Shown: positions 1 through 64,000 of the stretch, in pieces
Position numbering within the stretch: the first letter of the stretch is position 1
Layout of the letters: every line of letters starts with the position of its first letter
NCBI GenBank assembly: GCA_964270895.1
Contig: OZ185441.1
DNA from: Podarcis filfolensis
Taxonomy: Eukaryota
Direction: 5' to 3' (one strand)
DNA length: 64,000 nucleotides
Translations under genes and position numbers: made by a program
The notes under the pieces: generated by a model
Told to the model about the DNA's origin: nothing
The model's input: only the letters and a program-made list of their open reading frames with translations
The model's database searches: none

Positions 1-1384
1 CATGGAGTTGGGTGGTTTGTTCTTTCTGCTCTGGGTCAGATCAATGTGGTCAGCTGTTGTTGGGTTGCATAGTCATTGCCTCTGAAGAATGATAGCTCCC
101 AGTAAGTTTATGTTTTACGAAAAATCATACGCAAGGAAACAGTAATGCTGTGTAAATAATGGGTTGGGTATGTATTGGGAGGCCTTTTGGCTTGGGTGCT
201 TCTTCAAGACGCTAAAGGGAGATCACCTTCAACATTTCCTTGGGGGCCTAGCCTCTGATGTATGTCTGTTTGATATTCATCTATGATGGGGTGGAAATGT
301 AAGACTTATTCCTTTTCCTTATGTGTATGGTGGAATTGAACCTATTCTCTATGTAGCCAAACATGAGTAGGAGTAGGAGTAGGAGTAGCAGAAGAAGAGA
401 CATTAGAACAGGGCTCTGGTGGCTTCTCATTCAGACTAATTTGGTAGGGGGAAATGGCACTTTCTATGGAAGCAATGGCAGCAGCCTTCCAGGGAAGATG
501 CTCTTCTATACAAAAGAGACTTCTGGGAAAGAGCCTGAGCATGGATGCCTTTCAGAAGGAGGCCTACACACAGGACCAGCCACCAGGTGTGCACCCCCAA
601 ATTAGTTTACCTGGAGGCCGCAGCAGGTGGAGGCAAGGATGGGCAGCAGCATGGGGGTGGTGAGGAGAGATGGTGCTCCCTTGCCCTGATGCTGAGAAAT
701 GCTGTTTTCATTTCCCCTCAGTGCTTCTGGGCCCCAATATAGCACCACTATGTTGAAGTGAGGCCCAGAGGCCCTGAGACCATTGGAGAAGGCTGTTGCC
801 ACCTGGTTTGGTGCTTCTGTTCCCAATGAAGGGCCCTATGCTTTTTATTTTAAGAAATCAAGGGGGTTGCGGGTATTGTGCTGGGGCCTATGCTTGACAG
901 AGGACCCAGACTTTGAGCTTTCACTGAAAAAATGTAAGAGCCTAGCCCTTCTAGAAATGAAGTTATCAAGCAAAATGTGTGAGTACCCCTCTAAGTGACT
1001 GAGCCAGCCCAGCTATCCCCACCTTTCAGTGTTTTTAGCAAATGAGTGACGTCAGAGCTGTGGTTGATGAGTAAGTTGTTTGGACACCAAGCTATGGAAT
1101 AACTGGTGTCTTAAAGAGCTGCCATTTCCCTCTTCCATCCAGTGCACTTTTCTGCCCTGCTTGTTTCATTTTCTAGTCCTTGGAATTTCTGTTATTTAGC
1201 CAATCTGTTCTTTCTACACAACAGGATGCATCTTTCCTGTGGTCAGTTGGTCCAAGATCAGATACTCACTATAAGTTATTTTCTGTAAATATTATTACAC
1301 AATAAGTGTGGGTAGACGTTAAAGAATACCCCACCCTATAGCAAGTGCAAAATCTGGAAAGTTTGCAAAGAGGCTTGGGCATTC

Positions 1385-1555
1385 TGTCATACCAACATTT
1401 CTCCAATGAAAATAGGGACGTCCCATTCCATAATGATAATTTTACTATTTATATCCACACATCTTACTGAGTTGCCCCAGCCACTCTGGGCAGCTTCCAA
1501 CATATATAAAAACACAAAAACCTCCCTTCCCTATACAGGACTGCCTTCAGATAGC
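1385..1555. mobile_element. Composite non-autonomous repeat fragment (MITE-like end plus inverted L2 3' tail)
   Basis: Same junction sequence as the reverse complement of ~33240-33430. Its tail part is the reverse complement of the L2 3' end at 35720-35860. Confidence 0.6.
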
Positions 1556-4500
1556 TTGCAGGCCGCAGAATATTGAGGGGGCCCAGCCCCCTGCTTAACT
1601 GGAGGGGCTGAGCTCCCCCCTCCATGTTGTCCCTGATCAGGTGGGAGATAGCAGAGGTGCTACGATACTAAGATAATGTGTTCCCTGTTGAATGTCCAGG
1701 AAAACATAGGCAGCCCCATCATAGAGTTCATATCAAAAGTCAATAAGTGAAAAGATAATGCAATATGTTATTGTATGAAAGTGAATATTAACTAGAGATT
1801 TTGCCTGCAATCCAGAAAAGCTACTGTGTAGCGAGGAGAAGGAGGAGTAATAACAACAACAATAGCCAGGTTCTTTCTCACAATGCCTACAAAGCACACC
1901 GGTCAACACCTACATAGGTAAGCTTTTTCCTGACTCTTCCACCAGCTGCACAAAGCTATTGTGCTTTAGGGTTTCTGAGTCCCAAGGTTTTACGTAAAGT
2001 TTCAGGCTTCAGCTTTCTTTTGGGGATCACAAGTGGCAGGCTGCTTTCAGCTTGACTTAAATGTTGTTGTCTTGCACCCCATCCCCATTCTGTCCAACAG
2101 TCTTCCCCCCTAAAATACCAGGCATAGGCAAACTGCCCAGGAGGCATCAAATTCCCTTCCTTCCCAGGCTCCTCTCATATTCTGATCACTGATAACATTA
2201 GGTAGCACTCGTGTGACACTCATTTTATCTTGTTATTGTGTAACAGCAGAAGGCTGGCAGTGAATATGTTAATTGCTGGGATTGTATGTACATGCTAGTT
2301 TCCTTTGAAATATTCATGAACATTTTCACTCTGAAGAGAGCACGTTGTGTGTCTTGTTTGTAAGATTTCCTCACAGTGGCCCAGTTCTCACCAAGATGGT
2401 TAATCTGTTTCTAGGCTGTACCATTTCAGATTGCAGATGAAACCCACATCTTTGAATGTTCCTGCATACAAAGAATTCAGAGCTCTGTCAAAGCTAGATG
2501 TCAGGAAGATGGATCCTAACTGTGGGGTGGCTGGCATGGAGGAGCATACAGCCATCTTGAGTCCCACCTGCAGTCTGAAGTGGTACAGCCCAGACTCAGG
2601 TGTACAACCTCATTGAGAACTGAGCCAGAAGCACAATTCCTATAATTCCTTGGGAATGATTGCTGCACCAGTTTGAATCTGCAGTGTAGATACATGCTCA
2701 GGGTGCATTCTGCTACACAATTAGATGCTATAGGCAGGAAGTTGTTTTAGGGTACAGTGATAAACTGTGGCTTTATGTGGAGAGGGTGCTGGAAGAAGGA
2801 CCAGGAAGCCCAGAGATTGCAAGAGTAAAGGAGAGGTTGCCAGAAAGCGTCTGGCTCCAGGCCAGTTCTCACCCCTGATAGTTTGTGAATAGCTTTCAGG
2901 GCCATCATTTCAGTGAACTGGTTTTGAGACTTTGTAGCTGGTTAATTTGACATTTAGTGTTTGGCATCTGATATCCGAACATGTTTTAGAGCAATGTGGT
3001 ACCTAACCTTTCGGCTGTGTGGGAAATATATATACACATTCACAACAGTAATTGATATTTTGTATGTAGCTTGCTTTTATTTTATACCTTGAGTTGTAAA
3101 TTGTGCATCAACTTTTAATTAATTCATCATAGGTTTTTAATATGCTGTATTCTGCTTGGTTTGGTTTGTGAGCCACCCAGAAAACTGCTATAGGGCAGCC
3201 TTATAAATGTAATAATGATGATGATGATGATGATTCATCGATAATTGATTAGTGATTTCATCTGTACTTTTAATTTGTTGTTGAGATTTAAATTATTATT
3301 GTTTATTATTACTATTCTGATGCCAAAAGGGTTGCATTGCTGTTATCAATTCATAATTAGGCTTTCGTAACTGCCATACATGTTGCTTTGCTTGAAATGG
3401 TTGACATGTGAACCCTGAGATCCTTGGAAATTGTTTTAGCTACGTTTTCCTACCCAAAATTACATAGTCTGGAAGATTGTTAAGAAAATGACTATGATCA
3501 GAAAAATAGGGCGGGCAAAAGAGACAGCGGAAGAGAGGTGTGTTTGTGTGTCCGTGTGTGTCCTGTCAATAGGCATTAGCAATTCCAGCACAATATGATG
3601 ACCCTAAGCTGATGTACTCTTAAAGCTGCACCAGATCCCACACTTAATCTGTACAGGCAGAACCATTAGTTTCTTTAGTGTTTTTAACAAAAGTTAGAAT
3701 GATGCACAGAGGCTTTTCATTAGTAGGCCATCTGGCTCTAAAATATGCAAAACCAGGGCAGACTCTCACCAAATATAATCAGGGCTCCTTCACATATTAC
3801 TGAAACAATGTGAACATTTAGTGTGTCCATTACATTTTCAGTTGAGGAGGCTGTACTTATTAAAATCATATGTGCTTGAAAATATGTTGCAAGGGGCCAG
3901 GACCTGCCGCGCTTTGTGCACTGAAATAAATGCAAGCGACAGCTTCATATGCTGTGGGGTTTACTGCCAAACACACTGGTCTTCTAGTTTGTAACAAGTA
4001 TCCCCGAATTATAGGAAGTTGAGATTGGAAAGAAGAAATCTCACTTTGAAAATTAAGATGAGCATATATGCAGGCAAAGCAACACAGGAGAATCCAAGAT
4101 CAGAAACTTTATGATTAAATACATCTAATCTAGAGCAATGCAAGAAAGTTACCATATTTGTTTTTCTGTAAAGATAATGGAAGACAAAGAGTGGAAAGAG
4201 CTGGCCAACATCATGCTGTCTAGCCATCTGCCACTGGATGAGATTTGACAGCAATAAACATACACAATCCCTGCCCAGAGACCCCACTCAAGATCTTATG
4301 GTGCCTTTCACAAATGAGTTTAGTGTAGGGGGATGGGAGAATGTAATGAAACTTACTGTATGTTGACCTCCAACATTTAAAATTTCCCTCTTGCTTGCTT
4401 GTCTACAATCTTGAACCTAGAAAATAGTCATTGACTGTCCAAAAAGTCTAAAGCAATCAAACGCAATCACATTTCAGATTTTGAAGTGAGATATCAGTCT

Positions 4501-7290
4501 CCCCACTCTTCTCAAATCCTAATTACAAGGTCTCCCATTTCTATTGTTGAAATGTTTTCCTTTGCACCAAATATTTATTGTGATTTCATTAAAGACAAGG
4601 GTTTAGAATACAGAATTTCTTTTCCATTCCATTAAGTTAAATGGCACAAGTGTGCATTAGGAACTGATTTGAATGCTTCTCATCAAATACTGTTTCCTGT
4701 GAAGTTTAGCACAGTGTCCTGTAGTATAATTCATGTGTGTTAGTTAAACCAAGCCAAGTGGCTTTGCATCTTTCAAAGCCACTTAGCTTGCTATGCAGCG
4801 TTCGTAGCTCTGTGAACCAAGACTGTGTATAACTAGTTAGAAATATCTGTACAGTATGCGTGCTATTTGCGACTAAATGGATTCTGAAAATAAATAGGAT
4901 TGCAAAGTTGAAAGTTATGTGCAGGTGAATTCAAGAGAAGCAAGAGTGTATAAAGACATTGGTATTATCAAGATAAGAACATTCATTATAAAGAATAGTA
5001 TCCTTAAGTTTTTTTAATGTGTATCCTCAGGCATTAGAAAAGGCAGAATCAGTAAGTCAAGGAATGTATTTGATATCGTGATTTTGTGTATTGTAATATA
5101 CAAATACAAACTCTTGAGCTGAAGAAAATTGCTCTTGATGTAGCCTGAGTCCAGAATCTCAAGGTGCTTCCACGCTGCAGGAGTTTTGTGGATGCTGCTA
5201 ATTGTTCTGCGCTCTCTGCCCAGGCACTGTGCCAATCCCTGACCATCACTAGTCCAAGTGGACTAGAAGAGTGAGTTTAGGTTACATAGAAATCATAGCA
5301 AAGAGCGGGAAATTGCATCCCCAAACGACTGCTATATAATAGTTGATTAGTGAGATGATAACTGTGGAAATAGATTTTTACTGCTTTGAAAGGAACCTGT
5401 AAACTGTGAGTCCCTGTGTACATGTGAGTCAAGCTCCTTCATGGAGTCAAAATGGATGTAAAAAGATCCATGGAAATGTATCAGGCAGAAGTAGGAAATG
5501 CAGGTGTTGACGATTCCTATCCTCTCCAGGGCCTGTGACACAGAGAGATATTTAGAATCAGAGAAATTAACATTCCTTGGTTAGTAGAACAAGCAGCAGT
5601 TCCATCATCACTTACTTGTTAAGACTTTCTTGTCTGTTGATGTGAAGAGATCTGAACTTGCTACTTTGAAAAACACTGACCGGGAATTAAGGAAGTTGAG
5701 CATTGCTTGGTCCTGAAGGCTCTATATTGGAGCAACACCTTACTTAGTATGGCAATTCCGTATATAAGGGGACTCCGCCCAATGCAGCATTATGTGACTA
5801 TTGGGAAGTCACAGCTGTGGTGAAAAGGAGGCTTGCTATAAAATAGAAGCTATAAGTTTAATGTTAAAATGAGGTGGACGTCTTTGCCATGGAACATATG
5901 ATGGTGCACATTTTTTATGTCCCCAAATACCCAAAAGATTGTACCTTGGTCAAAACAAACTTTGTCCATGCCAGAGAGCATGTCTCTGCACATAGCAAGC
6001 AGCTCACTCCAGAGGCAGTGGAGCAGCAGTGATTGCCAGTATTCCCAGATGCCTGCGTTTAAAGCCATGGGCCGTGTTTCAAAACCAGGTTTTAGTCACA
6101 AATACTCCTCTGGACAGTGAAGACCAATCTAGCTAACAGAATAACAAATGCAATACGAACAACCTGTGATCATTGCCCTATATTATCTGCACAGTCCTCC
6201 TGGAGAAGAACCAGCACCGTAATGTCTGTTTCATTTCTACCATGAAATCTCACACACGGGAGGTGCCCAGCTTCTCATCCACACATGATGCCACTAGGAG
6301 CAAATCCAGGTGCTTCTAATGCACATAAGACAGAGGACACCACTTTTTCAACAGCAGTGTGCCTCATCTACCTCTTCACTGAAGCCTACCATGACAACAT
6401 TCAGAAGGCATTGTCTACCTTTAGGGCAGAGAAAATACTTCTTTTCACAGATTTCTTTCATCTTTTCCAGGAAGTCCATGAATCTCCTTGACCTGACCCC
6501 TTCCCTAACTATTATCTTAGTTGTCTCCACTATGGAAGCTGTTTGTTGGGAACATCAGGGACCAGGTTCTTGCTCATAAAACTCTTTTTAACCTTGCTCC
6601 TCCTAACCTTTGACTCCAGAGGCTTAAAAATTTCCTTTGTGATGTCATGGTTTATTCTGTTTTGTGCACTGGCTGCAAAACTCCTGAAATTCAGGAAAGG
6701 AAATATGGAGAGACTCTTAGTATACTCCATTTGGAGAACAAAGGCCATAGTGGGAGTGAGCTTTGAAGAGCTCTCCTGCATCGGTTATTGAATGCCATTC
6801 ATTTAAAGGAAATTCAGGCAAACAATCAATGGGTCTTTTAATGTGATCTTATATCCAGCAAATGGCAGTATATCACTTAATTGTGCAGCCACTGGTGTTT
6901 GTTGCATTCTGTTTTTTAAAAAATCTGCAAAATATGCAGTTTGCTGGTTTAGCTTATAACCCCAACCATTCCAAACAAAGAGTGTTCATTATTGAATTTA
7001 AATGCTTGTGACATTCATTAATGAATTCAAAAGCTTGTAATGACATAGGATTTATTGTTCATATAATTATCTTGGGAAATCCAGTCACTGACAGCTGGCA
7101 AATGGGCTCCCAGCTCTTCTTCAACATTTGCACTGGCGCTTTAAGACCTCCCCCACCCCACTGCTGGAGCTGGGGAGGGGGAGAATGGGTGGTCCATTGC
7201 AAACAGCCAGGCGCTTCCTTGATTCCAGGAGCCCTGTATCTGCTTTGATGGACAACAAAGCTCCTCCCCTCTTGATTCCGATACGGACTA

Positions 7291-7310
7291 GGCACCGCCG
7301 CTGTTTTCTG
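7291..7310 (+). promoter_or_regulatory. CSE-like element (CGCT-core Pcdh promoter element, candidate CTCF site)
   Basis: ggcaccgcCGCTgttttctg about 155 bp upstream of the ATG, in a locally CpG-enriched patch. Match to the canonical CTCF core is only partial. Confidence 0.45.
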
Positions 7311-7456
7311 TGGAAGAAAAACAGAGAAAAGATGCAGATGGTGCGCCGCTTTCTCATCCCTTGCGCGATCTAACTCGGGATTCTGTGTTTCCTTGGCTGT
7401 GCTGGAATCAGAGAGGACAGAGGTCCAGCAAAGGAAGACGAAATTTTGGCGACATT

Positions 7457-9907
7457 ATGCTGTCTCTGGAAGAAAGACTACTCCTGCCATGGCAAGTAAG
7501 AGCTTTGCTTTTGGTTTCTGTCTCTCTCCAGAGTGCTGGAGAGATGACCCAGCTCCGTTATTCGATTCCTGAGGAGTTAGCTCCTGGGGCCTTTGTTGGG
7601 GATGTGGCTAAAGACTTGGGTCTAGATGCTGCCCGGGTGGTCTCCCGACAGCTGCAGATCATGGCTGGCTCTGCTGAAAAGTACTTCGAAGCCAAGGTGC
7701 CAAATGGTGTCTTGGTCGTGAAAGAACGGCTGGACCGAGAGCAGCTTTGTGGGCCCAGCTTACACTGCCTGCTCTATCTGGAGCTCCTACTTGCAAACCC
7801 AACAGCCTCCCATCGTGTGGAAGTTGAGCTCTTGGATGTGAATGACAACGACCCAGTTTTTCTTACCAGTCTCACCCATTTGGAGATAGCAGAGTCTGCA
7901 ATGCCAGGAGCCCGCTTCCCCCTGGAAAGTGCTGAAGATTTGGACATTGGCATGAATGCAGTCAGCACCTACCAGCTGAGTCCACGTGGACAATTCAGCC
8001 TCAGTGTTAAGTCACATAAAGGCGGCAGCAAACCTGAGCTGGTGTTAGAGAAGGCGTTAGATAGAGAACAGCAGCAGCACTACCCCCTGGTGCTTACAGC
8101 CCTGGATGGAGGAGTTCCTGCTAAATCCGGGACAGCAAAGATTCTTGTGTCAGTCATAGACGCCAATGACAATCCACCTGTCTTTAACCAGTCGGTGTAC
8201 AAAGTTAGCCTTCTAGAAAATGCCCCAGTGGGGGCCCTTGTGATACATTTACAAGCTACAGACAATGATGAGGGGGCAAATGGGAAAGTTTCCTACTCCT
8301 TCAGCAGCCACACTCCACAGAAAATCCGGAAAATGTTCAGCCTTAATGAGGAGACTGGGGAGATAAGAGTCCTGGGAAGTGTGGATTATGAAGATGACAC
8401 GTTATATGAAATTGATGTGAGGGCCAAAGACCAAGGGTCACCTTCCATGGATGCACACTGCAACATCTTAGTGGAGGTAGTGGATGTGAATGACAATGAG
8501 CCTATCATTAGGTTCACTTCCCTCACCACCACCATACCAGAAGATGCTCCCCCAGGTACCACAGCAGGGCTCCTCAGAGTCAGTGATGCAGATTCTGGGG
8601 GAAATGGAGAAGTACAGCTTCATCTCCCTGCAGATGTCCCCTTCCAGATTGTACCTTCCTTTAAGAACCACTACTCTTTGATCACCAGTGGCCCCCTAGA
8701 TCGGGAGGAAATCTCACAGTACAAAGTTATGATCACAGCTACGGATTCTGGTTCTCCACCTCTCTCCAGTCAAAGAAACTTCCTTGTAAATATATCTGAC
8801 CTGAACGATAACCCACCCCACTTCTCACAGCCTGCATATGAGACCCTCGTAACTGAGAACAATGCTCTGGGGCTGCCAATCATTTCTATATCTGCCTTTG
8901 ACCCTGATCTGGGGCAGAACTCACACCTGTCTTATTCGTTAGTGGAGCATATCATAAATGGAATGCCCATTTCCTCCTATGTCTATGTTATGGAGAACGG
9001 TACTATCTACAGTGGCTGCTCATTTGACTATGAGCAAACCCAGCAACTGGTTTTCCAGATTCAAGCTAAGGATAATGGTTCTCCTCCACTCTGTGCCAAC
9101 GTGACTGTCTCCATCTTCATCATAGACCAGAATGATAATGCTCCTCTCGTTGTATACCCTGTAACCAAGAAGGGGGTCCTAGCCCAGCAGCCAGTCCCTT
9201 TTTCTGCACAAGGAGGTTACCTGGTAACCAAAGTCACAGCTGTGGATGCAGACTCTGGGCAGAATGCATGGGTTTCTTATAAGCTGCAGCAAGCCACAGA
9301 CCCAAGCCTTTTCCAAGTCTCAGCGTTCACAGGAGAGATCCGAACCGTCCGAGCCCTCCTGGAACAAGACGCCCCTTCCCAAGAGTTGGTTGTTGAGATC
9401 TTGGACAATGGGAAGCCACCTCTGTCTGCCACAGCCACTCTGATTCTTCATCTAGAGCATGAGCATGAGTTGGGCACAGCAGACCTCAGAGATTCCAGCA
9501 TGGAACAAGAAGGGCTATCTCACCTGACCTTGCAACTCATTATTGCTCTGATCACCATCTCAGGACTTTCTGCTCTGGCCTTTGTGTTTTTAGCTATGAA
9601 GTGTCTTAACAGATTGAAAGGAAGACACTCAGATGTGGGTTGGACCAGCGACCTGAAGGGTAGGAACTCTATTCCTGTGGGAGGACACTTTGACACGTTC
9701 TCAGTACGCTTGAGGCAGGAGGAAAAAATGGAATTCCCTACAGCCTTCATTGGGGGAGATGTTGTTTCTCCTTTTACCCTCCTAAGGCCTGGCCAGACCC
9801 ACTTTTCGGAAGGGAGGAATTTCAGGATAGCTACACCAGTCACTCAGCAGGATATCAACAGCACAGGCACACTTCTGGCCTGCAGCCTTTCCCAAGAGCC
9901 AAACGAG
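7457..9907 (+). CDS. Protocadherin-gamma variable exon, C-type-like, no clear mammalian 1:1 orthologue (signal peptide, EC1-EC6, TM, variable cytoplasmic domain)
   Basis: Within ORF 7310-9946. ATG at 7457 precedes a signal-peptide-like stretch and QLRYSIPEE. Six cadherin repeats (DRE, DxNDN, DxD motifs), EC1 CX5C (LCGPSLHC), C-type EC3 HC motif (AHCNIL), TM LTLQLIIAL. Phase-0 donor GAG|GTGAGG after 9907. Confidence 0.93.
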
Positions 9908-11437
9908 GTGAGGCATGAAATACTGTTCTATAACTATGTCGTGTAGCACCCTGTGATTCTGTAACAGTCTCCAGGGATAGAGGTCACAGATGCAATGGCA
10001 ATGTCAGGCAGCCTTTGTGTTAAGGTGGTCAGTTTGTAAATTAAAAAGCATTTTGTTGGATTTGAGATTCTTCAAGGAGATAGGCTGTTTTAGAAGAAGC
10101 TTGGGAAGATTAGCAGTTGTTCACCCTGTGGATATTTGGCAAGAAGTAATGCTTTTAAACTACTGGTACTTAGATTTAGGTTAACAAGCAGCAAAAAGTT
10201 TCTAACCGAAAAAATAAATCCAGCAGTTAAATGATTTTCCAGGGGAGGTTGTCAAATATTTGTTTTTCTGATGTTTTTGAAAGCTTGGTGGAAAGAGGGG
10301 AAAGAAAAAGTGCTAAGGATCATAAGTCGGGAGTACATCAAGAATGAGGCACCCCATCTTAAGAAAAATGGTCCACTCACTGAGTCCATCACAGTTCTGT
10401 GAATCTGTACTTGGGTGTCTCATTATTGGAAAGTGCCTTAACACCACAGCTTAAAAACTACTTGGTATGTGGGTCCCTGACATTCAAAGCCACACCATGG
10501 TCTTTGGGTTACAATGGTTCTACTTAGAAATACTGCTGCATTGATTGTGGTGTTCTAATTTTGGAAAGGCCAATGAATAGAGCTGGGAGGCCTTAAGCAA
10601 TTTTGAAGATTGTGCATTCTTCACTGTGTGGTGGAGGTTCCCATGTCTGCATTTGAAAATGAACATTCTGAAAGGGTCTGTTTTGCCTTGGTAATGACTA
10701 AGAGTTTTAAATGCATTTATTGAAGCTGCGTTGCAAAATGCTAAAGCACTTTCTGTGAGAGTTTCTCCCTATCTTTCCTCTTTTCGACTGTAACAAATAC
10801 CTTTTTCACTGCAAGTGAAAAATCAGACCAGTTGTTCGCCAGAGAGACTATGATTCTGTATCCCCTACAGCTGAGAGTTTGTCTTTTGTTCAGATGAGAT
10901 GGAATGAATCTAGCTAATGTGAACAATGAGGATTTGTACCGTTCATGCTTCCCGGACGTGCTGTTTCCTTGAGAACAAGAATCTGAGCTGCTAAACTTAG
11001 CTGCCAAAACCAGTGGCAAACCAGCCTCTTGGTTACATTTAGGGTTGAGGTATGGGGGTGATCAGTCCTGGTCTCCCAACTTCATGTGCTGCAGCAGCTT
11101 TAAGAGTGTAGGTGGACTTGTCACTGGTGGAGAGTGGATGGAGCTGTCATCTAGTCAGGTGCTGATCCAGATTTTGGGGGGAGGGGGGATCAGCTCTTTC
11201 TGCCTTGACTTTCCTCCTCCGTAGCTATGGCTGTAATTCAGCTTCCCTCCCCCAATCCACCCCCTCAACTCTCTGACTAACATTCTGTTGCTGCAGCTAG
11301 GCAAGCTCAAAAGCTACTTTAACTCATTTGGAAGGAAATACCGAGGGATTTAAAAAACAGCATTCATCCAGGTCCTGGAGCCTCCTCATCCCTGGGATAT
11401 CACAAAGACTCCTTCTGGAAGGGGACTTTTTTCTGAA

Positions 11438-13888
11438 ATGGAGCCACATTTGTCCCGGCAGCCCTCTTTCAAATGGCAAGTACTGGGTTTGTTTTTGCTG
11501 TTCAGCCGGGCGTTGGTTACAGGACAGATCCACTATTCCGTGGTGGAGGAATCGGAGCTGGGCACCGTGGTGGGAAAGGTGGCTCAGGACTTGGGCTTAA
11601 CGGTGGCAGACCTTTCCCGTCGCAGGCTGAGGCTGGGCTCTGAGGAGAGCAAGAGGTACTTTGCAGTTAACTTGGCCAACGGTGCTCTGATAGTGAATGA
11701 AAAGATAGACCGAGAGACCCTGTGTGGAGCAAGCTCGGGGTGCATTTTGCCAGTCCAAGTAGTCATAGAAAATCCCTTGGAGCTCTTTCACCTGGAGGTA
11801 GAGATCCTGGACTTAAATGACAATTCCCCCGGTTTTCTCACTCCCAAGCTTGTGCTGAGGATAGCAGAGTCTGCCGCCACAGGGTCTCGCTTTCCACTGG
11901 AGAGCGCTCATGATGCGGACGTGGGGACCAATGCAGTCAGTGTCTACCGACTCAGCCCCAACCCCCACTTCTCACTTAATGTAAAGAATGTGAACGATGG
12001 CAAGCTTTTACCTGAGCTGGTGCTAGAGCAACCTTTGGACCGAGAGCAACAATCGGAACACCAGCTCATCCTGACTGCCTGTGATGGGGGGGATCCTGTA
12101 CTGTCAGGAACAGCTCTGATCACCATTGTGGTCCTGGATAATAATGATAATGAGCCTGCATTTGACCTTCCTTTGTACAAGATAAGATTTTCGGAGAACA
12201 TCCCTGTAGGCTCTTTGCTTTTCAGACTTAATGCAACTGACCCTGATGCAGGTTCTAATGGGGAAATACAGTATTCCTTTGGAATCCACACACCTGATTC
12301 CATCCAGAAGTTGTTTGGCTTGGATCCCCACACAGGTGAGATCCGTGTCCAAGGAGTTGTGGATTTCGAAGAATCTCATTTTTATGAGCTTCATGTAAGG
12401 GCCAGGGACAAGGGCATTCCTCAAATGGAAGGCCATTGTGTAATCCAAATGGAAGTCGAAGATGAGAACGACCACCCCCCAGAGGTTCTCCTTACCTCTC
12501 TGGTAAACCCCGTGCCAGAAAACACCCCTTTAGAGACAGTGGTAGGGCTTTTCAATGTGCGAGACCAAGATTCAGGTGCCAATGGAAAGGTGAGCTTACA
12601 AATATCACCAAACTTGCCCTTTAAAATTAAATCTTTTGAAAACCACTATTCTTTGATTACCTCTGAGAAGCTGGATAGAGAAACAGTTTCTCGATACACT
12701 ATCAAGTTGACGGCCCAAGATTCAGGGTCTCCACCTCTAACCACAGATGTCACCATCTTGCTGAACATTTCAGATGTTAATGACAATGCCCCGTACTTCT
12801 CTCAGCCCTTCTACAACTCCTTCTTGAAGGAGAACAATCCACCTGGCTCTCTGCTGTGCACTGTGGTGGCCTCTGATCCTGATGAGGGGGACAATTCCCG
12901 GCTCACGTACTCAGTGGCAGGAAGCCCAATTCAAGATGCTCCAGTCTCTTCTTTCATTTACGTCAACCCAGACAATGGGAATGTCTATGCCCAGCACTCC
13001 TTTGACTATGAAATGCTGCAGGTGCTGCAAATCCCCATCATGGTGCATGATGCTGGGTCACCCCAACTGAGCTCCAGTGTCACTGTCTACCTCTTCATAA
13101 TGGATCAGAATGATAACACGCCTGTTGTTTTGCACCCAGTGACTGGTCGGGAACTGTCTGCAATCCAGAGGATCCCTCAATCTGCATCGGCAGGCTATGT
13201 GGTCACCAAAGTCACTGCAGTGGATGCAGACTCTGGCCACAACGCCTGGCTTTCTTACTCCTTGCTTTCCCAGTCTACTGACCCCTCCTTGTTCCGAGTG
13301 GCTCCCTACACTGGGGAAATTTGGACTGTTCGGGAGTTCCAGGAAACAGATCTCCCGGCACAGAAAATCCTTGTACTAGTGAAGGACAATGGAGAACCAC
13401 CTTTGTCTACCACCGTCACCATCGTGGTCTCATTGGAGGATAAAGTAACTGAGGAAAGGCCCCAGTCTCGTGATTTCCTGACTCACCCCAAAGAAAAATC
13501 TGACCTGACCCTCTATCTGATTATTGCGCTGGTGGCAGTTAGCATTGTGTCCCTCGTTACGTTCATAATCTTGTCTGCGAAATGCTTTCGGAATAAAAAA
13601 GCCAGGGGTTCTTCTTGCTGCAGCCTGAGTGGTGCTCCTGCCAGGGATGTTTTCAAACAATCCAGCCCTAAGCTTCAACTGAACTCAGATGGCACATTGA
13701 AATACATGGAGGTCACACTCAGGCCCACAGACTCCCAGAGCCAGTGCTATAGAACCAGCTATTCTCCCGGCTCGGACAGAAGTGATTTCACCTTTATGCG
13801 GCCTGTGGATTATCCTCAACCAAGTACTCTGACGAGAGACTTTGACACTTTCTTATCTCGTACTGATACACTGAACCATCCCAGGCAG
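11438..13888 (+). CDS. PCDHGC5: Protocadherin gamma-C5 variable exon
   Basis: KWQVL signal, YSVVEESE, LCGASSGC, LLSQSTDPSLF, the EC4 one-residue deletion (LPFKIKSFENHYSL) and cytoplasmic DGTLKYMEVTLRPTDSQSQCYRT match human gamma-C5 as I recall it. Phase-0 donor CAG|GTGAGG after 13888. Confidence 0.9.
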
Positions 13889-14706
13889 GTGAGGTGGAAT
13901 TTTGTCCTTTTTCTCCTTTCCCACATGAATCTGGTGTCTCCAGTAACACTTTGAAACTTGACTGAGGGCTGATTCACCAGTTATCAGAATAGGGTGGGGC
14001 CTCCTTCTTCATAACTTAACCCTGCACCACATAGTCATAACGCCTTGGGAAAGAGAGAGCAGGAGAGTGGGGAAAATTACACTGATTTCTTCCCACAAAC
14101 TGCTGCCTTTTAATGAGAGAAAGTGGGTAGGGGAGCAGGGGCTGGAACTAGGATGTGAATAATAAGAAAATGATAATTTAAAATCATCCTTCAAATGCTG
14201 CCTGTCACAAAGTTAGCTTTTTGTATTTTTGCAACTGCTAAGTTCCCTCCGCCCCCGTACAATTAGATTTCTTTCTCTAAGAAAAACCAATCACTCCCTT
14301 GAGTTTTTACATTGAAAGGGTGGAGTCTAAGGCTTCTGAAATACCGGTAAATAAAGCTAGATATTAATTTGGTAGCCTAGAAATAACTAAAAGAGATTGA
14401 TCTGGAAGCTTAGGATGGGGTAAGAGGAACTATTGTTTCCTAGAATTCATTGAATTGTCTTTGTTCATAAAAATGACAAATCAGCTGTTCTGTTGTGGAT
14501 GTAATACGTGAGGAGTCAGTGTGCTTTTAGAGCAAACATTTCTTTGCAGCGTATGCTTCTAAGAGTCCTATAGCTAGCACAGAAGCCAAAACCAGACAAG
14601 ATTTTGGGCTTTGTTTTCCATTGTCTGCCGTTTAGCCTGGTGTCTCTAGGTTAAAAACAGCAGGTTACGCGGTCCTTTTTCACACAGTAGCAACTTCCAG
14701 ACTTGG

Positions 14707-14777
14707 ATTGGTGCGTGTGTTGCTGTCCTGGGAAGGAGGCTGCTGATTGGATAAATAGAAAGGCAGTCTCAGCCAAT
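14707..14777. promoter_or_regulatory. CCAAT-box cluster, promoter of the third variable exon
   Basis: ATTGG at 14707 and 14746, CCAAT at 14773, ATAAATA at 14751; 240-310 bp upstream of ATG 15017. Confidence 0.5.
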
Positions 14778-15016
14778 GAGCAGGAGGTTAGCATTGAAGA
14801 TCTGCGGTGTGTACCACTCCCCTCCTGTGTCAATCTCTCTCAAACCAAAACAATGAATGAGAGAGGTAAACACTGACCACAGACCCTTTTCCTCTCATAT
14901 ATTTCATATTTCTTCAAGATAGGTGGTGAATCCTCCAGAGGTTTAAAGAGATACTGCCTGCTATATTTAGCTCCTGTTTTGCAGTTTTAGAGCTTCCTGC
15001 TGTGGATTTCAGAAAG

Positions 15017-17455
15017 ATGCTCAGAACAGAAAACTCTGCCTGGCGTTTGGGACTCGTGCATGCCTTTGCCTTCTGTCTGTTTCTGAGTGACTGTTTTGCA
15101 CAGATCCGTTACTCTGTCCCAGAGGAACTCACTCGAGGAGCCTTTGTAGGAAATGTTGCTAAGGACTTAGGAATGGATGTGACAAAGCTTGCAGCTGCCA
15201 ATCTGCAGGTGCTTTCTGATTCTGACTCCCAGTATTTCTCTGTGAATGTGAACACTGGAATCATAATAGTCAATGACAGAATAGACAGGGAGCAGCTCTG
15301 TGGGCAGAACCTGCGCTGTTTCTTGCATCTCAAACTTGCTATTGAAAACCCAGTGGAGTTCTATCGCATCGAAGTGGAGATTCTGGATATCAACGACAAT
15401 GCGCCTGTGTTCTCAAGTAGCACAATATCTCTGCAGATCTATGAACTGGCTGCACTGGGTGCCCGTTTCCCCATCCCACACGCACAGGATTCAGATGTAG
15501 GAACTAACACTTTACAGACCTACCACCTCAGCGCCAATGAGAACTTCAACCTCAACGTGAAGGCACGTACAGATGGCACCAAATTCCCAGAGCTAGTACT
15601 GGAGAAACCCCTGGACAGGGAGCACATCGCTGTCCACCACTTGGTCCTGACAGCTGAAGATGGGGGCATATCCCCCAAATCTAGCGCTATTCGAATTGCT
15701 GTCCACATTCTGGATGCCAATGATAATCATCCGGTTTTTGACAAACCTACTTATTATACCCGCTTAGTAGAAAACTCTCCTCCAGGAACTCTGGTGATTA
15801 AGCTGAATGCAACAGACTTGGACGAAGGGCCGAATGGAGAGGTGCAGTATTCCCTCAGCAGCCATAACTCAGAAGCCTTGCGCAGGATATTTGCTATCAA
15901 TGAGACTACGGGAGAGATCCGTGTCCAAGGGAGCCTGGATTTTGAAGAGGCTAATGTCTATGAGATCGAAGTGGAGGCTAAGGACATGGGCTCCCCTACT
16001 ATGGAGGAACACTGCAGTGTTATGGTAGAAGTCACAGATGTCAACGACAATGCACCTGAAGTTATTCTCACCTCTTTCTCCAGCTCTATGGGTGAAGATG
16101 CGCCTCCTGGCACTGTGGTTGCTGTGATACATGTCAAGGATAGAGACTCTGGGGATCAAGGGAAAGTCCGGTGTGATCTGCCCAGAAACCTTCCTTTCAA
16201 ACTTCGGAAAGACTTTGAGCACCAGTATTCCTTGCTCACAAGTGAGCAACTAGATCGTGAGAGCACTCCGCAATACAACGTCACCATCTATGCCTTTGAC
16301 TTGGGGAATCCACCTCTTTCTGAGCACACCTCTTTCTCCATAACTCTGGCAGATGTCAATGACAACCCACCTCATTTTGACAGGCCATTTTATGAAGCCG
16401 TCATAGAAGAGAACAATCCAGTGGGGGTGGTACTGCTTAGAGTTTCTGCAACAGATTCTGATAAGGACCAGAACTCCCGTTTGTCTTATTCTGTTTTGGC
16501 GAGCCCAGGGCAAGGATTGATTGAGGACCTCACCTCTTATGTCTCCATCAACCCAACAAATGGAGATGTCTTTGCAGAAAGCCCTTTTGATTACGAGCAC
16601 ACGAATCATTTTCAGTTCCTGGTGGAGGCGTGTGATGGTGGCTCCCCTCCTCTCTGCAACAGAATCATGGTGCACATCTACCTCCTAGATCAGAATGACA
16701 ATGCACCCTGGATTCGATTCCCCTTTACTGGGAAAGATTCTGTTGTACAGTTCAGAATTCCACGATCTACTGCAGCCAATGCCTTAATCACAAAAATTAT
16801 GGCAGTGGACTTGGACTCTGGGCGAAATGCTTGGCTCTCTTACCATGTAGAGCAAGCCACAGACCCTGGTATTTTCAGCATGGCCCTCCGTAGCGGGGAG
16901 GTGAGGACTACACGAGCATTACAGGACATAGACAATCCTACCCAGGACCTTGTCCTGGTTGTCAAAGACTCAGGTGATCCTTCCTTGTCCACCTCAGTCA
17001 CTGTGATGGTGCTCTTGGAGGAGAGCAGCCCTGAAACCTTTCTGGGGTTAACAGCTCACTCAGTGGAAACTGAGGGACCTCCCACATTGACTGTGTACCT
17101 TATCATCTCCTTGGCAGCAATTTCCACCATCTCGCTGATGGCTTTGGTGGCCTTGGGAGTTCGATGCCTCCGCCGTGATTCACGTGCAACATCTACCATC
17201 TTTGGATGCTGTGGAAGCAAAGCTGGTGGGCTTCAAGATGCTTCAGATCACGTGATGGGACATTGCCATTATCAGCTGAGCCCTGGAGATGCCATGATAG
17301 GAGTGCAAGTGGCCACTTCTGGACCCCCTGCCCGTGGATACAGATCCTGCTTTTCTCCTGTCTCAGACATTAGCGAATTTGTATTCATGAAACCTAATCT
17401 GACACTTAGGACAGCCTCTTGCAGCAATCTCACTGAACCCAGCTTCTTTGGCAAG
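15017..17455 (+). CDS. Protocadherin-gamma variable exon, C-type-like, downstream of C5
   Basis: Within ORF 15002-17521; first ATG at 15017. QIRYSVPEE, six EC repeats, LCGQNLRC, EHCSVM, TM LTVYLIISL. Phase-0 donor AAG|GTGAGA after 17455. Confidence 0.93.
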
Positions 17456-17929
17456 GTGAGAATTTTCCATGTAGTGTCCCTATTTTGTTCCAGCCATGGC
17501 ACCACCTTTCTTTTCTTTTGAGTTTCCCTGCACCTAGGAGAAGTGCCTGGGGTGGGGGTGAGGAATCAACGCGTGGTCTCAAGCATAGGCTGTGATACAT
17601 TGCACCTATCTGCTCCAAAGCTTTGTGTGCCTAATTTTCCTCTCTTTCTTTATGAGCGGGGGGGGGGAGGGGGAGGGGATTGAAGTGAAGAGGTTGCAGG
17701 AGGGTAGAGTAGCCCCCTCCCCCCTCCTGGAGTTACAGCTGCCGTCAGCAGCTCGCCCTGTCTGCGTTCTGCACCTTCGGTTCCTGCTTTTCCACCAAAG
17801 GGGCATCAAGGGAGCTCTTCTGGCCAATGGCTCCCTTGGGTCAGCCCTCCAAATCTCTCTGCTGCGCTGGGAAAGGAATGGGAAGCGCAGGGAGGGAAAA
17901 CTGGTGGCAAGAGAGATTGGGGAGGGGGG

Positions 17930-18830
17930 AGCAGCAGGGTGTGTGTGCGTTTCGGGGAAGGGGCTTCTCTGCTGCTGCCGCCGCCGCCGCCGCCGCCGAG
18001 GAGGGAATTGCCGCTTGTCTGTATCCATTTCACAGCCCCTTTTCTCTGCTGCTCCTTTTGCCAATGAGCTGCTGCTGATCCGAGCGCTTTAAAATCCCCC
18101 CGCTCCCCCCTCCCGCCTCTCCAGCTGCAGCCCGCGCCTTTCCGCTGCACAGCACCTCTCAGGTCACCCCGGAGCCTCCAGGAGCAGACCTGGGGGGCGG
18201 GGCGGGGGGCACCGGACTGCGGCGGGGTCCGGAGGCAGCAGCGGCCACCCCCGGGCTGGATACCTGGACCAGAGGCAGCCGCTGGAGACGGCCATCCTTG
18301 CGCGCAAAGGAGCCAGGCATGGGCGGCGGGCAGAGCTGGTCGTGGCAGCTGCTGGCGCTGGTGGCTGCCGCCTTGTCCCTGCCAGGGCTCATCCCCGCGC
18401 AGATTCGCTACTCCATCCCAGAGGACCGGGACCCAGGCTCTTCCGTGGGGAACGTGGCGAAGGACCTAGGCGTGGACGTGCGGAGCTTGTCCGCTCGCCG
18501 CCTGCAGCTGGTCAGCGACGGGATGCGCCACTACTTCCATGTCAACCTCGCCGACGGCATGTTGCTGGTCCACGAGAGGCTGGACCGCGAAGCTCTGTGC
18601 AGCTCCAGCCCCACGTGCTCCTTCCCTCTCCAGCTGGTGCTGGAGAACCCCCTGCAGCTCCACCGGGTGGAGGTGGAGATCCTGGACGTGAACGACAACG
18701 CCCCCAAGTTCCCGAAGGACAGGGTTTCCTTGGAAATCACCGAGGTGGCCAACCCGGGCACCCGCTTGCGCCTGGAAGCCGCCGAAGACCCGGACACGGG
18801 CTCCAACTCCATTGCCACCTATGAGCTTAG
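17930..18830. promoter_or_regulatory. CpG island over promoter and EC1 of the last variable exon
   Basis: Very high GC and CpG density, GC boxes, CCAAT at 18061, (GCC)7 at 17977-17997. Confidence 0.8.
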
Positions 18831-20754
18831 CCCAAGCGAACATTTTGCCTTGAGCATTAACGTCAGGGGGGACGGGGTCAAAATGCCCGAAATTGTGCTG
18901 GAGAAGCTTCTAGACAGGGAAAAAGCCGCTGTCCATCACTTAGTCCTGACAGCTCTGGATAGTGGGAATCCTGTTCAGTCTGGGACTGCCCAGGTGACAG
19001 TCCACGTCCTGGATGCAAATGACAACCCCCCTGTGTGTGACCCGCCAGTGTCCAAAGTTTATTTGGAGGAAAATGTCCAGGTGGGGACTGTCGTAACTAA
19101 GCTCAATGTTACGGACTTAGATGAAGGTCCCAATGGAGAGATGGAGTATTTCCTCAAAGCCAGCAACAGCGCACCTCTGAAGCTCCTTGACTTATTTAGC
19201 TTGGATCCCCAGACAGGGGAGATCAGGACCAAAGCTTTGCTGGACTACGAAGAAGCCAATGCTTACGAGATAGCTATCTACATAAAAGACAAGGGGTCCC
19301 CTGCCATGGAGGGTCACTGCAACATCAGAGTGGAACTTGTTGATGTCAATGACAACCGCCCAGAGATTATGCTGACCTCCCTCTCTAGCCCAGTGCAAGA
19401 AGATGCACCCACAGGAACAGTCATTGCCCTGATCCAAGCAAAGGACAACGACTCTGAGGAAAATGGGCAAGTCCACTTGGAGATTACCAGGCACATCCCG
19501 TTCAAACTGGTGTCTTCCTTTAAGGGACATTATTCACTGGTGACCAATGGGCCCCTGGACCGAGAGAAGGCTGCTGGATATAATATCACAATTAAAGCAA
19601 CAGATTCTGGAATGCCTCAAAAATCCACCCACAAAAACATATTTATTCAAGTCTCAGATGTCAATGACAATGCACCCACTTTCTCCATCCCTTCATACAC
19701 TGCCCATGTGGAGGAAAATACTTCCCCTGGGACTCTAGTTTTTTCTCTGTCAGCCTCAGATCCGGATGCAGGTGTCAACTCCAAGCTGTCTTATTCCATT
19801 GTGGACAATGGAAATCATGGCTTACCCATTTCGACCTATTTCCACATCAACCAAGAAAATGGCAGCATTTACACATCCAGGATGCTTGACTATGAGCAAG
19901 AGAAAGTCTTTCAAGTTGCAGTGGAGGTGAAGGATTCGGGTTTCCCACCCCTGAGCAGCACAGCCACTCTTCACTTGTTTGTTGTGGACCAGAACGACAA
20001 CGCCCCGGTGATTGTGCACCCGCAAGTCTCCAAGGGCTCTGCCTTTCACCAGCCAGTTCTGCTCCCAGTGGAACCTGGATTCCTGGTGACCAAAGTGGTG
20101 GCTGTGGATGCTGACAGTGGCCACAATGCTTGGCTGTCCTATAGTTTGCTTCAGGACGCCAATGAAGCCACCCCGTTCAAAGTGGAACGCCACTCAGGAG
20201 AGATCCGGGCTGTTCGGGCATTGAGGGAGCCTGGGGTGTCCCACAGGTTGGTGATAGAAGTAAGAGACAATGGAGTGCCGTCTCTCTCAGCCTCACTGGT
20301 TCTTGTGATTTCCTCAGAGGATAATGCTGTGCAGGACTTTTCCAAGTCCTTGGACCTTCTCCCCAAATCACCTTCCAGAGCCCCCAGCCTAACTCTCTAC
20401 CTTATCATCTCTCTTGTGGCCATCTCTCTGGTCTCTTGTGTAATGTTGGTTATTGTGGGGGCCAGGTGCTTCAGATCTGGCCTCTGTGTCCCCAGCTGGT
20501 TCATGTCACACTGCTGTAGTAAGAGGACAGACAGGAAATCCACCATAAATTTCACTGGGCGCCCACATCCCGAAGGCTTTATCAGATACCTTGAAGTGGG
20601 CGGAGCTGGAGCTCAGCACTACAAGTCTTGTCTCTCTCCAATGTCTGAACAGGGCGAATTCTTTTTTGTTAAACCTTTCAGTCATTCCACTACAGCAGAA
20701 AGCATGCTTGCCTTTGAGCAGGCAGGCAGTGTTTTGCAGAGTCCCTCTGATGGG
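18319..20754 (+). CDS. Protocadherin-gamma variable exon, C-type-like, last before the constant region
   Basis: Within ORF 18298-20838; ATG at 18319. QIRYSIPED, six EC repeats, LCSSSPTC, GHCNIR, TM LTLYLIISL. Phase-0 donor GGG|GTAAGA after 20754. Confidence 0.93.
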
Positions 20755-23700
20755 GTAAGATACACTAAAGTGATTCTTAAAACATTTCTGCTTGCAATCC
20801 ATAAATCCATATTTATCTACCATATTTATCTACCATAGACTTCCATCTGCTAGGTGTAAAGAGGTAAATGAGGTGTGTATGCATGTGTGTGTGTTGTGAA
20901 GGGTGACATCCCGGGGTTCCTTCATTTTGCAGCTTTTATGCTTTTTACAAGGTGCATGTAGGGCTTTCATTTCTTTCCATGCTACACTCTCTGCAACTGC
21001 CTCCCCCCCCCCGCCAGGATGTTCTATGGTAAATTGGGGTGAGAGGAGAATGCATGTGCAGTGGTTGCTCTTGACTGGGACTCCTGGGAATATGACTAAA
21101 GGGTGGTATAAAAATATTATAATAAAACAAATATATAGGGTGGTAATCCAACACATGCATCCCATCCGTGCAAGGATTTCTGCTTGTGAAATGGGGTCTG
21201 CCCCCTTCCCTCCCCCCATTCTTCCTCTCCACATGCTCCACAAACTCTCCCCAAATCTGCTCCAGAGAGTTGAGGAACCTCCAGACAGAGTTAGGTGGTG
21301 CACAGCAGGTGGGGCAGGGGGGAGGCAAGAGGCAAGGGGAGTCCTGTTTTGCAAGAGGAAACCCATCTGCTGATGGGATGTTTAGGTAGCCCTATGCTGG
21401 ACATAAGGTCAGGTGGATCCACAGTCCTGTTTGGGTTGCTACTGTTGCTTGTCAGTTAGGCTTTTAAAAACTCGGTAGAATTATTATTATGCCACGCGTG
21501 TGCACAGCACTTTACAGAGTAAAGAAAAGCACAACCCATGGCCCTGCCACAAGAAGCTCTCGACCTAAATGTAGTCAGAGAAAAGGGGGAGGCAAGTTTA
21601 GCGAAGGATGAATGAGAGCAGATGCAGCTACAAACGAGCTCTGTTCCAGACCTTCTCTACATGTGCAGCAAACATTTGGGGAAGAAGCCAGATCTGAAAA
21701 GACTTTGACTCCACTCTCGTCTCAGCTGGAGAGGAAAGCCAGAGGTTTAAACCAAAGGCTTTATGGAAGAAGTTAGTTCTGAGCAGAGGTTCAAAGGAAG
21801 AGACTGAAATGGGACCACATGGGTGTATATGTTGAGGCATCTTTAGCTGCATCGTTTTGCACAGATGTGCTTAATGGATCCTTTAGCAAAAGAGCCTATG
21901 ATGGTGATGATGGTGAGGATATGGGTCAAAAGGTGAGGGTTGCTGAATTCATTTTAAAAAGTACTCCCTACTCACCTCACTGCCACCATTATCAGAGTTC
22001 TGTAAAACTGTCAGGCAAATCCAGCTCTATCACCATCTTAAGGTAATATCGTGGAAAAACTGTGACGCCGCTGGTGTTACTTTGCCATTTTGAGCATCTT
22101 TTAATTTTGACATGTTGCGTCGGGGGTCTTCGCCCCAAAAGCAGCCTGCAAGCATTTAAAACAAGTATGTCCTATAAATACATGATTCTGTGACATCACA
22201 GTTACACTTAAGCAGCACCTTAGGGAAAACTTCTTATGACCATTCACTGGGACGTTCTCATGTGGAAGTCCCATTGAAGTGAATGGGCATTTCAGAAGTG
22301 TGCAGGAGGGCATCATCAAGCCCTTTCCATAAGAGTGGCAGGAGCTAAGAGTGACTGCAAATGAGACAGTATATTTTTAACTGAATTATTTGGATGTGTT
22401 ATAATGTGAGTAATTGATACATTTTAAAATATAAATTAAAAAATTAAAAAACATATTTTTAAAAATGAAAATTTCCCATTGGGTTAACACAAGGGACAGG
22501 AAACAGCGAGCCCTTGGTGAAAGGGGCAGGCTCAGCTTATTTAAGAAAAAGCAACAATACAAAATTTACATATCAGTAATTTTAACAAACTGCTCTTACT
22601 TCATTTTTGCTTCTTTCCTGCTTCTAAATTTTGCTGGCGCTATGAAGATACTATGTGCAGAATGAATGCAGTATTTTGCAACACATGACACTCTGTTTTG
22701 CAATCCTTATCGTGCACAGCTTTCACATTCCAGCTTTTGCCACCTCGTAAAGAAATATAGCTGAAATTTGAGCTTTTTGAGACTTGGGGACAGGAACTTA
22801 ACCATTTTAGGAATGTCTAAATCCACATTTAGAAACTTAAATAAACAGGTGCCATTTTCTAAACTTCAGAAAACCACAGGTTGTGTTTGGGGTTTTTTTT
22901 TTTTTAATTCAGTGTGTGCTGAAGATGCTCAAAATATATTTAAAGAACTGCCTGTATTTAGGTGTTTAAATTTAGGATTTAAGGTTTGATTATTGTAGCC
23001 TCTGGCTCTGCAAATTATAGAAGCAACTGAGGAAGTAAGTGTTCACAATGAATAACTCAAAGGAGGAGGCTTGTTTCTGCATATTTAGTCTGCACAGAAA
23101 TATAATACATGCTATCTACTGTTATATATGATAATTTTACACATACACATACATAAATAGATTTATGAACTTGTTTAACTGACACCAGTAGTATATTTTA
23201 ATCCTTTAGCTTTCACAGATCAATAATCAGTAAAGCTGGAACCCTCCTATTGCAGTAGGACACATTGTCTCAACCCTAGCTATGTCTACTCAGAAATGAG
23301 TCCTATTGAATTTAATTGGGCTTACTCTCAGGCAAGTGGGGTTTGGATTGCAGGCATATAGTTTTTTATTTGCAGGATCCTTGGAGTCCAGATTCACCTG
23401 AATCAATTCTAATTTTGACGTTGCTTGAATAAGATGTCGATTACACCCTTGTATCCTGATCTTAAAACATGTTTATCCATTTTGTTTAAGGAAAAAACAC
23501 ATAAACAACGGTTCGGGTGCAAATCTCTCTAATGGTGTGGAATATTATTACTGAAGGATTAATGGAGGAGACTGACAGGATATCTGGAGTTTTGCAGCAT
23601 GCATCAACCACAGTGTGTCTTTCAGCTGTGATCACAAAGAGCCATTCAGACATGCTGCTCATAGTGGCATTTTATGTACTCCTTTATTTACAAAATGTCC

Positions 23701-24281
23701 ATTGTTCTAATAATACAACAATGTGGGTGGAAAGTAATACACGGCTCAGTCTATTCTGATATAGTGTCTTCTGTTGCACCTTCAAAGAAATCATTATTGT
23801 TGTGGGAAATGGAATTTTTAATCTCAGTGGGCGAAAAAGATTGCAAAGCTCCAAAGATCAAAGGAAACAGAAGACATTAAATCAAAGCCCTAACACTGAC
23901 CTGTTTCAGAAAAGATTATAAATTAGGAAATTCTATTAGCTTTTCAGATGTTGGTATTCTCTCAGTACCAATTAATTCTGTTCTTCTCCCCCCCCCAAAA
24001 AAAAATTATTCCTGATGTTCTCTGGTGTTTTCTGGTTTAAATGATGCCCCTTCAAGCTTATTTCATGCTTCATTTATTCATGGATAGTTTCTGATTGTCT
24101 TATCTTCTGCAAAATTATTTAGATTATTTTCTTATCATGTTAACCAATCACGCTTCTTTAGAAGTATTTCGGAACATATAATGATGTTCTCTGCTTGTGT
24201 GTGCATGTGTGTGTATATTTTATAGCTGAGCTTCATTTTAGGAATAGAAGCATTAAACCTCTCTTTGTGTTTCTCTTGCAG

Positions 24282-24340
24282 CAAGCACAACCTAACACAG
24301 ACTGGCGTTTCTCTCAGGCCCAGAGACCAGGAACCAGTGG
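24282..24340 (+). CDS. PCDHG: PCDHG constant exon 1 (59 bp)
   Basis: ttctcttgcag| acceptor. Encodes [19 protein letters not shown](G). Donor GG|GTGAGT. Length and sequence match the mammalian constant exon 1. Confidence 0.97.
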
Positions 24341-24617
24341 GTGAGTTATTTATTTTCTCATCTTCTGGAAAGCTGTTCCAAAGTTCCAGCTATGGATTTT
24401 CATTCTGTGCTGTTGTGGAAATGCACTGAATATATGGATGCATAGCTGAGGCAGCAGCAGCCTGATCTTTCTCTGATCTTTCAGCTGTTCTGCCACAATT
24501 TCTATAATACATCGTGCTAAAAAAAATCGAAAAGGGTTGTGTGAGTTTGAGTCTATGTTATCTCACACTTCAGTTTTCCATATGCAGTGAATGAACCAAC
24601 CTATGGATTAAGGCAGG

Positions 24618-24752
24618 AATAGGGAATCCATGGTCCTCCAGATGTGTCCAGACTACAGCTCCTATCATCCCTGACTGTTGACCACCCTGGCTGAGACTGA
24701 TGGGAGTTGGAGTCCAACAACATCTGGAGGGTCACAGATACCCTATCCTTGG
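24618..24752. mobile_element. Palindromic MITE-like repeat
   Basis: ctccagatgt...actacagctcc arm versus ggagttggagtccaacaacatctggag arm form an imperfect hairpin. Confidence 0.55.
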
Positions 24753-25629
24753 GTTAAGGCATATTCCTGAGCTTCTTGTTGTACTGGTTGTCTGGTTCTA
24801 TCTATTGTTACCAAAAAAGAAGAAGCTGAGTTGTAAATAAATGAGAGAATTAAATGACTTACCAACAATCTCTTGTCAAGCTATTAAGTAAATCCAACTG
24901 AGCTGAATTGGTTATTATTAAAATAGGGTTGCCAGTTGGCCAAAAAAGAAAGCTCTCACTCTGTGCCTCTGCAAAAGTCATCAAGTGGTAGTATGGAGCA
25001 AGGTGTTTCACCATTAATTTGCTGCAGAACAAATTGCAGTTAAAGGGGCTGGCCAAAACTTGGAATACACAGTCATGTAGATTGGAGGAGGATGCTGGAT
25101 GATGAAAACATGGTCTGGTAGCACTTTCTGCCTCCCTCAGATAATGAATATCTGAGATAGCTGGAGAAAGCCAGCAGCACCCCAAACCACAGACAACCAC
25201 GCTAGAATGAAGCAACACCTTGAAAACTCCTTGACATTGTCGTCATGTGATAAAGTTGGGCTCTAGCCTGCAAAGGATTCTGCCTTTAACAAACACAATA
25301 GCTTTTAAAGGTGCCACAGGACTGACTCCTTTTGTAGGTTTTGCTTCCCTCTATGGACCCGACACACTTCTAGTTCTGAAAACTGTCCTCTTATTAATCA
25401 AGGATGTCAAGTTCAATATTGTCCAGAATAAATTGAATATATAGAATATGAATAGCCTTGGGGTGTTGTAACAAATGAACAAAAATCCCAAAGGAAAGAG
25501 TGGTGACAATACAGCAGCTTTGTAAATAGAAGCTGTTATCCCCTTATTGAAAGTTGCATGGTGAGTCTGTGACTCAGGTGACTGTAATTGATTGATTTAG
25601 CAAAATTTATATACTGCTTGTTTATAAAT

Positions 25630-25870
25630 AAAACTTCTAAGCGGTTTACAAAAAATATTATTATTTATTTAATTTCTATACCCACAGTGCCTCTGTCTTG
25701 CCAGGATTCGAGCTCAGTTTATTTTCCCTCATGTAGTCCACCATTGTATTCAGGCCTGCATGACCTCCCGATTCAGATGTTTTCAAAAAATAGACCTGAG
25801 CATCGTCAGTATACGAATGGCATCCTGCCCCCAAACTCCTAATGACTACTCCCAGTGGTTTCATAGGACT
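25630..25870 (-). mobile_element. L2-clade LINE reverse transcriptase fragment
   Basis: ORF 25676-25864 reads MKPLGVVIRSLGAGCHSYTDDAQVYF...NPGKTEALW, a degenerate YADD region. Confidence 0.75.
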
Positions 25871-26399
25871 GGGGATAAAACTGTGGCCTGTGGCATAACT
25901 GCCAGGGAGCCAAAAAGCACTTTTCCAGTGCTCCTTTCTGGACTTGGTCCCATAGGAGGGACCAGGACAACTGTAGTAGAGTGCCCCCAGATCTCCACTT
26001 CACAGAGCCAGTCCAGGAGGATTCCATAGTCCAGAGGTTTTCATAGTCCAGTGTGCCGTGGCACCCCAGGGTGCCTTGAATGATGGTCAGGGGTGCTGTG
26101 GCCAACACTGGCCTCTGTCCCTCTTTCTTTCTTTCCCTCCCTCCTCTGATGCCTTCTCAAGTTTCAGCCTCCCAAAGATTTGCACAGCTGTTTGTTGCAG
26201 CAGCCCTGGCTATAAGCCCTGCAGGTGAATGGTGCCTCTGGGAGACACCTCTCTTTGGGGCAGGGAAACCAGGGGTGGCAGGAGAGGAGACGGGAGAGGA
26301 GAACAGGTTGAGAGGAGGAACAGCTCTGCAGGCAAAGGGTGACACAACGGGGCTCCTGAGCCCCACAGGGGTGCTGCAGAAAGAATGTGGTTGGTCAAG

Positions 26400-26560
26400 G
26401 GAGTCGTGGACTACAAAAGGTTGAAAACCTCTGCCATAGTCAATGGTATTGAAAGCTGCAGAAATACTGAGAAGTGGGAGCAAAGTTGCACTGCTCTCAT
26501 CCCATTCTCTTTGGAGTGCCCCTGTACACCTCCATCCATAGGCGCTGGCTCCTGAGGGCT
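26400..26560 (-). mobile_element. Degenerate L2 RT fragment
   Basis: TLLPLLSISAAFNTIDYG resembles the L2 motif LLLLDLSAAFDTIDH. Confidence 0.6.
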
Positions 26561-28604
26561 GAGGCACTTTGCCCCCCCCCCAAATAAATGTTTGGGTTTT
26601 CTGCAGATTGATGTTTGTTCTGATTAAACAGTAAGCAACGGGTTTTCCTGGGGAAAACAGCAGGACCAAAAAAACCTCTCTGACACTTGAAATCATGAGA
26701 CAAAGGGAAGTGCAGATGGACCCTGAGCCACAAATGTCTTAACTCTAGAACCAGGCACTTGTTTTTCAAGTTGCCAATAGCAGGGTTGTGTACTTTTAAA
26801 AAAGGTTTCTGCTCCAGTGTCTTTTACTAGGGTAATCAGAAGCTTTTAAAAGAAAGCTGATGTAGAGCCATGGCAAAGAGACAGAGTGCTGACTCAGGAA
26901 GGCCCTGGTTCAAATGTCACCTCTGCCATGAAGTCATAATAAGGTAGCCCCAGGCAAGCCAGCCTTGCTCTCATCCTCTGCCTTCCCAAACACTGCCACT
27001 GCAATCTGGAGGCTAACACTTACATCAAAAGTGTTTACATCAAAACAGTGCAGGTGGAGCACTGGTACAGATGTTTCTTATCTCTGCCCCTACTCTTTGT
27101 ACCTTTAACATCAGCCTGACATGGAGAAATATCTGGCATAAATATTCATGGTGGGGTGAGCTTTACCAGTTGTGGTCACCCTAGTACCTTGTACCCAATT
27201 ACATTGAAAGAAGTAACTTGGGCCATTAAAAATACTAATTATGGCAACATGCCTACTTTTGTCATTCAGAAAACTCTTTAGTAACAGATGTTTAAGCATC
27301 TATTGGCCAATTGAACTTGACAGTCCTTTGATTGCGAAACCAACAATGGAGACACACCTGTCCCTGAGCAGAGTTTTTTAGAACTTCCAGGAGCAGGAGA
27401 CATACAAAGCGGATTTACTGGATATACATTCTGATATATTCTTATTTTGCTTAGGGAATTGACACAAGAAAGCTGGTGTCCACCAGAGTTGTGTTGCACC
27501 CGCTGCCTACCCAGTTCATAAAAATACTGCAAATTGGATAAATCACCTGGCTGTTTTTAATAATAATAATATCCTACAAAATATGGAATATATTAAAGAG
27601 GTAGCTTAGGGTAAAAAATGGAGGCACGTAATGCCTGCATCTGAATAGATCTGAGATGCTTGTCCCCGCAGGCTTCTGCAAACTGAACTGCAGCTGTACA
27701 AGCAGGAATACATTATGCGAAACCTTTTGCTCTCATCACCACATCTGCATAATTGGGGAAAGTGCCAGTAGTTGAAACTTTTCCCAGTTGCACAGATGCC
27801 TAATGAGAGGGAAAGGCTTCACTTGCAGAAATCTCCTTACACACCTGTTAAAGGCTCAGAAAATCTGCCAGAAAATGTTGGCTACTCCAATCCAGAATGC
27901 AGTAAATATACTGTACTGTAGTAAAATAGGTCACTGAGTGTTTGATAAAGGGCTTTTTGTTCCTAGATTAGAAGCAACATCATCATAGAAGGCAGCATTC
28001 TTCAGCCCTCAAGGAAAAGCTCAGTTTGAGCTTCCTGGTTGTCCAGACTTGCTGCTGCTGCTGCAGCAGAGCTGCCAACTTTTCAGCCAGTCCCTTTAGC
28101 TCTTCCTTAACCATTTGAGCTACAGCAGTGAACAGGTGATTTGCTCCATGGCATGGAAAGCTTCACTTCTGATTTCTTCCAGTCAGACCCCTGTTAATGG
28201 CACAGGAGCATTTTTCCCCCAGAGCAGTTGCACATCTGGCCATTTCCAAATTTTAGATCAGTGTTTGGCACGATCAATGTATATTCTCAGTGGTTTAATT
28301 TCATTTCATCTTGGTCTACTGTTTCTGCCCCCAGTTCAGCAAAGCTTGTAGATAAAAAATGGGGAGGGGGAGGCTCTTGATACTCAGGGGTTTGTCTGTT
28401 CACTTTTTGGCTGGAAATTGGACAAGATGGGCCCACATCCTCTTTGGTGGCATCTTTCCTCCTTTGGGTCCAGCCCCACACTACTGGTGAAAGAGAGAGG
28501 TGGGGGTGGCTGCTGTTTCTGTGACTTCTCCTCCTCCTTGCTCTTGCCCCTGCTCAGACGCCTGGAGTGGCAGGTGTGGTTCAGCTCCTGTTGATTTGTG
28601 GCGG

Positions 28605-28747
28605 TGGTTAGATCATGGTGCTGATAATGCCAGGGTTGCCATTTCAGTCTTCATAGGGGCAGCTGCATAATCCTGCATTGCAGCGGGTTGGACTAGATGA
28701 CCCTCAGGGTCTCTTCCAACTCTACAAGTCTACGATTCTATGATTCC
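28605..28747 (+). mobile_element. tRNA-derived SINE with CR1-like tail
   Basis: ggtgctgataatgcc head remnant, gggttggactagatgaccctcaggg...ccaactcta body, gattctatgattc tail. Confidence 0.6.
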
Positions 28748-31700
28748 TTCACATCATTGGATGCTTCCTGGGGTTGTGTGTGCTTGTGTGTTTCCTAGAG
28801 TGGCAGTGGACCGGATAGCAACAGCCAGACAGGGCCTTCTCACTTGTAGCACCCCTTGTGGGGCTGTCTCCTAGGAAGGCTTGCCTAGTGCCTCCATTAA
28901 TATCTTCTAGTCACCTTTTTATTTCCCCAGGTTTTTACCTTCTGGTGCATTTTTATATATCCGCTTGGATTGTTTGTTGTGCTCTCTCAACCATTTTATT
29001 GGTGATTTGTGTTTTGCAGTCTGCAAGCTGTTGTAATACTTCCTTGGGAACTCTTAACTGAAGAGCAGCATAGAAATGTTTTAAGCCAATGAATAGGATT
29101 TAGCGGTGGACCCTCTTCTGTTGGGCCTTCGGTCTCTGTGGGTGCCTAGTAATGCTGATCCATGGCACCAGCCCTAGTCCTCGACTAGTTCCACTACATT
29201 TTCTAAGCATTTGCTTAAGTAGTAACTAGGACCTAAGACATCTTTATCCAGTCTTATGCTCCCCTTAAATGGAAATAAATCTGCAATTTTTAACACTATT
29301 ACACAATTGTCTGTAGTCCTGTTCTCTCAAATAAGTGATCTCTGCAGATTTGATAACTGTGTAGTAATCCGTGCGATTGTCCGTATTTTTTCCAGCGAAT
29401 CACCTGTGCCTTTTAAGTGTATGAAAGCAGAAATTCTGCAAGTCCGTCCCCCCCTTGCATGGAGTGATAATGAAAGCCTCCAATAACTGTGATGAGGCAG
29501 AGGAGCACTGCTAGGGGGGGAAATGTGGCGATCCTAATTGTCTATAATCGCCTGCAATCTACTGTCTATATTTAAAGCTGCTTCTTATCATTGGGACAGT
29601 GCTAATGAGGGATTTTACTAGAAGCTTAACAGCAGCTGTCCATTAGTTTCCCTGGGCAAAGGTGACCAATTGTATCCTTACAACCTGTAGGGTTGCCACC
29701 TTTCTCACTGGCACTGCTTCTCCACCTTTAATAGCAGGTGAAGCTTCTCTTGGCAGGAAGAGAAAATTATGGGGAAAGCTCCACCCAATACTGTTTTTGA
29801 AGGTACAGAAACAGTATTGCTGTTTTTAAAGTAGCAGTCCATTCCTCCCCGCCCCCACACATATACACATTTCCCCCCGTCACACAACTGCATTTTAATA
29901 AATCAGTCTAACGTGATATTTCTTGAAATCTGATTGCAAATGGTGTCTGTGGCTCACAGTGCAGTTCAGAGATTTTTTTCCCGGGGCAAGAGAAACTCAG
30001 TGGATACTGAGAGACATAATTAGCAGGCAGGTGCTTGAAATCATTTGCGCCGTACCAGAATTCTCTGGAGTTACCAATGAAGTACTGCGAGAGTAGGGCT
30101 GCCACCTTGTCTTACTTGCCTTTAACGGCCAACCTTGCACTAGAACTGCCCATTTTTCAACTGGCCGACGTAGCTGTGCTGTGTGTCCGTATGCAAGCTC
30201 ATTGGGGTCAGCGTCTTTCTTCCTAGTCAGTAGCCCAGGAGTTTGTAGGTGGCATCTCCAGAGGTACTTGCAATGCAAGATCTGCTCAGTGTTTGAAATT
30301 GCTCTCTTCCCTCCCTACCATCCACTGCCACTCCATTGCCTTTCTGTTCTGAAAGGTGTTCCCCCCCTTCCCCTCCTTATACATGCAAAAATAGACAATG
30401 AAGGACCTTGGCTAGAAAGCCTCGCTTCCTTTTCCGATCCCTGCCTTGCCCTGGGTGAGGAGGCCATTGGTCCACTGAGCTCACCCTAACTGGCAGTGGC
30501 TCCCCAAGGTTCTCAGGCAAAGCTTTTCTGCCCTTCTGGCCAACATCCTTTTAATGAAAACATTGCACCAGGGACCTTCAGCACGACAGCACATCCTCCG
30601 CCATGGCCTCTCCTCTTCTCTCGCAAAAGAAAATCCAGCGGAACTAACACATTCCATAGAAAATGCCAGTTAAATGCAGCACAGACATACAGTGGTTTAA
30701 TGGAAGAAGTGTTTGTGATGCAATTGATGTAGCACGCATACACAGCAGGTTGCCATAGAAACTGCCAGTGTGCTAGATACAGGAGGGCCTCCTAGCCTTC
30801 GGAAGATGCTGAGCTGTAATGGCTAGAGCTCTGCCAAATCAGGAAACATTTCTTGTTTTTATTTAAGCCGAAGAGCGGATTAATTCATACCAGTACTTTG
30901 CATTCCTGTTCTCGCCCCCCTCTGTCTTTCACACCAAGTGTGTGAAAATAACACAGTGACAGAGGAAGGCAGGGTTGTACTTTACATTATATATAGCATA
31001 ACTGCATAACGTAACATATAATATTTTCTAGTTTGTTCTAATTCTGTCTGCTAACTAGCCTTTTCTGGGTTGCCCCCACTGTGTGAGGAGACATGGCTTT
31101 TTTGGTTTGAGCACCCCAACCGGGGGGACATTTGCCTATGCGGGAAACATAGTCAAGAGTGCTGCCTATGTGCCAAGCTTCTTTGTCATATCCTGCAATT
31201 CTTGGCACAGTAACTGATTTGCTGTTCCACCCTTTTTGAACGTAGGATGATTCTGAAGAGTACAAGGCAGTATACACACTCATACAAAGCAGCCTTATAT
31301 TTTTATTCTGCTTTCCCACTTGTTTATTAGATCCTCTACTTTTATTGATTGCACTATTTCTATTAGTTCCATTTAAGCCTCCCTAGGTAGTTGGCTGGCT
31401 GAAAGGCAGAGTAAAAATGTATGGCAGTAAGTCCCATTGAGTTCAACAGGGCTTTCTCCTGGGTAACTGGGCATAGGATTACACCCTAATAAAGACAAGC
31501 AATTACTCTGGTAGCTGGCAGTCTGTTTTATGTTCAGACTTTTCTACTATCTTCTAAACAAACTTAAGATGGCAAGTTTTATTTCCTTGTTTTTAATTAG
31601 AAACTATCTCAGTTAAGTTTTCTCTTTTTTAGAACAATACGGATTATTTTCTTGATAAATGGTTCTTTGGGAATAACTGTAAATATCATTTCAGCCAACA

Positions 31701-31919
31701 GCATATTTGGTGTTCAAAACGTAGACATTGCATTATTCTTAGCAAAGAAACCAACACTATTCCTGGTGTTAAGCCAAAGAAATAGAAATACTGCTGGTGT
31801 ACAGTTGTCATGGCCAGACTACCTTCTGGTGAGGCTTTGGCCTCATAGCAATAGTTATCTCCTGTGTGAGCTCATTAAGATGATATTGACAAGCCGGAAT
31901 GTGTATAGAGGAGGGCAGC

Positions 31920-32190
31920 CAAGATAGTTAAGGGTCTGGAAACCAAACCTTATGGGGAATGGTTGAGAGAGTTGGGTATGTTAGCCTAGAGAAGAGGAGA
32001 CTGAGAGAAGATAGGTTAGCCATTTTCAAATCCCCCTCGGGAGGTTGTGGACTCTCCTTCCTTGGAGGTTTTTAAGTAGAGTTTGGACGGCAATCTGTCA
32101 TGGATGTTTTAGATGAGATTCCTGCTGCATTGTAGGGAGTTGGACTAGATGCCCCTTGGGACCCTTCAAATTCTATGATTCTATGAAATA
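31920..32190 (+). mobile_element. CR1 LINE 3' fragment with internal deletion
   Basis: Coding remnant like GLETKPYGEWLRELGM..LEKRRLR, then ggactagatg...ttctatgattctatga CR1 terminus. Confidence 0.8.
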
Positions 32191-32249
32191 TCTAAAGGGC
32201 AGTAGTGTGCCCATTCTTGAAGGATCCTACCCTGGACCCAGAGTTTTAT

Positions 32250-32400
32250 GACAATACTGCTTTGTCACAAACACCCTGTTTTAGGTGAAGGTTCTAGAGA
32301 AGCTAGTGATAGCTCAACTCCAGGTACTCTTGGAAGAAGCAGATTATCTGGACCCGTTCCAATCTGGGTTTAGGAAATGAACTGGCCTCAGTCACCATGG
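32250..32400 (+). mobile_element. L2 RT fragment
   Basis: gcagattatctggacccgttccaatctgggtttagg encodes ADYLDPFQSGFR. Confidence 0.6.
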
Positions 32401-33079
32401 TGGATTGTACTCTTAGTAAGTGCCCAGTGATTACTTTTTAAAAAGTATTTTAGAGTATATTGCGGACATTGGGAAAGCATTGAAGGACAAGCAGTGATGG
32501 AGTTGCATGGTTGTCCCTACAGCTGCACTTATTTGGAAGTAAGTTCTGATTACTTTGAATCAGTGGGACCTGCATGTAAGTGTACAAATAAGGTCAGACT
32601 ATAAATCAATGCAAGAAGTAGACACCAGGATATTAGAATTAGCTGAGTCAACCGCTCAAGTAACAGTTTTACAGGCAGTGTAAAGTGGTTCTACAGCTGA
32701 AGGGATCTGCTTTGGCATCTTGATTTGGTAGAAAGTGCTGCCAATTTCCCCGTCTCCCATACCTCCTTTTGTTTTAATGTAAGCAGCAAATAGAGCTTTG
32801 TGGGTCCAAAAGCCTTTGATTGCACCCCTTCATGGATGTGACTTGATAGAAGGGGGGGGGAGTTTTATTTTCCCATGGCATTGTGCCACTTATTGTTAAA
32901 AAATGAAATATATATGAAACACGGCTTTTCAGGAATGAGAGAGAAACAGTGGGTCTCCTAATCCATCTGGAACCTTGCACCCTGACATGAAACTCCTGGC
33001 TCACAGTTTCAGAAGAAAGGAGTAACAGTCTACCATTACTTATTGTCAGGATACAGAGGCACATACTCAGGCACAAATG

Positions 33080-33430
33080 CATTACAGATGCTCCAAGTGT
33101 CCCTATTTTCCAGGGATGTCCCTGATTTAGAGAAGCGATCCAGGTTTCTCATTTGATCCCGGAATGTCCCACTTTTCCTTAGAATGTCCCTATTTTCATT
33201 GGAGAAATGTTGGAGGTTGTGGAGTTATCTGACCCCTGAGCCATCTGAACGCAATCCTGTATAGGGAAGTTTTTTTCAATGTTTCATGTTTTATTATGTT
33301 TTTATATATGTTGGAAGCTGCCCAGAGTGCCTGAGGCAACCCTGTAAGATGTGTGGGGTATAAATAGTAAAATTATCATTATGGAATGGAACATCCCTGT
33401 TCTCATCGGAGAAATTTTGGAGGGTATGAC
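33080..33430. mobile_element. Composite MITE-like element containing an L2 3' tail
   Basis: gtccctattttc...ggagaaatgttggagg subrepeats flank an L2 terminal segment; second copy at ~1385-1555. Confidence 0.6.
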
Positions 33431-34077
33431 AACATAATGTGTAACTTATGTGTTGAGCTTCTTAACTGTGTTCAGCAAGTTATTGTCAGTATCCTAAGTG
33501 CACTAAGCGGGCAACGTGCCCTGCTAAACAACATGCCCAGTTATTGGGGATTGGGGCTCGAATAACAGTAAATTCCAGAGGGGTAGACCTGTGAGCAGCA
33601 AAAATAACAGATGTTTTTGTCATTATTGCGGCATGTGCTTTGTGAATCATGAGTTGCATGAAATACTGAGGAGAAAACTTCATGCATCTGCCAAAGTAGG
33701 CTCTAGTCCACAAAAGCTAATGTCACAATAAATCTGTTTTAATGTGCCATAAGACACTGTTGTGTACCAGAGAGAATGTCTGTAGGAAAAGTTTTTTTTC
33801 TTTTCCTTGCATAACAAGCACTCTTGCACAACTTTTAAAGGGACAGTAGGTTTGCTTTGCAGTAGGTTCCCAGTTAAGGGTACACCCATGAAGAAATTAG
33901 TCCCTCAAAAAAGGATACCTCCCTTGTACCTTGGGCTTTCTCCCCCCCCAACCCCCCCCCCCCACTAAGAATAGACTGTGCTGTGTGTGCTTTGTGGAGG
34001 AAGCAATCCCTTAGATTGTTAACCCTGTGTCTACTCTGCCTCTTTTTAATGTTTCCTTTGCTTTGTTTTCTCCTTAG

Positions 34078-34166
34078 GTCTCAGAATGGGGATGAGAATG
34101 GGACTTGGCCAAACAACCAGTTTGATACCGAAATGCTACAAGCCATGATTCTTGCATCAGCAAATG
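34078..34166 (+). CDS. PCDHG: PCDHG constant exon 2 (89 bp)
   Basis: Long pyrimidine tract and tccttag| acceptor. Encodes (G)[29 protein letters not shown](E). Donor G|GTCAGT. Phases fit exons 1 and 3. Confidence 0.97.
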
Positions 34167-35025
34167 GTCAGTTGCAGCTAACATGTTCACTAATGTTATT
34201 ACTTTCAGCTGTGCTGGGAGTGAGCGGAGGGCGGGGGGAAGGATATTTAATGTACATGCCTGTAAAAGTTTATACAGAAAGCTTGTACTAAAACAGCTTC
34301 AGGGTTATGGCAAGAGAGCCAAGGTTTGCGTGCTTCCTGAATAGTGTGCCGCTATTTATCACCATACAGAATTCCATGGCAAATGGGCAGCTGGCTGGTT
34401 TGCAACTCTTTGTAGATTAAAGGGCTTCTTTGTTCTTAGAAGAACTCTAATCTCTTAGTCAATTAATGTTTGTATACAGGATTTTTTTCTTTAAAAAAAA
34501 CCTCAACATAAAAATAGCTGGAGGCGGGTTCCCAAATATTGTTCGCATAGCTGCCTACACATCTTAAACAGTCCTGGTTAACAGTTGCTCAGGCTGGTTT
34601 AGGACACTGACACGCATCTTTGGAATTAAAGCATTTACATTTTAAAACAGAGAGGGTTAGAATGCGGAAGTTCACTTCAGCTCTGAAATGTGTCTTGGTA
34701 AAAATAGCTTTAGGGGGTCCATATGTTCACCACTGTCTCTCAGCAAATCCAGATCCAATTTCCTTGCTTTGCGAATTAAAGGATTGCTTTTGAGCTGTCT
34801 TCTGCACAGTTCCAGGGACCAGGAAGTCGGAAGCTGCCCCACAAATTGCAGATTGCCTGATGAGCAGTGGCAGACAAGCCAGCGTTTAACTTTATAAAGA
34901 GAATCTCAGACAAAAGTCTCACAATTTATTTTTTTGTTGTTAATGTTTATTTGTCACTTTTCTAACACAGAAGAGTGTCCCAAAGCAACTTAACTGGATA
35001 AGAGATTAAAACTCTGTATACAATA

Positions 35026-35254
35026 CAGTCATACCTTGGGTTGAAGTCGCTTCAGGTTAAGTCTTTTCGGGTTGCACTCCGCGGTGACCCGGAAGTAATG
35101 GAGTGTGTTACTTCCAGGTTTCGCTGCTCGCGCATGTGCAGGCGCTCAAAATGACGTCATGCGCATGTGCGAATCGCAAGACGCGGGTTGCGTTCACTTC
35201 AGGATGTGAACAGGGCTCCAGAACGGAACCTGTTCGCATCCAGAGGTACCACTG
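35026..35254. mobile_element. Tc1/mariner-type MITE
   Basis: TA|CAGTcatacct ... aggtaccACTG|TA: terminal inverted repeats with TA target duplication. Confidence 0.8.
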
Positions 35255-35374
35255 TACAATACCTTAGCATGCTGACCTATGAATATGAAAGCATCACTTA
35301 CTACCCTCCCAATTAATAGTCACAGCACTGGGTAAACAAATAGGTTTTAGTCTGGTGCCTAAAAGCAAACAACA

Positions 35375-35872
35375 GTGGTACCTCGACTGGTGACTGGGGG
35401 CGGCCGCCGAGACCATATAACACCGGTCTTGAAAGACCTACATTGGCTCCCAGTACGTTTCCGAGCACAATTCAAAGTGTTGGTGCTGACCTTTAAAGCC
35501 CTAAACGGCCTCGGTCCAGTATACCTGAAGGAGCGTCTCCACCCCCATCATTCTGCCCGGACGCTGAGGTCCAGCGCCGAGGGCCTTCTGGCGGTTCCCT
35601 CATTGCGAGAAGCAAAGCTACAGGGAACCAGGCAGAGGGCCTTCTCGGTAGTGGCGCCCGCCCTGTGGAACGCCCTTCCAGCAGATGTCAAAGCGATAAA
35701 CAACTACCTGACATTCAGAAGACATCTGAAGGCAGCCCTGTTCAGGGAAGTTTTTAACGTGTGATATTTTATTGTATTTTTGGTTTTTATGGAAGCCGCC
35801 CAGAGTGGCTGGGGAGGCCCAGCCAGATGGGCGGGGTATAAATAATAAATTATTATTATTATTATTATTATA
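35375..35872 (+). mobile_element. L2 LINE 3' fragment
   Basis: ORF 35375-35764 (HITPVLKDLHWLPVRFRAQFKVLVLTFKAL...RAFSVVAPALWNALP) followed by an L2 3'UTR and (TAT)n tail. Confidence 0.9.
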
Positions 35873-35879
35873 CCTGGTG

Positions 35880-36750
35880 AACTTCCCAGGTGCATTTCAC
35901 AAATGGGGAGCCGCCACCCTCCACACCTCCCTCAGAGAAGGCACACCAAGAAGGACCTCTGTTGATAATTATGTGGGGTCACATGAGGAGTGGTGGTTCT
36001 TGAGGTATTGGGGTCCTGAGCCACATATGGCTATGTTAGTAAAAACCAGCACTTTGAACTGAGCCCAGAAACCAATTGGCAGCCCCTGCAGCCAGGCCAG
36101 AATTGGTGTTATATACTCAGATTGCCTTATCCCAATCAGCAATCTGGCTGCCAGCTTCTGAACTAGCTGCAGTTTCCAAACCATCTTCAAAGGCAGCCCT
36201 GTGCGTAACACATTAATCTAATTTAGAGGTTACCAGAGTGTGGATAACAAAAGTTATCCCTGTCCAGAGGTTATCACTTGTGCCTCAAGTGACACTAAAA
36301 GATCCAGAAGTAGCCCCAAACCGTGTACCTGCTCCTTCAGGAGGAGTGTTAACCCCATGCAGAACAGGCTGAACCCCAGCCATCTGGTTTAGTGAAGCAC
36401 CCAGTAACAGCACCACAGTCTTATCTAAATCAAGGTTGTTGGCTCCCATCTAATCCATTTATCAGTGCTAGGCACTTGTCTAGCATGTCCATCACAACTC
36501 CTGCAGCTGCAAAGAGGGAAACAGAGCTGCATATCATCAGCATAGTGCTAGCACTGCACTCCAAAATGCAAAGGGGCCTTACTCGGAGGTTTCATGTAGA
36601 TGCTGAATTGCACAGGGGATACAACTGACCCCTGTGGAACCCTACTTTGGAGGCTCCATGGGGACAAACAACAATCCACAAGCATTCCATTCTGTAAATG
36701 CAGCACATTCCCATCCACACTGGATCCAAAACACCACAACATTAGGTAAT
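35880..36750 (-). mobile_element. Older L2 LINE RT/3' fragment
   Basis: RVPQGSVVSP (ORF 36548-36742), YADDMQL near 36515-36545, WKLQLVQKLAARLL...AQFKVLV (ORF 35969-36211). Confidence 0.85.
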
Positions 36751-38740
36751 CACTTCACAAACTGGCTGTTATCTGAATGTTGAAATCCCTGACAATTGCT
36801 TATTTAATTACGTAGTTAAAATTGCAAAATGCACTAAAACTAATACTTCTGAAAACAATGTGTTTTCTGGATCAGGTTATTCAGAGGCTGACCTCAGTGG
36901 CACTTACTATCAAGGAAATGTGCAGAACTGCAGCATGCTTGCAAGTTTTAGATGTGATATCTTGCCTGGGGGTAAATACAGCTAGCTAATCATCACATTT
37001 ATCCTTGCTGAGCTGACATCTCCAAGTGGCTTGTCCACACGGAGCATTATTTAGCTGTTAATCCACTTTCCCCGTGCTCATAGGGCCAGCAGTATTGCCT
37101 CTGCCCATGGAGCCAGCTCCCACGGGAGCCAAGGCACCCAAAGGTCTCTTTAGCTCCCTCCCACTCAGTGAGACCAGGCAGGAGGAAGTGATCTAGCAGC
37201 TGCTTGCTCTGTGGGCAAGTCCAGACACAGACAAAGAGGAGTAAGTTGTGTAAGGAAAGAACACTGCCAAAGTCTGTCTTCCTTTGGCACCTTAGAGAGG
37301 ATGGAGGTAAAGGAGCTGCATGTCAGGAGGCAAAGAGGAGGACCAGTACTTTGCTGGGACCAAATGGGGAGCCCCCTAGCAAGGCTGGACAGATCTCCCA
37401 GGCGGGCCACCTGGTTTCTACCAGAGAGAGCCCACTCTGGATCTACAAAGGGGATCTGGTAGAAAGGGAAACAGAGAAGCTGTAGCAGTTCCTGGGGGGG
37501 GGGGAGGCAGGATCTAGCTGCCTGTGCAGCACACACATTTAAGAGATTTCGGTGCCTGCTATTTGCGGAACCTCTCTCCCAATAATGGGCTTAGTTCAGC
37601 AAAGCACACAAGCAAGCGAGATGCATTCAAGCAATCCTGCTGTTCACGTCAGTGCTTTCTAATGTCCATTTAAGCAGATTTCCCCCATTATTTTTGCCAA
37701 ATGGAGGTGGGAGGGGTTTATTAAGCATTCACTTCTTGTCTTAGCTGTAGCCTCTGCAAATCAACACGGATAGTGGTGAACGTCTGCTCCAACAGGCCCT
37801 GTTTGCCAAGTCCTTCTACACAGTCAGGGTTCATCCAGACTTTATTTGGTGCTGTGCATCTAGGCACAGGTCTGAGCTTCAAAGCTCTGTGTCCAAGCAG
37901 TTTTGTTTTGTTTTGGGTCCTGGTGCTTACCCCACGGAAACCTGCTCTTCACCGCTGAATCAGAGCAAAAGGCAATCGGAGTTTCTATGGATTGACATTT
38001 AATCTGATTCAGTGGTAAAACGTGGGTTTCCCCCAGGGAAAGCGCCAGGACAATAAACAAAACCAAATGCCGCTTGGCTATGGAGCTTTAGAGTGCGGAC
38101 ATATGCCTGGAAAGTGCAACACAAAAGAAAGCCTGGGTGAGCCCTAAATCACTGTCCTGAGTTTGTATTCCAGGGAGCGTGGCTTTTAAAAAATAGGTTA
38201 CTGTGTCTATACATTCACTGGATTTGCTGCTCGCTTTAGCTCCCCCCACCAAAGGCTCTGGAGATCACATCTCTGCCAAGCGACTGATGACTATCCAAAT
38301 GCTTCGAAATGTATTTGAGTTGCAGCTATTCTGCAGTAACTACAAGCAGATGCATTTGTCTAATAAAACAGTCTGTAATGTTGGGATGTTGTTTTTTTCA
38401 AAGGAAAGCTATTTTTGTTACGCAGTTTTAGCCCAACATACTGAATAGTGAATGTGAACAGCCATTCAGTCCATGGTGTGAGAATAGTGTCTGTATTTTT
38501 ATCTTTTAAGGCTATGAGGTTAATCTATTAGTTTCAAATGAAACTCTTTGAAATATTGACACTGCTGATTAAAATGCAGCTGTTTATATTTGACAGCTAC
38601 AAACGCAGATCATTTTTTTATCTTCACCTTATCCTTCAAAAAAATGTGAGGGTGCTGTGAGCTACCTATCTATGTGCAGGAAGGTTTTGGCAAGGAAGCA
38701 TTCAAAAAACAAATAAACAATAATGGTTGTTTCCCCCATA

Positions 38741-38974
38741 CAGTGGTACCTCGGGTTAAGTACTAAATTCGTTCCGGAGGTCCGTTCTTAACCTGAAGCT
38801 GTTCTTAACCTGAAGCACCACTTTAGCTAATGGGGCCTCCTGCTGCTGCCGCTGCGCAATTTCTGTTCTCATCCTGAAGCAAAGTTCTTAACCCGAGGTA
38901 CTATTTCTGGGTTAGTGGAGTTTGTAACCTGAAGTGTATATAACCTGAAGCGCATGTAACCCGAGGTACCACTG
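38741..38974. mobile_element. Tc1/mariner-type MITE
   Basis: Perfect 18-bp TIR CAGTGGTACCTCGGGTTA / TAACCCGAGGTACCACTG flanked by TA on both sides. Confidence 0.9.
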
Positions 38975-39327
38975 TATTTTGAAAATACAAAAATCTGAAG
39001 TGGCTGCTACATTTTATATTTACAAAATATGGGGGGTGGGGAGCTATGGTTGTTTTCTTGTCCCAGTAGCTGTTGGTGCAACCTGAAATCTGTTTTGCAC
39101 CCAATGGAGACTAATCTAAACACTCCCTGTACTCAAAAGTAGCATTTTTGTTTATCCTAAGAAAACTAATGTACTGTGGATGATATCCAGCTAAGACAGG
39201 GTAGATCCATTAAAATCAATAGACCTAGTTAATCCACTGATTTCACTGAGTCTAATCTGCGAATGACTAATGTTGGCTATCACCCTTTCCTTACAAGCGT
39301 TGTGCAGGATCCCATCATCTTCTAAGC

Positions 39328-40020
39328 CAGTGTTTCTCACACAGTGGCCCTTGGGCCACCTTCGGGGGGCCACATTGCCAGAGTCTGCCCTGGCCCCTAG
39401 CCATGCCACAGCCTTTGGGCTGGACCAACACCTCCATTTGTGCTGAGTAAAGGTGACCAGGAGACAAAGAAATTGGAGAGGGGGATCAGGGATGAGAGGA
39501 GAAGGTTTCCTTCCTCTGAAGGGAAAAGGCTAGAGGAGGTGTTGAATGAAATTAGAAAGCAAGATAACTGGGAATAGAAAGGAGGAAAAAGGAAAGAAAC
39601 TGGCAAGGGGAGAGGGGAGAGTTAAGTTGCAAGTTGTCTGTGAAAGGAGAATGGGAGATGAAATTAGAGGAGATGGGTGGGAAGGAAAATATATAAAAGC
39701 AAAGCCTTCTCTACCTAGAGCCTCTGGATCAGCAAATTCTACCTAAAATGGGGAGGTTGAGTCATAATACCCCAAATGTCAGTCCGTAGCCTGAGTAGAG
39801 CTGAGTTTTGAAGCACCTTGCCACAAGGAAAGGGCTTTGGTAAAGAATCTAGCAGTTTCCAAAGATGGATAAGATATCAGTAGAAAATATCTATCTCTGC
39901 CTTCATCTGCCACCACATTGTGACTGGCTCTGCCTGTACTGCCATTTTGTGACTGGTGGGCCTCAGTTATTTCCAGCCATCTCAAGGGGGTCCTGGGCAC
40001 AAAAAGTGTGAGAAGCCTTG
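39328..40020. mobile_element. hAT-type non-autonomous DNA transposon
   Basis: 15-bp imperfect TIR CAGTGTTTCTCACAC / GTGTGAGAAGCCTTG (3 mismatches); 8-bp TSD TTCTAAGC / TTCTAAAC. Confidence 0.7.
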
Positions 40021-40907
40021 TTCTAAACCATTTCTATGGTCACTTGGAAAAACTGTGCTTAACTACAGATACTGGGGTGACATCCATCATTAGCCATATT
40101 CAGAGGTCATTCATAGATTGCATGTTTAATGAAGCACAATGGAATGGTCAATCCATGTTTCTCTTTTTAGTAAGTCTCGTCCTCATCCATTAGCATGGTT
40201 GTTGAGAGAGAGAGAGCTCTGTGAGAAACTATTATTTGCAAAGGTTCTGAAGAGCCTAGGAATCTCTTCAATTAGTTTTAAAAACGAGTTCTTTTGAAGC
40301 ATCAAAGAGAAACCCTCTGGGCCCATATCCTAAGGCAGGCAGATAGGGAAGTACAGCACAGATTAGAATTAAAGCACCGTAGAAAATTAGAAATTCCAAA
40401 GGGCCTAATTTTTACATCCTGAGTAGATATTTTAGAGATAGATTATTTATTTGGTTGGTTGGTTGGTTAAAGAAAAAAAAAGAACTTTAAGAGGATGTAA
40501 GCAGATGAGCTAAGATTGCATGGGGGCAGATGGGAGAGAACCTGGCTTCTGTGCACATAGGAGAATTGCATTCTGTGATAAAAGGAAACTGCCTGGTGGA
40601 ATGTTGCTGCATGGATTTTTAGACACCACCTGTCTGCAGGCCCCAGCAGGTCTCCCTGAACTGCTGTTAAATAAAGGTCCGAGCATTTGTGATGGTCAAA
40701 GCTCAGGCAACAGACATAAATGTCCATAGCGCCAGTGATAAGCCCTTGAGCTCTCTGGGCAGGTTCTGTTTCGGAAACAAGCAGAGACACAAGCTCATTT
40801 ATTTTTGCCTGTTCTAAGATTTGCTTTCCTAGCCTCCTGTTGGCCATAAGAGGTGAGACACAAAAATTCAGGTCAATGTGAGCATGAAATAAATCAGAGT
40901 CTACCTG

Positions 40908-40936
40908 GGAGGAGGAGGAGGAGGAGGAGGAGGAAG
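40908..40936. repeat. (GGA)n microsatellite in constant intron 3
   Basis: Direct reading. Confidence 0.9.
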
Positions 40937-43551
40937 AGGAAGACTTCTAAATCGCTTCCCTACTCATCTGTTCCACATCTTCTCAGGCTGTTTCTCCCCA
41001 CAGGGAGCCACAGGAGGAAGAGAGGCCACGACTTGCTCCCAATAGGGGAGGAAGGCAGCTTGAGTAAAGGATTAGGCAGCCCCTTTCCCCTTGGGACCCT
41101 GCCTGGGGTCCTCTCAAGATTTTAGCCTCTTTCCCTTCAAATCAAATTGTTGTATAAAAAAAGGTCTGCAACTGTAGGAGTATAGAAAACAGTCAGCGTA
41201 AAAACCAGAACAAGAAGCAAAGGCGCTACAAACAAGAAAAGTTTTCAAGGTGCCCCATAAAAGTTTATTGTGGTGATTGATTCTCAGCACATTTCTGAAA
41301 AAGTCTGCATATTTTTAAGGGCATTTATTTTTGTTGGAACACTTGTGAAGCATAATGTTGAGGCCAAATGCAGCTTATTAGAAAGCTGGAGTGTATATGT
41401 GCATAATATGCATATAAGATACAATAATTGCTAATATTTTTAAGCAGAACTGTGGGGGAAGCTGGTTTCCCATTGAGATTAAGGAGGGAAACAAGATTTT
41501 TTTGTGGGGGGGACCGGTGCATATTGAAAATCAAGACTCCATCCATACCCAAGGTCCATCAACTGAAGCCAGGCGCAACAGGGGTTTACGGAAAGGAGCT
41601 ACATATAATTTAGAAATAGAGCCTCTCTTAGCATGGTCATCTCAGGATTATTATTTTTTTCTTTTCGTACCAGAACTGAGCTCACAGTTCTGTCACAGAA
41701 AAATCTACTCTGGGTCCTGCACTCTGCCTAAACATTCTCCCCCTTCGCAGCCAAATTGAGAAAGAAAACAACAGCTGCTTGTTAAACAACTGGGAGTCAG
41801 GAACCCTCCCCAGGCAATCTACTGCAAATAACCCAGAGGTCTGCCAGTAGATCTTGACATACCTTCTGCCCACCTCAGAGCTAGAGCAAGGCTAGGCAGA
41901 GGGCGAGTGGTGAGTGACTGGCAGAGTTCCTGCAGACCCTCTGTTGCCTGGTAGTTGCTGGACTTACATGGGTCTTGATCTGGTTCAGGAAAGCACTTCT
42001 CACATTCTTAAGCAAGAGGGCATAGAGGGGTTCAGTCATGCGACTGACACAGACTGATCACTCAATATTTTTAAACAATTAAAGTATATGTGCTCTCTTT
42101 CTTTATAAATTTAATCTTCTGTGTGGGGCAACTGACGTTTGACTTAATAAATAAATTAACCAAAGACCATACAAAACTAGAGTCTGCCATTCCACGCACT
42201 TGGATGTTATTCTGGCACCCGGCTGCTATTTTTCATTTGAGGAGCCTGCTGTGCATAATAATCAAAGCCCATCTCATGCCAGAGGGCAGAAAAGCTTTAC
42301 CAGGGCAGCTCAATTGGACGGTCTTTTCTCATTCGAGTTCCTCAGTCAAATTACAGCACAGAAGTGGGTTGGTAGGTCACTAAGAAGAGATAAGGCAGCG
42401 GAGAAGATGGATTGTCCTTTCCCGTTTTAAAAACACAACATGTTTAGGGGTATGTGTACCCCTGCATCCCCCCAGAAAAAAGCACTATTTTAAACCCATT
42501 GTTAAAAACCCATGCATAACTGCTAACTCCTGGACAGAATGTCTCTCCTCTAGCCAAAATCAAAATAGTTAAGTCCACTGGCACAATTTTAATACCTCTT
42601 CCTGTTCCTCCTTGCTCTATTGTTGCTACACATTCAGTATTTTCATAGATTCTTCATATTTTAGGAAGTCAAATGAAAAGGAAGCTCCAGAAATAAGCAT
42701 GGCACAAAGAAGTCCATAGAAGGGTATACAGGCAAATGTATTCATCATCAACAAAAGCTGAGTTTCAGGCCACAGATGGCTCATCTTCAGTGAATCTAAA
42801 ATAAGTAGAAGCATTTGTATTTTGTAAAATACAAATATGTCATTGTTTACTGTCAAAGCAGTGTTTATCTCTCATTAAAGTCAACTGTTAAAAAATGGAA
42901 AACTTAAGTCTATAGTGCAAAAATTACAGGGACACACCCCTAACCCACACGCTTGCACACACGCACCACTGCTGCAGTAACGCAGCTGATTACAATGCAA
43001 GGCATACAAATGAGAGGTCACAGAAGACACACAACACAGCACCCATGTGGCTCCCTGGCCATGAGGCTCCCTGCAAAAAGCACACAGCCTTTTTGGGATG
43101 AGGGTTTAACACCCACCTTTTTGCCAAGCAGCCCAGGCATGCAACAAGGGCATAGTAAGATTGCTCCTAAGAGCTCTGAATGTGCTAGCAAGCCTCTATT
43201 TGTTCTTGCCTAGAGTTTTCCCTTCCTCTCCACTCGGATCCTCTGGCATGTGAACAAGGCTTCAGGGAAAACCAGGGATTTATTTCTGCCGGACTGCAGG
43301 ATGCCACTTCTTCAAACCAGAGTTCTCTGCCTTATCACTCCCAAGCCTTGTGCACATGCCAAAGCGCTTGCTGTTCATAAGAATTCTGGGGGTGGGGAGG
43401 TGGGCTGAGTGCATCTTCCCTAGATGATGTGTAGTCGAGACCCTAAATTATACATTTACATCTAACAACGACTATGCTAAGAATTCGCCCTTCTGACTTT
43501 TCTCCCCCTTCCAATCTCCTTCTCTCAACCCCCCTCCCTGTGGTGGTGTAG

Positions 43552-43808
43552 AAGCCGCTGCCGCCGCCGCTGCAAATCCTGATGGAAATTCTACTCTGGG
43601 AGGAGGAGCAACAGCAGCAGGCACAATGGGCCTCAGCACCAGGTATGGCCCCCAGTTCACCCTGCAGCACGTCCCTGACTACAGACAGAACGTGTACATC
43701 CCTGGCAGCACAGCCACGCTCTCCAATTCTGCAGCCAAGCGGGATGGGAAACCTGCAGCCTCCGGAGGTGGAAACAAGAAGAAGTCAGGGAAGAAGGAGA
43801 AGAAGTAA
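43552..43808 (+). CDS. PCDHG: PCDHG constant exon 3, coding part
   Basis: Pyrimidine tract and ggtgtag| acceptor. Encodes (E)[52 protein letters not shown]...[11 protein letters not shown], ending in the Lys-rich C-terminus typical of Pcdh-gamma. Confidence 0.97.
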
Positions 43809-46442
43809 GATTCGCAGGATGACATCGCTGCCACCTTAGATCTAAAGGGCAGACTCTTCCAGCATTCCCCCAATTCATAGCCTAGGATGGAGGATGAATG
43901 TGAATTTGTGGTTAACCATTTTTTAAAAATAAAAAAGTGTGGAACATGGCGAATGTACATTGCTGTCATCAGAGCTAGGAGAAAGTCTCCTACTGTTAGT
44001 CCTCCTGATGTAAAAGTATCTGGAAACAAAACAAAACGAAAAAAAGCCCTGTGGATAGTGATGAATTATAGCTTATACTCTCATGCGGATGATCTAATAT
44101 GCAAGGGTGTCAGATCTTTGGAATATTTTTCTCTCCCATTGCTTTGCTCCAGAGGGATCTGCACAACATACAAGGCTTAGGGTGGGCCCTGTCCATTGTA
44201 AATAATTCTTCTAAAAAGGGGTTTTGATTTATACATTTTTCCATTTAAAGAACATTCTCACGTCCCCCAAATTTTGATGAATGCTTTCTGTCCCCACAAA
44301 AATATCTCAGTTGGAATCCTTGTTATGAAATTGATGAGGGGATGCTTTAGTTTCTGCTTTTTTATTTTAAAACCGTGTTCATCCTGCATTATTAGAAGGG
44401 AATGAGTTTCAACAGCATTTTTAAAAGTTGACCAATGATGGTTGAAAAAATAAAACTGAAATGGTTATACCTAAGAGGCAAGGCGCACAAACACATTGCT
44501 ATGAGAAGCCTCCCAGAGGCAGAGAATGCCTCACGTGGTAGGAAGATGATGGAGAATTTTGCCTGTGTTGATTGATTTACAGTGGCCTCTGAAGAGACAA
44601 CACATCTCATCTACACTTTGATCCATAAATATTTATGTGTACAGTAATTGTTTTCTGGAATAAGTTTAAGGAAGTCAAAGTCAATCGCTTGTGAGTATAG
44701 TGAGCTGCCGCTCCTCCTTTAAGCACTGAAATAGCTCTGTTAGTTCCACAGGCAGACGCCTTCTGTCAGTGAATGGGCTCTGGTGGCCTTGTAGGTAGAG
44801 AATTAAAACAAAAATGGAATGCTTCATATTTTCTGCACATCGAGCTGCATGCAAAACATTCACTTCACATCTACGGTAGGCCAGCTGCCGCCTCCCAACC
44901 TAGAATAGAGAAGTCATTGCATGCCATATACAGCATGATGTAAATATGCTGTGAAGTGCCCACATCCTGGTGGAACCTGAGCATTGTCTGTCTGTGAGTA
45001 GAGTTCAGTAACAAGATGCATTGCCCTGGATCAGAGCAGTAGGAAAGTTTCCACACGCCTAGGCAGCACAGCCAAGGAAGGCCCTTGGTTTGCTGGCCTT
45101 CTTCACGTGCGAACAACAGTTGGTCTGAGGACGCACGGGGCCAGGCACAGATCAGGGATGCCGGAGCTGGAGCTGGGCAGGGATTTCTGATACCAAGCCC
45201 CCAAGGCCAAGTTCTGAACGTTAGAAAAGTGAGTGACCATTGGTGCACTGAAGGTCCTTGGGACCTCTGCTATCACCCCCCACTTGGATATAAATCCACT
45301 GGATTTAAAGTGAATAATCATAAATCCCTTTGCTGTGTTTCGAAATGACTTGTTTTAGGGTTTTTAGCCACATTGTTTCATAGCCTAGTATGGAGAGGAA
45401 GTGAGCGTTTCCTGCTCCCTGTGCATTTTATTGGCTTGTGTTCTCATCTCTTTCCTTGCTCAAGTGCAGCACAGACTAGCAGGGAGCTTCAGCCTGCTGC
45501 TGGCAAACTCAGGTTGCCTTTCTATAGAGGCACTGACCAGCCGAGGGCAGAGAAGCAGCATATTTCCAACATGGAGGGCTAATCACTAGGCCAGAAATAT
45601 ATTACTCTTTCTTAAACCTTTGATAAGGAGCTTGTCTGAGATGGTCTGGCCTTCTATGAGCACCTCAGGTTAAAGATCTGACGACTTTTCAAAACATTGC
45701 GGACCAATCTCATTGGCTGTGTAGTCTTGCACTGCTAGAGCGTATCTGCTGCCTCCTGTGTGTCTAGAAAGCGGGATTTGTCTGTGGGAAGAAACTTCAG
45801 TCGACGTATGATTTTTGTACTGATCCCAGTCACCCACCCACCCCTTGTGTTTGGTGACTGCACTAGAAACAGTTTACATAGTTAGTTAAAACAGAGCACA
45901 ATCCATTGGGAAGTTTTCCTGCACAAGCTCGGCTGGAATCATCAGAAGCCACACAAGCGCATGGCAGTTCTGTCCTGCAGCCTCTCTCCATCTTACCGGG
46001 GCTGATGCAGGTGAGCTTCCCCACAGGATTGGGCCTGGGCTTATTATGTACTGAAGTAGTTATTATGTGACTCTTCTCAAAGTACTGTAGATTAATCTTA
46101 GTCATTCTCTTTTTCCTTTTAATCAATAAGCTGAAAGTAGTGTAGTAGTGCTGAAAACCTAGTGATGTGTAGGTTTCTTCTTTTTTAATCTTAGTAATTG
46201 AGTTGTGGACATCAGTATTTTTTTTATTCCTTTGTATCTTCTTTACGTGTGCTCCTTGTGCTTTTAAATGTATGTGAATTGAAACACACTTACTGTCCTT
46301 TCAATGTGTCTAATATTGAACTATACTTATATATTATATATATGCTTATATCCTTCTTATATCCATATAGACTGACGTCAATGTGTTACACGCAAGTTTT
46401 ATACTCTAATATTTATATTGCTCTTTTTTCTTTGGGGAAAAT

Positions 46443-46448
46443 AATAAA
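46443..46448 (+). terminator. Probable PCDHG polyadenylation signal (3'UTR ~43809-46465)
   Basis: AATAAA preceded by ttttatactctaatatttatat..., which resembles the terminal 3'UTR block of mammalian PCDHG mRNAs as I recall it. U/GU-rich sequence follows. Confidence 0.7.
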
Positions 46449-46680
46449 ATCTTTTCTGCTGATGCGTTTGTTGTGATTGCTTCTGAAGGACGAAAAGGAG
46501 GGGAGAGCAAGATTATGGGAGTGCTAGACTGGAAACCCCACCCCAAAGTATTGAAGGCAATGTAGCAGAGACAACAATGCCAGGCTTCTCTCCAGCAGTG
46601 CCTCTGGTAGACAGGTTTTGCTGGCTTTTGCAGTGTTCCAAATCTTTCAAACATGGAAACCTATTTTCTTTACCAAGAAA

Positions 46681-46703
46681 CTGCTGCTGCTGCTGCTGCT
46701 GCT
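46681..46703. repeat. (CTG)7 microsatellite just past the PCDHG polyA site
   Basis: Direct reading. Confidence 0.9.
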
Positions 46704-49700
46704 AACAGATGAGAACTTGCCTCTGGGAGGGAGAGAGCAATGGGCACCTGGTTTAACCTATACATTAGCCATTGGGAGTGGAACCCATTCTGACTGGACC
46801 ATCTGGCTCTTTTGCATTTGTGCTCTGAATAATAGATAAATAGGGCACACCTGCAGCACTGTCTCCCCCAGCTATCAGTGATCTTGATCTGTTTCCACAG
46901 AAAACAAGAAAGCCAGGCTTAAGCCTGTGGTAAACAATTCATGGACAATGTAAAGCAGGTGCAAATAATGCAGAGAGATGTGTCATATGCCCACTAGGGA
47001 TGACTGGCATGATGCCACCCCAGTGGTAAGGGCAAGTGGAAAAGAGAATGGCACAAGAATCCAGCTCCTTGGGAAATATGGAACTTCCCTAGTCCCTGTG
47101 AAGGGATTTGTTGCAGGCTCTACAACCCAGCTTTCTTTATTTCCTGTCTTGGGTGCTTTTCCAATTAGTGCCACCATATTGATTCTCTTTAGAACCTCCC
47201 TGTGGTATTCATGGGGCTACAGAGAACACAAACACCTTGCCCAAGGAGAGAACTGGGATAGACAATGTGACTAAACCAATCTCTCTCCAACAAACAGGGA
47301 TGGAAGGGATGCATGTCTGTGTGCAAGAAAGATGACAGAAAAGGAAATGAAGCCCCCTTTAGAAATACCACGCTGAGCCTTAGGCCTAGCCCTCAATTAG
47401 GCAGGAGGTGCTTGGTGCCAATTAAGAGGGTGGGTGAAGATTCACATGATTGACTGCTTCTCTATATTGCAAGGAAGGGGAAACTTTCCATTAAAAAAAA
47501 TATAATGGCTGGGAGCAGATTCTAGTGTAGCTTCGTCATAAAACCAGCCAGTTTTAATTGTTATGGACATTGTAGAAGCACTCCTGAACGCCCTTAGCTA
47601 CATTCTGAGGTGGTACAGTGCAGGCACAAATTTACCTCAGCAGAAATGTTTGTTTTGAACACTTATATCCTGCCTTTCCGCCACTGAGTTGAAGGAGGCA
47701 TACATCCCCATAAGAACTCTGTGAGGTACATTAAGTGGGAAGAGTGACTGGCCCAAGGTCCACCCAGTGGGGACATGAACCCGGGTCTCTCCAGTCCTGC
47801 AACATTATAGCAAGACTTCCTTTCTTGGACAGCTTTCATTTTTGGTCAGAGTGGTGGGTTGCTTGGAACTAGCCTGCCAAACCTGGTGGACTGCGTGGGA
47901 GGAGAAGGAAAGTGATCCATCTAGGCAAAGCCTGGCCTTCTTTCTAAGAAATGAGACTGTCAACTTACGTTTCTTTGACTTACCCTGTTCCTGTGCCTCA
48001 CACATAGACACTAAGCAGCCAAGGTCTTTCCTGACATGGAAATAAGGTCCTGAGAAAAGTGTCACCTACTAACCTTCCCTGTGCCAGCTTCTGTAAAGAA
48101 AACTGCAGGAGCAGGGCGCATTGTTCACAAGGGTGGACCGCCCAAAATACTGAGGCAAGGAAGCCTAAGAGGGTAGGAAGGGGGTGCAGAACAGCCAGCG
48201 CTTAAATATAGATAGTATGGCCTAATAGGTCTAAAATTATTTCACTGGAAACTTAGTCATGACTACTTGCATCCTATGCACATTTACAATGTTATGCACA
48301 TTTAACTTGGAGTAAGTTCAGCTGAATTCAGTAGGACTTAATACTGAACAAACGTAGGGTTGTGCTGTCAGTCAATTAAGCAAATGATTAAATTTGCATG
48401 AGAGTGAAACCAGTATTTCCACAACAAAAAATGCATTAATTGCTTTTAGGTGATGTGTACCAGGCATTGCCGGCTTAAAGGAAACATTCCCACTGTTGTT
48501 TGAAGGCAATTGTTGTTTGAGGGCAACATGATGTGGACTTTGCAAATGAAATGGGAACACAATCAGCTGTAAACACACCCTACACTCTGGTGAGCATAAG
48601 CCCCATGTCTATTCCCGCAGTTCCTTGACATGAAAAGCTTCCAAAATGCACAGTACTGAATTTCTCCTTGCCTTGTAGCTGACTGGAGCCATCCTGGGCA
48701 ATCTGCAGATGTCAGGAGTGCTACAGGAAGGGGGGCTTGCACCTAAAAAGAAGTGGGAGGGGCCTGTGGGGCTAATTACGGTAAAGACTCAGGTTAGACG
48801 TCACACAAAACCACAACTCTGAGATTCTCAATGTACAATTGGCTAATCATGGGGTGGAGAGCATCCAGCCCACAGACCAAATTTAGGTCTAAACTTCAGA
48901 TATCTCTGTTTTTGCTTTGTTTACTTGGCCACTAAATGCTGAGGTCCCAAGGTATAGAAGCAGTTTGTCAATTTAGACACCATGCTAGGCCAACCATGAT
49001 TATTTTATTTATATGTGCAATATTTTAAGCTACATATATATATATAACAGTTGGCTAACAGCATCTGTTGTTTTTTTAAAAAGAAACATTGGTTTTTTTT
49101 AAAAAAAAGTCTAAAACAGCAGCACCTAAACATGGCTGTGGGGGGGGGGGAGGTATTAATGATCCACTGAAAGACAAGCAGGAGCTGGACAAGAAAAGCT
49201 TCTCTGGGCTTGGTGCCTCCTTGACGTCACAGAAAAGGCCCTGTCAGTCACCATGCCAACCTGTAGTACTTCTGGTGGTAGCGGAAGTACATGAAGCAGA
49301 GGCCTCCATGAATATCTTCAGGGTCAAGCAGTTCCATAATATAGAGTCTGCAAACCCATTTCACAGTATGGCTTCTGATTCTGTTCTACGAACTGATCTT
49401 CAGTCACTGTGAGTCTGGATATTGCAAAGGCCTCCCTTGGCCTCTGGTCCATAAGCAACAGAATTTTTGCATCTGTTGAAGGTTTATACATATGAAATTG
49501 GCATACCCAATAACTAAGCCATCTAGCAGAGATAGCTTTTTGCTATGGCAAAGCTTCACTAAGATGGCAGCAGTTCTGTCTTTATTTTTCAGTACCAACC
49601 TCAACCACATAGAGAGAGCTCAGTGGTGGTGGAGTAGGAAACCCCCTCCCTTTTGTGTTATTGTTCTATATTTACTTATTTGGTCCATTTATTATCTACA

Positions 49701-50339
49701 TAACAACGAAAATCAGCACAAATAATTAAAAATACATAGAAACGCTTACTGCTAAGTGCTGCCTTTACTCAGCGGAAGCCCATCCCGTTTTGCTGCCTGA
49801 GGCAAAATCGGGAAAGTGACCCCCTGTGCAGTGTGCGCCCACCCCTTGCCACCCCTGCTGAAGCCTTGCTTCCAGGGGTCACGCGGTGCGGTGGCAGGTT
49901 CCAAGTTCTGGTGACATCTTGCACCACTCTTGAAAGGTCTTGCCGGAACCTGGAAGCCACTGCCATTTGTCCCCACTTCTTTGGCGTCAGTGGCTGCGCC
50001 CCTTGGATTTTGCTGCCCAAGGTAGCTGTCTGAGTCTGCCCCACAGACCGCCAGGTCTTTACTCCTAGTTTGGTCCTTTATCAAGCTAGTCCTAGAGAAG
50101 CGGGGGAGGGGAACTGCCTATCAGCACCATCTTAATTCCTAAAATGTCAGACATGCACCAGGTGCTAGCTTCCCTGCAGGCCTACAGCCTCCCTCCACCA
50201 TTTGCTCAAACTATTCCCCCCACCCTCCAAAAAACCCCAGCAGGCTAAGCTCCGGGGCGGTTGGTTCCCTTCGCTCCTGCCTAGCGCCTTTCAGCAGAAG
50301 GCCTTTGCTTAGGACAGTCCAAAAAGGGGCAGGGAGCAT

Positions 50340-51700
50340 AACGGGGAGGGGGCGGAAGAGAAATCCCCGTCCCTCGCCCCTTCCAGGAATGCCATTTGCC
50401 GACAGCAACGAAGGAAGCAAAACGAAAACAGGTAAGATTAATGGTGGGGGCGGAGTGAGGAGCACAAGAAGCCAGAGGTGCCAACTTGAATAAAATATTG
50501 GGGGGAGGCAAGCCCCGCCCCGCACAATTCCTCGCTCTCCCCTTGTCCTCGAGGCTCAGCCCCCAGAAGCCGCGGGAAGGCTCGCTGGGTGCGGAGCGAG
50601 GGCACCCCAGGGTGCCGGGTCGGGACAGAGGAAAGCCGTCGGGCATCTCGCGTCGCCATGAGTCCCTTGCAGCCTCCTCGCGAGGAGAGGGGCTGGGCAG
50701 CGGCTGCGAGGAGGTGCGCGAGAGAGGGGGGCCCTGGAATACAAGGCTCTTCTTCCAGGGCATCGGGCAGGCGGCGTGCGCCGCGGTCTGCGCCTTGGGC
50801 GCCGAAGGAGGTGTCTGGGTGCGCGGAGGAGGGGCGGGCGCGGGAGAGGTCCAGGCAGCCGGGAGAAGGAAGAGGGAGGACGCGCGCACGCACGCGCACT
50901 CTTCTTCTTCTTCTTGCAAGCCCCTGTTGCCATAGTGACGAGGTCTTCCTCGGGCTCTGGCGCCGATGCGGGAGTCGGACGCCTCGAGGGGCGCGCAGGC
51001 TGAGCGCTGCCTGCTGGAGCCCGGAGCAGGAGGCGACCCGGCGGGGGGGGGGGGGCGAAACGCCGCTTCCCTCCCCCCGCCCCGAGAATTGACCCAAACA
51101 GGCGCCTCTTCGCCACAGCCGCCGTCGGCGCGGCTTTTTCTCCCCGCCAGCGCACAGCGTTGTGATCTTGGCTGTTCTATAATAAATGTGCCGTTTCCGA
51201 AGGGCGACTTGTCTTATCTGCTTATGAACATTAAATAATATTGGGGTTCGAGCGAGGGAAACTGATGTGAGAGGGCGGTTGTGCAACCAGCTCCTGCGCC
51301 TTGAGCAGCCCCTCGACAGGGCAGACATTCCGCAGAAGCATTTCCTCTCCATGCCAAGACGGGCTTTTCCTGCCGAATTTCTCCCCTTTCACGTACAGGT
51401 TCCGTTAGAACGTGGCGCATTTTCCCATCCCACCCAAAAAGGGAATTCCGCAGCCAGATCAAAGGTTTAATCTCTCTCTCCTTTTTTTAAACAGACCAAC
51501 ACAGACCAGATCCAAAACGGTAACAGAAGAGCAGCTCTTTGTCCGTGAGAGCGCGGCTGGCTGGCAAGTCGGGGGCTGCAGCGCCCGGGGAGGGAGGGGG
51601 GCAGAGAGAAGGCGCGCACCTCCCTCGGGCAAGCGGGCGGGGATGAGCATCTCTGAATGGATGCTCTGTGCCGGGAAAGGCGGGGGGGGGAACCCTTTGT
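50340..51700. promoter_or_regulatory. CpG island / probable promoter of an unidentified gene
   Basis: Dense CpG, several GGGCGG boxes, ETS-like CGGAAG near 50352, X-box at 50926, GCGC-rich NRF1-like tract near 50881-50899, strong + strand donor CAG|GTAAGA after 50431. Confidence 0.75.
50926..50939. promoter_or_regulatory. RFX X-box
   Basis: GTTGCCATAGTGAC, close to the palindromic X-box GTTGCCATGGCAAC, inside the CpG island. Confidence 0.55.
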
Positions 51701-52929
51701 GTGGGCGGCAGATTAGATCAAGCGCCACGTGCGCTGGGAGCCCCATATTTCCCCGATGGGATCATCCCACAATCTGCCCCTCGTGACCATCCGCGGATGC
51801 AGCTGCCTGGTGTCTCCATGCAGACAAATGGTGGGCATTTCCGGAGCTAAACGCCCCACCCCCGCTGAAAAAAGCTTTTGTTCCAGTTTCGGTCCTCGAT
51901 TCTGTCTGCCTTCTTAATTGGGGCGAGGGGGGGCATCCCATCCAGCAGAGTTGGCTCATCCCGGCTGACAGTGGCTCCTCCTTTGCCCCCAAACTGTTAG
52001 CCCAGTCGCTGAAGAAGTAGCCAAGAAGCGCGCGGTGCGCCTTTCTTCGTGCCCGCTCCCAATCCACTGTCAAACACAGATTGTGGCTAAGTATAGTAAC
52101 CACAAATGTACATCCTGGGTTGATCGGCATGGCTTTTGGGGAACGCTTTTTGAAGAGCCCTGTGCAGTCAATCACCCTTTGCATTCACTCATTTCTGTGG
52201 ACACTCATTTCTGTGGAAGAATTCAGTGCATCACACTAGCCTGGTGCGCTGGAAGGAAGGGAAGATCAGTAGCTTCAGATTGTAGAAGCAGACAAAAAAC
52301 GGAGTGATTCCTTCCTTTACTTTAGTGAAAAGGATTGGAGCTGATCTGCAATTACTAAAGGAGGGAGAGAGAGAGATTAGAGGAGAATGATTTGTTCCTC
52401 AAGGCCAAGGAAGTTAATCAGCTCCAGTTGCAGTGTATGGGGGAGGGGCTGGGTCTTTCTCTGAAGCACCGGCTGGAAGAAGAGATGGGGGGGGAGTGGC
52501 CTTTCTCCCCAGGCCCTCTGCCCCAGCCTTGGCTGGATGGAGTTAGCTGCTCTGAGTTAGGGCAAGGATCACAGGACAATTAATGAGCTCTGCTGCTGGC
52601 TGCTAATCAGAAACAGATCAAGGCCTCACACCTGACCCCAGCCAGGGAGAGAGCAGAGTGGAGCTCAGCCAGCACAAAGCTGCAAAAAGGAGTGCGTACT
52701 CTTTCCTGGAGAGTATCCTGTAGCAGGAGGGAAGCAGCGGAAATCTGGCTCTGACTCAGGACAGTTGGCCAGGAAGGTTCTCTCTGTGACACATTGTCCT
52801 GCAAGTTGCTTCTGCTCATAGGGATCCTGTGACAGATCCCGGATGGCCCAAATGGTACCTTGTATTTAGCCATGTAACAATGAACCAAAGTCTACAAAGA
52901 GAGACACAGAAAAGGCAAACAGTGAAATA

Positions 52930-53790
52930 AGTTTTCTTTTTTCTTTTTTAAGAATAATTTTTTATTAACCGACCAATCACATCAAATCAAACCAAATTCC
53001 ATAAATTCCAAATTACACAGCCGAATTTTAATTTTTTGTTGGGGGTACCCATATTTCAAGTTCCGAAGGGATCCAATCAACTTCTTGCTTCTTGCTGCTG
53101 TTTTAATGTCCACAAATCTAACCTTATGATGTTCACAGTACTATCCAGTCCTTTCTTATTATTTTTCCACATCTCTTGTTATTATTTTCATATATTTTTC
53201 GTTTCTCTTTGTGACCTCTGACAGTCTCCACAAGCTGGTTAGAACAGTTTGTAATCCTGCATGGATATTATTATTTTTTATCCAGTAGCCATATCCAGAC
53301 GTTTTCCATATAACATCACTTCCATACATCAAAACAGTCTTAGTGTCATTAATCTTCACCAATCTGCCTCCTTTCTCAAAACCTCTGAGGAGATTCACTA
53401 GGAATGCAGTCTGAAAACAAGTCCATTCTTCCTCCCGGCTATAAATCCTTTGGCAAGATGGCGACTCCGAATTAATTGCTGCGCCATTCCCAAAAGCTCT
53501 TATTGCTTCTCGGTCTCCATAAAGCATACTTTTGGTTAAAGTTTATCTCCACACAGACCTTAATCATCCTGCTTGGGTCAGTTCAACCGACGGTTCTAAT
53601 GAGGAGGGGTTCTTGTAAATCACATAGAAGGAAAGTAAAAAAGGTCCCCCCCCCTCATTCAGCCCCATTGTCAACATACCCCGCCTTTGGTGTATCTTCA
53701 TCGTAAAATATTCCTGTTTCTCCAGCTCGTCGTCTTCTTTCGCAGAGCTCACTTAAATTAGCAGACTTCACTCCCCTTCTTCACTTGAAA
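52930..53790 (-). mobile_element. Probable L1/Tx1-like non-autonomous retroelement fragment
   Basis: Strongly A-rich on the - strand, with an A-tract/AATAAA end near 52930-52970. No intact conserved domain was recognised. Confidence 0.4.
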
Positions 53791-54065
53791 TATGTGCATT
53801 TGCTTCTTTTGTAATTAATTATTCCAAATTGCTGCAACTAGTGCGCGATCAGAGACAGCGTCCAGGAGAGCCGAGGTCCACACGGGGGCATTCTGCCTAG
53901 GGCCCTCACCCCCTTCTTTCGAATTAGGGGGTGATTTATGGGCACAGCAGGCAAGGGCAGTGTTCCCCATTTCCTTGGGGCAACAAGGGAGGCTGCCTAC
54001 TCCCATAACAGCCTCTTAATTACCCCGTGTGGGTCGGAGAGATGGTATTGTCGGCCATCTTCCAA

Positions 54066-54082
54066 TGCGCCCCCTAGTGGCC
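54066..54082 (-). promoter_or_regulatory. CTCF binding site, reverse orientation
   Basis: Reverse complement GGCCACTAGGGGGCGCA matches the core CCASYAGRKGGCRS at 14/14. YY1-like GCCATCTT is adjacent at 54054-54061. Confidence 0.8.
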
Positions 54083-54890
54083 CCCCTGTGAAATAAGTTT
54101 TCTGAACAGTGTGAACTGCTCTATTGTCAAGAATATGTTTTGAGAGGAGCCTCTGTTGGAGAAATACCAGACAACAGCTTAACAAGCCAAAGTTTTCAAG
54201 CAGACTGAGGAAGAGCAGGAGGGAAGGGCGTAAAAAATTGTGAGGAGAGGATGGAAAATCTGAAGATCTGTCGGCATGCCTGCTTTACGGTCAGGATGAG
54301 TGGGACTAAGAGAAGCAAAGTGAATTGCATTTATATTGACTATTGACTTTAATCCATTTTTATTTACTTTTGACCTTATTTATCCATCCTGTTTTATTAA
54401 TAGGGAAGAGAATGCACTCTTGTAATAAAAAGGTGAAAAATAAGAACAATCCCTGTTGTTATTTGTCAAGGGAAGGCTCTGTTACAGAGCTGCTCTCTTG
54501 AGAATAATGGCCTTCTCACCCCCAGGAACTTCAAGGCAGGTGATGCTGCTGGCCTCCCACATTCTAGGGAAAGGTATAGGCAGGACACCTGATCACTGAC
54601 AACCTTCCTGGAAACCTTTCAGCTGAATCCTCTGTGTCTTTCCTGAGAAGCAACACACAGAATCAGATTTGTAGAGTTGGAAGGGATCCTAAGGGTCATC
54701 TAATCCAACCCCGTGCAATGCAGGAATCTCAGGCAGATGACCACCCTACTCATGAAGCAACCAAAGACCAAATGAAAAGGTATGCTAAGCCAAGCATGTG
54801 CAATCTATAAAACAAAGAAGCAAAGCGCAACAGGCCATTGGCAACAAGCAGCACAGAAATAATAGTTCACAATGAACCTGCAAACTCTGC

Positions 54891-55425
54891 ACATAGAATC
54901 ATAGAATCATAGAGTTGGAAGAGACCACAAGGGCCATCGAGTCCAACCCCCTGCCAAGCAGGAAACACCATCAGAGCACTCCTGACATATGGTTGTCAAG
55001 CCTCTGCTTAAAGACCTCCAAAGAAGGAGACTCCACCACACTCCTTGGCAGCAAATTCCACTGTCAAACAGCTCTTACTGTCAGGAAGTTCTTCCTAATG
55101 TTTAGGTGGAATCTTCTTTCTTGTAGTTTGGAACCATTGCTCCATGTCCGCTTCTCTGGAGCAGCAGAAAACAACCTTTCTCCCTCCTCTATGTGACATC
55201 CTTTTACATATTTGAACATGGCTATCATATCACCCCTTAACCTCCTCTTCTCCAGGCTAAACATGCCCAGCTCCCTTAGCCGTTCCTCATAAGGCATCGT
55301 TTCCAGGCCTTTGACCATTTTGGTTGCCCTCCTCTGGACACGTTCCAGTTTGTCAGTGTCCTTCTTGAACTGTGGTGCCCAGAACTGGACACAGTACTCC
55401 AGGTGAGGTCTGACCAGAGCAGAAG
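54891..55425 (-). mobile_element. CR1 LINE 3' fragment, relatively young
   Basis: ORF 55064-55435 ([35 protein letters not shown]...[10 protein letters not shown]) and an (ATTCTATG)n tail at 54891-54912. Confidence 0.95.
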
Positions 55426-55751
55426 TTGTACACATGCCTTGCTGTTAGGCAGAGTAGGGCAGCTGCCTCAGGCGGCTGGTACTGGGAAGGCAGCAAAGTG
55501 TGGGGGGGGTGGCAAGTCAGAGGACAGAGCTGTGTGGGCTACACAGCCTGCCATTCACCCTCTAAGTTAGCCAGCTATAACCTTGTCTAGAATGGAGGAT
55601 GCTGTCCTGTCTTTGGTTTGGAAGCTAGATTTAGCTGCCATTACAGTGGGCTTCTGCACCTGTCATGGAAAGGCACATCCAACGTGAGTAAAAGTAAACC
55701 CACAACCACAATTATAAGTATAAAAAAGCAGCTGCCAGAGCCAGCCACTCA

Positions 55752-56421
55752 GTAATATCCAAAAGCAGCATGGTAACCAAGTACAACAATGCGATGTCAA
55801 TATAAACGCTTAATAGGCCTAAAGCCTATTAAAGGAAATGCAAAACAACCTGGTATATTCCAGAGTACATGCCAGTGTTTGCGCATTATTCTAATAACTC
55901 TGTCTGCATGAGAGGTGTATTCTAATGATCCCGTAATGCGATTTTGAGCACGTGGGGTAGTTGTGGGACCAAGAAGCAAAATATGATCCTTAGTAAGCGA
56001 TTTGATTTTGGAACTATAGTCAATATGATAAGGATACCCCCTGGCACTCAGAGAATCTGCTAGCATGTCAGCATTTTTATGAAAATCATGATCAAGAGAG
56101 GAATTCCTTTTCAGATCTAGAAATTGTCCATAAGGTAAGTTGTCCCTCAATCATTTGGGTTGAAAGACTTATGTTTATTTGATTCTATGTTTTCAAGAGA
56201 ATCCATCAAGAGTGCATATTTTGTGACTTTCAGAGATTTAGAAGATTTCTGTTTATTTGGTTTTGCAGAGAGTGCATATTTCATATTGTTCAATGTTCTG
56301 TATAGATTATATAAAGTGTTTATATTGACATTGCATTGTTGTACTTGGTCATCGTGTTGCCTTTGGATATTACTGATATTTGTTTGCAACACAGGGGTTT
56401 AACTGTTTGGTTACTTATTGT
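55752..56421 (-). mobile_element. Penelope-like retroelement fragment
   Basis: ORF 55797-56150 has LPYGQFLDLKRNSS...SARGYP, the PLE RT-thumb motif. 15-bp flanking direct repeat AGAGCCAGCCACTCA; 58-bp internal inverted repeat. Confidence 0.75.
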
Positions 56422-59400
56422 AGAGCCAGCCACTCAAGCAGGTGTGGGAAGCCCCAACCATCAAAACTCCCTGAGCAGGTGCAGCAGTTTAGGGCTTGGC
56501 TGATGGAAGCTGGCCTTTTCCCCCTGGGCCCTCGTTGTTTCACTTCCTTGTGAGGAAAGTAGGCCCTGCTCTCCTACCATCACCGAAAGGAGAAGAAGTG
56601 GCCACACTCTGCACTTAGGGGTGCAGGCCAAGCTCACTGTCACTGGGCGGCTGGGACCCCAACACACCTCATTCTACAAGAGCTATCCGACATCACCCCA
56701 TCTCTGGGTTCCATCCTGCTTCTTGGTGTATGCACAGGACCTTTTACAAGTAAGAATCGTAAAGTGTTTTCTACAATGAGAGTCCTTTAGGAAATGCTAA
56801 GCAGTTGCTGGGTAAAGTGAGCTGTGGATTTCTGCACAAAAGTTCAATGTATTATAGGTGAGAGTATTTATTGGGGATGTGCTGTGTCTCTTTTAGTGCA
56901 GGGGAGCAAACTGTGTTTGGTCAGTGTGCATTGTTAGCCTCTGCTCTAAAGGTTTGCTTGACTAGGTGCATTTTGGGATCCATGCAATTAGCAATACTTG
57001 GGTTGTACAACAATTTGAATTTACTGATTTACTCCATTTTTATCTTTACTTTTCTCCAAGGAGCTCTTTGGAGTACAATGTTTTTCTTCTCCAAGCACCT
57101 CATGTTTTAACCTCACACAACTCTGTTAAGGTGATGCCATTTTGATATGTGAGGCAGAAAATCCAAATTACATCTCTCATGGGGGTTAAAATACAATAAA
57201 CTGAACAATTGGCTACCTTTAATTTACTGACACACAAAAGTCTGGTGCCCTAGCTAAGGCCATGTCATTCTGCAGAAGGCTGGGCCCGGTGCTGTCTGCT
57301 CTTGAGAGAGATTCTTGAGAGAGGGAGCTTGGATTATCTGTGGAGCACACTTTTCTTTCTCTTAGATTATTTATGGCTCTTCTAGCTGAAAAGAGAAACT
57401 AAATATGTGAACCCAAATTAAACTGATGGAATTTTACAAGCTTGTCAGATCTGCCCTCATTTAGCTGGCAAATGTTACTAGATTCTCTAAATACATTAGA
57501 TGAGTTAATAATAACAGCACGAACATCTACATAGTTTTTAAAAGAGCATCGTTTTTTGATACAAGCTGTCCATTAATAAAATTACTAACACCAAAAGAGT
57601 TGCATTCTGGAATAACTTCTCTGGGTTAAAATAGTTATGCAACCCAAGGACACCCTAATTTTCTTCCTCATGCCCTTGCTGTTCGACTTGCATTAACACC
57701 TGGTTTGCTCTCCCTCGGTCTATAAAAGTTCAGCCCTCATGTAGCTGCATTCCAAGATGGCACAGATTCCTTGCAGTTCCTAACTGCTTCCCCTATTATG
57801 AGAGATAGTCCAGGCCTGCATGAGAGAAAATTAGTCTGGAGAGAAAAGTCCCACTTACTTTAAGTGGAACAAATGTTCAGATTTGCTTGCCTGTAACTTT
57901 TGCTCCTTAGGTGGGGCTCTGTGCAGTCCCACTAAGGAAACCCACATGTGAATACCTGTTTTAATTATGAAATTACATTTTCTGCATTTCTGATATGACA
58001 CCACGGCCCATACTGGGCATTTCTACCAGGCCTCCACCCCACCCCAAGCTGTTTCCCGACCCCTACTTTGGTTTAACTTAACATCCAGCCTGAAGAGTTT
58101 CCCAAAGCTTGCAGAGTATTTTTTGGTTGGTTCAAATAAATATATTTTTCTGCTGATTTTAAAAAGAAAATCTATCATGTGACTGCAAATATATTTTTGA
58201 GTTGACCAATTTACTTTAAAACTTTTCTTCTTGACTTTTTTATTGTGAAATTGTGGATTATTTCCCCAAAGTAAATTTCTCCTGCAAGTTCACACTTGAT
58301 AGACAAGACAATGAGGTCACTTAATAGCACCTGCAGTTTTTGATGAAACATTTTCCAGCTTATTCCACAGTCACTGGCACTGTGCAAAATAAAATAAAAT
58401 AACCCATATGCATGTTTCCCTGAAAATTAGTTGCATTTTTTTCTAAATATCATTCATATGATATAAAAACAGGATTGTGTTCCATAGTTTTCCCAAAATC
58501 ATGAAAATAACAGCTCATACAATTTCCCAAAAGTAGACTTGACATTTTCCTGTTATCTTTTCAAGTACAGTATTTCTTTCAGAATTTTTTTCCAGAAATA
58601 TTTGCAGGAGATTGCAAAGTAGACATTTAGAAGCTTCTTCTAGCTCCTCAACCCTCATTTTGGGGATGTAAACTACCCCGCAAGTCAATTTTTCCAGCTG
58701 TCCAAGATCCCATCAATTTGGCAGCAGGAGCAAAAAGCGCGGGGGGGGGGGGAGACACGTTAAGATAAACACAGCCTTGTTGGGGTATGGAACTAAGTGC
58801 CATGATGGGGATGCAAATCTCACCTGGTCATTAGTCTGACCATTCGAGGAGCTGAGTGGGGGCAAGAATAACCCACCTCAGCGGGTGAGGAGGGAGCCTG
58901 TGTGCTTCAGCCTGCCTGCGGGTGTTTGTCTATGCATAAGGGAGATTGGGTTGGCCCCCACAGAGGATGGACCAAGGGTGAGTGCAGCCCTCGGTCAGCT
59001 GCCCCATCTCCAGTGACATAGGGTTGTGTCTGGTGAAGTCATGCACAGAAATGAATCAGTGGACTTGGCTAACGTAAGTCCAGTGATTTCAATGGGCCTG
59101 CTCTGAGTATGACTTAGTGACAAACAATGTATTTTAGGACTTGGTGGAATGCAAAACAAATATTGTTATTTGAATCATTAACACTTGCGAGAGGCGTGAG
59201 CCTGAACTGTATGTTCGGAGTACTCATACCATGTGCTCGTGGGAGGGAGTGCAGAGGTGAAGTGCAAGGTGGAAAGTGTGAAATGAGATTGTTTTAAAAA
59301 TCATTTGCACAAACATGGTTCCCAAATCAAAACTTGGTTGTGCTTTGACTGAATTTCACAGAAATAAATAAAAGGTAAAATATATATTGAATACAGAATA

Positions 59401-62400
59401 AAGGGGAAAATAAAAAAGAGGTGAAGAAGCCGTAAAGAGATAGACAGAAGTCAATTAATGTACGATGGATATGGATAAGTTTAGATGAGATATAGAATAT
59501 GAATGTAAATGAAGAAGAAATGAAGATGTATTTTTGTGGGTGTGTTTGAGTTTTATGTGTATTTGTAATTGTGTATTTGTATTTTTTTTAAATGCAATAA
59601 AAATTATTTTTAAAAAGAAAGTGTGAAATGAGGAACTTCCTCCCTGCATGATCTAGAACCCTTCAAATAAACCATGGTCTTGCATGAAACAAATTATGAT
59701 CCACAGAAGATGATACAGCACTAAGCTAAGCTCTCCGTTTCTCCAGTGGGCTGGGAGGGGGGAGCAAAGTGGCCCAGCTCAACGTTTTCATGGTAAACTA
59801 ATCAACTACGGTTTACTGTGACATGCAAACTGGACCACCGTAAGGCCACTGTGTTTTTCAAGTAGGTTTTTAGCTAAAAACAAACTTGCTCTTGAACTGT
59901 AAATCAGTGTGGGACAAACAAATACAGCAGGTGGAACACAACCTTCAGCAATGTGTGATGGTTCGCTGGGAAGCAAGACCGGGTGGTGGTCCTTGGTGCT
60001 GGAACCAAGGTGTCTTAGGAGTGTGCTCTTATCTTCATTTGGGAAAGGTTGGCTGGCTGCTGGAGTGGTCTAGTAATCCAGACAAATTACTGTCCTTGAA
60101 TCTTAGTTTTAGGAGTTTTCAGCATTATAATTGGCTGGAACAATATCATTTTAAAACAGTACCCTTATAAAGAATCGGATTTAAACTCACAAACACACAC
60201 CAAACTCATTCCATACCACTAGGCTTTGGGATATTGCTGATCTGGCAGCTCTGCTGATATACCTCAGGGAATGGTTTGAATCTTGGGACTCCTGTTACTA
60301 CAGACAGGAGAAAAATTGCTTTGGGGGCTACTTCCAAAACTTTTTAAAAAAGAATATTATGTTTATATGACTGCTTGAGTGTAAGAGAGAGACCCAGAGA
60401 GGACTTAATGTGTTTTTGCCAAAGCACATTGGCTGCTCCAACAGTTGGTTTAAACTTACAGAAATATGAGAATCCAAATGCTTCATAAAAACAGCACAAG
60501 GATGTCTACGGGGTTTCAGGCCTTTGTTTAATTTGGTTTTGGAATGTATTTCTATTCCTGTAGCATGCGTTGGCCTCCAAACATTTGGTTTTGTTTAGTA
60601 AGTACAAAGCTGTAAGATTTTGTTTCCCCACCAGAAGAATTGATCTTTCTCTGAGATCTTAGCAATTTGTGGAGGAACAAGACTCCTTGAAGATTCAGAC
60701 TTCCATGGCCACATAGGTATGCAATCTGGTTTGTGCAAACTCACATTCCATAATTACCTCCTCCTTTTTCTTGTTCTAATTACTGGGGGGCGGGGAGTGT
60801 TACATAAACAGCCACTGAGCCCCTCTTAATTTTAGGAAAGGTGGGGGGAACTCGTTTGGTCCTCCTTGTGCATAATTAAGATATATCCTTGCATTTTTGT
60901 GTGGTGTGCAGGAATGCGAGTGAGAGATTTCTAACTGGCCTGTCTCCTTTATCTGCTATGAAAAAACCAAACATGATTTTGTTCAGTGGTTTTGCCATTA
61001 CTTTCCCCCCATGATATGACCAGCTTCTTTCCCTGCATGACAGGACTGGTCAATAAGGAGGCAGTGTGGCTGAATTCTGGCTTTCTGTTCTCGAATTCTA
61101 GCAACTGTCCAAAAAGCTGTTTGGCAACTCTATTCACTTAAATATCTCTTTGCAAAACTTCTGTAGCACACAGGAGTGCTGGGAAAGAGAACAAATGCCA
61201 TCCTGGAAATGCCCCCGTGTCAAAGAACCAGCTCCAACCTTTCAGGTCATTTAAGAATTCCAAAGTCTCCTCAAAGACACTGCACTGTAAAACATATGGA
61301 GCTCAGCTCAGGGTCTATGCAAGAGGATGTTTGCTGCTTAGCGAATCCGTTCAGATTAACTACACAAGAGGAGATCCTTCTCAATTCACACACCTGTTTC
61401 CCTAAGATCCTGTAATGAATGATAAGTGCTTGGCACCCATCTCAGGCCTGATTTCTCCTCCATCATTTCTCCTCCTGAAACATGAGACATAAAAATGGGG
61501 GGGGTTTAGTTATGCCCTCCCTTGGCCCTGAGGAACTCTGCTTGTTCAACTTCAACTTCTATGTCCTTTGCACATAAAACGATGCTGCACTTTACTGCAG
61601 GCTGCTGAAACTAACTGAGGAACTGACTGAGTGTGAGGTTAGCTAGAAATCACTTGTTTGTTTTTTTAATCTTTGTGCTGCTTTCTTTTTCTCCTACTTT
61701 TATTTAATTAAAAGCTGAAAATAGAAACCTGAAGTTGACAATTTGCTCGCAGGACTAGGCTTAACCTTGTGTTAGGCTCCTCATACTGCCTGGTTAGATG
61801 AAGATCTGTTTGCTAAGATCTGTCCCTTCTCCCAAGAAAATATTCCATGTTTGGGTTCCCACTTGCCCAGACTGAGGGTATCTAACTTTTAATATGGATG
61901 GTGGAAACTCTTGGTTACTTAAGAAAACAATGCCCAGACTGCCCTACCGCAAGATGGAAGCTCTTGTTTCTTTTGTTACAGCTCCCAATTTATTTTTCTC
62001 TCTGAGGAAGTAGCAGCATAATAGTATGCAAAGGCAGGCAGTGGTATTTCCCTGATTCAGCAAATCTCTTTTTTGCTTTTCAAGAGACAACCCGCCTGTA
62101 GCTTGCCTGACTACTTGCTTGAAAAAATCCAGCACTCTCTTAGCAACCTCTCCCCCACACACTGCCCCCCCCCGCAGCCTGCAAGTGTATGACTGTTCAA
62201 GAGCAAAAGCTGTGTTTTGAAACTATTCACGAATGCCAGCATAGCAACTCCTTGGCTCCAATGAGTAGAGACCTCTCCACGCTCAGCCCAAGTGCAGCAA
62301 CTGCAACCAGTTGGGTAGGGGGGCAATGGAAAGAGGGAGCAGTAAAAGCAGAGAGGGACGGAGGAGGAGGAGAAATGGCTTGTCTGTGAACTCTATGGCC

Positions 62401-63109
62401 AAGTATGGTGAGGTAGTAGCTAGAAGCTCTGGGGGCTTATCCAGTCTTCTGAACAGTACGGACTCATGGCCTCCCTGTTGAGGGATCTGCTCACAATACG
62501 CCTTGGCGGTAGGAACGTCACGTCCCCCACCCCCACCCCCACCCCCATTCTGGCTACTTTAAAAGTGACTAAGTCTCTACTAGGTCCCATGCAGGCTTCT
62601 GGTTGCAACCCAGGACTGCTGAATGAATTCAGTGGTTGCTTCTCTATTTCTGAAAATATAGATCCTTAGGTAAACACACAAGTTCCTTGGTAGACAGAAA
62701 AAAAGGAAAACAGGCTTATTTCAATACATGAGGGCATGTCTTGTTGTCTGGGCAGCCCAGGACTGCCCAGGAGATCACTTTGGTGGTGCTAATGCAGCAA
62801 GAATAATGTGGGGTGCAGCAGTTATAAATTCCCGGTTTCTGCAGCCACAGCAGGCGCTGTGATTCTCCAGCGGTTTGACTTGGCCCCCGAAGGCATTTTC
62901 TCTCAAATCAGAGGGGTGGCAAGAACAACAACAACCAAGTCACAGCTGTTATTAAAGCACCTCTGAGGCTGCACTAGGATTTTGAATATGGCTCACAATA
63001 TGTGCATTACAATTTGTCTTTACACTTTATTACACTTTGCTGTTAGAACTGTCATAGAATCATAGAGTTGGAAGGGACCATGAGAGTCATCTAGTCCAAC
63101 TCCCTGCAG

Positions 63110-63810
63110 TGAAGAAATGTGAACGTCCCTGTGACATTCGCAGGGAAACCAAAATGCTTGTTTACAAAGCTATTGTACTACCAACCTTACTATATGCTTG
63201 TGAAACATGGACCACTTACAAGCACCATCTCCAACTCCTCAAACAATTTCATCAACAATGTCTCCGAAAAATTTTACACATCACTTGGGAAGACAGGTGA
63301 ACTAATATCAGTGTACTGGAAGAAGCAAAGATCACCAGTGTTGAAGCAATGATTCTTCAACATCAACTTCGTTGGACTGGTCATGTTGTGTGGATGTCTG
63401 ATTATCGTCTTCCAAAGCAACTATTCCGAACTTAAAAATGGAAAGCTGGTGGTCAACAAAAGAGGTTTAAAGACTGTCTCCAGGCAAATTTTAAAAATGT
63501 AGTATAAACACCGGCAACTGGGAAACACTGGCCTGCGAGCGCTCCAGTTGGAGAGCAGCCTTTACCAAAGGTGTCATGAGCTTTGAAGACACTCAAACTC
63601 AGGACAAGAAACGTGCTAAGAGGAAGGCACGCTTGGCAAACCCACACTGTGATCAACTCCCACCCGGAAACCAATGTCCACGCTGTGGAAGGACGTGTGG
63701 GTCCAGAATTGGCCTCCACAGTCACTTACGGACTCATTGTTAAAACCGTGTTTATGGAAGACAATCTGACTCGGCTACGAGGGATCGCCAAAGAAGAAGA
63801 AAGAAGAAAA
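63110..63810 (+). mobile_element. RTE-clade LINE 3' fragment (frameshifted)
   Basis: TKMLVYKAIVLPTLLYACETW...CLRKILHITWEDR, then LRWTGHV and a C-terminal CPRCGRTCGSRIGLHSHLRTHC; ends in GAA repeats. Confidence 0.85.
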
Positions 63811-63826
63811 GTGAAGAAATATTTTT

Positions 63827-63900
63827 GCCCAATGTAGGGCAAGAACCCCCCCCCCCCAACCCTGAGATTAGAGTCTCGTGCTCTACTGACTGAGCTATCC
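63827..63900 (-). pseudogene. tRNA-Lys-derived SINE head / tRNA pseudogene
   Basis: GGATAGCTCAGTCAGTAGAGCACGAGACTCTAATCTCAGGG resembles the tRNA-Lys 5' half. The T-arm is interrupted by a G-run. Confidence 0.6.
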
Positions 63901-64000
63901 TGTAGGCTCTTACTTGCCTGTTTAAATTATATATCCTCTTACCACATGTAGGTGTGAATTTGATTTTGCATTACTGATTGCAGAGACAATTTCCTTTTCC

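Follow-up and report, generated by a model that had tools for sequence, protein, structure and literature searches.

Gamma-c6 and gamma-c7 in a lacertid lizard: two very probable ancient C-type protocadherin exons between gamma-C5 and the constant region

Introduction

The C-type isoforms of mammals have non-redundant roles, such as that of C4 in neuronal survival, and for this reason it is reasonable for comparative neurobiology to ask what any isoforms lost by mammals do. The stretch of DNA analysed here (64,000 nt, hereafter the window) comes from a lacertid lizard, closest to Podarcis muralis; it covers the 3' end of the Pcdh-gamma cluster and carries two long open exons between gamma-C5 and the constant region. 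We asked what these exons are, how old they are, whether they are live and whether mammals lack them.

Part of the answer has been available for some time. Anolis carolinensis has five gamma C-type genes, of which c6 and c7 have no human orthologues, and RT-PCR with cDNA from brain verified its variable-to-constant splice sites (Jiang et al. 2009, PLoS One 4:e7614, PMC2764143). The existence and position of c6 and c7, as well as their missing human orthologues, have thus been known since 2009 (Jiang et al., PMC2764143), and the caution in the preliminary description that extra 3' gamma genes may already have been described for the anole was well placed. A literature search for more recent studies of the two genes gave none besides Jiang 2009 and a paper on Xenopus.

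Results

From 5' to 3' the window contains a c4-like exon, C5, c6, c7 and three constant exons, an order identical to that of the collinear Anolis locus:

7457..9907, + strand: V1, gamma c4-like variable exon (open reading frame; in-frame donor GAG/gtgagg after 9907)
11438..13888, + strand: V2, gamma-C5 variable exon (donor CAG/gtgagg after 13888)
15017..17455, + strand: V3, gamma-c6 variable exon (813 codons, ATG at 15017)
18319..20754, + strand: V4, gamma-c7, the final variable exon upstream of the constant region (812 codons, ATG at 18319)
24282..24340, + strand: gamma constant exon 1 (59 nt), preceded by ...ttgcag
34078..34166, + strand: gamma constant exon 2 (89 nt)
43552..43808, + strand: gamma constant exon 3, coding part (stop TAA at 43806-43808)

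V3 and V4 are single exons without stop codons, each encoding a signal peptide, EC1 to EC6, a transmembrane helix and a short variable cytoplasmic part. The Pfam content was the same in both (Cadherin_2 at EC1, five Cadherin domains and Cadherin_C_2), as were the number of DxNDNxP calcium-site linkers (five per exon) and the single hydrophobic transmembrane stretch, which begins at residue 695. A chance origin is ruled out, since 812-813 stop-free codons with such domain content were found. The donors, AAG/gtgaga after 17455 in V3 and GGG/gtaaga after 20754 in V4, are in phase 0 and compatible with constant exon 1 at 24282. By domain plan, by position 5' of the constant exons and by donor phase, both are clustered gamma variable exons; the two intact exons reported earlier at 15017-17455 and 18319-20754 were therefore exact in their coordinates and correct in architecture and donor phase. 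In an alignment of 25 sequences, His-Cys in EC3 together with a loop two residues longer was present in every sampled C-type except Rhinatrema c7 (LC), whereas the same position was without Cys in 3/3 gamma-A sequences and showed Q/E/Y-Cys without the insertion in 4/4 gamma-B-like sequences. Within this alignment, the His-Cys signature that had been taken as a C-type mark of V3 and V4 is real.

The identity of the exon at 11438, on which the reading of its neighbours depends, was clear. V2 shared 63% identity with bear C5, all other pairs falling at 41-49%, and scored 465 bits against EC1-3 of mouse gamma-C5 (4ZPN) vs. at most 319 bits against other EC1-3 structures. Placed also in a C5 clade with 100/100 support, this exon is C5, as had been assumed. 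V1 was 81% identical to an Anolis exon located upstream of C5 (L003:1406) and formed with it a clade of its own (100/100).

At the protein level, V3 shared 89% identity with the Anolis protein DAA06629.1 ('protocadherin gamma c6'), and V4 shared 91% with Anolis DAA06630.1 ('protocadherin gamma c7'), a member of V4's 90% cluster. Podarcis muralis XP_077789600.1, with 99.9% identity to V3, is a 947-aa model composed of V3 and the constant region; correspondingly, Zootoca XP_034959262.1, also in V4's 90% cluster, is a 946-aa model of V4 plus the constant region. In the RefSeq models of Podarcis, Zootoca, Anolis and Pogona, both exons are connected with the constant region through precisely these donors. 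V3 is nearest to anole c6, is the first exon past C5 and belongs to a monophyletic group (100/100), whereas V4 is nearest to anole c7, is the final variable exon and is likewise in a monophyletic group (100/100). Both are complete, constrained C-type variable exons, and we consider it very probable that Pcdh-gamma-c6 and Pcdh-gamma-c7 have their lacertid orthologues in V3 and V4.

Phylogenetic relationships were examined in a maximum likelihood (ML) tree of 38 rows, with chimeric models excluded and bear gamma-A as root; alpha-C1, alpha-C2 and the coelacanth and shark genes, outside this tree, were covered by PDB bit scores and the published tree only. A C-type clade of 33 rows, including V3 and V4, was split from gamma-A and gamma-B at 99/95. 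Within the tree, the c6 clade (100/100) joined Pleurodeles, squamates, Gavialis, Carettochelys and birds, and the c7 clade (100/100) joined Rhinatrema, crocodile, turtles, birds and squamates; both were apart from the C3 clade (bear and Rhea, 100/100) and from the C5 clade (bear, Rhea, V2, Anolis and Rhinatrema), V3 and V4 falling outside each of them. Neither exon is thus a 1:1 orthologue of mammalian C3 or C5, in agreement with the preliminary description. The gene order is consistent in other lineages, C3, C5, c6 and c7 following one another in Rhea and the final variable exon of Rhinatrema being c7-like. V3 and V4 shared 45% identity with each other and each 44% with the C5 exon of the window. 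With this divergence, and with amphibian members in each clade, the suggestion that they are ancient, highly divergent paralogues stands, and the c6 and c7 genes are older than the amphibian-amniote split.

A tree made initially from all database matches had pointed to two or three additional paralogues resembling c7 in birds, turtles and Varanus. On segment-wise BLAST these proved to be chimeric gene models of C5/c7 or c6/c7 type, among them 78 bird entries named 'PCDGM protein, partial', turtle models from Ensembl and Varanus P0085.

Ratios of dN/dS against Anolis were 0.11 for c6 and 0.07 for c7, which indicates purifying selection on V3 and V4, and those against Rhea were 0.125 and 0.126, respectively. 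Upstream of the two exons, the following elements were located:

14705..14866, + strand: putative c6 promoter block, with two ATTGG, one CCAAT and the CAATGAATGAGAGAG motif
18060..18100, + strand: CCAAT box and adjacent block 5' of c7, within a GC-rich (0.69) putative promoter region

When the 400 bp preceding c6 were aligned, the motifs of the c6 block were invariant from lizard to bird (the window, Anolis and Rhea), and the c7 upstream block GCCAATGAGCTGCTGCTGATC was identical in Anolis. The promoters of mammalian C4 and C5 are without the CSE/CTCF element, and their expression is constitutive and biallelic. The CSE core GAGCGCCGCTGT, a bear-derived motif searched with up to two mismatches and with no lizard positive control, gave no match in the 400 bp before either exon. 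Logan-derived homologues examined for spliced cDNA all ran through the donor into the intron, being unspliced.

A further site was found inside c7:

20257..20265, + strand: in-frame internal donor-like site GAA/GTAAGA in EC6 of gamma-c7 (cut between 20259 and 20260)

Its counterpart in Anolis is GAG/GTGAGG. RefSeq models of 780-781 aa skip the transmembrane segment by means of this site in Podarcis (two species), Anolis (two), Pogona and Elgaria, and Zootoca has a 765-aa variant of the same kind. On the basis of these models, gamma-c7 may also yield a conserved isoform without transmembrane segment, through splicing of the internal EC6 donor to constant exon 1, a possibility that we regard as doubtful. 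Such a product would keep the signal peptide, the repeats from EC1 through the greater part of EC6, and the constant tail.

As regards mammals, no mammalian protein with more than about 50% identity was present among the best 120 matches of either exon, and in bear and wallaby tblastn revealed no relic of c6 or c7 in the interval from C5 to constant exon 1.

Discussion

The main difficulty in setting the lizard genes against those of mammals lies in gamma-C4, which could be a true, highly diverged orthologue of c6 or of c7 that has moved relative to C5, leaving a single 'extra' gene. Bear C4 fell in a polytomy of the ML tree with a long branch (0.67), therian C4 having no non-mammalian partner above 51% identity, and the AU tests rejected its grouping neither with the c6 clade (p 0.25, delta lnL 7.1) nor with the c7 clade (p 0.084, delta lnL 5.1). 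The cheapest partner, however, was the c4-like exon (p 0.37, delta lnL 2.2), which occupies the place of C4 between C3 and C5; EC1-4 of C4 scored lower against c6 (442 bits) and c7 (435 bits) than against V1 (460) and C5 (467), and whole-exon identities to C4 (45% for c6 and 43-44% for c7) were at background level. We therefore hold this orthology to be unlikely. Even if C4 were c6 or c7, two lizard C-type genes would still be without mammalian partner, so that of the three unpaired C-type genes in the lizard no fewer than two are missing from mammals. Accordingly, the earlier proposal of at least two extra C-type genes that mammals lack is supported, also by the missing relic in bear and wallaby, the placing of C4 being its one caveat.

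Two other explanations have far less in their favour. NCBI names all these proteins 'gamma-C5-like', as would suit recent squamate-specific duplicates of C5; these names are automatic, however, and V3 and V4 are as distant from V2 as stated above and only 44% (c6) and 45-46% (c7) identical to bear C5, with birds, crocodilians, turtles and an amphibian in the c6 and c7 clades and C5 excluded from them, which refutes duplication of C5 as the origin of the two exons. It is also highly improbable that the two exons are relics, untranscribed or in decay, whose frames have stayed open by accident, in view of omega values of 0.07-0.13 maintained across roughly 170-280 million years, the estimated separation of the lineages compared. 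Moreover, c6 and c7 were intact in every sauropsid sampled, their upstream promoter blocks are conserved and the splice sites were verified in the anole by RT-PCR (Jiang et al. 2009, PMC2764143).

Orthology of V3 and V4 with anole c6 and c7 is thus the preferred reading. Following the behaviour of the mammalian family and the anole RT-PCR, each exon would be transcribed from its own promoter and then joined by splicing to the shared set of three constant exons. The resulting protein would cross the membrane once and carry six cadherin repeats, and neurons would gain two further surface recognition isoforms besides C3, the c4-like isoform and C5. It is by analogy that we infer their homophilic binding and their expression pattern, constitutive or stochastic.

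Sauropsids retain c6 and c7 under strong constraint, and the mammalian trio of gamma C-types represents a reduced set, the tetrapod ancestor having had more. To the findings of 2009 the present work adds one more species, c6 orthologues back to salamanders and the absence of a therian relic in bear and wallaby.

The closest known system is that of the anole, in which c6 and c7 are, as in the lacertid, the last two variable exons past C5 and have equal exon architecture. The anole paper reported no interspecies orthologue of c6 (Jiang et al. 2009), whereas here c6 orthologues were found in birds, a crocodilian, a turtle and the salamander Pleurodeles. Another close system is coelacanth Lm-gamma-24, together with gamma-20 to gamma-23; Lm-gamma-24, also a last variable exon, is reported to be an orthologue of anole c7 (Jiang et al. 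2009, PMC2764143). With mammalian gamma-C3, -C4 and -C5, c6 and c7 have in common the domain plan, the EC3 His-Cys insertion loop, predicted splicing to the corresponding constant exons and a common grouping against gamma-A and gamma-B; the promoters of c6 and c7 may further resemble those of mammalian C4 and C5 in having no mammal-type CSE core, a motif taken from mammals only. In contrast, their identity to the mammalian trio is only 43-46%, and their clades are apart from those of C3 and C5.

Variable and constant exons

Four long stop-free ORFs (starting at 7310, 11438, 15002, and 18298, with first ATGs at 7457, 11438, 15017, and 18319) were found on the + strand, and each of them encodes a signal peptide, a Cadherin_2 domain (EC1) followed by five Cadherin domains, five DxNDNxP linkers, one transmembrane stretch and a Cadherin_C_2 cytoplasmic piece.

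Features of the 3' part of the cluster
7457..9907, +, c4-like variable exon
11438..13888, +, gamma-C5 variable exon
15017..17455, +, gamma-c6 variable exon; donor AAG/gtgaga after 17455, phase 0
18319..20754, +, gamma-c7 variable exon; donor GGG/gtaaga after 20754, phase 0
24282 (start), +, constant exon 1, preceded by a polypyrimidine tract and AG
34078-34166, +, constant exon 2; encoded protein 100% identical to the Zootoca RefSeq constant part
43552-43808, +, constant exon 3; encoded protein 100% identical to the Zootoca RefSeq constant part

The preliminary description of c6 and c7 as intact, stop-free exons with phase-0 donors was correct to the base, since ORFs, domains, donors, the acceptor at 24282 and the constant exons all agreed and the window contained no N bases. 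The c6 and c7 proteins matched Podarcis muralis models at 99.9 and 99.8% identity and those of Zootoca vivipara at 99.1-99.3%; by these identities the window is the 3' end of a lacertid lizard's Pcdh-gamma cluster.

The identification of the exon at 11438 as C5 was confirmed: it shared 63% identity with the 3'-most variable exon in the American black bear locus (41-49% for every other lizard-bear pair) and scored 465 bits against structure 4ZPN, as compared to 319 bits or less for the remaining EC1-3 structures. The bear exon matched 4ZPN at 654 bits, confirming the chain as gamma-C5.

Correspondence with anole genes

The Anolis locus is collinear, its four variable exons being 81, 88, 89, and 91% identical to c4-like, C5, c6, and c7, respectively. 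In a word-based protein search c6 was 89% identical to Anolis D0IQ79/DAA06629.1, titled at NCBI "TPA_inf: protocadherin gamma c6 isoform", and the 90% cluster of c7 included DAA06630.1 ("TPA_inf: protocadherin gamma c7 isoform"; 91% identity). Both TPA entries come from Jiang et al. 2009 (PMC2764143), who reported five gamma c-type genes in anole (c3-c7), with human orthologues for c3 and c5 and no direct ones for c4, c6, and c7, recognized coelacanth gamma-24 as an orthologue of anole c7, verified variable and constant splice sites by RT-PCR of brain cDNA, and favoured differential loss of ancient c-type genes. The suspicion that the extra genes might already be described for anole was therefore justified: c6 and c7 are known, and the inference of additional C-type genes, although right, had been published. 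What is new here is small and includes the lacertid copy of both genes and c6 orthologues in birds, crocodilians, turtles, and a salamander, of which the 2009 paper had none.

Phylogeny and absence from mammals

A first tree was misleading, as several groups of birds, turtles, and Varanus that looked like intermediate "paralogues" proved, on segment-wise cutting, to be chimeric gene models beginning in C5 or c6 and running on into c7. Chimeras in which the 5' portion of a gamma C-type variable exon (C5, c6, or c4-like) is fused to the 3' portion of its successor included some 78 bird records titled "PCDGM protein, partial" together with several turtle, snake, and Varanus models from Ensembl/UniRef (database matches P0049 group, P0200 group, P0085, P0106, P0044, P0091, and P0034), and in a naive tree they resemble additional paralogues; caution on such models is a further new point.

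The final maximum-likelihood tree (IQ-TREE, LG+C20 PMSF; 38 rows, 723 columns), from which chimeric models had been removed, recovered four clades with 100/100 support: C3 (bear and Rhea); C5 (bear, Rhea, the window, Anolis, and one Rhinatrema exon); c6 (the window, Anolis, Heteronotia, Varanus, Gavialis, Carettochelys, three birds, and two Pleurodeles genes); and c7 (the window, Anolis, Pogona, Varanus, Gekko, two turtles, Crocodylus, three birds, and the last variable exon of Rhinatrema). The c4-like exon and its Anolis orthologue formed a fifth clade. Lizard c6 and c7 shared 45% identity with each other and 43-46% with bear C3, C4, and C5, and a rearranged C3 or C5 was ruled out by these identities and the separate clades.

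One-to-one orthology with mammalian C3 or C4 had been named as the alternative to extra genes. It failed for C3, whose clade excludes both exons; bear C4, on a long branch, fell into a polytomy with the clades of c4-like, C5, and c7, c6 being sister to that group, the support of which was only 88/84. AU tests rejected none of the pairings of C4 with c4-like (p 0.37), c6 (p 0.25), or c7 (p 0.084), and bear C4 as query retrieved therian C4 (marsupial, 89%) and then turtle C5 at 51% or less. By position and likelihood, the c4-like exon is a slightly better partner for mammalian C4 than c6 or c7. Whichever pairs with C4, at least two of the sauropsid trio c4-like, c6, and c7 are missing from mammals.

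Interval between C5 and constant exon 1
American black bear: C5 end near 79750, constant exon 1 at 82475; 2.7 kb gap
Tammar wallaby: C5 end near 9724, constant exon 1 at 14004; 4.3 kb gap
Lizard window: 10.4 kb, holding c6 and c7

Tblastn with c6, c7, and other C-types gave no match in the bear or wallaby gap; this lack of a relic in two therian mammals is also new. The best 120 matches of either exon included none from mammals at more than about 50% identity.

The Rhea locus contained only C3, C5, c6, and c7; no c4-like exon occurred in the 4 kb between C3 and C5 (2956-7007), and the gene may therefore have been lost in birds. In the Rhinatrema locus (341-5400), two tandem C5-like variable exons lay upstream of a c7-like exon, with no intact c6-like exon between them.

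Constraint and a predicted c7 isoform

Nei-Gojobori dN/dS between the window and Anolis was 0.11 for c6, 0.07 for c7, 0.11 for C5, and 0.16 for c4-like, and against Rhea 0.125 (c6) and 0.126 (c7); purifying selection acts on c6 and c7 as strongly as on C5. The EC3 His-Cys signature proposed for C-types held in a small sample: before the EC3-EC4 linker the loop was two residues longer and ended in His-Cys in all sampled C-types except Rhinatrema c7 (Leu-Cys), as against no Cys in three gamma-A sequences and Q/E/Y-Cys without the insertion in four gamma-B-like ones.

At codon 647 of c7, in EC6, lies an in-frame donor-like GAA/GTAAGA (20257-20265), and RefSeq isoforms of 780-781 aa in six squamate species are spliced from this site to the constant region, losing the transmembrane helix; in one Zootoca model the junction is at codon 631 (20211/20212). 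A 237-aa model starts at Met709, within the predicted transmembrane stretch (from residue 695). This annotated, putative c7 isoform devoid of a transmembrane segment is likewise among the small additions.

Promoters and proposed expression

From what is established for the family, together with RefSeq models and the RT-PCR in anole, c6 and c7 would each be transcribed from their own promoter, cis-spliced onto the constant exons and displayed as cell-surface recognition isoforms.

Within 400 bp upstream of c6, a block at 14705-14866 contained two ATTGG and one CCAAT (NF-Y-type boxes) and CAATGAATGAGAGAG, and was invariant, CAATGAATGAGAGAG included, across lizard, anole, and rhea. The c7 upstream region was GC-rich and shared with Anolis, including GCCAATGAGCTGCTGCTGATC. 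Downstream of the gamma cluster, a 304-aa Arg/Pro/Ser-rich low-complexity ORF (50438-51352, - strand), most likely not a protein, lay inside a CpG island (GC 0.61 over 50001-52000) that might act as a promoter or regulatory element.

The CSE core GAGCGCCGCTGT was common to the bear alternate promoters, with a near match also at bear C3. Upstream of the c4-like exon (7290-7345), two partial matches to this mammal-derived core, with two mismatches each, were located at -164 and -116 from the ATG. Scored with this bear-derived core, for which there was no lizard positive control, the regions upstream of C5, c6, and c7 gave no match with two or fewer mismatches, and in this they may resemble the mammalian C4 and C5 promoters.
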